Assembly (NCBI RefSeq): GCF_021869535.1
Contig: NW_026262668.1
Span: 930,001-994,000, forward strand
Length of the DNA: 64,000 nucleotides
Direction: 5' to 3'
Origin: Mytilus californianus
Taxonomy: Eukaryota
The notes beneath the pieces are model-generated. The model ran no database searches. It saw only the letters and a program-made list of their open reading frames with translations, and was not told the origin of the DNA. How positions within the stretch are numbered: the first letter of the stretch is position 1; each line of letters begins with the position of its first letter. The position numbers were made by a program, and so were the translations under genes. Below are positions 1-64,000 of this stretch, in pieces.

Positions 1-165
1 CGAGACCAGTTTCGTCGTCAGGGTAAGCGTCTTCTGCTTACCATCAACTGCAATGCAAATCCACACTCAGTCAAAACTTCGCAATCGGGAATAAGACACA
101 TTTTTAAAAATCAAATCGGACGACGTACCCGGTTTTGATTCCCTCAATTTTTAAAAAGGCATGTC

Positions 166-375
166 CTAAGTGAGTTGAGATACAGATACAGCGTATCCGG
201 CAATCAATTCGTGATGGTGACCGTAAAACTTATGTACTGTCAATTGTCGTAGTTTTTCCTCATAACTCTGTTGGAGGAGGTTTTGTGAAAAGAGCACACC
301 TATGTTAATGAATTCCGTATAGTGTACAAATACACGAGCGTAACGTATTATTTGAGATATGTAAACGCCATACAA
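166..375 (-). mobile_element. Penelope-like retroelement relic (C-terminal part of RT/linker region)
   Basis: ORF reads YGVYISQIIRYARV...LLQQSYEEKLRQLTVHKFYGHHHELI. This resembles the YGVYISQLIRY..K FY.RH segment I associate with invertebrate Penelope-like element polyproteins. It is a short fragment with no splice context. Confidence 0.55.
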
Positions 376-1776
376 CGGGAAAAAGAGTATGCTTTTGCTG
401 AAAAATGGGAAAAGTTAAACCATCACCTTTGTCATAGATTCTATAGTAGTAGTTCACTTGTGATAAACGAGATCGGACTCAGAAAACGAACTATTTCGGG
501 GACGCTTTCCATGTCGACGTACCCAGTTTCGCTCCTATTGAAGTCCATGCCATTCCCTCAGTTTTTGTTTGTTACTTTGATTTGTCTTTCTAATCGATTT
601 ACGAGATTTGAATATCGGTAAACTGCTGTTCACTTTTGAATCTTGAAACGATTGGTTTTGTAGAATGTTTTCGCTTTATCAAAATAACAGTGGCACCTTT
701 CGAATGTGTCTTATACGTGTGTTCCGAAGGGGAAAAGTACTGAATTTTCATATTAAAACCAAAATCATCTTTCGTGCCAACCCTATGCTCATGTTAACAT
801 GCATTGGTAGACATTAATCATTGCTAACATTTTAGTATTGTTAAAATTAGCACGGTGTGATTTGAAGGAACTATTTCTTAATTAGACACAACAAAAATGA
901 ACATGCAATATCGTATCTTTATGGAATATTATATTTTGAAAGTTTGCTTATAAGATTGAAAACAAATGAATTAGACTTAGTGATTTTCATTCTTTAAAAA
1001 AAAATTGTTTTCAAACAATTGTTCAATCTGTGCATAAAAGCTAAATATCTTCATTTTATTTTATTAAATGAAACAACACATTGAACTTTTTAATTATAAA
1101 TTCATTTCAAAGAGCTTTCAACAGCAAAAATAATCAACAATTTAAAGGAAAATATGATATTATCAACAACAAAATTGATTACAAAAACCTGAAAAATTAA
1201 TTAATTTCTCGATTGATTAATTTTTTTTTATTGTATATTATATATTTTTCCGTTTCAATGTTTTAATCCCATATATTGCGCAGAGGAATCTTTTTACGAT
1301 ATCTTTTATTTAAATTACAAAATTTTTTTTCTAAGCGAACTGTATGATATTTTTAGAAATTCATTATATGGTTTTGCTACTTTGAATAAATATCTAAGTT
1401 TTCATCGCTCATTGAAGACTTATTTTGTATGTTTTCAAACTTCTTGCAAATCAATTCACATATCCTAGGCATTGCTAGTATTAATTATCAAACAATAAAG
1501 TTGCACAGATAATTAGTGTCTTCAGTTATTTAATATTTTCTTTGGGTTTACTAAAACAAGAAATGTGACACGGAAGTGTAATGTTCGATGCGTAAACTTC
1601 GATTTCAATTACGAATGTGAATAAATCAAATGTTTATATTCTAAATAAATGAAACAAATTACGTTAGATTTTTAGAATGGAATAAAAAGATGAAATGCAT
1701 GTTATGGTTTCTTGTGTATAATTTGGAGTTTAGTATGACGTCCATTATCACTGAACTATTATACATATTTGTTTAG

Positions 1777-1915
1777 GGGCCAGCTGAAGGACGCCTCCGG
1801 GTGCGGGAGTTTCTCGCTGCATTGAAGACCCATTGGTGGCCTTCGGCTGTTGTCTGCTCTATGGTCGGGTTGTTGTCTCTTTGACACATTCCCCATTTCC
1901 ATTCTCAATTTTATG
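1777..1915 (-). repeat. Abundant dispersed repeat family (GAGACAAC core; SINE-like or TE-derived). Related copies at about 8290-8410, 15875-16350, 24420-24475, 32585-32725, 47620-47800, 55370-55535 and 60370-60500.
   Basis: Recurrent sequence gatgtggtatgagtgccaatgagacaactctcc...ggccttcaa, or its reverse complement, seen in at least 8 places on both strands. Confidence 0.75.
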
Positions 1916-2367
1916 GTGGCCAAATACTTTGTATTTTGACTTATGAGTTTGAATATCACTTTGTTATATTCCCTCTCTCTCTTCTTTATTTTATGTATTT
2001 TTGTACACACTTTGGCCATTCATATTGGTATTTGACAAGAAGACAGCACTTCGGTTATGGCATACTTTGATTGATACATGTTAACTACATTTACAGTTTA
2101 TTAAATATGTGTATGTGCTAAAATTAAATTGCAGCTCTTTCAGGCATTGCTGACATTATGATAAGACTAGTTTGATTGTTCTGTTTAGGCGATTCTTATG
2201 TACTATTACATAAAAATGCCTTCCCAAACATTAGTCCCGTACAAGCCTAATGCAGATAATTCTAAAAAGACACTCATAATTGGAATAAAAGTGTGATCAT
2301 TTCTTTATAGTGGCATATCACTATCACCGAGTCGTTATCGCTGATGATGAACTTTTATTTTACTTTT

Positions 2368-2755
2368 AGGATGTTCGCTTGTCATGTTTTGGAATTTTTG
2401 TCAGATTTTCGGAATCCTCTGGTTTTATCCATTTGAATGCCTTAAAAAATATTGCTCACTAATCCCCATTTTTCTTTTTATAAATCTTTTACATATATAA
2501 ACCATCTGTAAAAGTCTTATAAAATCTTTGTTATTTTTTCATAGTTTTTGAGAACTTAAACTTGTCAATGATAAAGCTATGAAAAATCAAGAGAGAAAAT
2601 TTTTCCGCCAAAATTTCAATGGCTAATATCTCGAAAACAAGCACACAGACCTATATATTTTTTTTTCACTCTTTTGGTTCCTTTATTTATCCCCTATCAA
2701 TATATACTAGTGTTATGAAAAGTTTGTTATTTTGAAACTGAGTAGCGAACTTCCT
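2368..2755. mobile_element. MITE with short TIRs (Kolobok-like, degenerate TTAA flanks)
   Basis: Left end aggatgttcgct and right end agcgaacttcct form a 12-bp TIR with 1 mismatch. Flanks are ttt(a) and ttac, so a TTAA TSD would be decayed. Confidence 0.5.
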
Positions 2756-2912
2756 TACTAGAATATGACTACTATTCATTGCTTTGGGATATTATTGCAA
2801 GTGTGCGAGATTTGTACAAAGACAGTAAAAATAGGAGTATTTCCATTCAACTGAATAATTTTACAACCGATGCATTTTTTAAAGCGAGTTAGCTACGTAC
2901 ATGTAGCGTGTC

Positions 2913-3057
2913 GTTCACTAAACATAGATATATAGGGCTTTGTTCACTAAAGATAGATATATAGGGCTTTGTTCACTAAAGATAGATATATAGGGCTTTG
3001 TTCACTAAAGATAGATATATAGGGCTTTGTTCACTAAAGATAGATATATAGGGCTTT
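2913..3057. repeat. 29-bp minisatellite, 5 copies
   Basis: gttcactaaagatagatatatagggcttt repeated at 2913, 2942, 2971, 3000 and 3029. Confidence 0.95.
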
Positions 3058-3127
3058 GCAGCTATGTTAGTTGTTATGATATTGAACCACAACCCTGGTA
3101 TTCCTCAAATACTGTGTATAATTGCAG

Positions 3128-6100
3128 GAAAAAGTTAGATGAAACAACAGCTGAACTAAAGAAAACGTCACGTCTTCTGGAAGAAGAAAAACATAAAACT
3201 GATGCTTTACTGTACCAAATGCTTCCACAGAAAGTCGCTAATGATTTGAAAAATGGAATAACAATAGCAGCAGGTGAGTGGATTTTCATTTAACCTAAAG
3301 TGTATAGTATTTTTTTAGTAACTCTTTTTTACAGTTAGTTGTATAAAAAGCCTAATCAGTATGAAATACAACGAATACGTTAAATGATTATTTCTAGAAC
3401 CACTTAAATAGGAACACTAAAACGGACGTAAAATATAGTTAAAACTTTTTAGGATCAACTTTGCCAGAGGAATTTTTGGGTGAAATATACCCAAAATTGT
3501 GCATATTAGTTGACGTGTTTTGTACTTATACAGCCTTGACTGTAAAAATTTTGGCTTTTAGTCCTGATGTAATTAAATCCAAAATAGTGTCATCATTTGT
3601 CTCAGCTCCCAACGAAATTTTTCTCCTGGTTTGTGTGTTAAAAATGGTATGAAAGTAATAGTACAGTTATACCATATTCCAGAGAAATTTGAGGTAGTGA
3701 CTATCCTGTTCAGTGATATCGTTACCTTTACCAACATAGCCTCTGAGTGTTCTCCCATGGAAGTTGTTACCATGTTGAACAATCTGTATGCGAAGTTTGA
3801 CGAGAAAACAAATGAACATGATGTGTATAAGGTAAGAGGAAAAATTTGTTTGCTTCTTTGATCAAGTTTTAGAATTATGTTGAGGCGTTGAACATGTTTT
3901 ATATGCAAGCAACAAAACGTCGAGAAAATGGGGGTATTTACCCTTGTCCGCCTGTCCGTTGGTACGTCACATATAGGGTACACAGTTTGTCGGTTTAATT
4001 CTACGTACAGCTTTCGAGCTAGAACTTTTATAGTATGCAGATTGTTTATACATGTGTATAGTATCAGGATTTTGATATTCTTTATATTTTTTGCAAATGA
4101 TTTTTTTTCGTCATTTTTGGTAAAATTACCCATGCAGGGTACATGGTGTGTCTGGCTAAGCCATCCTACTGTTTTCAATCTTAAACTTTATACAAATGGA
4201 TTACATGGTTGTCCGCAGAAATCTAACGAGTAAATCCTTAAATAGTTTTTATTCTTGAACTTTTAAATTATGCAAGATATTATTAAGAGTGTGCATATTA
4301 TCAGATTTTGATTTTCTATAAATTTCCACAAATGAATAGATGTTGAACTTAATCATTTATTTGAAATTGTTTATGTTGGGTGCATTGATTTTTCATCTAG
4401 TAGCCGTTCATCATTGAAACAATTTGAATTATCTTCACTATTGTTGTTTAATTAAAGTTTTTTTTCTTTGAATAATTTGGTTAGTTTTTATTTTAGTAGT
4501 TAATTAGTTTAAAAACAGTTGATTCATTGTTTCTGGGGTTCACTTTTAAGGTTGAAACAATTGGTGATGCGTATATGATAGTCAATGGTTGTCCGGAAAT
4601 CAAAGAGATACACGTGCAAGCTGTAGCAAATTTTGCTATGGATATGGTAGAGGAGGCAGCTAAAGTAAAGTCTCCAGCTACAGGATTATCACTACAGGTT
4701 TGTGCTGATTGATTTGTTTTTAAGATAAAGAACATATTAAATGAAATAAATAATGTTTTAGTGAACCAGATAAACGAGAAAGCAAAGATTCTGATTCTGG
4801 TATTTTGTTTGTAATCGATAAGATTTCAAAATGTCTCATTGATAATTAAATACCGTTCTTTTCCTGGACTCTCACCACCCGAGACCTAAGCGTGACTTTG
4901 ATTCAAAGGCAAACAGTATACCGTGATATCAGGTTTGTTTAATTTGATTGTGAAAGTTTAATTGTATACAACCTGAAGTTATCTGATATACATTGTACCC
5001 CTTCTAAAGCAATGTGCTAGAAGATGTACGGCCATACACTCCATTTTGTCTCAACTTGTACAATAACTCGGGAAGCTTTAGGGCTTGCAAAATGTTTTCG
5101 GCGCTTTTCTTTCATTGGAATCTAGACATCCTTGTTAATTTAACTTTTGTTTACGGTTGACATGTACCATTATATAAATAACACATAGCTGAGAGGGTGA
5201 TAGAGCAGATTGTTACCCCGAGAAAACATTGTCAACTGAGGCGAAGCCAAGGTTCACAATGTCTTTTCGAGGGGTAACAATCTGCTCTATCAGCCTCTCA
5301 GATATGTGTTATTTAATTTATTTTACTGAATGTTCTGTTATTACTGTCGATTAAATTTCAAATTCAAAGTAATAAACTATGACGCCTTGTACATAACAAC
5401 CATCCGTATTTGATAAAGCGCAAACTTGATCAAGCGTCTCCGTGAAGGATAATAGAGTATTTGCCATAGGATAGAGTCGTATTTAATAAAGCGCACACTT
5501 GATCAAGCGTCTCCGTGAAGGGTAATAGAGTATTTACCATAGAATAGAGTAAATCAACACCCTCGTATTAACCAATCAAAATCTGGCATTTTGACATGAA
5601 GTTTAATAATAATATTCAACCCATATTTCTCATTATGCCCAACCCACTAAATGGCAGGGACATATAGTGTATCATATGTCCGATCTTCCGTCATTTTGAA
5701 ATCAAACAGTTGTTCGGACTTCTTTTCCGTTATGCCTGCAAATGTAGTGCAGATTTTGATACACAAGTGTATCATGATGTCGCACAGATCGACTTTGCGT
5801 CTCGTTCTGGTTGGCACACTTTTTGCGGTATTACGGCCCTTAAAAATTCATGAAAATTGTGCTTCTGCGGACTTTTTTGGCAATGCGGATATATCTTGAG
5901 CTGGTTTTTTTGTACATTGATGCTGTCTTGTAGATCTATTTTGCCTCTCGTTTCGGTTGATGGACACATCAGATCCGTTTCCATTCATATTGTTAGTATA
6001 AGGACACAATTTAGCAGTGGCGGATCCAGAGGGGGCGTAGAGGGCGTACGCCCTCCCTTTGCTTGCACTTTTTTTTTTTTTTTTTAAATGATTAATCAGA

Positions 6101-9024
6101 CTAGACATCGCGAACTTTGCCATTTCCCGTGTATTTAATTTTTATGCGACAATTCTTTACTTATAAAGATATTTTTCGCTCGTATTTACTATAATATATT
6201 ATTGATTATGTCAAAATCATGTGATTCGCTACGGTGGAGTTGACCAGTACGTCGAAAAAAACGTCACTCAATCATTTTGAAATTCAAATTACAGTAACAC
6301 ATTGCTTAGGCTGAGGATGACAAGCATGACGCCTTCAAAGCGACAAAGTATTGAGCAAGAACGTATTGACTTCTATTTCACAATTCCACCCAACAGAAAG
6401 TAATACTCTATTACACTCTCATGAAAAAAAAAGTTCCACAGCAATATTATTTACCTACGAAAACATGTTTAACCCCACTAGCCCCAGCCCATTAATAACA
6501 TTGCTGAATAGTGATCCCCAGTCAGTAAGCTCTAGATATAGATTTAAAGTCTAAGATACGGACCATTTGATTTAAGGGGGCAGTCTGAGATATTTAAGAA
6601 AAAAAATTCTGACCCTAATTTTTGCCTTAAACAAAAATTCTGGCCGTATCTGGATTGAAAACAATAATCTTGTCCACTTTTTTGCTATTAGAAAAAAATA
6701 TTTTCAACAAAATTATTTAGCATTAAATGAACATGATGAATAAAAAACGGGCGTAATTTTTATTTTGGGGTGGGGGGGAGGGTTGCATGTGAATCCCATA
6801 TCTGACCGGAATGTCTGTTTTGCCGAACTGATATACTGAATACTTTTTTCAAGGCCCGACTGCAACCTGCCTGCTGGGTGTGGCCTATATGTCTCCATGT
6901 GTCGACCGTCATTCTCAACTTCATTGTCATTTCCGACTCATTCGTAGCCTTTGGTTGATTTGGAACCCCTCACTTCCCTTGTTGGTTGAAACATTTCAAC
7001 CAAACATTTGGATAAAAATTGCTTGTCTTTCTTCGTGTCGGTCGTATTGTAAATTTCATTGAATAGCCGTATATCTTGTTTACAACAAGAAATCTGTGAG
7101 GTTATGCTAACTAACCATACAACAAACGAGAATTTTCCATCTCCATTTTTTACTGACAAATCCCACATCAAATATATTAATTAGTACATAGCTTTGGATC
7201 CATCCAATCATTTAACAATTAATGGAGAGAATACGGCACCAAAAATATCCAACCCCTACACTTTAACTATAAAATGCATTTTACACTTATTTTATGTTTT
7301 TTAGCCAAAAAAAGGTCCAAAAAAGTTTTTGCCTCGCTCCGCTCGGCAAACTTTAATACTACGCCCCCCCCTTTCCAAAATCCTGGATCCGCCCCTGTTT
7401 AGTGCACGTAAATCGTTATTACTTTAAAATTAGTGTTTTTCATCTTTACAGCAAAAACTCTAAATTGATATATTTCAAGTTATGTTGACAAGTTGGTGTA
7501 CACTGATTTAACAAATCAATCTAATATCATAATTGTTCAGTGAGCGTCTATTACGGAGCTTCCCAAGTTGAATTAATGAGGGTCTGGATAGGGGAGTCCA
7601 CTCCTTCATTTCTGCATTCTTCAAATTTTGTAGGTAATTTTTCTCTTTTCTTTATATTTTTGCCCATTATTCTCTATTCTTTATATTTTTGCATTTTTTT
7701 TTGCAGTATTGGCCCATCATTCTCTATTCTGTAAACCTCACCCAAACTCTCGTTAATGTGACTGTGGAACGATATGTTAGCGTTGATTTTATCTCATTTC
7801 TTTCATTCGGTTTCAGATAAGAGTAGGGTTTCACAGCGGGCCAGTTGTGGCTGGCGTGGTTGGTGTTAAGATGCCTAGATATTGTCTGTTTGGAGATACT
7901 GTCAACACTGCCTCACGGATGGAGAGCCACGGCGTTCCTGGACGTATACATGTCAGTCCTCTAGCTTACAGGTGGGAAATTTATCATACTGATATAAAAC
8001 ACAATGCCTGACAAAGAATTAAGACAACATTTTGAAATTTACCAAACAAAACTTTATTGCGACGAATATTTAGTGGCGGTCCTGCAATTATACCTTCAAA
8101 CAAGATTTCAAATTTGATTTGAACAAGTCTGTTTTAGTTAAATTAATATAAAACAATTCTACAGTACTGGTTTTTACTCTGATATTTTAGGACGGTTGCT
8201 CTCGTATCTAAAAAATTACTTTTAAGGAAATGGTGGATTTGTTTGTCACAAATTTCCATTTAATGAATACATTTTGCCGATTACAAGTAGATATAATATT
8301 CATTTAAGAATAAGGAGTTTTGGTTTGATTGTCAATGAGACAACTATAGACCATAGCCCCAATGACAAGGATGTAAGCAACCAAAGGTCATTGGCCTTCA
8401 ACAATGAGCAAAATTCAAAACCGCATAGTGTATATATGTTTTATAGTTTTTATGAAAAATATCTTAACAAGACAGCTAACCAAAAAGAACTCAAATATGC
8501 ACGAAAAATTAAATTAGAAACGCGGATGGATTTTCCTGTCGAAGGTAATGGTTCTCACCGGTAACTACAGCTTCCCACATCAAATAAAACTGGTCGCCAC
8601 GATATAGCCACGAGTGCTGAAAGTGGCGTTAAAAACCAACAATCGATCAATCAATCAAACAATAGAAACGCTGATGTACAATATACAATTTCTTTAGATT
8701 GCTCATTGCAGTTTGCTCATAAATGAGGACTACATATTCAGAGACCGCGGAAGGATAGAGATAAAAGGTAAAGGTCTGTTGAATACGTACTTTCTGATTG
8801 GTCGACACGATGATCTGATGGAAGAACCTGCTGATACTTACTGTTCCCTACCAGTAATTGGAAAGAATGGGACTGAGATCCAGGTGATAGACGAAGAGCT
8901 TACGAAAAGACACGATTTTGGCCTAGATGTTACAAATTTAGTTGATAATGCAGGAACGCATGAAGAAAAAAGAAACGTTAATGGAAAAACAAGGACTTTC
9001 AGTGAAACATGTAATGTTCTTTGA
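3128..9024 (+). CDS. Soluble guanylate cyclase, atypical Gyc88E/beta2-like (3' part: coiled coil plus cyclase domain); 5' exons lie upstream of the window
   Basis: Exons 3128-3273, 3683-3831, 4551-4697, 7817-7971 and 8712-9024, all GT-AG with matching phases (1,0,0,2). Spliced protein contains [73 protein letters not shown] and [10 protein letters not shown]. The Glu (VET) and Cys (RYC) residues indicate GTP specificity. AATAAA at 9084-9089. Confidence 0.93.
5175..5625. mobile_element. Non-autonomous element with a ~140-bp palindrome and direct repeats (Crypton-like architecture)
   Basis: Palindrome 5175-5315 (taaataacacatagctgagag...ctctcagatatgtgttattta) centred on tgaggcgaagccaagg. Two ~65-bp direct repeats follow (5413 and 5487), then a ccaatcaaaat...gacatgaagtttaataat end. 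Family assignment is from remembered resemblance only. Confidence 0.5.
6015..7397. mobile_element. DNA transposon derivative with CAGTGGCGGATCC / GGATCCGCCCCTG termini
   Basis: 13-bp TIR with 1 mismatch. TTTAG directly flanks both ends (6010-6014 and 7398-7402). Confidence 0.55.
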
Positions 9025-9952
9025 GACAGTATTAATTCAATTTTTATTCTACAATTTCTACAAAAGATCTTTTTCTCCATTAGAATAAAATCGTAGTTTC
9101 AACATATATGCTATTTTATGTTACTAAAATGAGAGATTTGTTTGTACTATAAAATGTTTTTTTTTGCTTCGTTTAAAATAAAAATTCTCAATAAAAACAA
9201 ACTGTTTTTTTTCTCACTTCCCATAAAGTTTGATGTCATGTTTCAACATATGAATTTATCCGTTTACAGATGTTGTCTATCAAAGTACAAACCATATTTG
9301 TCATAATGTTTTTTTTTACCGAGTAATGATTTGTGGTCATACATATGACTAAAATTCAAATATCCTCTTAAAAATATATATGTTTTTCAAATTTTCAAAC
9401 TCGTTTCTAAAATGTTTTCTGTGATTGATTTTATACTCAGATCATAAAAAAAAAACCAGCAAGCAACAGGAAAACAAAGAAAACAATACATTTGGCCTTA
9501 TTTAATATAGGAAATGTCTACTTGAAACAGACTGAATGCTTGTTATAGGCCTATACTACTTATTTCCTTTCTTAATACTTTTAAAACACGTGGCAGTATT
9601 TGTTTTTGAATTGTTACATCCTTCCATCATTTCCATTAGTAGTATCACCAAATAATATGATTATAGTAAGGGACTTCAAGGGAGTCAAATAACTCGCATA
9701 GCACTCATCAACCGGGACACATCAAATCAAATTTTGTTTGAAATTATGACACGTTTTGCAAAAGTTAATATTGAGAATAAGAACGTGTATCCCAAAATGC
9801 TGAAAACCCCTTTTAGGGATCCCGTTAAGAAGTTGGGTTTTCTATTCTGCAATTACCCAATAAAACTTCTAATTAAGACCGAGTCAGAATGGAATTTATC
9901 TACAGTCTTACATCAAGGCTTGAAATCTATCTTTCCAGTAAAAGTGACAGCG

Positions 9953-11639
9953 CCTGGGGGTTACTGACTATCCTATCGGGTATAACTGTGCCGACAGCAC
10001 TTGCCAAATCATACCCTGTTCTAACCAAAAAACATTGAAAAACATACCCTGTTCTAAACAGAAATATTGAAAAACATACCCTGTTCTAGACACGCTCAGA
10101 AAATGTATACCCTGTTCTAGACCGTATAAAATAAATGCTGTTCTAGACCCTGGTTCTAGACTGTATCTTAAACAGTTAAATAAGCGATCCTGTTCTAGAC
10201 AAATACTTTGTTTAAAAAAGACCCTGTTCTCACCAGCAGGGCATGAAAAAGCGACCCTGTTCTAACCAACAGGGCATGGAAAAGGAACCCTGTTCTAACC
10301 AGCAGGACATGAAAAAGGAACCCTGTTCTAACCAGCAGGACATGAAAAAGGAACCCTGTTTTAACCAGCAGGGCATGAAAAAGGAACCCTGTTCTAACCA
10401 GCAGGACATGAAAAAGGAACCCTGTTCTAACCAGCAGGGCATGGAAAAGGAACCCTGTTCAAACCAGCAGGGCATGGAAAAGGAACCCTGTTCTAACCAA
10501 CAGGGCATGGAAAAGGAACCCTGTTCTAACCAGCAGGGCATGGAAAAAAAAACCCTGTTCTAACCATCAGGGCATGGAAAAGCGACCCTGTTCTAACCAG
10601 CAGGACATCAAAAAGCGACCCTGTTCTAACCAGCAGGACATGAAAAAGGAACCCTGTTCTAACCAGCAGGACATGAAAAAGGAACCCTGTTCTAACCAAC
10701 AGGACATGAAAAAGGAACCCTGTTCTCACCAGCAGGGCATGAAAAAGCGACCCTGTTCTAACCAGCAGGACATGAAAAAGCGACCCTGTTCTAACCAGCA
10801 GGACATGAAAAAGGAACCCTGTTCTAACCAGCAGGACATGAAAAAGCGACCCTGTTTTAACCAGCAGGGCATGCAAAAGGAACCCTGTTCTAACCAGCAG
10901 GGCATGGAAAAGGAACCCTGTTCTAACCAGCAGGACATGGAAAAGGGACCCTGTTCTAACCAGCAGGGCATGGAAAAGGAACCCTGTTCTAACCATCAGG
11001 GCATGGAAAAGGAACCCTGTTCTAACCAGCAGGGCATGGAAAAGGAACCCTGTTCTAACCAACAGGGCATGGAAAAGGAACCCTGTTCTAACCAGCAGGG
11101 CATGGAAAAAAAAACCCTGTTCTAACCAGCATGGCATGGAAAAGGAACCCTGTTCTAACCAACAGGGCATGGAAAAGGAACCTTGTCTAACCAGCAGGAC
11201 ATGGAAAAGGAACCCTGTTATAACCAAACCAGCAGGGCATGGAAAAGGAACCCTGTTATAACCAGCAGGACATGGAGAAGGGACCCTGTTCTAACCAGCA
11301 GGGCATGGAAAAGGAACCCTGTTCTAACCAGCAGGGCATGGAAAAGGAACCCTGTTCTAACCAGCAGGGCATGGAAAAGGAACACTGTTCTAACCAGCAG
11401 GGCATGGAAAAGGAACCCTGTTCTAACCAGCAGGGCATGGAAAAGGAACCCTGTTCTAACCAGCAGGGCATGGAAAAGGAACCCTGTTATAACCAGCAGG
11501 GCATGGAAAAGGAACCCTGTTCTAACCAACAGGGCATGGAAAAGGAACCCTTTTTTAACCAACAGGGCATGGAAAAGCGACCCTGTTTTGCGGCACACTC
11601 GTACCACTAAAAATATAGGAAGTAACCCCCCCTCCCGGG
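9953..11639. mobile_element. MITE (CCCGGG-GGG-GTTACT TIRs, 8-bp TSD) containing a ~41-copy 33-bp minisatellite
   Basis: TSD tgacagcg at 9945-9952 and 11640-11647. Ends are cctggggggttact and agtaaccccccctcccggg. Internal array atggaaaaggaaccctgttctaaccagcagggc spans about 10217-11590. Confidence 0.85.
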
Positions 11640-11678
11640 TGACAGCGTTACCTATACACGACAGGTTTTTTTTGTTTA

Positions 11679-12470
11679 CAGTAAAACAGACCGTACAAAA
11701 CACGTAGCTTGATGTTCTTTGCAAACACACGAACCACCAAAACAGAACACAAACATGTAATGTGATGATATTTGCTACCACATGAGCCACCAAAACAGAA
11801 CACAAACATGTAATGTGATGATATTTGCTACCACATGAGCCACCAAAACAGAACACAAACATGTAATGTGATGATATTTGCTACCACATGAGCCACCAAA
11901 ACAGAACACAAACATGTAATGTGATGATATTTGTTACCACATGAGCCACCAAAACAGAACACAAACATGTAATGTGATGATATTTGTTACCACATGAGCC
12001 ACCAAAACAGAACACAAACATGTAATGTGATGATATTTGCTACCACATGAGCCACCAAAACAGAACACAAACATGTAATTTAATGATATTTGCAACCACC
12101 TGAAACACCAAATAGAACACAAAACATATAATGTGATGTTATTTGCTACCACATGAGCCACCAAAACAGAACACAAACATGTAATGTGATGTAATTTGCT
12201 ACCACTTGAGCCACTAAAATAGAACACAAAACATGTAATAATTTGATGTTATTTGTTATCACATAAGCCATAAAAAAGATGTATTTTAGCCTTTTAATTT
12301 TTGTTATATAGTTTTCTTCGATTGTTGTTCCTGATTGTTTTCTATTTTGGCAGCTCGTGTGGCAGCAGGTAACCAGCATCACACTACATGTTTTGTTTTC
12401 TATTTTTGGTGGCTCGTGTGGAAGCAAAAACATCACATTACATATTATGTAGCAAATATCCGTTTTACTG
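11679..12470. mobile_element. Foldback MITE with internal 53-bp tandem array (about 10 forward and 2 inverted copies)
   Basis: Ends cagtaaaacaga and tccgttttactg. Unit ccaccaaaacagaacacaaacatgtaatgtgatgatatttgctaccacatgag runs from 11734 with period 53. Reverse-complement copies at about 12335-12445. Confidence 0.7.
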
Positions 12471-14346
12471 TCTAAAATTGCTTTCGCGACCGTTAAATCG
12501 CCAAATGACGGCGGAAGCTTTTCAACTACAGTACTGTTATTTCTTTAATATTATGTTTATTTTTGTCTGTATAAACTTAGAATTTGGATTTTCATCTTAT
12601 TAGTAAAAGGCAAAGATAACAAATATACATATAGATTCTACCACACCACACTGATCTTTACGATATTTATCTACTCGAGAGAGTGACATTTTCAAACTTT
12701 AAAATGCGAGATTTACCAATTCAAGATTTTCAAGTTATGAAATCGAACTATTGGGAGTAGATAAATATGTTAATCAACTGGATAAAGTGGTAGAATCAGT
12801 TTCTCTAATGATTTGATGGACAAATGCCGAGTGAATATTCCGAATGAATATGTAGACAATTTTTAAAAAACAACGTTTCGTTGATCAAAGTTAACAAACT
12901 GGTCAGAACCTTTTTTAAATTCATAAAGAATAAAAGAAAATACTGTTGCAGCTAAATTATCTGTCAAGATATAAATTTTAAAAACTATTCTTTACAGAAT
13001 ATTTACACTTTAGGTGTTCAATTCATCTGGTGCAGAAAAATTGGTACCGTTTATGTTATTCATACAAACGCTGATCGTTTATTAGCTGAAAACAAATCAT
13101 TTGATTACGTCACTTGCATTCAATACTGGTTTGAAGTATAGAGTATTTCGATCCGCTCAACAAATTAATCAACACTATTTTCTCACATTATTCTAGTATT
13201 TTGTGCAAACATTGTTTTTTAAATCGAAATTGAAAACGTTATAGACTTATATATATTGAAAATATGAAAAAATTATAGAAATATGTAACAATAAATTATA
13301 ACCCGATGGTATACATTATAATAATTATGGAAATTTGATAAATATTTAACGAGCTTTATATTGACTTTGAAATTGACATTTTCACCATGAACATTTCAGC
13401 TGAATGACGTATGATTGATTGCAGATATGGATTACATCTCAAAAGACAATTTCCGCCGAAGTTGTGTGTAGACTTTTGCTTTACTTTAAGATTCAAATTG
13501 TTTTAAAATTAAATATGCTTATCTAATTTCTATGATCTAAAAAAAAAAAGAATTCAATGCAAGTTTTTTTTTTAAATTGATACGAAATGAATGCAAGTCA
13601 CTATCAGATTTATAGCAAAATGTGATCGTTACTTGCATTCATTTTGTATAAATTTTCAAAAACAGCATTCAATTCTATAATATACTGCTTAAAAGTCCCT
13701 TCAAATATAAAATTTCACTTAATGTTTTTTTTTTTTTTTTTTTTAAATATTTATAGTATAATACAGACGAGAGTTACAATAAAAACAACTATACGAATTT
13801 TTATATCAAGTATACTGAACAAAGACGGAATAAATTCAAACTATTTCTGATTTCTGAGTAAGGAGCACTCGAATAAAAATTAAAAGCCAGGAAGTCTTTA
13901 TTGGCGTTGACTTTATCAATATTGACTTTAATCGCTAAATAAAAATTGTATTGGCGTGAGAGAAAAGTCAGTCTTTGATTTAACATGTCATATCGAGATC
14001 AATTAAGAAGAAGTTAAATACATCGAGTACACCGTGCTAATTTTTTTAAATATTTTTCTGCAAGCATGGCGGAGACAAAGGTAACTTGTTTTAAAAAGCA
14101 TGTTCTTTCTTCTTAACATCAAATTCTTATAACACACAATATGGCTATGACACACAATATTGTATTACTCCTTAGTTACAATCGAAAATTGACCTTTTGA
14201 AAAGATATCGCATGAAATCAAACATAAGTCCTATAATATATTGTCTCACTGCCTTCTTTCATTTCTGACTGGAATTATTGAACTGTTAAAACTTTCAAAA
14301 GGTCTTCAATACCTAAAGGGCTAATAGCATTGTGCGATTCCTCTTC

Positions 14347-16482
14347 TTTTTAGCTCACCTGGCCCTTTGAGGGCCATGTGAGCTTATGCCATCACTTGGC
14401 GTCCGTCGTCGTCTGTCGTCGTAAACTTTTTCAAGAATCTTCTCCTCTGAAACTACTGGGCCAAATACCTTCAAACTTTAACTGAATGTTCCTTAGGGTA
14501 TTTAATTTATACATTGTATCCGAAGTTTTGATCTACCAACAAACATGGCCACCAGGGCTAAAAATAGAACATAGGGGTCAAATGCAGTTTTTGTCTTATA
14601 TCTCAAAAACTAAAGCACTTACAGCAAATCTGACAGGGGTAAAAAAAAATTTTAGGATCTATCATCCCTGAAATTTTGAGACGAACCGAACAACCCATTG
14701 TTGGATTGCAGCCACTTAATTGGTAATTTTAAGGAAATTTTGCAGTTTTTGGTTATTATCTTAAATATTATTGAAGATAAAGATAAACATTTAACAGCAA
14801 AAATGTTCAGCAAAGTAAGATATACAAAAAAGTTAATATGACCAAAATTGTCAATTGATCCCTTAAGGAGTTATTGCCCTTTAAAGACAATTTTACACAA
14901 TTTGTTCATCATGTTTGCTAACATTTAAAAATCTTCTCCTCTGAAACTACTGAGCCTAATACTTCTAAACTTTAACTGAATGTTCCTTAGGCTAACTGGT
15001 TTATAAATTGTATCCAAAGTTTTGATCCATTAACAAACATGGCCGCTATGGCTAAAAATAGAACATAGGGGTCAAATGCAGTTTTTGCCTTTTATCTCAA
15101 AAACTACAGCAGTTAGAGCAAAAGTGATGAATAAGTCAAAATCTATCTGTTATGAAATTTTCGGACCAATTGGGCGACCCATTGTAGAGTTACTGTCCGA
15201 AATAGTTTATTTTTATGAAATTTTACTGTTTTAGTTATTATCTTTAATATAATAGATAGGAAGTGTAAATGGCAAAAATGTTCAGCTAAGTAGGATCTAC
15301 AAATAAGTCAAATGATCAAAATAGTCAATTGACTCCTTAAGGAGTTATTGCCCTTGAAACGTTTATTTTTTACATTTTTTCGTGCAAGTCTTCTCCTCTG
15401 AAACTGCTGGGTCAAATACTTCCAAACTTTAACTGAATGTTTCTTAGTGTATTTAGTTTGTAAATTGTATCCGAAATTGTGATCCATCAACAAATATGGC
15501 CGCCATGGCAACAAATAGAACAATGGGGACAAACGCAGTTTTTGGCTTATATCTCAAAAACTACAGCAGTTAGAGCAAAATTGAAAGGTAGTTAAAGTGA
15601 TAAATGGGTCATGATCTATCTGTTATGAAATTTTCAGACAAGTTCGACAACCCATTGTTTGGTTACTGTTGGAAATAGTTTATTTTTACCTGTCAAGTAA
15701 TCTTCAGACCAAAAGGACAACGTATTGTTGGGTTACTGTCCAGAAATAGTTAATTTTTAGTAGTTTTAAAGTTTTGGGTTATGTATTATCTTTAATATTA
15801 TTATAGAAAGAGAGAAAGTGTAAATGACAAAATTGTTCAGCAAAGTAAGATCTACAAATAAGTCAAATAAAAATAAGAAGATGTGGTATGAGTGCCAATG
15901 AGACAATTCTCCATCCAAGTCACAATGTGTAAAAAGTAAACAATTATAGGTCAAAGTATGGCCTTCAAAACGGAGCCTTGGCTCACACCGAACAGTAAGC
16001 TATAAAGGGCCCCAAAAATTACTAGTGTAAAACCATTTAAACGGGAAAACCAACGGTCTTATCTATATAAAAAACGAGAAACGAGAAACACTTATGAACC
16101 ACATCAACAAACGACAACCACTGAACATCAGATTCCTGACTTAGGACAGGTGCAAACAATTGCAGCGGGTTTAAACGTTTTAATGGTACCAAACCTTCAC
16201 TCTTATCTGAAACAATAGTGTAACATCACAACATAGAAAGACACACTATAAAATATCAATTGAAATGGCGTAACTCAATCAAAAGACATATTAACACCAG
16301 TGAACATACACTGAACAAATAAATTTGATCTATGATACAATGTTAATACAAAATAAATAAACTAAGGGAAGAATAATTAAAGTAACATGTTTTACCGCTG
16401 TGAAATGTTAAACAATTTAAGAAAAACAATATGTTTGAACAAAAAATTGAGCGATATCAGGTTTTCATGAGCCTCTTGTTTT
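14347..16482 (+). mobile_element. HINE / Helentron-associated non-autonomous element (DINE-1/pearl-type architecture) with ~460-500-bp central repeats and a nested dispersed repeat
   Basis: 5' end: tttttagctcacct, palindrome ggcccttt gagggcc, IR gtgagct, then (cgt/cgtc) microsatellite. Repeat unit tcttctcctctgaaactact occurs at about 14437, 14931 and 15388. 3' end gagcgatatcagg...gagcctcttgtt at 16448-16480. Confidence 0.75.
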
Positions 16483-17933
16483 TCTATTTTTATATCTATG
16501 TCCAGCCATGCTCCAAATCTTTTCGAGGGGTACAGGTTTGTCTGTACTCGAGTGAAATTTGTAGTGAAAATACGACCATATTTACTTAAAGGTTATGATG
16601 AACCTTAATAATTTATTTTAATTCTGTTGTTGTTGGTATGATTGTTTTGGGGTTCCAAATGGAAAAAAAACATGGATATAACCATGCAAATATGATACAT
16701 GCATTTTGTACTTAATTCATTTATTTTAATTTTGTTGTAGGTATGATGGTTTTGGGGTTCCAAATAGAAAAATTAAACATGGATATAACCATGTAAATAT
16801 GATACATGCATTTTATACCTTAATAATTCAGTGGATTTTAATGAAAAATTCAAAGAATTCTTATTAGTTATAAATCGCCATCGTTCATTATCACTTCCAT
16901 TTTATTTAGGGAACGACCATTTAACCACTTACAGGGGTTAAATTCTTTTTCATTCATAAATTTTTTTTCGTTCCACCCAAGCATCATTTTTTTTTATAAA
17001 GAACTTAAAATTAAATTTAATGGCAAATACTCTTAAGCAGAATTTGTTTCCCCCATTTCCCTGATGAAAATGTATTTTTTCAGTTGAGAATCAGAATATT
17101 TTTTAAAGAAAAACAACAACCCCCCCCCCCTTTTTTTTTTAGGTTTTCCCAGTGCATGATATTGATGTTATATTAAAAGACAGGAAGAAACCTTCGGTGA
17201 TTGGTGATCGAAAACTTTTGGCAGCTTATCTACTTATAAGTTTTGTTGCCGAAGTTTACGGATCGTGACCTTGATAAACAATCATCACAAAATCATCCAG
17301 CACGTGAATAATAAGTGAGATGATAGAGCGATGTTTATTCTATATTTATTTACATTTCCCATGCGTTCCTATTTGTTCATTAAACTTTGTCATTACAGTT
17401 GTTAAATTATTAGGTGTTTCAATATTTTTCTTCTTGTATCGGTTAATTCTATCTTCCTATAAACGTTTATATACTTTTCTTTCATCACGGTTTTCCCTTC
17501 GCATTTGCACTTTGCGATTGCCGAATTTCTAGAGATAATGTCATGGAAAGGTCACTACATAAAAGTTCATATTTTTTTCACGTTGTTATAAAATCATTAA
17601 AAATTTTGATTAGCTAACATAAAATTTATAAAGATACGGGATGTAAACACGTATATTTTTTGCAGTGATAATGTTTCTTCATGTATATCAAAATGATTTT
17701 CATTCAAAACGTTGAAGTGTTAAAACGGATGTATAAATCTTGAATTTTAGTTTGCTTGCAGCGGTTTGTAGTGTTTAGTTGTATGATTTAAATATCCATC
17801 GTACATGAACCGTGTGTTGTAACTTAATAAATTATTCTAAATATGGTGTATACGGAAATCGATTTTAATGTCTAGATTGATGTAAAAACAAAACGTGACA
17901 GATGGACAAGTGAAAATCTTAACAACAATAAAG

Positions 17934-17975
17934 ATGGATGGAATATGGAAAGAGAATTCCCCCGAACTAGTTCAG
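17934..17975 (+). CDS. Candidate first coding exon of the MFS transporter (MDGIWKENSPELVQ)
   Basis: aagATGG start, 14 codons, phase-0 donor CAG|GTAGGC. This matches the phase-0 acceptor at 39920 and would need a 21.9-kb intron. Confidence 0.4.
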
Positions 17976-19340
17976 GTAGGCTATTTCTTGTCCATCTATT
18001 TAAAATCTGTCTTCGTTCAACATTTATTCAGTTATATAAGCACAATGCGGTAATCTGTTTGTCTTCCCTTAACACTTATTCACTTACATAAGAACACTTA
18101 TTCAGTTATGTAAGCACACTTGCGGTAATCTGTTTGTATTTTCAATGAAAGAGATCCACAAATATATTTAATATACACATATGGTCTTACTCTAGGATAT
18201 GACATACCATCTTTAATAGATGAAAATTGTTTTAAAAAGATCAAGAATACCGTTGTTTCAAATATACAGGGTGCATTCTAAAGATTAGTTTAATGAATAA
18301 AAGGAGAAGTTTGATACGCATCTTATGAATTAGCATACATTAAAAGACAAAACAGGATGATTATGCCTGACCGTGTACAGTTATTGATATAATATTTGAT
18401 TGCCTAGGGCGAGACATGTTCCTGTTTTGTCTTGTACTGTCCATTTATTCATAGCCCGTGGGAATTAATTGTAAAGAGTTAAGTTTAGAATGGTTTTTGG
18501 TTCCCATATATATCAGTAATTGAAAAACGGTTCCTATTGAGACTACTTTTGCACGTCCAATTTCGAATTTTAGTAAATTTGTTAACACCCGAAGTCTGTG
18601 TTTATATCAGAAATTTCGCCCGATTTTTGGTTAGAAACAGTGTAAGACTTTCTATTTTGACCAAACCACATTCGGTATTTGTATATATATTTAATTCAAG
18701 AGTCTCGCAGGATTCTTTTTTTGTTTCTGTCGATGTTTTTCACTGTATGTTGCTGAAATTTAACAGTTGAGTGATGGTTTACATCAAAGCAACCCTTTTG
18801 ATTGACGAATTTGTAGGCCTGGGAACGCTTCCTTATGAAGATGCAAAATGAAAAATGCAAAGAAAAAAAATTAATATATTTTTACTTATTTTTTAAAAGT
18901 TGGTATTTTTCCAATCATGGATCCGCCACTTTTTTGGTAACGAAGCCTTGTTCTAGTCTTCTTGTCGATAGAAAATGTATGTACAGCAATTATGTTTTAA
19001 GTCTTTTTCTCTCAGATTTAGAAACAGATTCAGCTTTGTGTTTATAATTTTCATCCTTATATAAAGTGGTAGTATGACATAAGAACATATAATAAAAAGT
19101 GTCATACACCTATATAACACGTGTCAAGATAAAAGTTATACAAGTACCATTCTATTGATAATGATAATCATTCAACCTATGCCAACATTTTGAAATTTCG
19201 GTATCAATTTATATTAAAAAATGTTGGCATAGGTTAAATAAAATATAACAGATTAAGTGTTATAAAAACAAAAAATAATTATGGGCCAATCAATTTACAA
19301 CCAGTTTAAACATAATGTTTAAGTGTGCTGAAAACTATTT

Positions 19341-20166
19341 TTATACCCAACGCAACAAAGTTGCGGAGGGTATAATGTTTTTGATCCGTCCGTCTGTCCG
19401 TCCGTCTATTCGTCCGTCGGTCTGTCCGTCCGTCAGTCCTGTTATTGTCATCACAACTCCACTGAAACCACACAACAGAATTTCATGAAACTTGGTAGAT
19501 AAAAAGGACATACTATGAAGATGTGCATATCGACAGGAAATTATGATTCAATTTTTTTTCTAGGAGTTATGCCCCTTTGAACTTATTGGCCTCAATATAC
19601 TACTGCAACAGTTTCTCATCGCAACTTCTCTGAAACCACACAACAGAATTTCATGAAACTTTGTAGATAATAAGGACATACTATGTAGATGTGCATATCG
19701 ACAGGAAATTATGATTCAATTTTTTTTTCTAGGAGTTATGCCCCTTTGAACTTATTGGCCTCAATATACTACTGCAACAGTTTGTCATCGCAACTCCTCT
19801 GAAACCACACAACAGAATTTCATGAAACTTTGTAGATAATAAGGACATACTATGTAGATGTGCATATCGACAGGAAATTATGATTCAATTTTTTTTTCTA
19901 GGAGTAATGCCCCTTTGAACTTAGTGGCCTCAATATACTACTGCAACAGTTTGTCATCGCAACTCCTCTGAAACCACACAACAGAATTTCATGAAACTTT
20001 GTAGTTAATGAGACCATAATATGTAAATGTGCATATCCACAAGAAATTTTTTATCAGTTGACTTTTGTAGAGTTATGAGTCTTTGAACTTACGAATCTGG
20101 TGAGATTTTGTTCGTCCAGTAACAATGTGGGGCGTGGAGTATGTGAGCGTGCTCACAAGGGTTCTT
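19341..20166 (+). mobile_element. Complete HINE/DINE-1-like element carrying about 4 x 169-bp satellite-like monomers
   Basis: 5' subTIR ttataccc, hairpin cgcaac-aaa-gttgcg, IR gggtataa and (GTCC)n microsatellite. gaaaccacacaacagaatttcatgaaactt occurs at 19464, 19632, 19801 and 19970. 3' hairpin gtgagc-gt-gctcac at 20143-20156, followed by a T-rich tail. Confidence 0.85.
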
Positions 20167-21000
20167 TAATTGTAACTTGTAAAACGAAAATTAAAGCAAC
20201 TATATGTACTGATCTCTTTTGTATTAGATATTAACATAATAAAACAATGAAAATAAAGGATTTTTGTTTACAAATGTACAAGTATCGCGTAAATATCATA
20301 CAATATGATGAAAATGTTGATGATATTTTAAGTAGAGTACGTAACGTCAAATGCATGGACATAATGAATATAATTTTTTTTAAATCTGCTGCACGTTGAA
20401 ACTGCTGGACATAGAAATAATAATGGTAATAAGGAAGGAAGGAAAAAAAAATACTCGAGTACTTTTAATGTATTTTTGTTATTAATGCTATTTTCATTTG
20501 TCTATTATAATATCTGTCACGTTATATACTGTACAATGTCTCATATATATATATCTTTATTCTCGTAAACCAAAGTACAATGGTACAGAGACATATACAA
20601 ATAAATTAACATACATAGTATAAATTTTAGATACAAATGTAAAGTAGAGACATAAAGGAGTTACCCAGGAGATTCTAGGCATTTCATAATAATTCTTATA
20701 AACTTACACAGATTGTTTGTTGCTTTTACTATCATAATTGTTAATTGTAAATGGCCCCTGTGGGACCCTGATTGGAATAATAAAAATATTTGGTTTGATT
20801 TGATTTTGAAAAGTGTATTTAATTCACATTTCAGTATTCATGAAGAAAATGTTATTTTGCACATATTTGTGTTATTTCTTATTACAATAATACTATATTC
20901 AGTATTTCTATGTATTCTAATATAAAAAAACACGTATTTCACAAACACTTACTTGTGAATTTAATTCAATAATACAAATATATATATATATATATATAAT

Positions 21001-21700
21001 TCGTCTAAATAACAGCCCAACAATGTTAGATCTGTAAATTTGCGGAAGCAAATTTTTTGTTCTTCCCTGGCCGGGATTCGAACTTATGCTACTGGGATAT
21101 CGTGGCACCAAATCGCCTTGCACTATGCCCAACGCACTAGACCACCTTGGCTCGACAAAAATCAAGCTTTTGGTGGCCGGGTGTTACCTTTCATCGTAAG
21201 TTTTTATCTAGCGTCGTAACACAGTACATGATATATAAGGCATGAAGGTGGAATATTACAGATCAGCTGAATTATCTATCGTAGAGGATCTTATCCATCG
21301 GATCACCAGTGATGGTGATACAAGGCTGAAAACACATTCTGTATACATAATTCGTCTAAATAACAGCCCAACAATTTTAGATCTGTAAATTTGCGATATC
21401 TCAGTAGCATGAGTTCGAATTCCGGCCAGGGAAGAACAAAATATTTGCTTCCGCAAATTTACAGATCTAACATTGTTGGGCTGTTATTTAGACGAATTAT
21501 GTATACAGAATGTGTTTTCAGCCTTGTATCACCATCACATTATCCTATGGATAAAATCTGTTGTTCAGATGAACTTATAATCTAATTATTTCTGTGACTG
21601 CATCTTGCATTAATTTGTAGGACCCTTTACAATAGATAATTCAGCTGATCTGTATATATATCACTCGTCTAAAAAACAGCCCAACAATGTTAGGTATATA
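21001..21700. repeat. tRNA-derived SINE-like sequence in tandem and inverted arrangement
   Basis: B-box-like gttcgaat(c/t)cc occurs in both orientations (about 21075 on -, 21413 on +). 87-bp inverted arms at 21309-21395 and 21452-21538. An outer inverted pair lies at about 21257-21290 and 21620-21653. Confidence 0.65.
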
Positions 21701-23063
21701 TATACAAGTCTTAATTGATAACAACGTTCAAACCTTAATATATATATATATATATACAGTCTATGGAAAGCGCGAATCGAGAAAACCGTTTCCTATGTGG
21801 AGTAGCGATATTTTCTTTTGTAAACAATATGCATTGTGGGGAAATATCAGACGTATGTTAACATTTGAAGGAATAAAAGAAAATTCATCGGAAAATACTT
21901 GTTTTTTTTTTTAAACATAATTGTATTTAACAGGACAAACGTATATAAATATATATACAACTTGCCATGTATTTTGAACATTTTATCCCTTGTATGTTGT
22001 AGTTGTACGAGTAAATATGCATTTGTATTTAATAAAACCTATTTGCACGATCTATAATTTTGAGCTGTTCAAATTCTTTGACAATGATGTACTAAAGACA
22101 GTGGAATGGCCATTGAACTTAATCGATTGCGTTCTACGCCATATATAATCACTTGTAAAGGGATGATAATTTTATATTTTCTTATATGAGTGCAACGTTT
22201 TTCTAATAGAATAGCGATATGCTTTTATTTATGTAAAACGTTTCCAATGCGATATTTTTCTAATAGAAATGCGATACTTTTTTCATATGAATAAAATACG
22301 ATAATGTGACACAATACATCCAAACAAAGTAGAAACATCGACAATTATTCATGACAGGTTCGATGGTACAAGAAAAATTTCACTGAAATTTCGCAAAGAT
22401 GATGTACGTACACAAAAAACCAATAATACGCTTATAAAGAAGTAGACACGATGTTCAATATCCCCTTTGCCTCGATCAACTTTGGGTTTTCCAATCAATA
22501 TTGCACAGTTTTTACCGACTTCCAACTTCCGCTGAAAAAAAAATATTTGGCTAGTGTCAGTCTAGAATAATAAAGTGTTAATACAAATAAATGTATCATC
22601 TGTCATATCTATATGTAATTTTAATAGTTAAATGCAATTGTTGCAAAATTAAAATGACAATACTTTGTCAGAGACTATGCAAAAAATTCAAAGCCAATGA
22701 AACATGACTGAAGTTGATGGGTGAAATAATCTCCCTGGAAATAAGATATGGTAACGCTGTTACAATGTACAACTGCTTAACAAATATCATTGACCTATTG
22801 TAAATGGTTCCCCTTAAACTGACCTAATTACAAACTTTAAATGTAAGCGATGCAAAACTTTGGCAGTCGATGAACCATCGTTCAGGGGGCGAGGCCGTAT
22901 AATCTCCATAAAAATATGCCAATGCTAATACACATGCATACCAAATATCCATTGACTTATCTTAGTAGTTCCCTTACCTTATCACAAATAAAAAAAAAGG
23001 TTGACGCCGCCGATGCCATCGGAAACAGCACGCCTCCATTACTTCGTAGAGGCGAGACAAAAA

Positions 23064-23276
23064 TGAGCCTCCTCATGGGGTTTTTGATTATGTGATTACT
23101 TGGCCGTTTTTATAGTGATTATTTGATTACCAGACCAAATATTTCATGATTATTTAATTAACTGTATTTTTGATTATTTGATTATCATGTTAAAAAAAAT
23201 AATTAATGATTATGTGATTATATTGGCAAAAAAATTTGATTATGTGATTACTTGGACACCCCCATGAGGGGCCTCA
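23064..23276. mobile_element. Small MITE with internal TGATTA(T) repeats
   Basis: Ends tgagcctcctcatgggg and ccccatgaggggcctca form an imperfect 17-bp TIR. The interior has about 10 tgatta motifs. Confidence 0.65.
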
Positions 23277-24701
23277 AAAATATCTATGCTAACCTTTCTT
23301 CGCCCTCTTATATATCTTGAAAATCTATAGTTGATGTAATGTTATTGCATTTTTATCGTATCGTGCATGAAGATAAAAAAAAAAGAGGTCAAGAACTGCA
23401 TTCGATAGGTAAAAATGTGGATAGTAAAAACGTAATTTTGTAGTTGTGAACTAGGAATCGTTTTTCTTTTCCATTCCTTAAAGTAAGTATTTTTTCCAGC
23501 GATCATCTATTTGACATGCCCGAGAACTCGTGTTTAGAATTATGATATTATCTTAAAACATTTTTAAGTAAACACATTAACATGTCTTGAATATAAACAC
23601 TTTTAAATGTGTTTTAGAAATAAAAGTTCTTAGGACTTTAAAGGCACTAATTTCTTAGCTAAACATGATCCTAACCACAATCCTATAAACACTTTCTTCA
23701 ATCTAAAAATGTTACAAAAAAAGTGCGAAAACAATGTATTTAGAATTGTGTTTAGGATCTAAACACCTTTATACAGGTTACATGTAGTAAGGATATCGGA
23801 AATGTATTTTTGGACGCGGCTTGTTTTTACTTAATTTTATTCTTCACATATAAAAAGTATAACAAAAATACCAAACTCCAAGGCAAATTCAAAAAGAGGA
23901 AGTCAAAACGCTACCAATCAACGGAACATCGCCATATAACTTTTATCTCGAACACAAATATGTTTGAAGAACAATTAAGAATTTTCCAAAATGTCTCAAA
24001 AGTTCATTTTGACGTTAAGCAAGTAGGCTAAAAACTGCAACCTCATATAACACGAAACTTATAGTTACAATAAAAACATACCGCAACTACATTAAAAAAA
24101 TATCGCTTCTACAATAAAATATATAGCATTTAAATATTTATTTACAAAAGAAAAAAGTAGCAGTACAGTTTTTACAAGGCCCGTGATAATATTTTGCTAT
24201 TGCGCATATTTCAAGACTCAATTTTCATGTATATTTAAATGAAAGGTTAACAGTATATATGTCCATAAAGACTTTTATCTTATTGGGGTGTAAAAGTGTT
24301 GATCGTGCACACATTTTTAGAATGAAGCGCTTCAACGCTTCATACAAAATGTGCTTTAGTCAACACTTTTACACCCCAATAAAATTACAAAAAAGAAGCA
24401 TTAATTTCTTAAAATAAATAAGAAGGTGTAGTATGATTGCCAATGGGACAACTCTCCACCAGAGTGTAAAGACGTCATTAACATTCCGAGAAAAACATAA
24501 TATTGTGCAATGCCAAAATACAGGTATCGACAGATTGTAGAACCGTGAAATTCAATGTGAATGTGCATATGTATATAATAATACAATTTAGTTTGGTTTT
24601 AATTTAGTGATAAAAAAAAAATACAATATTTATACCAATAAAAACAATATTCAAATATCTAATTACAGTGTTGAATTAGTAACCTTTTAGAATAAGTTGA
24701 T

Positions 24702-24896
24702 TTAAAGGATCGATAAGTTTACCCGGATGTATCTAAATTTCCGGGCTCGGTAAACAACATTTCCGTTAAAATTAGGATGTGCTATCTTGTTTGAAATAAG
24801 TTTTCTACAGGTACAGCTATACTTCCAAATCAAATATTTGTATCTATGGAAGAATTTTGTAAAGGTTTTAAGTAATTTGTGGTAACGAAATCCCAA
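24702..24896 (-). mobile_element. Penelope-like retroelement relic
   Basis: ORF GFRYHKLLKTFTKFFHRYKYLIWKY...IAHPNFNGNVVYRARKF. This resembles the same PLE linker segment (G..Y.KL..TF.KFY.R) as 166-375, but from a different family. Confidence 0.5.
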
Positions 24897-24976
24897 ACTT
24901 AATAATTATATATTTATTTTTTATGTATACATGTCTCTGATCATACTGTAAGAGTGGGATTTTTTTAGTACTTTAA

Positions 24977-25672
24977 AGGGGCACTAGCTACGAGATATAT
25001 AAAAATTATAAAATACGATTTTTTTTTGTTCAATCATTAATGAAAGTGAAATAGTGAAACAATATATCGCTTTTAGCAGCCAGTATTGTTCAATTTTGTC
25101 AAAATAAGCTGAGAAACATTGAGGATGAATTATTCACTTGCAAGTGAATAATTCGACTTAATTGAATCCGTATGCATGTGAACTTCAATTTAACCCCTTG
25201 GCTGGAGATGGATACCGCATGCATTGTGCGTGTTCAATTAGTTCAAGGAAAAGAATGTCAACATTGAAAGTGAAACTAAGGTAAATCATTTGATTGACTG
25301 ATTCGATCCGATCCACAACAAAATCATTCTTATACAGGTAAAAACGATGATTAACATATATTTAATCTATAATATGAAATTAAACAGACCTAGAAAAATC
25401 CAAATGCACGATTCTGCTATCTATTTATATCTTTATTTATGTTTATATCGCTTATATGGCAATCGGAGGTCTTCGGGGTTAACTCGGCAGTTAATTAGAT
25501 GGCGTCTAGACTAAAATACACACGAAACGAAGCTACATATTATCGAGCCCATGCCCGGAATATTGTTTATTTTAAACTTTTTATAATTTGGATAAATGTT
25601 TTACATTGTTATAAATCAAATATGAGAATTTGAGTCAAATCGGTGAACATGATTTTGACAGCTATTGCCCCT
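24977..25672. mobile_element. Kolobok-type MITE (TTAA TSD)
   Basis: ttaa|aggggcactagct ... agctattgcccct|ttaa gives a 13-bp TIR with 1 mismatch and TTAA on both sides. Related fragments at about 31360-31530 and 37200-37337. Confidence 0.75.
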
Positions 25673-28259
25673 TTAATATTTGATAATGGTATATTACAAA
25701 AAACTACTGTATACATATATGCAGCTTAAATAATCTGATTAAGAGATATTATTTGTTACACATATTATGTTTCTAATACTAAAATAAAGAGCTCTGTCAC
25801 AACTAGTAAAAGCCAATTTATATATAATAATATAATAACAATTATCAAAAAATAATACACAAATACATTTATTTTTACTTAATTTTTTTTTTATTGTTTT
25901 AAATTTTTTTTATTTACTTTTTTTTTTCGTACTTAGAACAACAGAATTTAGCAAGTATTTTACCATACAGAATTGTTCTATTATATTATTTTTGTCTATT
26001 TTCTTCACAAATTTCATATTTACTACAACATGATTTTGCAAGTATCCCTAAAAAATATTCTGATCCCCAATTTGATAAAAAAAAATATTGTGGTCAAGCA
26101 GATGACAAAAAAAAAAAAAAAAAAAAAAGAGTTCTGAATCCAGATTTTCCGCATACCTTATGATGTTAAATTTTGAAAAAAATAATTTGATTGATAGCGT
26201 CGAAAAAATAAAAACCGTAACCCCCCTTTTTGAAGTTAAATGGTTGCTCCCTGACTGTTATTTCTAATTCTGAAAGAATTTTAACGCTTTAAAATACAGA
26301 CTGTATTTTACCTATAATCAATTGTGAATCGTTATACGAACACCCATTGTATTTTGTTTATAGACATAGGTTGAATATATATTTTTCAAATGTTGGCATA
26401 GGTTGAAGACACCTTATGATATCGAGCATATCAACACAAATTCATAATTTCTACTTAAAAGCTTAAGCTTATTTTCATTATACTAACCAAATACACATAC
26501 ATATTCTAAATACAAGACAGATTCTGAATGTTTTCACTTAGAATATTCAGAAAAAGCAAAACCGTTTTAAGGAGACAAAAAGTGGAAATAATTAGCCAAA
26601 TAGCATAATTGTAAAAGTAATTCTGAATTTTACGATTTCAAAAAAAATATGATTTATGTATTACAAAGACGCATTGTCGTAGGATTATGTATTAGAGAAT
26701 TTATAGGAATTAGTGCTTTCTTAAACGATAATCAACGAGCGACGCTAAGAACATGAACAAACTAAGACATAATATATATTTCATAGATTACAGAAGCTCA
26801 TAATCAATGAGACAAAACTCCAGTTTATCGACATGTATAATTGACAATTTAGCGCTTTAAGAGTATAATTTAAATGATGATTTATGTCAGCACTCGTGGT
26901 ATAGTGGTATCATGCCTAGACTGAAGACAGTAATGATTTACAATGAAAATATGCGCGAGTTCGAACCATTTATTTGAAACACGTTTTTGAGAGGATAAAA
27001 GATCGTAAGTTAAAAGTATAATATAAGTTATCTTAAGTTAACACAGTGGTCAGTGGATTCTTAAAAAATAATCTACAGTAAGAATAAGGGACTGACGTCG
27101 GAGAAATGGGTGAATTAAGATTAATTGCAGGAAATGGTTACAATTTCTGAATTTTGTTTCGTAATATAAAAGAAAAAAACATAGCTACAAACACTGTATA
27201 AAAAATATTACGACCAGAAAATAAATGTTTACCACAACGTACATATTGTTAAATATTTTCCATTTAAGACTTCTTCTGCCTAAATAAATAAAGAATATGT
27301 TTTCGTGCGATCCATTAAGTAATATACGCTTTTTGTTCTTAGATTACCATATTATTCTATGTTCATGTTGAATCATGCGTTATTGTACACAATGTTTATC
27401 ATATAAAAATGGAGAAAAATACATCTTATCCAAATAAATTCTCATAATTTCCATTTGAATTCAGAAACAAGCAACTAGTGCTTATATCAATCTGTCTCCT
27501 AGTTTAGTTGAATAAATTACACAGAAATAAATCACAACTACATTCACTGTTACATAATAAAGATAGTGTGAATGTCAATAAAATATTTCTTTTCGAACTA
27601 GAAATAAGAATAAAATGTAATTACTTATATTTGAATTTTTTTTCGAATTTTTATGTTTTATCGCCACTTTTAAGCACCGCTTTTGGGCTATTTCGTGGCG
27701 GCCAGTTTTTATTGGTGGAGGAAGCCGGAGTGCCCTGAGAAAACCACCGACCTTCGAAGGGATTTTCAAATTCATTAGTCGAAAACAGACTGACAATGCC
27801 ATGCCAAAAAAAAAAAACAAGAGAAAAATCACAAAAAGACAAACAATAGTACATAAAACATAACATAGAAGAGGGGGTGGACAGGGGGTACCCTTCTCTT
27901 TTAGAATCTTTTTTTCTCTCCCACCTCCCTCAAAAGCCGTCCACCCCTCATAGAAAACTGAAATTGAGCAACACGAACCCCACCAAAAACCGGGAACGAT
28001 CTCAGGTGCTCCAGAAGGCGGTAAGCAGATCCTGCTCCACATGTGGCACCCGTTGTGTTGCTCATGTAAGTACAAACCCGGTGATAAGTCTAATTCGGTA
28101 GGTCACGTTAATTTTGATTTCTTTTATCATTTCATTGACTCTAATATTATATATTAAACCATTAAAATTTCAGACATTACATATAGGTCACATTAAAGTT
28201 TTAAAAGGAAGTTTCACTTAATTAACATAAGATGACAATTTTCCGTTTTATGCAGTGTA

Positions 28260-30870
28260 GTATTTGTATTATCAAATAAAGTTAAAGAATCTGAGAAAAG
28301 ATACAAAAAGGTCATGGATAAGGCTATGAAAAAACATAAAAAAGACATGACTCGGAAATTAAAAAATCTTAGATCTCAAAACACCAAAGAGTATTGGAAA
28401 ATTTTGAACCAACGTGAACATTCAAAACAACCGAATATTAATTTTGATCTTATTCAACTTTTTCAAAGAGCTAAACTCAGGTAACTCAGATCCAATGGAC
28501 TTGCCAACTAATGATACAAATTTGATGAGTGAAGTAAATGATAATTTGAATAGTCCAATTACGAAAGAAGAAATATTAAAATGTATTAAGAATTTAAAAA
28601 ATAACAAAGCTTGTGGTGATGATATGATTATTAATATATATATATATAGACTTCTAGCGATTTTTTTATTGATGTTTATGTTGCATTGTTTAACTTGATT
28701 TTTAGAACTGACAGGGGTTAAAAAAATTTGTTACATCTCACTAGCCCAGGACTTATTGGTAGCAGGATTTTACTAGCCCTGTTGAAAGAGCTGCTAGCCC
28801 ATCAAAACTGACCTGCTAGCCCGAGTATACCTTTCAAATTTAGAGTGGGTGTCCCTTGTTTTGAATGCGGCATTATACACGGTATTTGATAAAATAAATC
28901 AAATAAATTTTTGTTTTATTAATTATAACAAGGATCTCTAGACATCTTTTTGGATATCCCTTGTACTATGGGTTAAATATGTTCATTGATATTGTCATGT
29001 TAAACCAGTGGTTCAATTCGTATATTTGTTGTTCCCACATACAAAGCAGACTTTTTATCAGCGAGATCGGGAAAATATCGGCAATATTCACAAAACATCA
29101 TCTCTTGTTTATCATCAGTAACAGTCGACCTTGCCCATGGGGAATCTTTCTGTCCATGACACTATAAATGTTTTTTTCCGCTTTTCCTGGTCGTATTTGG
29201 CATTTTTTGGGATCAATTTTCAGCCTCATTACCCCCTTCATCTACCGTTTTTTCGTTTTAAAACTGACAAAGTTCCTGTGGTGGCCGTACTAAAATGTTT
29301 AGAAATAATTTGTGCATGGTTTCAAGCTCAAATTAACAGCTGTCCGACAAGACAGGTCAATATCGATCATTACATCATACACCCAAGTACCATTAATTGA
29401 AAATCTCGGCATAAGCAATGTACAATACCCCCTGTACTGAGAAATTGATATTGAAAGTACGTGAATTGCGATCAATACAGGTCCACACAGAGTAAGTTGT
29501 TCTATTTTTAAAACATGTACAAAATCGGTTCAAATTCTTGGAATCCCGGATGACGTACGTAATTGAATCTGATTGGCTAAGATAGAATAGTGATGAGGGG
29601 ATTTTCCACTTACTATGTTGGAAATGCCCAGAATTTTTTGATACTAGTCCGTCGGGCATATTCGGTTACAAGTTTTAATTGCCCGAAGTGTAAAAGTCTA
29701 GTCCCGGGCGTCGGGCTAGTGGATTTTTTAACCCCTGAACTGGAATAGTACCAGTATCTTGGGTGATTGGAACGATCAAGCCATTTTGATCCAAAAAACT
29801 ATAGACCCATTACTATTGTAAGCTGTATGGGTAAATTATTTACAGCTATTTAGTGTAATAGACTTGCAAAGTTCTCTGATGAAGTTTTACTACTCAACGA
29901 AAATCAGTGTGGATTTCGAAATGATTACTCAACTTGTGATTGTATCTTTACACTACACACTTTTTTTGAAATTTTGAAATTAAAAAAAAAAGAAAAAAAT
30001 GTTCTGTGCCTTTGTCGCTTTTGAGAAAGTATTTGATACAGTGACGAAAGATGCTTTATGGTATAAGATGTTAGTAAATAATATTAATGGTTATATGTAT
30101 AAAATTATTCATAACATGTATGATATAAAATCATGCTTGTCATCCAATGGTGAGAAGTCTGATTATTTTCCAGGCAACATATTGGACTACGCGAAGGGGA
30201 GAATTTATCCCCTTTTATTTTTTTCACTTTTTTGAATGATTTGGAAGATTTCTTTTAAAAAGGGAATTTGATAGGCTTAAAAACTATATCAGATGCCCTA
30301 GAAGACGAACTAGATGTCTATGTTAAACTGTTTGCAATTCTTTACGCAGATGATACTATTTTTATGGCTGAATCAGCCACAGAACTTCAATTGCTACTAG
30401 AAATTTTTTAATCATATTGTAATGCTTGGAAAATGAAAGTCAATGTAGACAAGACTAAAATCATGATGTTTTTGTAGTGGTAGACAACCTGTTAACCTTA
30501 AATTTAATTTTGGTAACTCTGAATTAGAAATTGTTAATGAGTTTAATTATCTTGGGATTTATTTTTCCAAAAATGGCTCTTTTAATGCAAATAAGAAGCA
30601 GAAAAAGCTACGAGAGCCATGTATGAAGTTATCAAAAAAGGGAGAAAGCATGGCTTATCAATAAGTTGTCAATTAGATTTATTTGATAAATTGGTTAAAC
30701 CTGTTTTACTTTACGGCTGTGAAATTTGGGGATTTGGAAATAATGAAATATTAGAAAGAGTTCTTTTGAAATTTTGTAAACTTCTTCTCCATCTAAAATC
30801 CTCCACCCCGAATTGTGTTATATATGGAGAATTATGACGTTATCCTATTAGTTTAGATATCAAAGTTTTG
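28260..30870 (+). pseudogene. 5'-truncated non-LTR retrotransposon (LINE) ORF2 reverse-transcriptase relic with stops and frameshifts, interrupted by a hAT derivative
   Basis: Translated pieces: KEYWKILN, LNSPITKEEILKCIKNLKNNKACGDD, LIFR|TGIVPVSW, ENQCGFR, FCAFVAFEKVFDTV, LFAILYADDT (YADD at 30343-30354), KVNVDKTKIM, YLG, LFDKLVKPVLLYGCEIWG and STPNCVIYGEL. Confidence 0.9.
28712..29737 (-). mobile_element. hAT-family deletion derivative (TTF/ZNF862-type zinc-finger relic)
   Basis: TIR caggggttaaaaaa / ttttttaacccctg with repeated CTAGCCC subterminal motifs. The minus strand at about 28976-29195 reads KRKKTFIVSWTERFP/WAR...MMFCEYCRYFPDLADKKSALYVGTTNIRIEPLV*HDNINEH. Flanks aactga and aactggaa fit an 8-bp TSD with a 2-nt deletion in the left copy. 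Confidence 0.8.
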
Positions 30871-33800
30871 AATTTGCTTTCCTTAAACGTTTGTGAAACA
30901 TTTTCATACCCTTATGGTTTTTGTGTAAAACAATCATTTATATTTATCCACACGATGCAATTTTTATATCGTCTTTCGATCAACAGGTATCAAGCAGATT
31001 TTTTTTTGCATTGCATTGTGTTAAAGAAACTTACAAACGCTTAATTGTCTATTTTTTCTCATATATATTGATTTCAAATGTTAAGGAAAGGTAATCAAAC
31101 TCGAAAAAACTCAACTGTCCAAACGCCATTCATAAATCCAAGTTAAACTTTTGACCTTTTAGTCCAGTTACAATTTTTTTTACAAATCCTACATCTGTTA
31201 CATTGGTTGTAGATCAATATATCTGCTAGAAGGATTTTGGTACTTACGTACTAACACAATCTGTCTTATTGATAAAAAACAGTTCAAAGTCTATCGAGAA
31301 ATTTTTAGACTTCAGGACCCTTATGCATAAAACTTTAACTTAAAGGATTAATTCTAATGCTAATTCACTTGCAAGTGAATAATTCATCAACGATGTTACT
31401 TAGCTTATTTTGACAAAATTGAACTAAACGGGCTGCTAAAAGCGAATTATTATTTCACTATTTCACTTTCATTAAAGATTGAAAAAAAAACATATCATGA
31501 TTTTTTATATCTCGTAGCTAAAAGTGTTCCTTATACTTCGATTTCACTAAAAATTCCCTTAGTTAAGTAAAATTCTTAAGTCGTATGCATAAAATTACAT
31601 ACGTCTTCACTAAACTCAGGAATATTTAAATCTGAACCTTTCTCTAATTATCGTATGATAGAAGTAATCTCATCGCATGTACTCATCCGTGTAAAAATCT
31701 TAAGCAGCTTTATGCATACGGGCCCAGAGTTTACAGTTTAAAGCAAATCTGGTCCGACCAATCCAGTCTCCAATTCAATTCGAAATCAGATCATTAAACC
31801 TACAATTTGTCGTACAAAAACCGTTTTTAAAGTAAGTTTATTCAAAGTCCAGGTGTCACGTGTGAAAATATCATATGTAAGCAAAATCAAATTCTAAACC
31901 TTGCTAGCCTAGTAAGCTGACCTAATATTGACTAATAAAAAGGGGAGTCTTACCAGTAAAAATAGCTTTTGTAGTTAAACCTGTCTTTGGCAGTTAAATG
32001 TTGATTTTTTCAAAGCATTAATTTACACTTGCCCCCCGGCGACAGTTTTTTTTGGAAAAAATCCCCAAAATGGGCAATAATTTCATCGAAAGGAGAATGT
32101 CAGTACACCTTTTTATGTTCAGACGTGTTTGAGATGACTATTCTGTCTTGAAAACGTATAAAAGAAAAATATTTGATACATCATCTCGCTTCAGATTCTA
32201 TTATTTTTTATATATTTAGGCTCTAGGTTGATATAATAACATTGAAAATTTACAGCACTAAAAAATGAAATATATGGGTCAAGTGAAATACATTTCTAAT
32301 GAGTCATAACAACATTGTAGGTGTGTTCGAATAACAAATTTTTACTTAAGTACTTGACGACAGACTTTTCAAGTGGATCTTAAAAATGCATAACTTCAAA
32401 AAAACTTCATTTTTTGTGTGTGTTATCTAGGGTAATTAGTTTCACACCTCTGAAAATTTTTAGTCTGCCCTTGCACGAAATATTTAATTAGATTTTTTTC
32501 AAATGTTTTTGAACTTTTGAAAATCCCCCCTGACAACCGATCAGATAACAGTTTTAAGTTGACCAAATGCATAAAATAGATATAAGAAGATGTGGTATGA
32601 GTGTCAATGAGACAACTCTCCATCCAAGTCAAAATTTATGAAAGTAAACCATTATATGTCAAAGTACGGTCTTCAACACGGAGCCTTGGCTCACACCGAA
32701 CAACAAGCTATAAAGGGCCCCAAAAATACATTAAATGATGCTAGTAGGTACATTTGTCTTTTAAAATACAAGTGGCATATAAGGATCGTCATGATGCTAT
32801 GTGGATAAATTGATCGGTTTTCAAGAGCTAAATTGACAGCGCGTCATCACTACAATGGCTTCCATTTTTACGATTATAAAAATTAGGTGGCGTAATGGGG
32901 AGATAATTTTGACGATGTAGAATTCTCAAAAACTTAATTCAGGTCTGATTTTGATGAAATTTTTATTTTTAAACTCATAAATGTGTACAGTATCTTATGG
33001 TTATCATGAAATATATCTATGACGTCATTACTGAGAAATCTTTTTTTTATATACAGATATTGAAATCAAGTGTAATTTTTTCCTATTTAGCCGTACATTT
33101 TTTTTATATATATATCTTTAACTTCTTTAAAATGTTCATGCCTGAAACTTTTTCTCAAAATGAATGAGAAGAAAAAGTGTTCCTCATCCTCAATGATAAT
33201 ATTCCAATTACAATTTTTACACTTTATTTGTTCATATCTCCCACTTTAGTTTAACCCCAAACTCTTTGGTTTAAACCTTTCGTTTTCAACTACTAGGGGA
33301 ATTTAACGACCTTGACTACCAATGAGGGTCTCGGACGGTCAGTATAGTAAGATTTAGTTTTAAACCTCTTGTTTTCAATTTTTTTTTACAATAAGTCATA
33401 TATGTTTTTAATTTCATTGCATAAATATAAATTAAGGTTTATGACCCCTTCTGTAGCCATGTGAAAGACGAAATTTTCAAACTGCAATAGTATCAAAACA
33501 GCAAAGATAATGAATAATAGAGATGAGCCATTTTGTACATATACCAAGGGGAAACTTCGTGCAATGCATTATTATTTATTGTTTAATTGCATTTAATAGA
33601 AAAAGGGGATTTTGTGGCAAATAAAACCAAGATTTTTGTAGAAAATCCACATACTTTAATACAGAGATTTTTGTTAAAAAATTTTAAACATAGATTACTC
33701 ACTTGTTTTTCTATGATGTGCTAGCGTTTATTGTTTACAAAAAGTCCAAAACAACCTTTACATTCCAAAAACCCTCGTGCTGAGTCACTAAAGTCGAGTG

Positions 33801-34810
33801 CACCCTAGAAGGTGTACTTGAATTGGTCTATATTTATATTTGTTTTAACCAATATCTAAATTTATAAACTTGTTTTAAGGAAATTATTACTAGCACTGCA
33901 TGCAATAATCTTCTATCTATCAAGCACCGAATTGTCAAATATGAGAGTACAAGGGGAAATGCTGTGGATTTTCTATAAAATTTCCATATGTTTAGCATTG
34001 AATCAACACAAGGGTACATAGTCCTTAAGTGTGGTTTCATGATGATATTCTGGTTGGTGGTAGTAATGTTTATATGTTGACATTAGAAGAACTTGTATTT
34101 GATTGGAGATTTTTTAGTCTATTTAAATTTTTTCAAAGCTTTTCCAGACCCAGGGCGAGTTAGAGTTAGACAAATTTCAATTGTATCTTAAATGACCTCT
34201 AAATGGGTTTATGTGTGGTAGTCGTTTTGGGAAGGGTAGGGTAAACATAACAGTAAAAAGGTAATAATCATTGTTGCCTGCATTTGTGTTGTACCTTTTA
34301 TTTTTTGGGGGGGGGGGGGGGGGGGGGTGGGGGTGCGGGGAGAGGGACATTTTTGTGGAAGGAATGTGCAGCAAAGACATTGGTAACCACCCTTTTTATA
34401 TTTTTTGAATATCAAAATATCTTTTGACAAAATACCTATAGCTATCATGGTAAATCTTTTTTTCACTGAGAGATCCATAGATTTGACAAATATCTAATGT
34501 TTACGACTGTAGTTTTAATCGCATCTATAATATAATCGACATCTGATTAGTTTCAGATTTCGGTTTCATTTGATGATTTTTGAGGTTGCGCGGTGAACAT
34601 TTATTTTGTCGTCGTGTAGTTTTTATTTCGAACTACCTTAATTAAGTGCTTTTAATGTTCAAAGAAACGTCCATGTAAGGGTATGAAAGGGGGCATGATA
34701 ATCATAAAAGCCACTTTTTTGATTGGCGAATTTGGAGGCTTGGGAACGCCTCCTTATGAAGATGCAAAATGAATAAATACAAAAATCTTTTAAAATATTT
34801 TTACTTATTT

Positions 34811-35425
34811 TTTAGCTCACCTTCCCAAAGGAAATGTGAGCTTTTGCCATCACTTGGTGTCCGTCGTCATCCTTCGTCTTCCGTCGTCTGCGTCCGTCCG
34901 GTGTAAACTATTTCAAACATCTTCTTCTCTGAAACTACTGAACAAATTCCAACCAAACTTTAGCTGCATGATCCTTAGGGTATCTAGAATAAAGCCTATG
35001 TTTTATTTTGTGTTTCGTCAAAAAACATGGCCGCCATGGCAAAAAATAGAACATATGGGTAAAATGCAGTTTTTGGCTTATATCTCAAAAACTAAAGCAT
35101 TTAAAGGAATCTGACATGGGATAAAAATGTTCATTAGGTATAAAGTTCTATCAGCCCTGAAATTTTCAGATGAATCTAACAACTCATTGTTGGGTTGCTG
35201 CCACTAAATTGGTAGTTTTAAGGAGATAGATTTTGCAGTTTTCGGTTATTATCTTGAATATTATTATAGATAAAGATAAACTGTAAACAGCAAAAATGTT
35301 CAGCAAAGTAAGATCTACAAATAAGTTTAAGATCTACAAATAAGTTTTTATGACCAAAATTGAAAATTGACCCCTTTAGGAGTTATTGTCCTATAAAGAC
35401 ATTTTTTTTCACAATTTGTTCATCT
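34811..35425 (+). mobile_element. 3'-truncated HINE of the ttttagctcacc family
   Basis: tttagctcaccttcccaaaggaaatgtgagcttttgccatcacttgg, then a cgtc microsatellite and one central repeat unit. Confidence 0.7.
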
Positions 35426-35729
35426 AGTTTGCCTTATTCTATTTTTCTTGTCGATGGAAAATTTAGGTGCATATATCCTGTTTTAAGTCTTATTCTTAGC
35501 AGATTCAGAAACGGATTCAGCTTTGTGTTTATAATTTTAATCCTTATATAAAGTGGTAGTATGACATAAGAACATAATAAAACGTGTCATACGCCTATAA
35601 AATACGTGTCACGATAAAAGTTATACAAGTACCATTTTATTGATAACTGTGAGAGCATATCAACACAAATTTTAAGCTTATTTTCATTTTACTTACCACA
35701 TACACATACATATTCTGAATAAAAGAAAT

Positions 35730-35818
35730 ATTTTGTAAAGAAAGATTTTGTAAAGAAAGATTTTGTAAAGAAAGATTTTGTAAGAAAGATTTTGTGAAGA
35801 AAGATTTTGTAAAGAAAG
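35730..35818. repeat. 15-bp tandem repeat, 6 copies
   Basis: attttgtaaagaaag x6, two copies with variants. Confidence 0.9.
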
Positions 35819-38477
35819 ATTCTGAATGTTAATAATCACTTAAAATATACAGTAAAAGCAAAACCGTCTTCAGGAGACAAAAAGAGGAAAAAGTTACCAA
35901 AAAGCATATGTTTTAAAAATAATTCTGAATTTTGCGATTTCAAAAATATGATAAGGGATTTATGTTTTACAAAGACGCATTGTCGTATGATTATTTAAGA
36001 TTCATTACAGGAAATGGATACAATTTCTGAATTCTGTCTTGAAATGTAAAAAAAAAAAAATACAAAGCTAAAAACACTGAATAAAAATATAATACGACCA
36101 GAAAAATAAATGTTTACCACAACGTAGATACTTGTTTAATATTTTCCATTTAAGACTCCTTCTGCCTAAATAAATAAAAATATGTTTTCGTGCGATTCAT
36201 TAAGTAATATACGCTTTTTGTTCTTAGATTACCATATTATTCTATGTTCATGTTGAATCATGCGTTATTGTACACAATGTTTATCTAAAAATGGAAAAAC
36301 AAATACATATTATACAAAATATTATCTTTAAATGGAAAAACAAATACATATTATACAAAATAAATGTCCATAAGGTCAACTTGGATTCCTGAGAAACAAG
36401 CTACTGGTGCTTATATCAATCTGTCTCCTAGTTAAGTTGAATAAATTACACAGAAATAAATCACAACTACATTCACTGTTACATAATAAGATAGTGTGAA
36501 TGTCAATACAATTTCTTTTCGAACTAGAAATAAAAATAAAATGTAATTACTTATATGAAATGCTAGAAAGTATATTGCATTATATGATAAGATTTTATTT
36601 TTTGATTCCGAGTCGATGTCTCTATGTTATAGAAAGCGATACTGCTTAATTTCAATATAGTTCCGTTCGCTCATATAACGTACTAAGGGTACACAAAGAT
36701 AAAGTATCATATTAGTTTGTATGTAGATTTACATTTGTATACAGTTTTATAAAGAGAGAAGCGAAAGATACCCAAGGGATTTTCAAAGCCAGAAGTCGAA
36801 AACAGACTAACAATGCCATGGCAAAAATTAAATATAACAAAAACAACGAAAAACCACGAAAAGACAAACAACAGTACTCAAAACACAACATAGAAATTTC
36901 TATATCGTCTTTCAATCCACAGGTATCAAGCAGTTTCCTTTTTTTGCATTGCATTGTGTTAAAGAAACTTAAAAACGCTTAATTTTTTTTTTCCCTCATA
37001 TATATTGATTTCAAATGTTAAGGAAAGGTAATCAAACTCGAAACAAAATCAACTGTCCAAACGCCATTCATCAATCCGAGTTCAACTTTTGACCTTTCAT
37101 TCCAGTTACAATTTTTTTTACAAATCCTACATCTGTTACATTGGTTGTAGATCAATATATCTACTAGAAGGATTTTGGTACTTACGTACAACATTAACTT
37201 AAAGGGATTAATTCTAATGTTAGCTTATTTTGACAAAAATGAACCAAACTTGCTGCTAAAAAGCGAACTATTATTTCACTATTTCACTTTCATTAATGAT
37301 TGAACAAAACACATCATATTATATATGTTTTTATATCACGTAGCTAATGCCCCTTTAAGTGTTAAGGACTTAAATTTAGATTTCACTAAGAATTCCTTTA
37401 GTTAAGTAAAATTCTTAAGTCGTATGCATAAAATTTATATACGTCTTCACTTAAATAAGGAATACATGTACTTTAATGAAAAGTGCTATTAACCGTTCAT
37501 CTTAATATATATATATATAATCTCTTCAATTCATTCAGTCAGAGGTCAAAAGTGTTTCACCACACGAAAATGTCCCTATATAATTAGTACTCAAATAAAA
37601 ATATTTTTCAAAAATATTGTCAAAAATTTAATTCGGGCCCGATTCTGATGAAATTTATATTTTTAATATAATGTAATGTGTACAGTATCTTATGGTTATT
37701 ATTAAATATATTTATGACATGTGATTACTGAGAAATCATTTTATATATAGATTTTGAAATTAAGTGTAATTTTTTTCCTATGCAGCCATACTTTTTTTTT
37801 ATAGTTCTTGAACTTCTTTGAAATATTCATGTCTAAAACTTTTTTCTCAAGCTGCATGAGAAAAAAAAGTGTTCCTCATCCTCAATGATAATATTACAAT
37901 TTTTACACTTTATTGTTTATATCTCCCACTTTAGTTTGACCCCAAACTCTTAAACTAGATTTAGTTTAAACCTTTTATTTTCATTTTTTATGTCATTGAG
38001 ACTGTTTCATGTTTGTTTTTAATTTCATTGCATAGATATAAATTAAGTGTGGTTTCAAGACGATATTCTGGTCTATGTTCAAAACAATAAACGAAAGTGT
38101 GTACTTTTAACACCAATTAACACCTGTTTATTTTTAAAAATACATGGAATCTGTTACATTATGTGATTCAGCAGCGATCAATATTTCATGTGATTCTTTT
38201 CTTCTTTTTTTAATTTAGATTAAGCAATTACTTTATACGCCTATAAATGTTTGGATATTTTAGATAATTAAACTATTTTAACAGTGATTACCATGTTTTC
38301 TTATTTACAGAAAAAAAATCTATAACAGTTATTTATATATACACACCACTGTGTAAGAGCAATATTAGAACTACTTTATGGAATTTGTGTTTTACAGGCA
38401 TTTTTCCTTCACTTAAAGACTTAATAAGCTTAACCAGTCAATAATATGTTTTCAATAATAAAAAAATTGAAAAACTT

Positions 38478-39820
38478 TTTTTAGCCTTTGGAACGGTGAG
38501 CTTTTGCCATCACTTGCCGTCCGTCGTCGTCCGTCTGGTGTAAACTATTTCAAACATCTTCTCCTCTGAAACTACTGAACCAATTTCAACCAAACTTAAG
38601 CTGAATGATGCTTAGGGTATCTAGAATAAAGTTTGTGTTTTATTTACTGTTCGTCAAATAACATGGCCGCCATGGCTAAAAATAGAACATAGGTGTAAAA
38701 TGCAGTTTTTGGCTTATATCTCAAAAACCAAAGCATTTAGAGCAAATCTGACAGGGGTTAAAGTGTTCATTAGGTGAAGTTCTATCAGCCCTGAAATTTT
38801 CAGTTGAATCTGATAATCCATTGCAGTTTTTGGTTATTATCTTGAATATTATTAATGATAAAAATAAACTGTGAACTGCAAAAATGTTCAGCAAGGTAAG
38901 ATCTACAAATAAGTTCATATGATCAAAATTGTCAATTGACCCCTTAAGGAGTTATTGCCCTTTAAGGACAACTTTACACAATTGGTTTATCATTTTTTTT
39001 AACTTTGAAAAATCTTCTTCTCTGAAACTACTGAACCAATTCCAACCAAACTTAAGCTGAATGATTCTAAGAGTATCTAGAATAAAGTTTGTGTTTTATT
39101 TTCTGTTTCGTAAAAAAACATGACCGCCATGGATAAAAATAGAACGTAGGGGTAAAATGCAATTTTTGGCTTATATCTCAAAAACCAAAGCATTTAGAGC
39201 TAATCTGATGAGAGGTAAAAATGTTTATTAGGTCAAGCTCTGTCAGCCCTGAAATTTTCAGATGAATCTAACAATCCATTGTTGGATTGCTGCCACCTAA
39301 TTGGTAATTTTAAGGAAATTTTGCAGATTTTGGTTATTATCTTGAATAGTATTAATGATAAAGATAAACTGTAAACAGCAAAAATGTTCAGCAAAGTAAG
39401 ATCTGCAAATAAGTTCGTATGATCAAAATTATCAATTGTCCCCTTAAGGAGTTATTGCCCTTTAAAATCAATTTTTCACAATTTGTTCATTTAGTTTGCT
39501 TACTTTAAAAAATCTTCTCCTTTGAAACTGCTGAATCAATTTCAGCCAAACTTGGGCTGAATGAGTTTCAGAGTATCTAGTATAAATTTTGTATTTTATT
39601 TTCTGGTACGTCAAGAAACATAGCCACTTTTGCTAAAATGAAACATAGGGGTAAAATACATTTCTTTGATTTTGAAGAAAATATGACAGATACAAAGAAC
39701 ATTTCAATGGAAGTTTTAAGCCATTCATTAATATATATTGAAAAGCAAAAATAATCATCGATGAAAGATTTAAGCAAAAAATTACAGGTGAGCGATTCAC
39801 GCTCTTGAGAGCCTCTTGTT
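38478..39820 (+). mobile_element. HINE of the same family, with about 3 central repeats and an intact 3' end
   Basis: gtgagcttttgccatcacttgccgtccgtcgtcgtcc. Units start at about 38557, 39011 and 39511. 3' subTIR aggtgagc (39786) and hairpin gctct-tg-agagc (39801-39812), then ttgtt. Confidence 0.75.
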
Positions 39821-39919
39821 TAGGTAGCAAAAAATAGAAAAACAAACAAACTTCGATTGAGGTAATTTCAGGAATTACTGGTCATTTGACTACGTTTATA
39901 GTTGTATTTCTATTTGCAG

Positions 39920-42712
39920 GAGAATGAAGGAGACCAACTCCTGTCGACACCAAAGAAGAACTATTGTCTCCGATGGATGTCTCTACTTGCCGGGGGATTA
40001 GCTCATGCTATGTTGGCATCCAATCTGATATTCTATGTCTACATTAATGATATCAAAGCCAAGTTTCACTATAACCAGACAGAAGGTATTGTTAAAATTT
40101 GCATATGCGCATGAGTATAATTCAATCACGCTACAAAAAAACTATTTTTTGGGTTAGGCCTGGTCTCATTACTTACTTAACAAAATAAAAACGTGTAAAA
40201 TGGCCTGTTTATGTCGTATATACGTCAATTTTAACATATTTATGACGTCATGGTGACACCGTGACCATAACTGACTTTTCTGGACTGTAGGGGCTAGATT
40301 ATATCATACTTTTGATTTAACACTAAAACTAATATAACTATGAAATTGTTGAACTGTATTGTCCCCCCTCCCCCGCGCATAGACAATTGCATTGACAACA
40401 CTCTCATACTAAATTTCTTGAAGGATTGATATGACATTTATAATAAAGGTTTATATCAGTTATTTCTCGAAAATTAGCGCTGATCTATTATTTTTACAGG
40501 AGTTTCAAGCACTCTCACATCTACATTTCTTTTTGAATTTTTATGAAGTTATATCAAAGGAAGATATCTTATCATACATGTGTACCCCTTTGAAGGTGTT
40601 TGTTGAACACTAAGCCCTCTCTCCTTTTTTTATCCAGATAAGTTGAAAAAACATAATGCACAAATAACGAAAAGCACTGAACAAAATAATATCGGTTTTA
40701 CAGATAAAAAGATAGGTATAAATATATACTGGTACTAAAACTTTAGTACTTAAACTGCAATTGAAAATTAAGTATATTTCATTTTAGTGGAATTATTTGC
40801 ATCCATGTTGAATGCCGGAATTGGTCTTGGGTTTCTACCCAATTTAATTGGTAGCAAACTGAAATCTACGTGGATATTAGTTATTGGTTTACTGTTGAGT
40901 ACTGCTGGATTACTTTTATTGTGGAGTTCTACAAAGATGGTGGCATTTTATGAGGGAAAGAGCTGGCTTATGGCTTTATATTTTCTTATTAGCGGTAAGT
41001 TACGAATTTACTCCTTTGTTCTAAATATTCCTATTTAAAACAATGCCTTGATTCTTGAATGCATTTATTCAATTGTTTATTGTTAAAGCATTTTTAGTAC
41101 ATAGTAGCAGCTATAATACGTTCTGTGGGAAATTGAAATTTGAATTTCGACAACAAAACATGTGTTTGCCTATTTCGCCCTTTGATTTCAGAAAAACTAA
41201 TGTGCATGTAGGAGGGGGGAATTTGATTTCAAAAAATTACTGGATTACTTATAAGATTGAACTCTTGCATAATTTATGAAACCAGTTCATTGTAGGAACC
41301 ATGTTATGTTAATTAGCAGCTTTTAGTTAAGTCGCTGATGAGACACGAGGAATGGAAGCATATTTGTATTTTATTTAAGTATTTTTATATAATATGTAAG
41401 TCAATCAACAACAATATTGTTGACTACTTTGTCAGTGAATGAAAATAACGCTATGAACTTCGTGCGTCCGAACGCTCAAACTTAAATATTTGAAAGCCAG
41501 GGATGTCTTTATTCGTAGAAACCTTAGGAGCCATATTACCAAAAACCAAATTCAGCTGGCAAAAACACTTCGCGAGAATATCCATTAAACATTTCTTGTC
41601 CAGTTTATCATATCGTATTTAGAACGAATTTGAATAAAGTATTGTATGAACTTTCCTCAATATATAACGACGAAAATTTAAGAACTAAAGCTTTTTAATG
41701 ATATTCTTTATGTTTTTTTTTCGAAGGTCTTGGAGGTTCTGTAGCGTACATTATGGCATTACGATTCAACGCAACACATTTTGCAGAAGACAAAAGGGGT
41801 CGCATAATGGCGATGATGTTTATTTTTATTGATATCGGCATGATCAGCTTTACAGTTATATATTACAAGGCTTTACCCGCTGCCACCAGATTAGAAGGGT
41901 TTTTGATTGTTGTGGTATCTTTCAATGCTGCCGTATATATATTTTGCATGATATTCCTCAGAAATACACCATCTAATATCGGAGAAATTACTGTTGCGAA
42001 AGAGGAACCACATTCGTCTAATTTCAAATATGAAGCAATGGACACTGAGAACGCATTGTCAGAAAAATCCTTTTCGGAACTCCTCTGCACTATTGATTAT
42101 CAATTGCTTGCATGGATGTGTTCATCGGCATTTGCTGTATCTCTGTTGCTAAGCAACAATATGACAGTCTTAACAAAAGAACTTGACCTGACCTCTATAG
42201 ATACTGTCATCACGATCATGTATCCACCGATAGTTATTGTTGCCGCATTGGTATTCAGTTTAGCATCCGACAAATTGAAGCATACACTAACGAGGACGTC
42301 ATTTTTAATCGCCGGAGTAGTATGTTTAGCCATCAGTTCGATATTAAATGCTTTTTTATCGTCAGGCAAGGGTGTTGTCATCACTGCGGTAGTGTTAGCT
42401 GCTGTTGGAACAGGTATAGTATATACCATTGGACCTACAGCTATGAGTGAAGTGTTCCACATTGATAATTTAATGCGGAACTGGGGATTGGTAATGCTTC
42501 TGCGAGCTGTTCTGATAATTATTCTTCATTTGATTTTCGGTGAAATATATGATCTTGAAGTCAGTTCAGATGCTTCAATGTTTTGTAAAGGTTTACATTG
42601 TACTCGTTATGGATATCTTTTAACATTTGGCGTGGCAGTTATAGCCGTCGGCCTTGGAATAATATTGATTATACGCAATAATTTAAGAAATAAGAGAACA
42701 ACGGAGATGTGA
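39920..42712 (+). CDS. Major facilitator superfamily transporter, nodulin-like/MCH1-like
   Basis: Exons 39920-40085, 40788-40994 and 41727-42712 (GT-AG, phases 1,1). Many hydrophobic segments. C-terminal NWGLV...FGEIYDLE...CKGLHCTRYGY pattern is typical of nodulin-like MFS proteins. 466 aa if the 17934 exon is used. Confidence 0.85.
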
Positions 42713-44408
42713 TGAAGGAATCAGCTTGTCGAGTCATTTTATTGTAAAACTAGTTTTAACTGCTTCTCAACATAAGCTCTTTAAGTAAGAAATTAATATT
42801 TGTACAACTTATGTTTATTTCATTGGTGTTGCTATTTTTCAAAGTAGAAATACGATTGAATAACATAACAAAATATCATTTATTATTTATTTGTCTGTTA
42901 AGGAACGGTATTCCTTGATTTAACAAAGCGGTACGTACTACTTGTTCAATGTTAAGATATATAGTTGTTGTTATTTTTTTTTACATGTATATTAAAATTT
43001 TATTTGAACTCCTTGTTATACAATCTGGTAAATTCACGAGTTTGGTTGCGGATGTTATCTTTTCAACAATATACCCATTGTTTTACCAATCTTTGTTTGA
43101 TAATACAATACAAATGTACATATGAGATGAGAACACAATTATTGATTTTGGATGCAATAGGTCAAAGGTCTAACATGTGTCTTACTTTCACAAAACTTGG
43201 TGTGATAATGTCCTATGGGATGAAGTAGATCTCGATTTTTTTGTCGCTAGTCTAGGTTAAACGTTAAGGTAACAGAAGTAATCGATAGACTGAAATTAAA
43301 ACCAAGTTTTGGTTTCCGGGTGTTATATTTGAACCATTTGTATTACTTATACAAACCTTAGTGTGATAATATCCTATGGAATTAGGACGATCTCTGATTA
43401 TTTCGAGATCACCAGGTTAAACGACAAGGCCACAGCAGCAAATGATAGACTGAAATAAGGACAGCATATTGGTTGCCGGGTGTTTTCTTTTGAACAATTT
43501 GTATGACTTTTATCAGGACGACGAGGGCGGATTTTGACGACCTTGACGACCCATGAGGGTCTTGCACGGTCGGAACTTTTATCAAACTTTGTGTGATAAT
43601 GATCTATTTTATGATATAGAAAATATATTCATGAATCATCAAACTGAAATAAAGAAGACCGTATAGATTGTTTGGTAATTAAATCAAAGGTCACAATACC
43701 TACATGTACTTTTCATCCTTTAATATAAGTTGTCAGCAGACTCTACAGTCCTCATCACAAACAAAAATAATACCCCTTTTCAGTTATTGGTTTCATTTAC
43801 AAATTCATAAAGATCGCAACCTGACCATGGTGTTTCTGGATTTAAAAAATAATCTTCTCTGTGTGAAGGTCAACTATAAATGAGACAGTAACCCAATACA
43901 GACGACCTGTGTGACATCAACCGTAAATTATAAAAAAATATTAATAGATTGCTACAACCAACAACGAGGTTCCTGAACTGAGATAGGTATATAAGCATAG
44001 TGATTCTGCAAGTAAGTGAGAAACGATATTAGCTAGTTAAGTATTCATTTAATTGAAATATATTTTTTCTCAATAAATGGAAAAAAAAACCAATTTAAAT
44101 AATGTTAACAAATAATAGTTTAAAATTTCCTTCCCAAAAATAAAACATTTAAAAAAGAAAGAAAAAAGAAGAACCCTCGTCAATAAAAAAATGTCCACAA
44201 AATACTCAGTTCATAGCCGATTTCAAAAAGCATAAAGCCTTAAACAGTTCAAATCAGGAAAACAAGTAGCGATGTTCACATAATGTGTTCACTAAATCCT
44301 AATCGAAAAAGATCAAGTTTACTTTATTTGGCAAAACCTTTTGGAAATTTGGGTCCTAAATGCTCTTCAATTTCGTACTTTATTTGGCCTTTTTTATGTT
44401 TTGATTGA

Positions 44409-44467
44409 GCGTAACTGGTGAGTCTTTTGTAGACGAAACGCGCGTCTAGCCACGCGCGTCTGGCGTA
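44409..44467 (+). ncRNA. Degenerate minimal type I hammerhead ribozyme in a Penelope-like terminal repeat fragment
   Basis: gcgtaa-CTGGTGA-gtct ttttgt agac-GAAA-cgcgc-GTC...tggcgt. The core CUGAUGA is mutated to CUGGUGA, and acgcgcgtct is locally duplicated. Confidence 0.55.
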
Positions 44468-44757
44468 CAATATTGTAATCCTGGTATCTATGATGAATTT
44501 ATTGATACAGTTTTGACAGTGTTCAGCAGTGAATCTAATTTCAACCTAATATATTTTTTTTGCAATAGTCCGTTTTAAATTACGTTGCATAAAAACATAG
44601 GATTGAAAATGAATTTTATGCTCAACTATAAATATACATGTAACTAGCTTGTACAAGTTCTTGACCATTTGTAAATGTCTGCATTTGACTAAAAGATGAA
44701 ATCGAGCTATTTTGAACTCTTTACCATGATAGTACATCGTCCAATCATTCCGTGAGA

Positions 44758-45062
44758 AACCGCCTCGGTGGTATCGTGTTCGCCTCGAGTGCGGGTGGTC
44801 GTGAGTTCGAACCCTATCCGGGTCAAACCAAAGACTTTAAAATTGAATTGGTTATGCTGCTTCTCTGCTAAGCACGCGGCATTAAGGAGTAAGAACAAAG
44901 ACTGGTTAGCTAGCTGGGAGTCGGAATAATGTGTCCGGGTAAGATGACATGTCTTCCTGCGGACTATTACCTTGTGAACTAGCACGTAGAAAATGCGGCT
45001 CAGCGTGTCGGTCTAGTACAAAGCATCATCATCATCATCATCATCATCATTATTATTATTAC
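44758..45062 (+). mobile_element. tRNA-derived SINE with (CAT)n/(TAT)n tail
   Basis: GC-rich head with B-box gagttcgaacc, conserved-looking body (tgctgcttctctgctaagcacgcggcattaaggagtaag) and a microsatellite tail. Confidence 0.75.
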
Positions 45063-45201
45063 TATCTAATGGTTGAAATGTAAATAAGTACACGCAATCA
45101 AAGTAGCTAATCAGATCTCTCAAATCGATCTTGCTGGCTGCATAAAATGACCGACTGCTACTAGATATACTCCATATTCTAGATAAACATATTTTATATC
45201 T

Positions 45202-45286
45202 GTCTGATTAAACCCAGCCCCCACTATCCACTTGCGTTTGTAGGCTACAACCGCAAGTGGATAGTGGGGGCTGGTTTTAATCAGAC
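45202..45286. repeat. 85-bp near-perfect palindrome (mini-MITE)
   Basis: gtctgattaaacccagcccccactatccacttgcg / cgcaagtggatagtgggggctggttttaatcagac: 35-bp arms with 1 mismatch. Confidence 0.85.
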
Positions 45287-45354
45287 TGATTTTATATCAA
45301 CATCTAGTCAATTTACGTCCTGAACATGCATGCCAAAGACACTGGGCGTTACGG

Positions 45355-46030
45355 TCGAGGAACAGTAAATGGGTTATTTATGGCACTCATGCAACATCTT
45401 CTTATTTCTATTTCACATAGTTTTGTAAAATTTTGCATACAACTTCGGCTTGTTGAACTATAATAACTGAAATTCGAAAAAAATAATGCAGTTATCTCTT
45501 TTTTTATCTAAAATATCACTGAATGAATTCTTTTAAAAAAAGGTGATCATTTGTATAGAAAGCGCATAAAATCGGTGAAAAATGTTCTTAAATTTGACTT
45601 AAAATCACCAAATCTCCAATTTCATATCCATAGAGGTGTCTTTAAAAACTATATGTTGTTAATACATCAATTTCAGTTTTAATGATGTAAAATGATAATA
45701 AGGTCACCGACTATTTTATATATCACTCAAAGTGGTGTTCTGGGTGAAGAAAAAAAAACGGAAATTTATGTATCAACATCATGTAATTTTTTGAGAAAAA
45801 TCTATGGATTTGAAATCGGAAATTTGATGATTTTAAGACAAATTTAAGAACGTTTTATGCCGATTTTATGTGCTTTCTATAAAAATCTTCACAAATTTTG
45901 AAAGAATCCAAACAGTAATATTTCAGATAATAAATTCATCATTTAAGTTTGAATTATAGTTCAACGAGCAAAAGTTTAATGCAAAAGGTTACCAAAATCT
46001 GTGACATAGCCTATTTACTGTACCTTCCTT
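45355..46030. mobile_element. Foldback element with ~270-bp imperfect TIRs
   Basis: 45520-45630 is roughly 80% (by eye) the reverse complement of 45801-45908. Similarity continues outward (ttgaactataat; ggaacagtaaat / atttactgtacc). Confidence 0.65.
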
Positions 46031-47239
46031 GACCTTAAAAGTAAACAACAATCAATCTAGTCAATTTACAGAAACACACAAGAATGAGCGCGTGAATATT
46101 TAGATCTAACAAATATTATGGTGGAAAATACATACATATATACAAATAGTTGTGTTTGTATTAAATCTTCATTTCTAATTTTATTGTCTTAAGTTGTTTT
46201 GCCTGAAACGTTAAAAGTCTACACGTACAAAATGTATAGTTTGTATAAGTTGTGTACAGATTGTACCAGTTAGATTAGTATTGAAAAATCTACAAAGAGC
46301 GAATTTTGTACATGATCAACTATTACAAAAAAAGTATTGGCAAAAGGTGAGCAAGATAAGGAAGTTGCATTCAATGCAACTTATTGCAATTAATTGCATC
46401 TAAAATTATATTAAGACTAGTTATACTGTCCAAAACACAAAAGCGAAGTTGGTGAATCTTTCTTAAAATTTTGAATCATTATGACCCACTTTTCGTTTTA
46501 TCCAAGATATATGTGGATTGACAAAATTATCTTGAAATTGTTTATTCAAAATGAACCTATAATACGACAAATGCACGAACAATTATATTTCAATCTTTGG
46601 GTCGATTTAATCTAAATCGGACCGGAATCTCCTTTTTTGCAAGAATTAACCCCTTTTCAAAAATTTAGCTTGCTTGATCTTTCCCGGAATGAATACACTT
46701 GAAACAGTGATCGATTGAAGACATCAATCACAAAATAACAGACAGCAAAAACGTATTGAGTTAGCAAAACAATTTCAGCCACTGGTCATGCTGATAGTAA
46801 TAAGTTTTAGTTCTTTTTACAAGTAAAGAGGCATAAATAACTTCGAAAATTAAATGAGCATCTTCCATTGTACCATTAGCCAAACAACTGATTTTCTGTG
46901 CAACATCAGCAGGGAAGAACACCTTCAGAAAACGTGATATTCTTTTACTACAGTGAAACAAATGTTTTTGCTGGTCTCTCATAATAGCATTAAAGACGTG
47001 TCAACAAAGCTGAACTTGCAAACTTTTATATTTTACCAATCAACATTTTTCGGGAAAATTAAAAATTCTGCACACCATGTGGTATCTTCTAGTTAATAGT
47101 AATAAAATCCGGTTTTACAAGATTAGTCAGAACCATGGGAATCAGGACGAATTGGGAGTACAATTGTCATGAAAGAAACAAATTAAAAATAATCTTGATA
47201 GCTTGACAAGGTGTGATAAGGCATGGTATTGGAGAGAAA

Positions 47240-50200
47240 ATGGCGACAATTGTTTATTTATTCAGCTTGTTGTTCATAGCGTTATCGACAAATGGTGAGT
47301 TCTGCATCACTGAGAATTTTTCTTACTGTAAACTGCAAGACAACCTGGCGGTATTTTGAAATATGCGTCATACGAACATACCTGTGCGATAAATATCAGT
47401 AAATAACAGACAGACACACGCAAAGTTCACTCGTATTTTCCTGATAGTTATTTTAATTTGCAAAATATAACACGAAGGAAATTGTTGATGATGTATATAC
47501 ACTTTACAAAATATATCATACGGTTTAAACAAAACAAAACGAAAATATTTAAACGTATATATTTCATTTTCTAGAAATTTCGGTAATAAAGGGAATTGAT
47601 TTGTTATGAATTAGGCCGTTAGTTTTCTTAATTGAATTGTTTCATATTTTTCATGTTGGGGCCTTTTATAGCCGACTATACGGTATGGGTTTTTTCATTG
47701 CTGAAGGCCGTACGGTTGCCTATAATTTCTTACATCCACTTCATTTGAACTTTGGTGGATAGTTATCTCATTGACAACTATACCATATCTCCTTATTTTT
47801 TTTAAAGGTAAGAAAAGGTACTTTTGTCCCTCGAATTAAGAAAAATAGACATTGAGCTATCGGAAATAAAGATAAATAATAACAATGCATTAGTCTATAA
47901 AACAAAAATAATAAATAATCCGACATATATTTGAGTTTTTTGCCTAACTAAACATTAGATTCGAGTATTTTGCCTAACTTAACATTAGATTCGAGTATTT
48001 TACCTAACTTAACATTAGATTCAAGTATTTTGCCTAACTTAAAATTAGATTCAAGTATTTTGCCTAACTTAACATTAGATTCAATTTGTTAGAAAATTTT
48101 ATCTACCGTTCCGCTATCGGCTATATATTTTAAAAAACTTCAAAAAGCATTCTGCTGATGAAATTGCTCTTCTAACAGGTAGCCTACATTCCGAGATTCG
48201 TTGGGACTGATGAATTCCTGCGTATTAAAATTTAACTATTCAATTTACAACTTTATTTTTTAAATATCTTAACATTTTTACTCCTAATAATAACTCCTTA
48301 ATATTGAAAATAATGAGAATTAACAAGAGAGGGTGCTAGCTACATTACTTTAATTCCAACAAAAGGCAATATAAAGTGAATAATCGCACTGTTATTCTAC
48401 TAGGAGTTGCATTGTTGACAGACTCTGGACAAGGAACATCTTCCAATAGTGGTGGTTCTACAAGTAACAATGGATTTGGAACAGGTTCTGGGTTTGGATC
48501 AGGGGGTGGTGGCCAGTCATCATGGAACGGTCATTACACTGATAAATCTTCGGCTTTTGGTGGCAGTTTCGGTAGTGTAGGAGGTTCTGGATCATCTGGT
48601 TCTGGGTCCTTATCATCTGCAACTGGGTCTGTATTATCAGGGGCTGGTTCTGCATTATCCTCATTAACAGGAGGTTCTGGTGGAGTAAGTTCAGCGTTAT
48701 CCTCATTAACGGGAGGTTCTAGTAGCAAAGGTGCTGGTGGATTTGAAAAAGGATCTATGGCTGAATTGAGTGCAGGTAGTTTTTCAAATGGATTTGGGTC
48801 TTCAGGTGGTAGTGGCTCTGGTGGAAGTGGAATGAGCTCCTTTGGTTCAGGTTTTGGAACTGGAAGTACTGGAAGCGGAAGTAGCTCTGGAACATTTGGT
48901 TCTGGTGGTAGTAGTGGAAGTGGAATGGGCTCTTTTAGTTCAGCTTTTGGAACTGGCAGTGGTACTGGTGGCGGCGGCTCTGGATCATTTGGCTCTGGTA
49001 GTGGAATGGGTTCATTTGGATCAGGAGGTAGCTCTGGGTCTTTTAGTTCTGGCGGCAGTGGATCTGGAACAGGTTTTGGATCAGGAAGTAGTAGTGGTAG
49101 TGGAAGTGGGTCGTTTGGGTCAGGCTTTGGTTCTGGGAGCGGTGGAAGTGGATCTGGTAGTAGTGGAAGTGGATCTGGATCGTTTGGATCAGGATTTGGA
49201 TCTAGTAGTGGTGGTACCAGTAGTGGAAGTGGAAGTGGAAGTGGATCATTTGGTTCTGGGTTTGGGAGTAGTGGCAGTGGATCTTTTGGATCGGGTTTCG
49301 GAACTGGCAGTAGTGGTAGTGGAACTGGTTCGTTTGGTTCAGGATTCGGTTCAGGTAGTAACAGTGGAAGTGGATCAGGGAGTGGCGCTAGTAGTGGATC
49401 TTTTGGTACTGGGTCTGGTAGTAGTGGTAGTGGAAGTGGGTCTGCTTCGTTCGGATCAGGAGGTGGAAACGGACAAGCAGGTCAGTTCTTCGGGTCATCC
49501 GGTTCATCGGGTTCTGCGGCGAGTCAATTTGGTAGTGCTTTAAGTTCGTCTGGAGGATCAGTTGGTTCAGCTGTTGCAGGCATAGTTTCGGGTGGTTCAT
49601 CAGGATCATCGAGTAGTTCGTCAGGTGGAACCTTCAACGGATTTGGCGGTGAGTTTATATGGTAAATACAAATAACACGTCATCATAAATACTGTGCGGA
49701 GTGTTTGGGGTTTGCTTTCACCAAGGACACTTAAAAGGCTGTAATTTAATTGATGAATAATTTGGAAAACAAAGTGACTTACGGTCTCCTATTCAGAATT
49801 CAAATGAACATTTAGTAATTTTGTTTTCGTCAAAATTATAACTTACGAAAAATGTTCCTGACCAAAAACATCAAAATATTCATTAAAAATCGATTACAAG
49901 TATAATGCATGATAATTGAAATCACAATGTACCTTCACGATACAATTGGTATAATTATAGACCCATCTCAACAAAGAACTGCACCGATAGACCGAATTTA
50001 CGTAACCATTGAAAGGATCCTGTAATCGTCTTCCTAATGTTAATTTCTGAGGAAAAGTGTAGTTCCTTACAAAGTTAGTCGTATATCTGCCAAACTTTTC
50101 CCGCCCGTTCTTGTCAAAAGAGTCATGATTAAAGTTTTATGATGACCTTTCAATTAATCTTAAATAATCTTAAGTAAAAAAAAAATACACCGATAGCTTT

Positions 50201-50298
50201 AGAATCTACCCTGAGCTAGTTCAGGACAATGAATATATTCAGAAATGAGAGATGTCTTAATGGAAGTAATTGATGGGAGCCCCCCCCCCTTTTCCCCG

Positions 50299-50360
<62 letters not shown>

Positions 50361-53300
50361 GTCTTTAACAAATCTGTATATCTTGATGTGAGTTGTTATA
50401 TCTAAATAAGTAATCAATAGATTTTAGATAATAAATGAATAATATGCGATGTTAATTGTACGATTGTTAGGTGGTACAATGGTAAACAACCAGGGAGGAT
50501 TCGACCCTAATACAGGATCATATCAACCAAATAAAGGACAACAAGCAACATCGGGGAAGTATCAGTATGCTGGGTTCTCACCAGACCAAATTAAAGGATT
50601 TGGTAAGTAAAACGTATTTAAAGTTTGCTAGGTACATTGTACATGTCATGTATTAACTCAAGAACCTAACACCGTCACGTTTATGGAAGGATTGATTTTT
50701 TTCACTTGCATTTTTGGGTCTAGCATGACACCCGCACAGACGGGGGCCTGAAATATACTGCATTTTTTCATTAATTCTGGTGTTTTTTAGGATGTATGTT
50801 CATGCAATCAATCCGTTGATGAATTGTACTATAATAGTGTTTTCATTATTTGTTCATGATATATTTAGGTAAAGACACTGGTATGAACAATGGTGATGGC
50901 GGGTGCTGCGACACTTCTGGTAAATGTAAGTATATCTCATTTTAGCTCATTCCACTGATGACATTTCAATCTTGTATGTCGAATGTGGAACTTCAGCTCT
51001 TGTCTTAACGTGACCTCAGCATATTAGCGAATGTTCAAAGCAATTTTGTTTGTCTATAAAGATGTAAGTCAAGATAATGGAACTCATTAAGTCGAACTTT
51101 ATAGAAACAACAAAATAAATCATAAAGATACGCAATTGACTTGAGTGAAAAAAATGAAAATCGATTCTTGAAGATCTTTACCATGTAGAATTGCTGTTTG
51201 AACAGACTTATTTTGCTACAGAATTGTATTTTTATTGTTATCTTTAAAAGCTGTAAAAGCATGTATTTTTTGCCTAGCTAAATGCCACATGTGAGTAAGA
51301 TCAGATGCAGAAACTTATAACTTATTCTCTTCATCCTGAAGACACTCTTAAAAGCCCAGAAAGACTACATTTTCTACATGTTTTGATTTCCTATGAGGGT
51401 TTTACAATTAAGCAGAAGTTGTAGCATGTAGTTCCTGTAACAAAGGGTATTCTAAGTTCACATGGTGCTGCTTCTATGACTTTCTGTTTCATTTCAATGG
51501 ATGTGGTAGCTGGTCTACGATAAGCAATAACATGCAGGGTATAAGTTTGAGATCAATGCATCCCTTCTGTAGAATGATTGCATGCAAGTGTTAACGGGTC
51601 ATCTCATATATATACTTTGGGAAAGGATGGTTTGACTACCAAACCAACCATAGCGTACATCGATTGCGCTTGAAAACATGGGGAAGGGTGTAAACGGTTT
51701 ATGGATTTGAACAGGAGAGAACAACAAAATTGGTTCTCTTTGTATGAAATGTATATTACAAGTAGCCAATAAGTCAACGATAGACAACTACATAAGATGC
51801 ATATCCTGTAAGAAGAACCAACAACATACTGTATTGTTAGATAATCATGATGTTCAAACCTCTGAAAAACCCTTATAGTTAAAAAATGTCGAGAAAAGCT
51901 TATCAACATCTTTAGATGCATTGCCATATATGCACACAACATAAGAACATTGCATATACTGCTTAGAAATTAATGGGACGTAAAACTAAATCCAAGTCAT
52001 GTTAGTGAGAGTACCCTACTTTTTTGGTTAGAAGCTGGTACGAAAAATAGCTTCTCAGTGATGAATTGTTATGCTAAGTTACATGATTGAAAACTACTTT
52101 ATATCTGAGAACTTTTAAGCAGTCGTTGAAACATAAAATGATATTCAAAATGAAAGTCTTGCATGCAATACCAAGTAACATGAACACACATCTTAAAATG
52201 AATTTGAAAACTCACGTAACAGAATTCGACCGTAAAACTAAGCTTAGTTTAATATAGTCAGGATCGTCTACTTTTTTGCCAATCGTCAGATTCTTCCATA
52301 TCTATTCCATAAGTTGAATGTCTGTAAGTCACAAAGGGGATAAGAAATCGAGACTGAACCGTGAGTGAAAACATAACATAAATCCGTGAACTGAAAGAGT
52401 GACCTACATTTGTTCGAAATAACTGGGCTTGTTTACACAGTTATTCAAAGTTCTAGAAATGTTGCAATTGCACATTAATGTACGTGGTTTATGTAAACCT
52501 GTGCAACAGTAGTTTCAATGAACACTAATTGTGAATGCACAATTTGACAAAAATGTTACTGCAGTAACCTCTATAAACGTCGCTATTGTCCCTTTAAACG
52601 ATTTATAAAAAAAACTGTCTTTGTATATAAAAAAGCCCGTTCAGTTTGTACGATAGTCCAGGACGTGCGCCACAGCTTCTAACGTGAATACCTTGATTGA
52701 TTGTTGCTGGTTACAAGTAAGTTATTTAAAAAATGTTGTCTATATGTAAAGGTTGAAGTAATCTCTTGTACAGTTTTACGGATGCCATTGTGATAAAGTT
52801 CAACGTTACGGAATATCTAAATCACAGATGTCCACGGATATGTTCCACTTGCGGAAATTAGTTTGGTTCCACTAGTGGAGCTAGAACTATTTACCGAGGT
52901 TTTTTTTAAGTTGACTCGTGTTGTTTTTGCCTTAGTTTTTAGTGGTGTATTTTGTGCTATTTTAGATATGACTGTCTGTTAGTTTTACTGGTAACAGTCT
53001 ATCCTTTTTCTGCTAAACCGTGTTTTCTTTTCAAAGTTGACAAGCAATGGTTTAAACATTTTTGGTGTCTTAGGGTTAGACAAAAGACATTCGTCAATCC
53101 CTGATACAAGTCATCAAGACGACCCTTCCGAAGCACCTGTGCTCATGTCCCGACTTCCAGTCCATTTAATGGTGTTCAATCTTTAGTTTTATGGACTGTT
53201 TTGGCTATGGTACATGTATTATCTGTCTTTCTTCAACAGATAGTTTTTATACTCTTAAAATCATCTCCCACATTTTGTACTTACTACAAAATCAACACAA

Positions 53301-56300
53301 AGGATTCTAGAAATATAATTTAATGTGTATCATGTTTTTCTTCAGCCAAAAATATGGGATGGCAAAGTACAGGCGATGGCAGCTTGAAAGGTTGGGCTGG
53401 TAGCAACGGAAATCCTGGAGCAAACTCTCATGGTTGGGTATCAGAAAACGGCGGCAAAAGTGGCGGTGTAGCAGGAGTTATTAAAGATGCAGCCAAGGCT
53501 GCAGTAGAATCAGCAGCTCAGATGGCAAAGGCAGCAGGTAGAAATATTTATATTCTTCTATCGCTAAATATTTTTTTTATATTATTAAGATCTATTCTAT
53601 GTGATTGACTTTTTATAACACGACAAAAATCTTCAAAAGACATCATAATGAAACAAGGGCCAAAAAGAAATCCCTTGAAAAAATGAAAACAACACGTTAT
53701 AAATTTCATGAGTCCGAAGCGCTATTGTGGATTTGCCTTCACCAGGAACGCTCAATGCCAAATATTTGAAAGCAAAAGATGTATTAAGTTGAAAAAAATA
53801 AAAAGCTATATAACCAATAATGACCTAAAATTAATAATCAGTAACGAACCTTTTCTTCCACTTAAGAATGACATGTATTTGTATTTAGTGACGGAAAAAG
53901 GATGAAAATTATATGCATATGGAGTTGTTAAAAGTTTTCCCCCTATTTTTCCATTTAATATTTCCCCCTTTTATATTTCCATATATTTTTTAAATGTTAA
54001 CAAAAAGTTGTTGTCTGTTGTTAAAGAAACATTCTGCACACCCGGCTATTTGAGTCTTTGCTCCATTTTCCAGTAATAATAAACACAGAAACTCTATAGC
54101 CAGGGGCGGATCAAGGATTTTTGAAAGGGGAGGGGCATAATTCGACAAAACTGTATATAAACTGAAAAAAATGAACTATTGTATGCTACGAAATCATATT
54201 AATCGTGCGAAACATGAAATTTAAAAAAACCATTGTGATCAAAGGATATCCATCACTGATAGCCAGTCTTTTACTATAAGTGATTGCCAGGTCTTACCAT
54301 TACGATACTAGACATACCAGTAAAAGTCAGAGAATATTCATTTATTAAAAACAATCCTAGTTCTGAAAATGTTTGTATTCAAAGTATGCTGACAAACAGT
54401 AATCTATCAAATACCGATTGTATTTCCGCTGTAACAGTTACCTAACATTTCAACTTGGTTTTTGTAAAATCGCGTGCTATTTGCCAATCAAAATAGCATC
54501 ACGCAATAACCTCTTTACCAGAGAAATATGAATTTGCTATGCTGATAACATGGTTTACATCCCATTTCTCCAAAGGCTTTTGTTTTCAATCCAAATTCAG
54601 AGAAAACACCTTTAGACGTACAGATTTCATTTTCCATTTTGATGTCAAATCCATGTTTCTTCAAATCATAAAATAAGCAATTGGAAACAGACAGTGCTTG
54701 GTCTTTGTTGTCGGCCTTTAGAAGAAGTACAGGTGGAGCATCTTCGATAAACTCAATTGCTTTATCATCTTGAATACCCTCAATTTCATTCAAGTCGCGT
54801 GGAAATAAACCGTCCAGATCATCTATAGGCGCAGGGATTTTTAATACATGGTGTTTTTCACTGCAATACACGTAATCAGGTGCCGGCTCTTCTTCTTCCT
54901 GCAGTGAAAGTAAATATACTATTGTTTGTCCATGTGCTGTAGCTTTCACGAAATCACGTGCTTCTTTTATCATCTTTTCCTTAATTTCCATGTAATTTGG
55001 AACTGGGTCAGGTCTGTCACCGCAAAATGGAAATATTGGTGGCAACTTCATTATCTTATCGCGGAGTTCAACAAGCGCAAAATAGTCAGCCTCTCGGAAA
55101 ACTGCAGAAAGAAAATCCTTAGGTGGTAGGTAAGTGCTGTCTCGGAGAAATTCTAAAATATGTTCAAAGTAGTCACCGTTTCTGTCAATGAAATACTGTC
55201 CATCATCGGTCACATCTAATTCATACCGGCCGCTAAACATAGCTCCTAGCATTGATTCCGGATATTTCCTCAATGTTTCAAGCCTTGTTTCAAAATGCCT
55301 ACCACCTACATTAAGTTTCACAACTACAGGAATCTATGAATAAAGAAAAGTATATATACATAACCATCATTGAATGTCAGATTCAGATTGTCTCCCATTT
55401 TGTCATGTAGGGGGCCTTTTATAGCGGACTATATAGTATGGGTTTTGCTCATTGTTGAAGACCGTACGGTGACCTACAGTTGCTTAAATATGATTCTTCT
55501 AGATAGCTTTCTCATTGGCAATCATACCACATCTCCTCTCACACACACACACACAACAAAGAAAAATTGCAACGAACAACTCATAGATTGATGATTGTTT
55601 CATTTGTTTTACTTTGTTTGTTTTTGTTTGATTTTTGTGCGGACACCTGTCTGTTGTTTAACGGTTGTTGTAAGAAGATATTGTTTTCATTTGATTTATC
55701 TTATCACAAAACATATAATCATGTACAGACATTGTGAATATTTCACTTTCAAGATAACGAGATGTTTGCTGAAGAGTCGCTGATTTCGCGTATTAGAAGA
55801 ATTATTTACTAGGGTTTCATGAACACAACAATACACGAAAAACAAATAAGAAAGAAAGGACAATCAAGGGCAAAAACTCTTGAACGGCAAAATGTGAAAT
55901 ATGAATATCAAACTTGACCTCCATCTTGTAATTAGCAAAAGCATACAAACATTTTAAAGCATTGGTTGAAAGGTTCAAAACTTATCAAAATTCAATTTTT
56001 AATTAATCAAGTACCACAACTCTTGAATGGAAAGAGTAAAATGCAAAAGTGAAAATCAACAGTATCGAACTTGACCTCAATCTTGTCATTAGATACAGCA
56101 CATTAAGTTTTAAAAAGTATTTTTTTAGTTTTTTAACACAGATTCCAAGATATTTCACGAAACGAAATCCATTTTCCGATCAAGGACCATAACTCCTGAA
56201 CAGGAATGATGAAAATCGTCTATTTCAATCTTGATTTTGTCTTCAGTAACAATTATTAAATTATGAAATCATTGGTCGATACGTTCACGAGTTTCTGAAA

Positions 56301-59300
56301 GGAAACGACATAAAAGGTTTATTTAAAAAAAACAATCAACAACCATAATTCCTAAACGGCAAATGTGTTAAACCTGTCCCCTAATTTGTTATCAGTAACA
56401 ACATATTTGAATTTAAAAATTATTGGTAGAACGGTTTTCATGAGTTAACGCATGGAAACAGTTGGAGCCTCACACACCCATCGTACAACCCTAAATCAAT
56501 ACATGTAACCAGATTTTTTTATCGAAAAAAAAACCGGTCAAAATTAAAAATTTGTATTTTCAAAAAATATTCTAGATAGAGTCTCTTAATCATGATGAGA
56601 AGCTGCTTTCTAAGTGTCATAAAATTCCATAAAGGTTTTACAAAGTAATTGATGTCTAAATACTAAAATGCCAGACTGTTTGTAAATTGATTTGATTGAT
56701 TTTTGGTGTTTTAACGCCACTTTTAAGCACCGCTTTTGGGCTATTTCGTGGCGGCCAGTTTTTATTGGTGGAGGAAGCCGGAGTGCCCGGAGAAAACCAT
56801 CATCTTCGCTAGCCAAGGGTTACGACCCATTTCCCTCCTCTCCACCCTTGGCAGATTGAGATAGAATTTCGGAGACACAAGGTAATGATTTTCATTGGTT
56901 GCAGTCGAAACTCGCTGCATCCAATCAAAAAGCGCCTATAACATGATCACGTGTAAATCTAGAAAGTGTATGTAAACAATTGCCACGTGCTTATTGTGCA
57001 ACAAGTCTTTACATTCCTAAACATACAACTATATTTAGTGACAATTTGAATGTTTTTCGTCAACTAATAGAGGTTCATGTGTATGTTTCTTGCACAAATG
57101 CATGAATGTCAACGTATATTTTCGTTTCCTGCTTTACCAAGTGTGTAGAATCTAGACGCTATCGTGTTTTTACCTCTAAATTGAGGAGTTCAAGTTCTAC
57201 CATTGGTCTAGAATAATGTATTCGGAATGGGCGTGACTTTAATCTACCGATAGATGGCGCAACATTGTTATTACAAATGTTGCCTTAATCTGCCAAGGGT
57301 GGAGAGGAGGGAAGTGGATCGTTACCCTTGGCTAGCGAAGATGGAAAACCACCGACCTTCGATAGGAAAACTGACAATCCTAGTCAATTAAGATTGGAGT
57401 CGAGTGCACCCACACGAGCGGGGTTCGAACTCACAACCTCAGTGTTGACTGGCTAGTGATTACAGTAGTAACTACTTAGACCACTCGGCCACCGAGCCCC
57501 CCTGTTTGTAAATAAACTGATGATTAAGGCTCTTTTTTACAATGATATGCAATGAATTTCGTTATATTGATATATTGAGGAGACTTGACTTACATTATAT
57601 ATCTTTGGTTTTACGCCTATGTTTTACTGGAGTACTTCTTCTGTGGTATTATTTCTAGTTTATTTTTCCAAATTGAATTTTAAGTAACAATACTTAAAAC
57701 CTAAAGTAGATCTTATATCTTTCAGCAAAAAGTTAACAACAATATTGCCTTATGCTGACGAATTTTTTACTATATGTTTTATTGTAGAGCAACCAAAACT
57801 ATTCTGTTTATATTGTGTAATCAAATCAACTTCACAAATTCAATAATAAATTTGCTCAGATTTGGGCACACTTATAAATATATAAAAAATACATTATGAC
57901 ACACCAGCAGATAGATATCTAGTTCACAAGAAGTCTAGAACTTTTATTGTATTGTATTATTCAAAAACGTTTTAATCAAATCGTTTCATTATTCAAACAC
58001 GCCTAAATTAATCATCGTATTATTCAAACACACCTAATCATTTTATTATTCAAACACACCTAAGCCTTAACGATGACACATTCCTTTTATTCATATTTCA
58101 TATAAGCGAAAAAAAAATTCAGTTTATAAATTACAAAAGTTTGTCTTAAATATGAGAATAGAACCATAATAGAACCTTAACCACTGTTTCTGGTTTGTCA
58201 CAGGGGCGACACTCAAATTATTGGTTTTATAGGATCAGTTTTTAATCGTTCTGAGGAATGTTTAGGTTTGAGTGTGTATATGTGAATATTTGGATTAATT
58301 ATGCTCTGATACGTCATTACTTAAATGTTTTACCTCCTTCTGAGAGTCCGGACACTGTGCGTGCAAAGCCATTTCGTGGTTCAAGTCACACAGTTTACGT
58401 CTGGGGAGAGAAACGAACATACTTCGTGATGATTAGAATGATAGACCGATGAGGATCCAGGTTTTTCGAAAGGGGTGTGGGTGCACAAAAAGGCAACTTT
58501 ATCAATTGTACTTGTAAATAGTCTATACATTAAACATATATGGAGCTACATAAGGGAGCCCGGGCCTCATGCCCTCTCCCCGAACCCGCTTATGATAGAA
58601 GCTTTATAATTGTTTTGTTTGGTGTGAAAACTAACCATGTCTGACATCATGAGTTCTGCATAACATGCAACGAATTATTCTCAAATTTAATGTCCCTTGA
58701 ATTTATTAGAATAAAAGATCAATGATGATTATACTACTGTTACGCGCGTCCTTGATCAAAACGGATTAATTTGCGTAAATCGCAGCAACTTTGGTTGACT
58801 TGGTTGACATTAATCATTATAATTATTTACAAAAAAAAAAGAAAAGGAAAAACTATGACACAGATAAAGAAAGTCCTTTTACTAACTTGTGAAACCTTAT
58901 TAATAACAAAGTTGTTTTTTTTTATTTTTGATAACTGTGTTTTTCCTGAATCAACAAAAAATGTAACCAAAATATATGTAGATCTGTTTACAAATTGTGA
59001 CCTACATACAAATATACTGTTTTAATGTGTACTAGTATTGTGTACAAGGTTTCCATTTCGAATATCTATAAAATGACGTTGTTTGAATGAAAATTTTAAA
59101 ATATTGTAAATACATGGCAATTTTCTTGAAGAATTTGATACAGTTCAACATATTTCAAAATGAAAATGGTAAATAACGTTTTCGGCCTTATTTTTTTGGT
59201 TACGAAATATTTTCATTAAACATGTTAAGCTGGAACATTTTGAATTGTTTTAACTTTTCTTTGGCCTAGAATCAAAGCATTTCAAGGCATTTTATTTAAA

Positions 59301-62300
59301 AGGTAAAGAAAAACAAATAAATAAAATATTTTGCAGTAGAAATTCTAGTGACAAAACATAATTTTCTTTCCAAATGAGGCATTTCAGTGTTTTCGTCTTC
59401 TCATCAATTATAACACTATTAATCAACGTTCTGTTAATATTTAATTCACTTATAAAGACACAATATGTATGATAATAAAACAATATTATGATTTTGTGCT
59501 AAACACTTCGAATGTGAGGACCAGCAGGGTAAATGAGTGTAATCAAGGTATAATAATGATGCTATGTGAACAAAATTCTTGCTTACCATACTAAGAATAT
59601 TTTACTACATACTGGCTGTATATTTGTAACAGGAACACACGGTACTTGGTATATACACCCAAAGAAATCTAAGAAAAAATAGCAACTCATATTCTGCATT
59701 AACTAACATTTCTGAAATGGATTCATTAAGACAAATTCGGAGAGATAATTTCTAAAATGCAAATAATTCGAGAAGGCAGTTCCCACATGGGCATTGATGA
59801 AGGCCATTGGCGTATCCAGGTGGTGTTCCGAAGGTACAAACCCTCCCTTTTTATGAATATATTTTTGTTTTTTGTTTTGTTTTTTAATTATGCGAACGGT
59901 TCATGGTGTTCTGGGGGGTTGGAACCCCCTTTTCAAAATAACTGGATCCGCGCCTGAATACGTCTTAATAAACTAATAATTGTAAAAAAAAATAATTAAA
60001 TATTTTCATAGACAATTTTTTAAAACTTGAACTTTAAGTCTTTATATCAGCAGATATATATATATATATAGTTATATCAAAAGTTCTCTTGACAAGCAAA
60101 ACAACGGTGAACCCGAAATCTTAGTTGTTGAAAATGATAGATTTCGGGAAATGTGTCATGCTAATGACTATCAGGAACAGTCTGTAAAAATTGATGTATT
60201 GAAAGAATATTAGACATTTTGAATACATATTTTCCAGATTTATTTTATCAACATTAACATTTGTTTTTTTTTATCAGAAATAATGATCATGGTCATCGGG
60301 TTGTCTTCTGCTTAAAGTTTTTGATTGCCCTCTTCGTGTTTTCCTTTTTATTAAAAAAGTTTAAGGTTAAAAGCGGGTATGGGTTTTGCTCATTGTTGTC
60401 AAAAGGCTGTACGGTGACCTATAGTAGTTATTTAAACTTCTACGTCATTTGGTCTCTGATGGAGAGTTGTCCAATGACAATCATGATACCACATCTTTTT
60501 ATATCAAATGGCTAAACTTATATTACCTGCAGTTAATGTTTCTATTGATTCTATAATAATCAGAGATAATAATTCTCGATACTTTTGCGAACCTTTCACA
60601 GATAACCTGGCTGTCATTGACGTTGAGTTATATTTGATATATCTTTATTTCAGCCAAAGCACTGGCAAACTGTTTCAATCCTTTGTCTTATGCGATGGCA
60701 TGCCAATTTGTCGTAGATCCAAGAATAACATTAGCACAACAGCACACAGACAACCATACAGATAAAGCTACAGCAATGAAGTCAATGACCACGTGGTGTG
60801 TCGCGCCATCAAACTATTTTACCAAACTTCCACCAAGATCTAGGTACACCGTTAACTCTCATTTTTTTTAAGTATTCGTGGTCTTTCACTGAACAAGTTA
60901 ATATTCCCTTTAGATTTTTTCTTCTTCAAGAATTTAACAATGTAGTTCGCACATGTAACATAAAATTAAACGAACAACTTGAGTACCAGAATAGTACCCT
61001 CTGAAAATCGATATTATGCTTTTTGCTTTTGAGTGTTATGTTAAATAAATAATTTAATTCTTTATGAATGTAAGGGGGCCGCCATTTGATTTTCGGGGAG
61101 AGGGAGAGGTGTGCAGGATGATTTTTTTTTCATCAGTGTTGCCATTGTTTGATTGTAGCTACAAATGTGACAAGTGTCCGACGATGCCCGCACCTGGTGG
61201 TTATGGCTGTCCAAGTTTAACTGTTATGAGGTATATAGAAAAATTAGCAGCCAATGGACCAGTGACGGTAAGTTTCAAATTTCCGCAATCTGATAATAAT
61301 ACAGATTCTGTGTCCTTGCTTCGCTTACAACGAAGTGTTGTCAGATACTTGTAAGTAAAGAGTGCATTTCAATCAGATTGCTTCGTTTACAACGAAGTGT
61401 TGTCAGATACCTGTAAGTAAAGCGTGTATTGCAATCAGATTGCTTCGCTTACAACGAAGTGTTGTCAGATACTTGTAAGTAAAGCGAGTATTTCAATCAG
61501 ATTGTTTCGCTTACAACGAAGTGTTGTCAGATACCTGTATGTAGAGCGTGTATTTCAATCAGATTACTTCGCTTACAACGAAGTGTTGTCAGATACTTGT
61601 AAGTAGAGCGTGTATTTCATTCAGATTGCTTCGCTTACAACGAAGTGTTGTCAAATACTTGTAAGTAAAGCCTGTATTTCAATCAGATTGCTTCGCTTAC
61701 AACGGAGTGTTGTCAGATACTTGTAAGTAGAGCGTGTATTTCAATCAGATTGCTTCGCTTACAACGAAGCGTTGTCAGATACCTGTAAGTAGAGCGTGTA
61801 TTTCAATCAGATTGCTTCGCTTACAACGAAGTGTTGTCAGATACTTGTAAGTAGAGCGTGTATTTCAATCAGATTGCTTCGCTTACAACGAAGTGTTGTC
61901 AAATACTTGTAAGTAAAGCGTGTATTTCAATCAGATTGCTTCGCTTTCAACGAAGTGTTGTCAGATACTTGTAAGTAGAGCGTGTATTTCAATCAGATTG
62001 CTTCGCTTTCAACGAAGTGTTGTCAGATACTTGTAAGTAGAGCGTGTATTTCAATCAGATTGCTTCGCTTACAACGAAGTGTTGTCAGATACTTGTAAGT
62101 AGAGCGTGTATTTCAATCAGTTTGCTTCGCTTACAACGAAGTGTTGTCAGATACTTGTAAGTAAATCGTGTATTTCAATCAGATTGCTTCGCTTACAACG
62201 AAGTGTTGTCAGATACTTGTAAGTAAAGCGTGTATTTTAATCAGATTGCTTCGATAACAACGAAGTGTTGTCAGATACCTGTAAGTTAAGCGTGTATTTC

Positions 62301-63846
62301 AATCAGATTGCTTCGCTTACAACGAAGTGTTGTCAGATACTTGAAAAAGTAAAGCGTGTATTTCAATCAGATTGCTTCGCTTACAACGAAGTGTTGTCAG
62401 ATACCTGTAAGTAAAGCGTGTATTTCAATCAGATTGCTTCGCTTACAACAAAGTGTTGTCAGATACCTGTAAGTAAAGCGTGTATTTCAATCAGATTGCT
62501 TCGCTTACAACGAAGTGTTGTCAGATACCTGTAAGTAAAGCGTGTATTTCAATCAGATTGCTTCGCTTACAACGAAGTGTTGTCAGATACCTGTAAGTAA
62601 AGCGTGTATTTCAATCAGATTGCTTCGCTTACAACGAAGTGTTGTCAGATACTTGTAAGTAGAGCATGTATTTCAATCAGATTGCTTCGCTTTCAACGAA
62701 GTGTTGTCAGATACTTGTAAGTAAAGCGTGTATTTCAATCAGATTGCAAATTTCCGCAGCATCTATTTCATTGAAAACTCTAAAAAAGAATTTACTCATG
62801 GTTTATTCATTTCCTGGGAAGTTTTAAAACTCTAGTTATATTAATAGCCTTGTGTAGGAATTTATCATTTGTGTGGAATATACGTCAAAGAGACACCAAC
62901 CCAACGACACACTTGGAATTAAAAAACATATATAGATGTAAAAAACTATAAAAATTATAAACAAGTGTCAAAATCTTGAGATATTATGATAATTGTTGGA
63001 AGTAAACAGATTAAGGATAATAAATCTAACACACAAAAAAACACCTCTTCAACGTTTGTATCCTCGTGCATCACTGAAGAAACATTGATTGTACAAAAAG
63101 ACTTAATAAATACTATACAATGGTTATTAAAAAAGTCCATGCTCACATTTGTTCGCCTCTTTTCGCAGAAAACTTATATTAAAACGATCACCATTTTACA
63201 GTTGGTATTTGCCAATCATTTAGTCTTGATTTGCACAATCAATCTATTAGTGACTGAAGTATGATGAATCATACAGTCGAAATATAAGTTGCTTCTTTTA
63301 TTTTGTGGACTTATATTTTCCTTTTCATCTTTTTTTTTTTGTTGTTTTTGATTGCACCATTGAAATATTCTTGCTATTTTACATGATTTTTTTTTTTCAT
63401 TGTGCACTATTTGTAGCAATCTAGAAATACTTTCTAAAAGAATAATACAATAAACTCAATATGGTATTAATATGGTGTTTGGGTCAAATTCAAGCACTCG
63501 CAAAATTCTGGCAAGGGTCGACACAATGAATATTTAGAAATTAAGTGTTTAAAGGAATTGTGTGTATAAAGCCCCCACTTCTTATCAACGAATTGATGTA
63601 AATAGAATGCCATATTTGGATTAAATTTTGCCTTTACAGATAATATCTACATTTTAGGTAAATGATTTTGCTGGTGGCTGCCATGATTGTAATTCACCAC
63701 ATTATGCAGGAGATGCAGTTGATCTGAAAAAGGATATGCTCAGAACAAGTGAATTCTGGGTAGAATGCCAGAAAATGGGAGGATGGTTCTTTGACGAGGG
63801 AGACAGTCTTCATTGTGATTTCAGAGCAAAGAAAGGAATCAGATGA
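47240..63846 (+). CDS. Secreted Gly/Ser-rich protein with a C-terminal M15/Hedgehog-N-like zinc peptidase domain (8-exon model, 722 aa)
   Basis: Exons 47240-47294 (signal peptide MATIVYLFSLLFIALSTNG), 48404-49648, 50471-50602, 50869-50925, 53346-53537, 60654-60843, 61159-61267 and 63658-63846. All introns are GT-AG with matching phases (1,1,1,1,1,2,0). Total 2169 nt, open from ATG to TGA. Linkage of the 5' and 3' halves is inferred from phase only. Confidence 0.65.
47941..48084. repeat. 30-bp minisatellite, about 5 copies (intron 1)
   Basis: tgcctaacttaacattagattcgagtattt repeats with period 30. Confidence 0.95.
48404..49648 (+). CDS. Gly/Ser/Phe-rich low-complexity exon (GSGSGSFGSGFG repeats)
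   Basis: 1245-nt open exon bounded by ctag| and G|GTGAGT. Gly and Ser codons are synonymously diversified, which argues for a coding sequence rather than a DNA satellite. Confidence 0.9.
50305..50357. repeat. (GA)n microsatellite
   Basis: About 26 GA units. Confidence 0.95.
52624..52722 (+). promoter_or_regulatory. Candidate internal TATA promoter and non-coding first exon
   Basis: TATATAAA at 52624-52631, Inr-like ATAGT about 30 nt downstream, ATG-free stretch, and donor AA|GTAAGT at 52717. The next acceptor (53346) is followed by aaaaatATGG. Confidence 0.35.
54515..55333 (-). CDS. BTB/POZ (T1-type) domain protein, KCTD7/KCTD14-like; nested antisense in intron 5 of the Gly/Ser-peptidase model
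   Basis: VKLNVGGRHFETRLETLRKYPESMLGAMFSGRY...YFIDRNGDYFEHILEFLRD...AVFREADYF. The C-terminus VPNYMEIKEKMIKEAR...KFIFLW* resembles the KCTD7/14 tail. Acceptor ttcatag|ATT at 55333. Possible tiny first exon ATG TCT|gtacat at 55732-55727. Minus-strand AATAAA at 54346-54341. Confidence 0.9.
   Translation of the reverse strand: MPVVVKLNVGGRHFETRLETLRKYPESMLGAMFSGRYELDVTDDGQYFIDRNGDYFEHILEFLRDSTYLPPKDFLSAVFREADYFALVELRDKIMKLPPIFPFCGDRPDPVPNYMEIKEKMIKEARDFVKATAHGQTIVYLLSLQEEEEPAPDYVYCSEKHHVLKIPAPIDDLDGLFPRDLNEIEGIQDDKAIEFIEDAPPVLLLKADNKDQALSVSNCLFYDLKKHGFDIKMENEICTSKGVFSEFGLKTKAFGEMGCKPCYQHSKFIFLW
56690..57500 (-). mobile_element. tRNA-derived SINE (V-SINE-like core) split by a MITE; partial copies at about 8545-8655 (+) and 27650-27760 (-)
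   Basis: The minus strand starts ggggctcggtggccgagtggtctaag (A-box), has gagttcgaaccc (B-box) and core ggttttctccgggcactccggcttcctcc, and ends gtggcgttaaaacacc...(aatc)n. Confidence 0.75.
56801..57343. mobile_element. 543-bp MITE with ~57-bp TIRs and 9-bp TSD (MULE-like)
   Basis: catcttcgctagccaagggt...cccttggcagatt at both ends, with a few mismatches. TSD is gaaaaccat / gaaaaccac (56792-56800 and 57344-57352). Confidence 0.85.
59805..59956. mobile_element. Short MITE of the CA(G/T)TGGCG(G/T)ATCC family
   Basis: cattggcgtatccagg ... ctggatccgcgcctg. Related half-elements at about 54100 and 58450. Confidence 0.5.
60654..63846 (+). CDS. Zn D-Ala-D-Ala peptidase (M15)/Hedgehog-N-like domain, three exons
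   Basis: Spliced sequence: AKALANCFNPLSYAMACQFVVDPRITLAQQHTDNHTDKATAMKSMTTWCVAPSNYFTKLPPRS|SYKCDKCPTMPAPGGYGCPSLTVMRYIEKLAANGPVT|VNDFAGGCHDCNSPHYAGDAVDLKKDMLRTSEFWVECQKMGGWFFDEGDSLHCDFRAKKGIR*. It contains SxHxxGxAxD (H-x6-D) and a downstream His. Confidence 0.85.
61286..62746. mobile_element. TIR element consisting almost entirely of a 62-bp tandem array (about 23 copies), with 10-bp TSD
   Basis: TSD caaatttccg at 61276-61285 and 62747-62756. 9-bp TIR caatctgat / atcagattg. Unit ttgcttcgcttacaacgaagtgttgtcagatac(t/c)tgtaagta(a/g)agcgtgtatttcaatcaga runs from 61316. Confidence 0.85.
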
Positions 63847-64000
63847 TTTTCAATCTTGTCTTCCTTATTTTTTATGTTTTCCCATTTCCAGTTGTATTAT
63901 ATTATTATTGTGTTACTCTGAAAGATATTATTCTGAAAATCGGTGCAACCTTTCAAGTGTAGATTAATAATTATTGAATGTCACTCTAATTTTTATGTTC

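Follow-up and report, generated by a model that had tools for sequence, protein, structure and literature searches.

The window, a 64,000-nucleotide stretch of the Mytilus californianus genome (contig NW_026262668.1), contains at 47240-63846 of the forward strand a locus of eight exons, which have AG acceptors and GT donors throughout and join in frame. The concatenated exons are 2169 nt long and encode a predicted protein of 722 residues followed by a stop codon. This protein starts with the signal peptide MATIVYLFSLLFIALSTNG, continues with a 415-residue Gly/Ser/Phe block and Gly-rich linkers (with a CC pair and a helix rich in Ala), and ends in a 161-residue domain with ten cysteines. Both the eight canonical exons and this order of parts, including the zinc motif of the last domain, had been put forward in the original prediction, and our reassembly reproduces them. 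The NCBI-annotated locus (L001) is the same DNA (0 mismatches over 20,647 nt), and exon ends and starts match its annotation in seven of the eight cases.

Exon 1 (47240-47294) harbors the start codon and the signal peptide (MATIVYLFSLLFIALSTN plus 1 nt), and ends with a phase 1 donor (ATG/GTGAGT). The low-complexity block is encoded entirely by exon 2 (48404-49648), which is followed by a conserved Gly/Asn/Gln linker module in exon 3 (50471-50602; MVNNQGGFDPNTGSY...AGFSPDQIKGFG) and by the MNNGDGGCC module with its conserved Cys-Cys pair in exon 4 (50869-50925; donor AAAT/GTAAGT, phase 1). Exon 5 (53346-53537) contributes a Gly/Trp-rich linker (NMGW, GWAGSNGN, HGW) and the Ala-rich helix, which continues into exon 6 and is modeled across the exon 5/6 junction with pLDDT values of 87-93 (AF2 model). 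The C-terminal domain is assembled from three exons, all located on the forward strand like the preceding five. Exon 6 (60654-60843) provides its N-terminal helices (KALANCFNP...LAQQH...DKATA), exon 7 (61159-61267) adds the segment SSYKCDKC...APGGYGC...YIEKLAANGPVT, and exon 8 (63658-63846) carries the zinc-motif half (GGCHDCNSPHYAGDAVD ... DEGDSLHCDF) and the stop codon. Exon 8 is 92-95% identical to the copies in other mytilids and in Dreissena.

Two further features are located in the introns, both absent from the original prediction. The 7.1-kb intron 5 encloses a nested BTB/KCTD gene on the reverse strand (54515-58372; Pfam BTB_2, 1.6e-18; 285-aa NCBI gene, L001 11162-15019), separate from the 722-aa protein. 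The presence of this complete antisense gene was counted against reading the eight exons as one gene. Intron 7 contains a 62-bp satellite at 61316-62747, with 23 copies and 94% matches.

The block encoded by exon 2 is intrinsically disordered and almost uncharged. It is composed of 37% G, 36% S, 8% F and 4% A, possesses seven charged residues (three K/R and four D/E) in 415, and has no Cys. Its repeats are of the FGSGFG and GSGSGS type, with six copies of FGSGFG and an island SSWNGHYTDKSS, and the DNA repeats beneath them are short and imperfect only. The earlier description of this region as silk-like does not hold, since crystalline repeats, whether Ala-rich or of the GAGAGS type, and fibroin-type poly-Ala are absent from this low-complexity Gly/Ser/Phe region with hardly any charge. 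No Pfam match was found for it. A homologue search with the block gave no match at E≤0.001 among 8000 candidates, an outcome that carries little information for such a low-complexity query.

The C-terminal ~160 residues form, in the predicted model (pLDDT 89.5, pTM 0.87), a disulfide-rich LAS-fold domain of the Hedgehog-N/zinc DD-peptidase type (MEROPS clan MD). This fold is characterised by a central antiparallel sheet packed against helices and can be superposed on that of Hedgehog-N, MepA and the Zn DD-peptidase; the model conforms to it. In a Foldseek search of the PDB, Hedgehog-N structures alone occupy the top ranks, with 1lbu, Ply500 and MepA next; the Hedgehog-N matches have a probability of 1.0 and middling scores (TM about 0.4, E about 0.03), with ~90-115 residues superposed. 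A VIA structure comparison returned LAS/M15 entries only (Z 7.6 to 4.5), and its Z of 7.6, for Hedgehog-N, is likewise middling. In addition, proteins annotated 'Carboxypeptidase' or 'Peptidase M15A' in AFDB clusters align with the domain over its whole length (TM 0.6-0.69), and the top feature match in the ESM Atlas is a mollusc cluster whose structural neighbours (TM 0.93) are Actinomycetota clusters of PG_binding_1 and carboxypeptidase proteins. These results bear out the M15/Hedgehog-N fold proposed originally. A profile built from alignment A1 picks up Shh-N over the zinc motifs (E 1e-3). No Pfam model of either group reaches threshold. Specifically, none of the window exons matches the M15 models PF01427, PF05951, PF08291 and PF13539, with none at the gathering threshold, and HH_signal gives no match at E≤1. 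The relatives of the domain reach Peptidase_M15_3 at 13-17 bits, below the 23.2-bit cut-off, and the window protein does not match it. Single exons gave no match in a PDB sequence search.

The domain belongs to a mollusc-wide family that is missed by Pfam. A phmmer search yielded 27 relatives, and a profile search gave 23 matches, whose named sources are all molluscs apart from one sea urchin. The window domain shares with this family whole-domain profile homology and the motifs H...D...SxY...GxCH..S.HY.G.A.D...E...H-C. The partner modules of other members are SH3b (a bacterial-type wall-binding module), beta-defensin-like repeats or VWA, not a Gly/Ser block. Moreover, alignment A2 retrieved 12 matching loci in Streptomyces (L006-L017). 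The mollusc family aligns with the Streptomyces domain in hhalign at 98.9% (E 1.4e-17, 120 columns), and the window domain itself matches Streptomyces L007 by BLASTP at E 2e-8, which provides sequence-level support for the bacterial-type character claimed earlier. A PDB sequence search with the Streptomyces protein gave matches through PG_binding_1 only and none through the C-terminal domain, and a tblastn search of the domain against phage genomes gave no match.

The Streptomyces homologues are secreted proteins with two PG_binding_1 domains and a Gly-rich linker before the homologous, unannotated C-terminal domain, and share with the window domain the motifs H-x-SG-x-x-D, SNY, E-I-AGG-x-H-S-x-x-S-x-HY-x-G-x-A-x-D and DEGNHVHC. 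They possess peptidoglycan-binding domains, retain HxH and lack the disulfide Cys set, whereas the window protein has the Gly/Ser/Phe block, ten Cys and (D/E)-S-L-H. Hedgehog-N (ShhN, IhhN, DhhN) provides the best solved-structure matches, with the motif GHHSEESLHYEGRAVD...HIHC corresponding to GGCHDCNSPHYAGDAVD...SLHC in the window, and the Zn ligands of Shh, H141, D148 and H183 (PMC6027127), have equivalents in the window domain. Unlike Hedgehog, the window protein has no HH_signal match and no Hog/Hint autoprocessing domain, the stop codon (63844-63846) directly following the domain; over the whole domain it matches bacterial M15A-like proteins better than Hedgehog-N. Lophohog was also considered and rejected, as the literature describes it as carrying a Hog domain together with an N-terminal domain unique to it, and not as Hedge-only. 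With the clan MD/M15 peptidases (S. albus G Zn D-Ala-D-Ala carboxypeptidase 1lbu, MepK, Ply500, VanXY, LdcB) and MepA, the domain shares the LAS fold, H-x6-D and the terminal His, and several of them have wall-binding partner domains, as do the mollusc paralogues. It differs from them in lacking a Pfam M15 match at threshold and a sequence-level PDB match, and in its altered HxH.

A precedent in animals is the rusticalin-like proteins, described from tunicates, amphioxus, coral and Trichoplax, which are secreted and combine a non-bacterial N-module with a C-terminal MD-clan peptidase presumed to come from bacteria or phages (PMC6339383). The mollusc paralogues P0016 and P0019, with two beta-defensin-like repeats before the domain, share the rusticalin architecture; the window protein has the Cys-free Gly/Ser/Phe block in place of these repeats. 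For the rusticalin C-domain, Ply500 (M15C) is reported as the nearest match, and molluscs are not among the reported taxa (PMC6339383), whereas the window domain is nearest to Hedgehog-N and M15A-like proteins. The architecture had been considered unlike any described protein. This is right for the N-terminal partner, which is new, but secreted animal MD-clan peptidases with swapped N-modules are already known from the rusticalin-like proteins (PMC6339383).

The zinc site is largely retained. HYAGDAVD in exon 8 represents the H-x6-D zinc motif and aligns with HYEGRAVD of Shh; its His and Asp are present in at least 90% of alignment A1. Together with the last His, they constitute the candidate zinc ligands, and a conserved Glu five residues before the last His and the His of GGCH are kept as well. 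The HxH motif is altered: in the window it reads S-L-H (DEGDSLHC), with Ser in place of the first His and the second His intact. This (D/E)-S-L-H version occurs in Mytilus, Dreissena and other mytilid copies, whereas canonical paralogues keep HxH, and the family members P0018 and P0020 have lost both His residues. In LAS enzymes the first His of HxH is catalytic and the second is a zinc ligand; loss of the first His thus suggests that activity may be altered or absent. Because of the altered HxH and the lack of a Pfam M15 match at threshold, we treat catalytic activity as a prediction only. The domain would bind zinc and would act on, or at least bind, peptidoglycan stem peptides.

These observations leave some room, although less than even, for a protein from one gene whose LAS domain is not a hydrolase but a zinc-dependent binding module for peptidoglycan or an endogenous matrix ligand. 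Such a protein would serve in pattern recognition or matrix organisation, comparable to the non-proteolytic uses of Hedgehog-N. The loss of the first His in Mytilus, Dreissena and other mytilids agrees with this possibility, as does the loss of both His residues in P0018 and P0020. In the phylogenetic tree, the Mytilus and Dreissena copies form a clade (100/99) with a very long stem and short tips, and a long stem followed by strong conservation suggests a changed function. Against a binding-only domain stand the intact zinc triad, conserved Glu and GGCH His. An acidic residue also occurs three positions before the ligand His, an arrangement resembling the ExxH motif of VanX and VanY, so that catalysis could have been rewired and not lost. 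A matrix role would be in line with the Shh zinc centre, reported to mediate extracellular matrix association (PMC8052667).

The original prediction had proposed a search of bivalve proteomes for the same architecture. In Dreissena (locus L002) and Potamilus (locus L003) the parts follow one another as in Mytilus, with a signal-peptide exon and a Gly/Ser block followed by the equivalents of exons 3 to 7 or 8. The layout is thus found in three distant bivalve orders. Exon 3 is 64-70% identical to its equivalents in Dreissena (L002 11193-11330) and Potamilus (L003 6933-7064), and a search for exon 8 in the Potamilus locus found none. The likeness between the Gly/Ser blocks of Mytilus and of Dreissena/Potamilus is mostly compositional (z 1.9-3.9), so that the position of the block is kept and its sequence hardly. 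The Dreissena block contains a frame change at about L002:9940, which may be an assembly indel. A Logan contig (L004) encodes a Pro/Gly-rich region and the same domain in one uninterrupted ORF, providing a precedent for a low-complexity partner. Another Logan contig (L005) was rejected as splice evidence, as it is genomic and matches exon 8 alone (84%). An exact-sequence look-up of model P0002 returned no record, and no paper mentioning the accession numbers or locus tags was found.

NCBI divides the Mytilus locus into two genes, a split absent from the original prediction. The upstream gene (47240-52982, 501 aa; CDS start at L001 3887, identical to the start of exon 1) consists of exons 1-4 and a 17-nt terminal coding piece (52966-52982, forward strand; ...YMTVC*). 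The downstream gene (53354-63846, 223 aa, P0029) is identical to exons 5-8, starting at the internal Met 53354 and lacking a signal peptide. The expectation that ORF-based annotation would miss the protein was therefore correct in that the locus is annotated as two genes and not as one, but both halves are annotated. The only junction of the eight-exon model without an NCBI counterpart is 50925->53346; all others are used by NCBI models. We predict this junction solely from conservation. Gene models of Dreissena and Potamilus (P0028, P0002, P0046) cross its equivalent, the position and phase (phase 1) of intron 4 are identical in Mytilus, Dreissena and Potamilus, and the split point differs in each species' annotation. 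For these reasons we regard 47240-63846 as quite probably one gene with eight coding exons. Conserved colinearity, a phase 1 intron in three bivalve orders and a signal peptide confined to the upstream models all agree with the single-gene architecture proposed originally. In addition, a scan of 53538-60653 for another signal-peptide exon gave weak candidates and no convincing one, consistent with the view that the exon at 47240 is the only usable one. The best of these (55591-55669, donor GTAAGA) was rejected, as NCBI models include the exon 5->6 junction and other species share it.

It is unlikely that the locus comprises two independent neighbouring genes as in the NCBI annotation, one for a secreted Gly/Ser/Phe protein of 501 aa that stops at 52982 and one for a 223-aa protein starting at Met 53354, with the in-frame join being a by-product of phase 1 introns. 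This arrangement draws on the NCBI gene calls on L001, on the acceptor at 52966, which leads to a stop after five codons, on the two gene models present per locus in Dreissena and Potamilus as in Mytilus, and on the fact that chance alone puts one third of junctions in frame. However, it would leave the 223-aa product, a 10-Cys domain of extracellular type, with no signal peptide, unlike complete family members, whose N-terminus is hydrophobic and signal-peptide-like (read by eye). Coding conservation reaches upstream of Met 53354, a residue that the Dreissena and Potamilus models place inside the protein, and in each of the three bivalves the AG acceptor is found at the same distance, exactly 5 nt, ahead of the N-M-G-W Asn codon. 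Moreover, exon 4 is assigned to the upstream gene in Mytilus and to the downstream, domain-containing gene in the two other species, the Dreissena models overlap each other on the same strand, and neither AATAAA nor ATTAAA was found between 52982 and exon 5. The NCBI split into 501 and 223 aa is probably an annotation artefact or represents a minor short isoform.

We thus propose that a single M. californianus gene would give rise to a secreted 722-aa protein composed of a signal peptide, the disordered block, three short linker modules that bivalves have conserved, and the LAS domain. In the bivalve subfamily, the wall-targeting module would have been exchanged for the disordered scaffold, which may anchor the domain in a secreted matrix, mucus or condensate. 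The protein may combine peptidoglycan hydrolysis with matrix tethering; the structural-matrix tether and anti-biofilm role of the original prediction are conjectural. The proposal as a whole, with one secreted-protein gene, a LAS domain, scaffold exchange and a peptidoglycan role, is the best explanation we can offer, and we hold it with moderate confidence. A more far-reaching version, which we consider rather improbable, is an ancient bivalve-specific neofunctionalisation before the mytilid/dreissenid/unionid split. A bacterial (actinomycete-like) LAS domain, its HxH rewired to (D/E)-S-x-H, would have been fused to an uncharged, condensate-forming Gly/Ser/Phe scaffold, yielding a building, processing or signalling part of byssus, periostracum, shell or mucus and not an immune lysin. 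Hedgehog-N arose from a bacterial DD-peptidase, and this scenario, if true, would be an independent parallel to that origin. Gly-rich antibacterial proteins are known from insects and arachnids. Least probable of all is a block that is antimicrobial or membrane-active and cooperates with a lytic domain encoded by the same gene instead of serving as a scaffold, as the block is very long, almost uncharged, unlike cationic Gly-rich peptides, and without evident processing sites, even though in paralogues the domain is accompanied by beta-defensin-like repeats, an antimicrobial-type module, and cooperation of this kind has been proposed for rusticalin (PMC6339383).

If the fusion is real, three public bivalve annotations have mis-split a conserved gene, and a whole mollusc-wide family of bacterial-type zinc-peptidase domains has gone unseen by Pfam. 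Animals are known to have co-opted bacterial and phage wall hydrolases, including the phage lysozymes of bivalves. The domain family adds to this record, which also includes the rusticalin-like proteins, as a case in which the targeting module has repeatedly been swapped. Owing to its altered active-site motif and unusually strong conservation, the Gly/Ser/Phe subfamily offers a concrete case to test: it may represent an enzyme incorporated into a material that mussels secrete, or a LAS domain whose function has shifted as in Hedgehog.

The eight-exon model at 47240-63846 (forward strand) was rebuilt from the sequence. Exons 1-4 (47240-47294, 48404-49648, 50471-50602 and 50869-50925) and exons 5-8 (53346-53537, 60654-60843, 61159-61267 and 63658-63846) carry AG acceptors and GT donors at all junctions and join into 2169 nt, corresponding to 722 codons and a stop, with introns 1-5 all in phase 1. 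The rebuilt exons, splice sites and frame confirm the gene structure described in the original prediction. At the N-terminus of the 722-aa product is a hydrophobic signal peptide (MATIVYLFSLLFIALSTNG). It is followed by a 415-aa block rich in Gly (37%), Ser (36%) and Phe (8%), in which FGSGFG occurs six times and only 7 residues are charged. Because this block lacks Ala-rich crystalline repeats, the earlier label "silk-like" is not apt. Three short Gly-rich modules, which hold a Cys-Cys pair and an Ala-rich helix, are located between the block and the 161-aa C-terminal domain, which harbors 10 Cys and includes GGCHDCNSPHYAGDAVD and DEGDSLHCDF. Several introns contain repeats: a 30-bp tandem repeat of 5 copies in intron 1 (47934-48084), an (AG)28 microsatellite in intron 2 (50303-50358), and a 62-bp satellite (23 copies, 94% matches) that occupies most of intron 7 (61316-62747) and accounts for numerous spurious ORFs of 39 aa across the three frames.

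The annotated M. californianus locus matches the window with 0 mismatches across 20,647 nt, and two genes are called here by NCBI. Gene A (47240-52982, forward strand, 501 aa) consists of exactly exons 1-4 and a 17-nt terminal piece reached via an acceptor at 52966, giving the C-terminus ...CDTSGKYMTVC before the stop. Gene B (53354-63846, forward strand) encodes P0029 (XP_052092343.1, LOC127728753, 223 aa), identified by cluster look-up as the exact translation of exons 5-8 beginning at Met 53354. The long junction 53537->60654 proposed in the original prediction is already present in this NCBI model, and the sole unannotated junction is 50925->53346. Intron 5 also houses a complete antisense BTB/KCTD gene (54515-58372, reverse strand; Pfam BTB_2 1.6e-18; 285 aa in NCBI), whose main coding exon is 54515-55321; the orthologous intron of Dreissena polymorpha is only ~1.1 kb and is without this gene.

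Whether the locus holds one gene or two was judged by between-species comparison. The loci of Dreissena and Potamilus streckersoni match that of Mytilus on one strand and in colinear order, from the signal-peptide exon through the Gly/Ser-rich block and the equivalents of exons 3, 4 and 5 to the domain exons. The Dreissena RefSeq model P0028 (370 aa) spans from within the Gly/Ser block to the stop, while the Dreissena GenBank model P0002 and the Potamilus model P0046 start at the exon 4 Met of MNNG-GGCC and run into the domain. Since model starts and ends differ between annotations, the split point differs in each: Mytilus is divided between exons 4 and 5, Dreissena RefSeq within exon 2, and both Dreissena GenBank and Potamilus between exons 3 and 4. 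From these sequence comparisons, the gene has probably been mis-split in three genome annotations. The two NCBI models of Dreissena (436 and 370 aa) lie on the same strand and share 10001-11200 of its locus. Within the Gly/Ser block of this assembly (CM035921.1) the frame shifts within ~20 nt, at ~9900-10000, where the models overlap; this looks like a 1-nt assembly indel or a real frameshift. In Potamilus (JAEAOA010001566.1), the 10 kb that follow exon 7 did not yield the exon 8 equivalent with the zinc motifs. The annotated model of 194 aa has unrelated residues at its end, and the upstream one, of 495 aa, continues past the exon-3 donor into a hydrophobic tail.

In the two-gene annotation, Met 53354 initiates gene B. 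The exon-4 donor is in phase 1 in all three species, and the exon-5 acceptor AG is located exactly 5 nt upstream of the Asn codon of the conserved N-M-G-W in each of them. This places Met 53354 inside the coding sequence and makes intron 4 the orthologue of introns spliced in the other annotations. In addition, a signal peptide is found at the start of the upstream models only, while complete members of the domain family have a hydrophobic, signal-peptide-like N-terminus as read by eye. Scanning of 53538-60653 gave no convincing alternative signal-peptide exon. Neither AATAAA nor ATTAAA occurs between 52982 and exon 5. The Gly/Ser block keeps its position and composition across species and barely its sequence (shuffle z 1.9-3.9), apart from conserved islands, of which W(N/D)G(H/Y)Y(T/K)D is one. 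Taken at the sequence level, 47240-63846 is likely a single gene, which may also produce a short scaffold-only isoform ending at 52982.

Single exons gave no match in Pfam or among PDB sequences. In an 18-sequence alignment of the domain family (A1), the conserved positions include the His in LA--H, the Asp in DNA, RSSY, GxCH, S-x-HY-x-G-x-A-V-D, the Glu in DEG, and H-x-H-C. The A1 profile matches the N-domains of Sonic and Indian hedgehog (E ~1e-3), exactly over the zinc motifs. The AlphaFold2 model of the domain obtained with A1 has a pLDDT of 89.5 and a pTM of 0.87. Its best 27 Foldseek matches in PDB are all Hedgehog-N (probability ~1.0, TM ~0.4, 87-95 columns), making this the closest solved fold; next in rank come 1lbu (the zinc DD-peptidase of S. 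albus G), Ply500 and MepA. VIA re-alignment gave Z scores of 7.6 for Hedgehog-N, 6.3 for 1lbu and 6.2 for MepA, and of 4.5-5.4 for VldE, LdcB, LysECD7, Ply500, VanXYc and ChiX. These scores are middling alone, but the modeled structure points to one fold class throughout, with a fitting motif. The best whole-domain matches outside molluscs are the AFDB clusters "Carboxypeptidase" and "Peptidase M15A C-terminal domain" (TM 0.6-0.69). In the ESM Atlas, the top feature match is a mollusc cluster, whose structural neighbors are Actinomycetota PG_binding_1 and carboxypeptidase clusters (TM 0.93). The profile and structure matches agree with the predicted placement in the M15/Hedgehog-N clan. A Lophohog identity was rejected for the gene, as was membership of Pfam M15, by score, and a Hedgehog identity, the HH_signal match and the Hog domain both being absent.

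The closest relatives by homology are Streptomyces PG_binding_1 proteins. Scanning a single genome for each prokaryotic species with a pattern based on the alignment of SH3b-type mollusc members (A2) gave 12 loci, every one of them in Streptomyces. Their ORFs contain a signal peptide, two PG_binding_1 domains (1.7e-35), a Gly-rich linker and a C-terminal domain sharing the motifs ...YHVSG-VDN..., SNY, EIAGGDHSSNSNHYKGIAFD and DEGNHVHC. When the mollusc and Streptomyces alignments were compared profile to profile, the probability was 98.9% (E 1.4e-17, 120 columns), and the window domain alone matches one of these loci (L007) by BLASTP at E 2e-8. The Streptomyces domain is recognised by neither Pfam nor NCBIfam and has no PDB sequence match; from its sequence it appears to be an unannotated, predicted LAS-type wall-hydrolase family. 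The domain thus represents a branch of the LAS superfamily that is divergent and lacks annotation, and its bacterial forms are joined to peptidoglycan-binding modules. The original interpretation stands in part: the LAS fold and the phrase "bacterial-type" are supported, the latter by sequence-level homology to Streptomyces, whereas "silk-like" is not. The Streptomyces link falls short of proof for the direction or number of transfers.

Active-site residues were assigned by alignment to Shh, with residue roles taken from PMC6027127. The equivalents of the Shh zinc ligands H141, D148 and H183 are kept in the window protein. The GGCH His, aligned to the second His of Shh GHH, is also kept. So is the family's conserved Glu, located 5 residues ahead of the final His and, in the alignment, one position to the C-terminal side of Shh E177. 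In HxH, Ser takes the place of the first His, and the residue before it is acidic: the motif reads D-S-L-H in the window genome, and E-S-L-H is found in other mytilid copies and in Dreissena. In the M15 enzymes VanX and VanY, the catalytic base is supplied by the ExxH motif; by this analogy, the HxH change could represent rewiring rather than loss.

Searching 1.84 billion representative proteins with exon 8 (phmmer) found 27 relatives, and a profile search found 23 proteins. The named sources of the latter are bivalves and gastropods (Ostrea, Ruditapes, Pinctada, Mactra, Mya, Dreissena, Lottia, Littorina, Haliotis, Gigantopelta, Babylonia, Nucella and Plakobranchus), with the sea urchin Diadema as the only exception. 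The N-terminal partners vary among members, comprising bacterial-type SH3b (sub-threshold Pfam matches), one or two beta-defensin-like six-Cys repeats (P0004, P0016, P0019 and P0022), or VWA domains (P0018, P0020 and P0041). P0041 and P0018, from JGI/IMG metagenome contigs, have multiple VWA domains ahead of the LAS-like domain, and both HxH His are replaced (S-V-T-C or S-V-M-C). A Logan contig (SRR26439021, 1-913) joins Pro/Gly-rich elastin-like repeats (GVPSPGG...) to the same domain in an unbroken ORF, open to the contig 5' end and with S-I-H where HxH is expected; low-complexity partners are therefore not unique to the window gene. In a maximum-likelihood tree, whose bootstrap was not fully converged and whose backbone is without resolution, the Gly-rich proteins of Mytilus and Dreissena form a 100/99 clade with a stem of 2.13 substitutions per site and tips of 0.13 and 0.23. 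Comparing mytilids with Dreissena, exon 8 identity is 92-95%. The very long stem, short tips and exon 8 identity fit a burst of change that later gave way to strong constraint.

Among animal proteins already described, the nearest analogues are the rusticalin-like ones, which combine beta-defensin-like repeats with an MD-clan peptidase and for which gene transfer was proposed as the origin (PMC6339383). Their authors did not find them in molluscs (PMC6339383), yet P0016, P0019, P0004 and P0022 are mollusc proteins with the same architecture. In a follow-up study, Trichoplax was the only metazoan for which Peptidase M15 was reported, and phage lysozymes co-opted by bivalve genomes were cited as a precedent (PMC7379824). 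No paper mentioning the accession numbers was found in the literature.

Sequence features suggest that the 722-aa protein would be secreted. Its C-terminal domain is predicted, with moderate confidence, to bind zinc and recognize peptidoglycan stem peptides; that it would also hydrolyze them is a more tentative prediction. Equally tentatively, the uncharged Gly/Ser/Phe region might take the place of the wall-binding module of the paralogues and retain the domain in a secreted gel, mucus or structural matrix. Speculatively, the conserved CC pair might cross-link the protein. As modelled here, the Mytilus gene couples a bacterial-type LAS/MD-clan domain in an animal, its motif modified, to a low-complexity partner that is both new and conserved.
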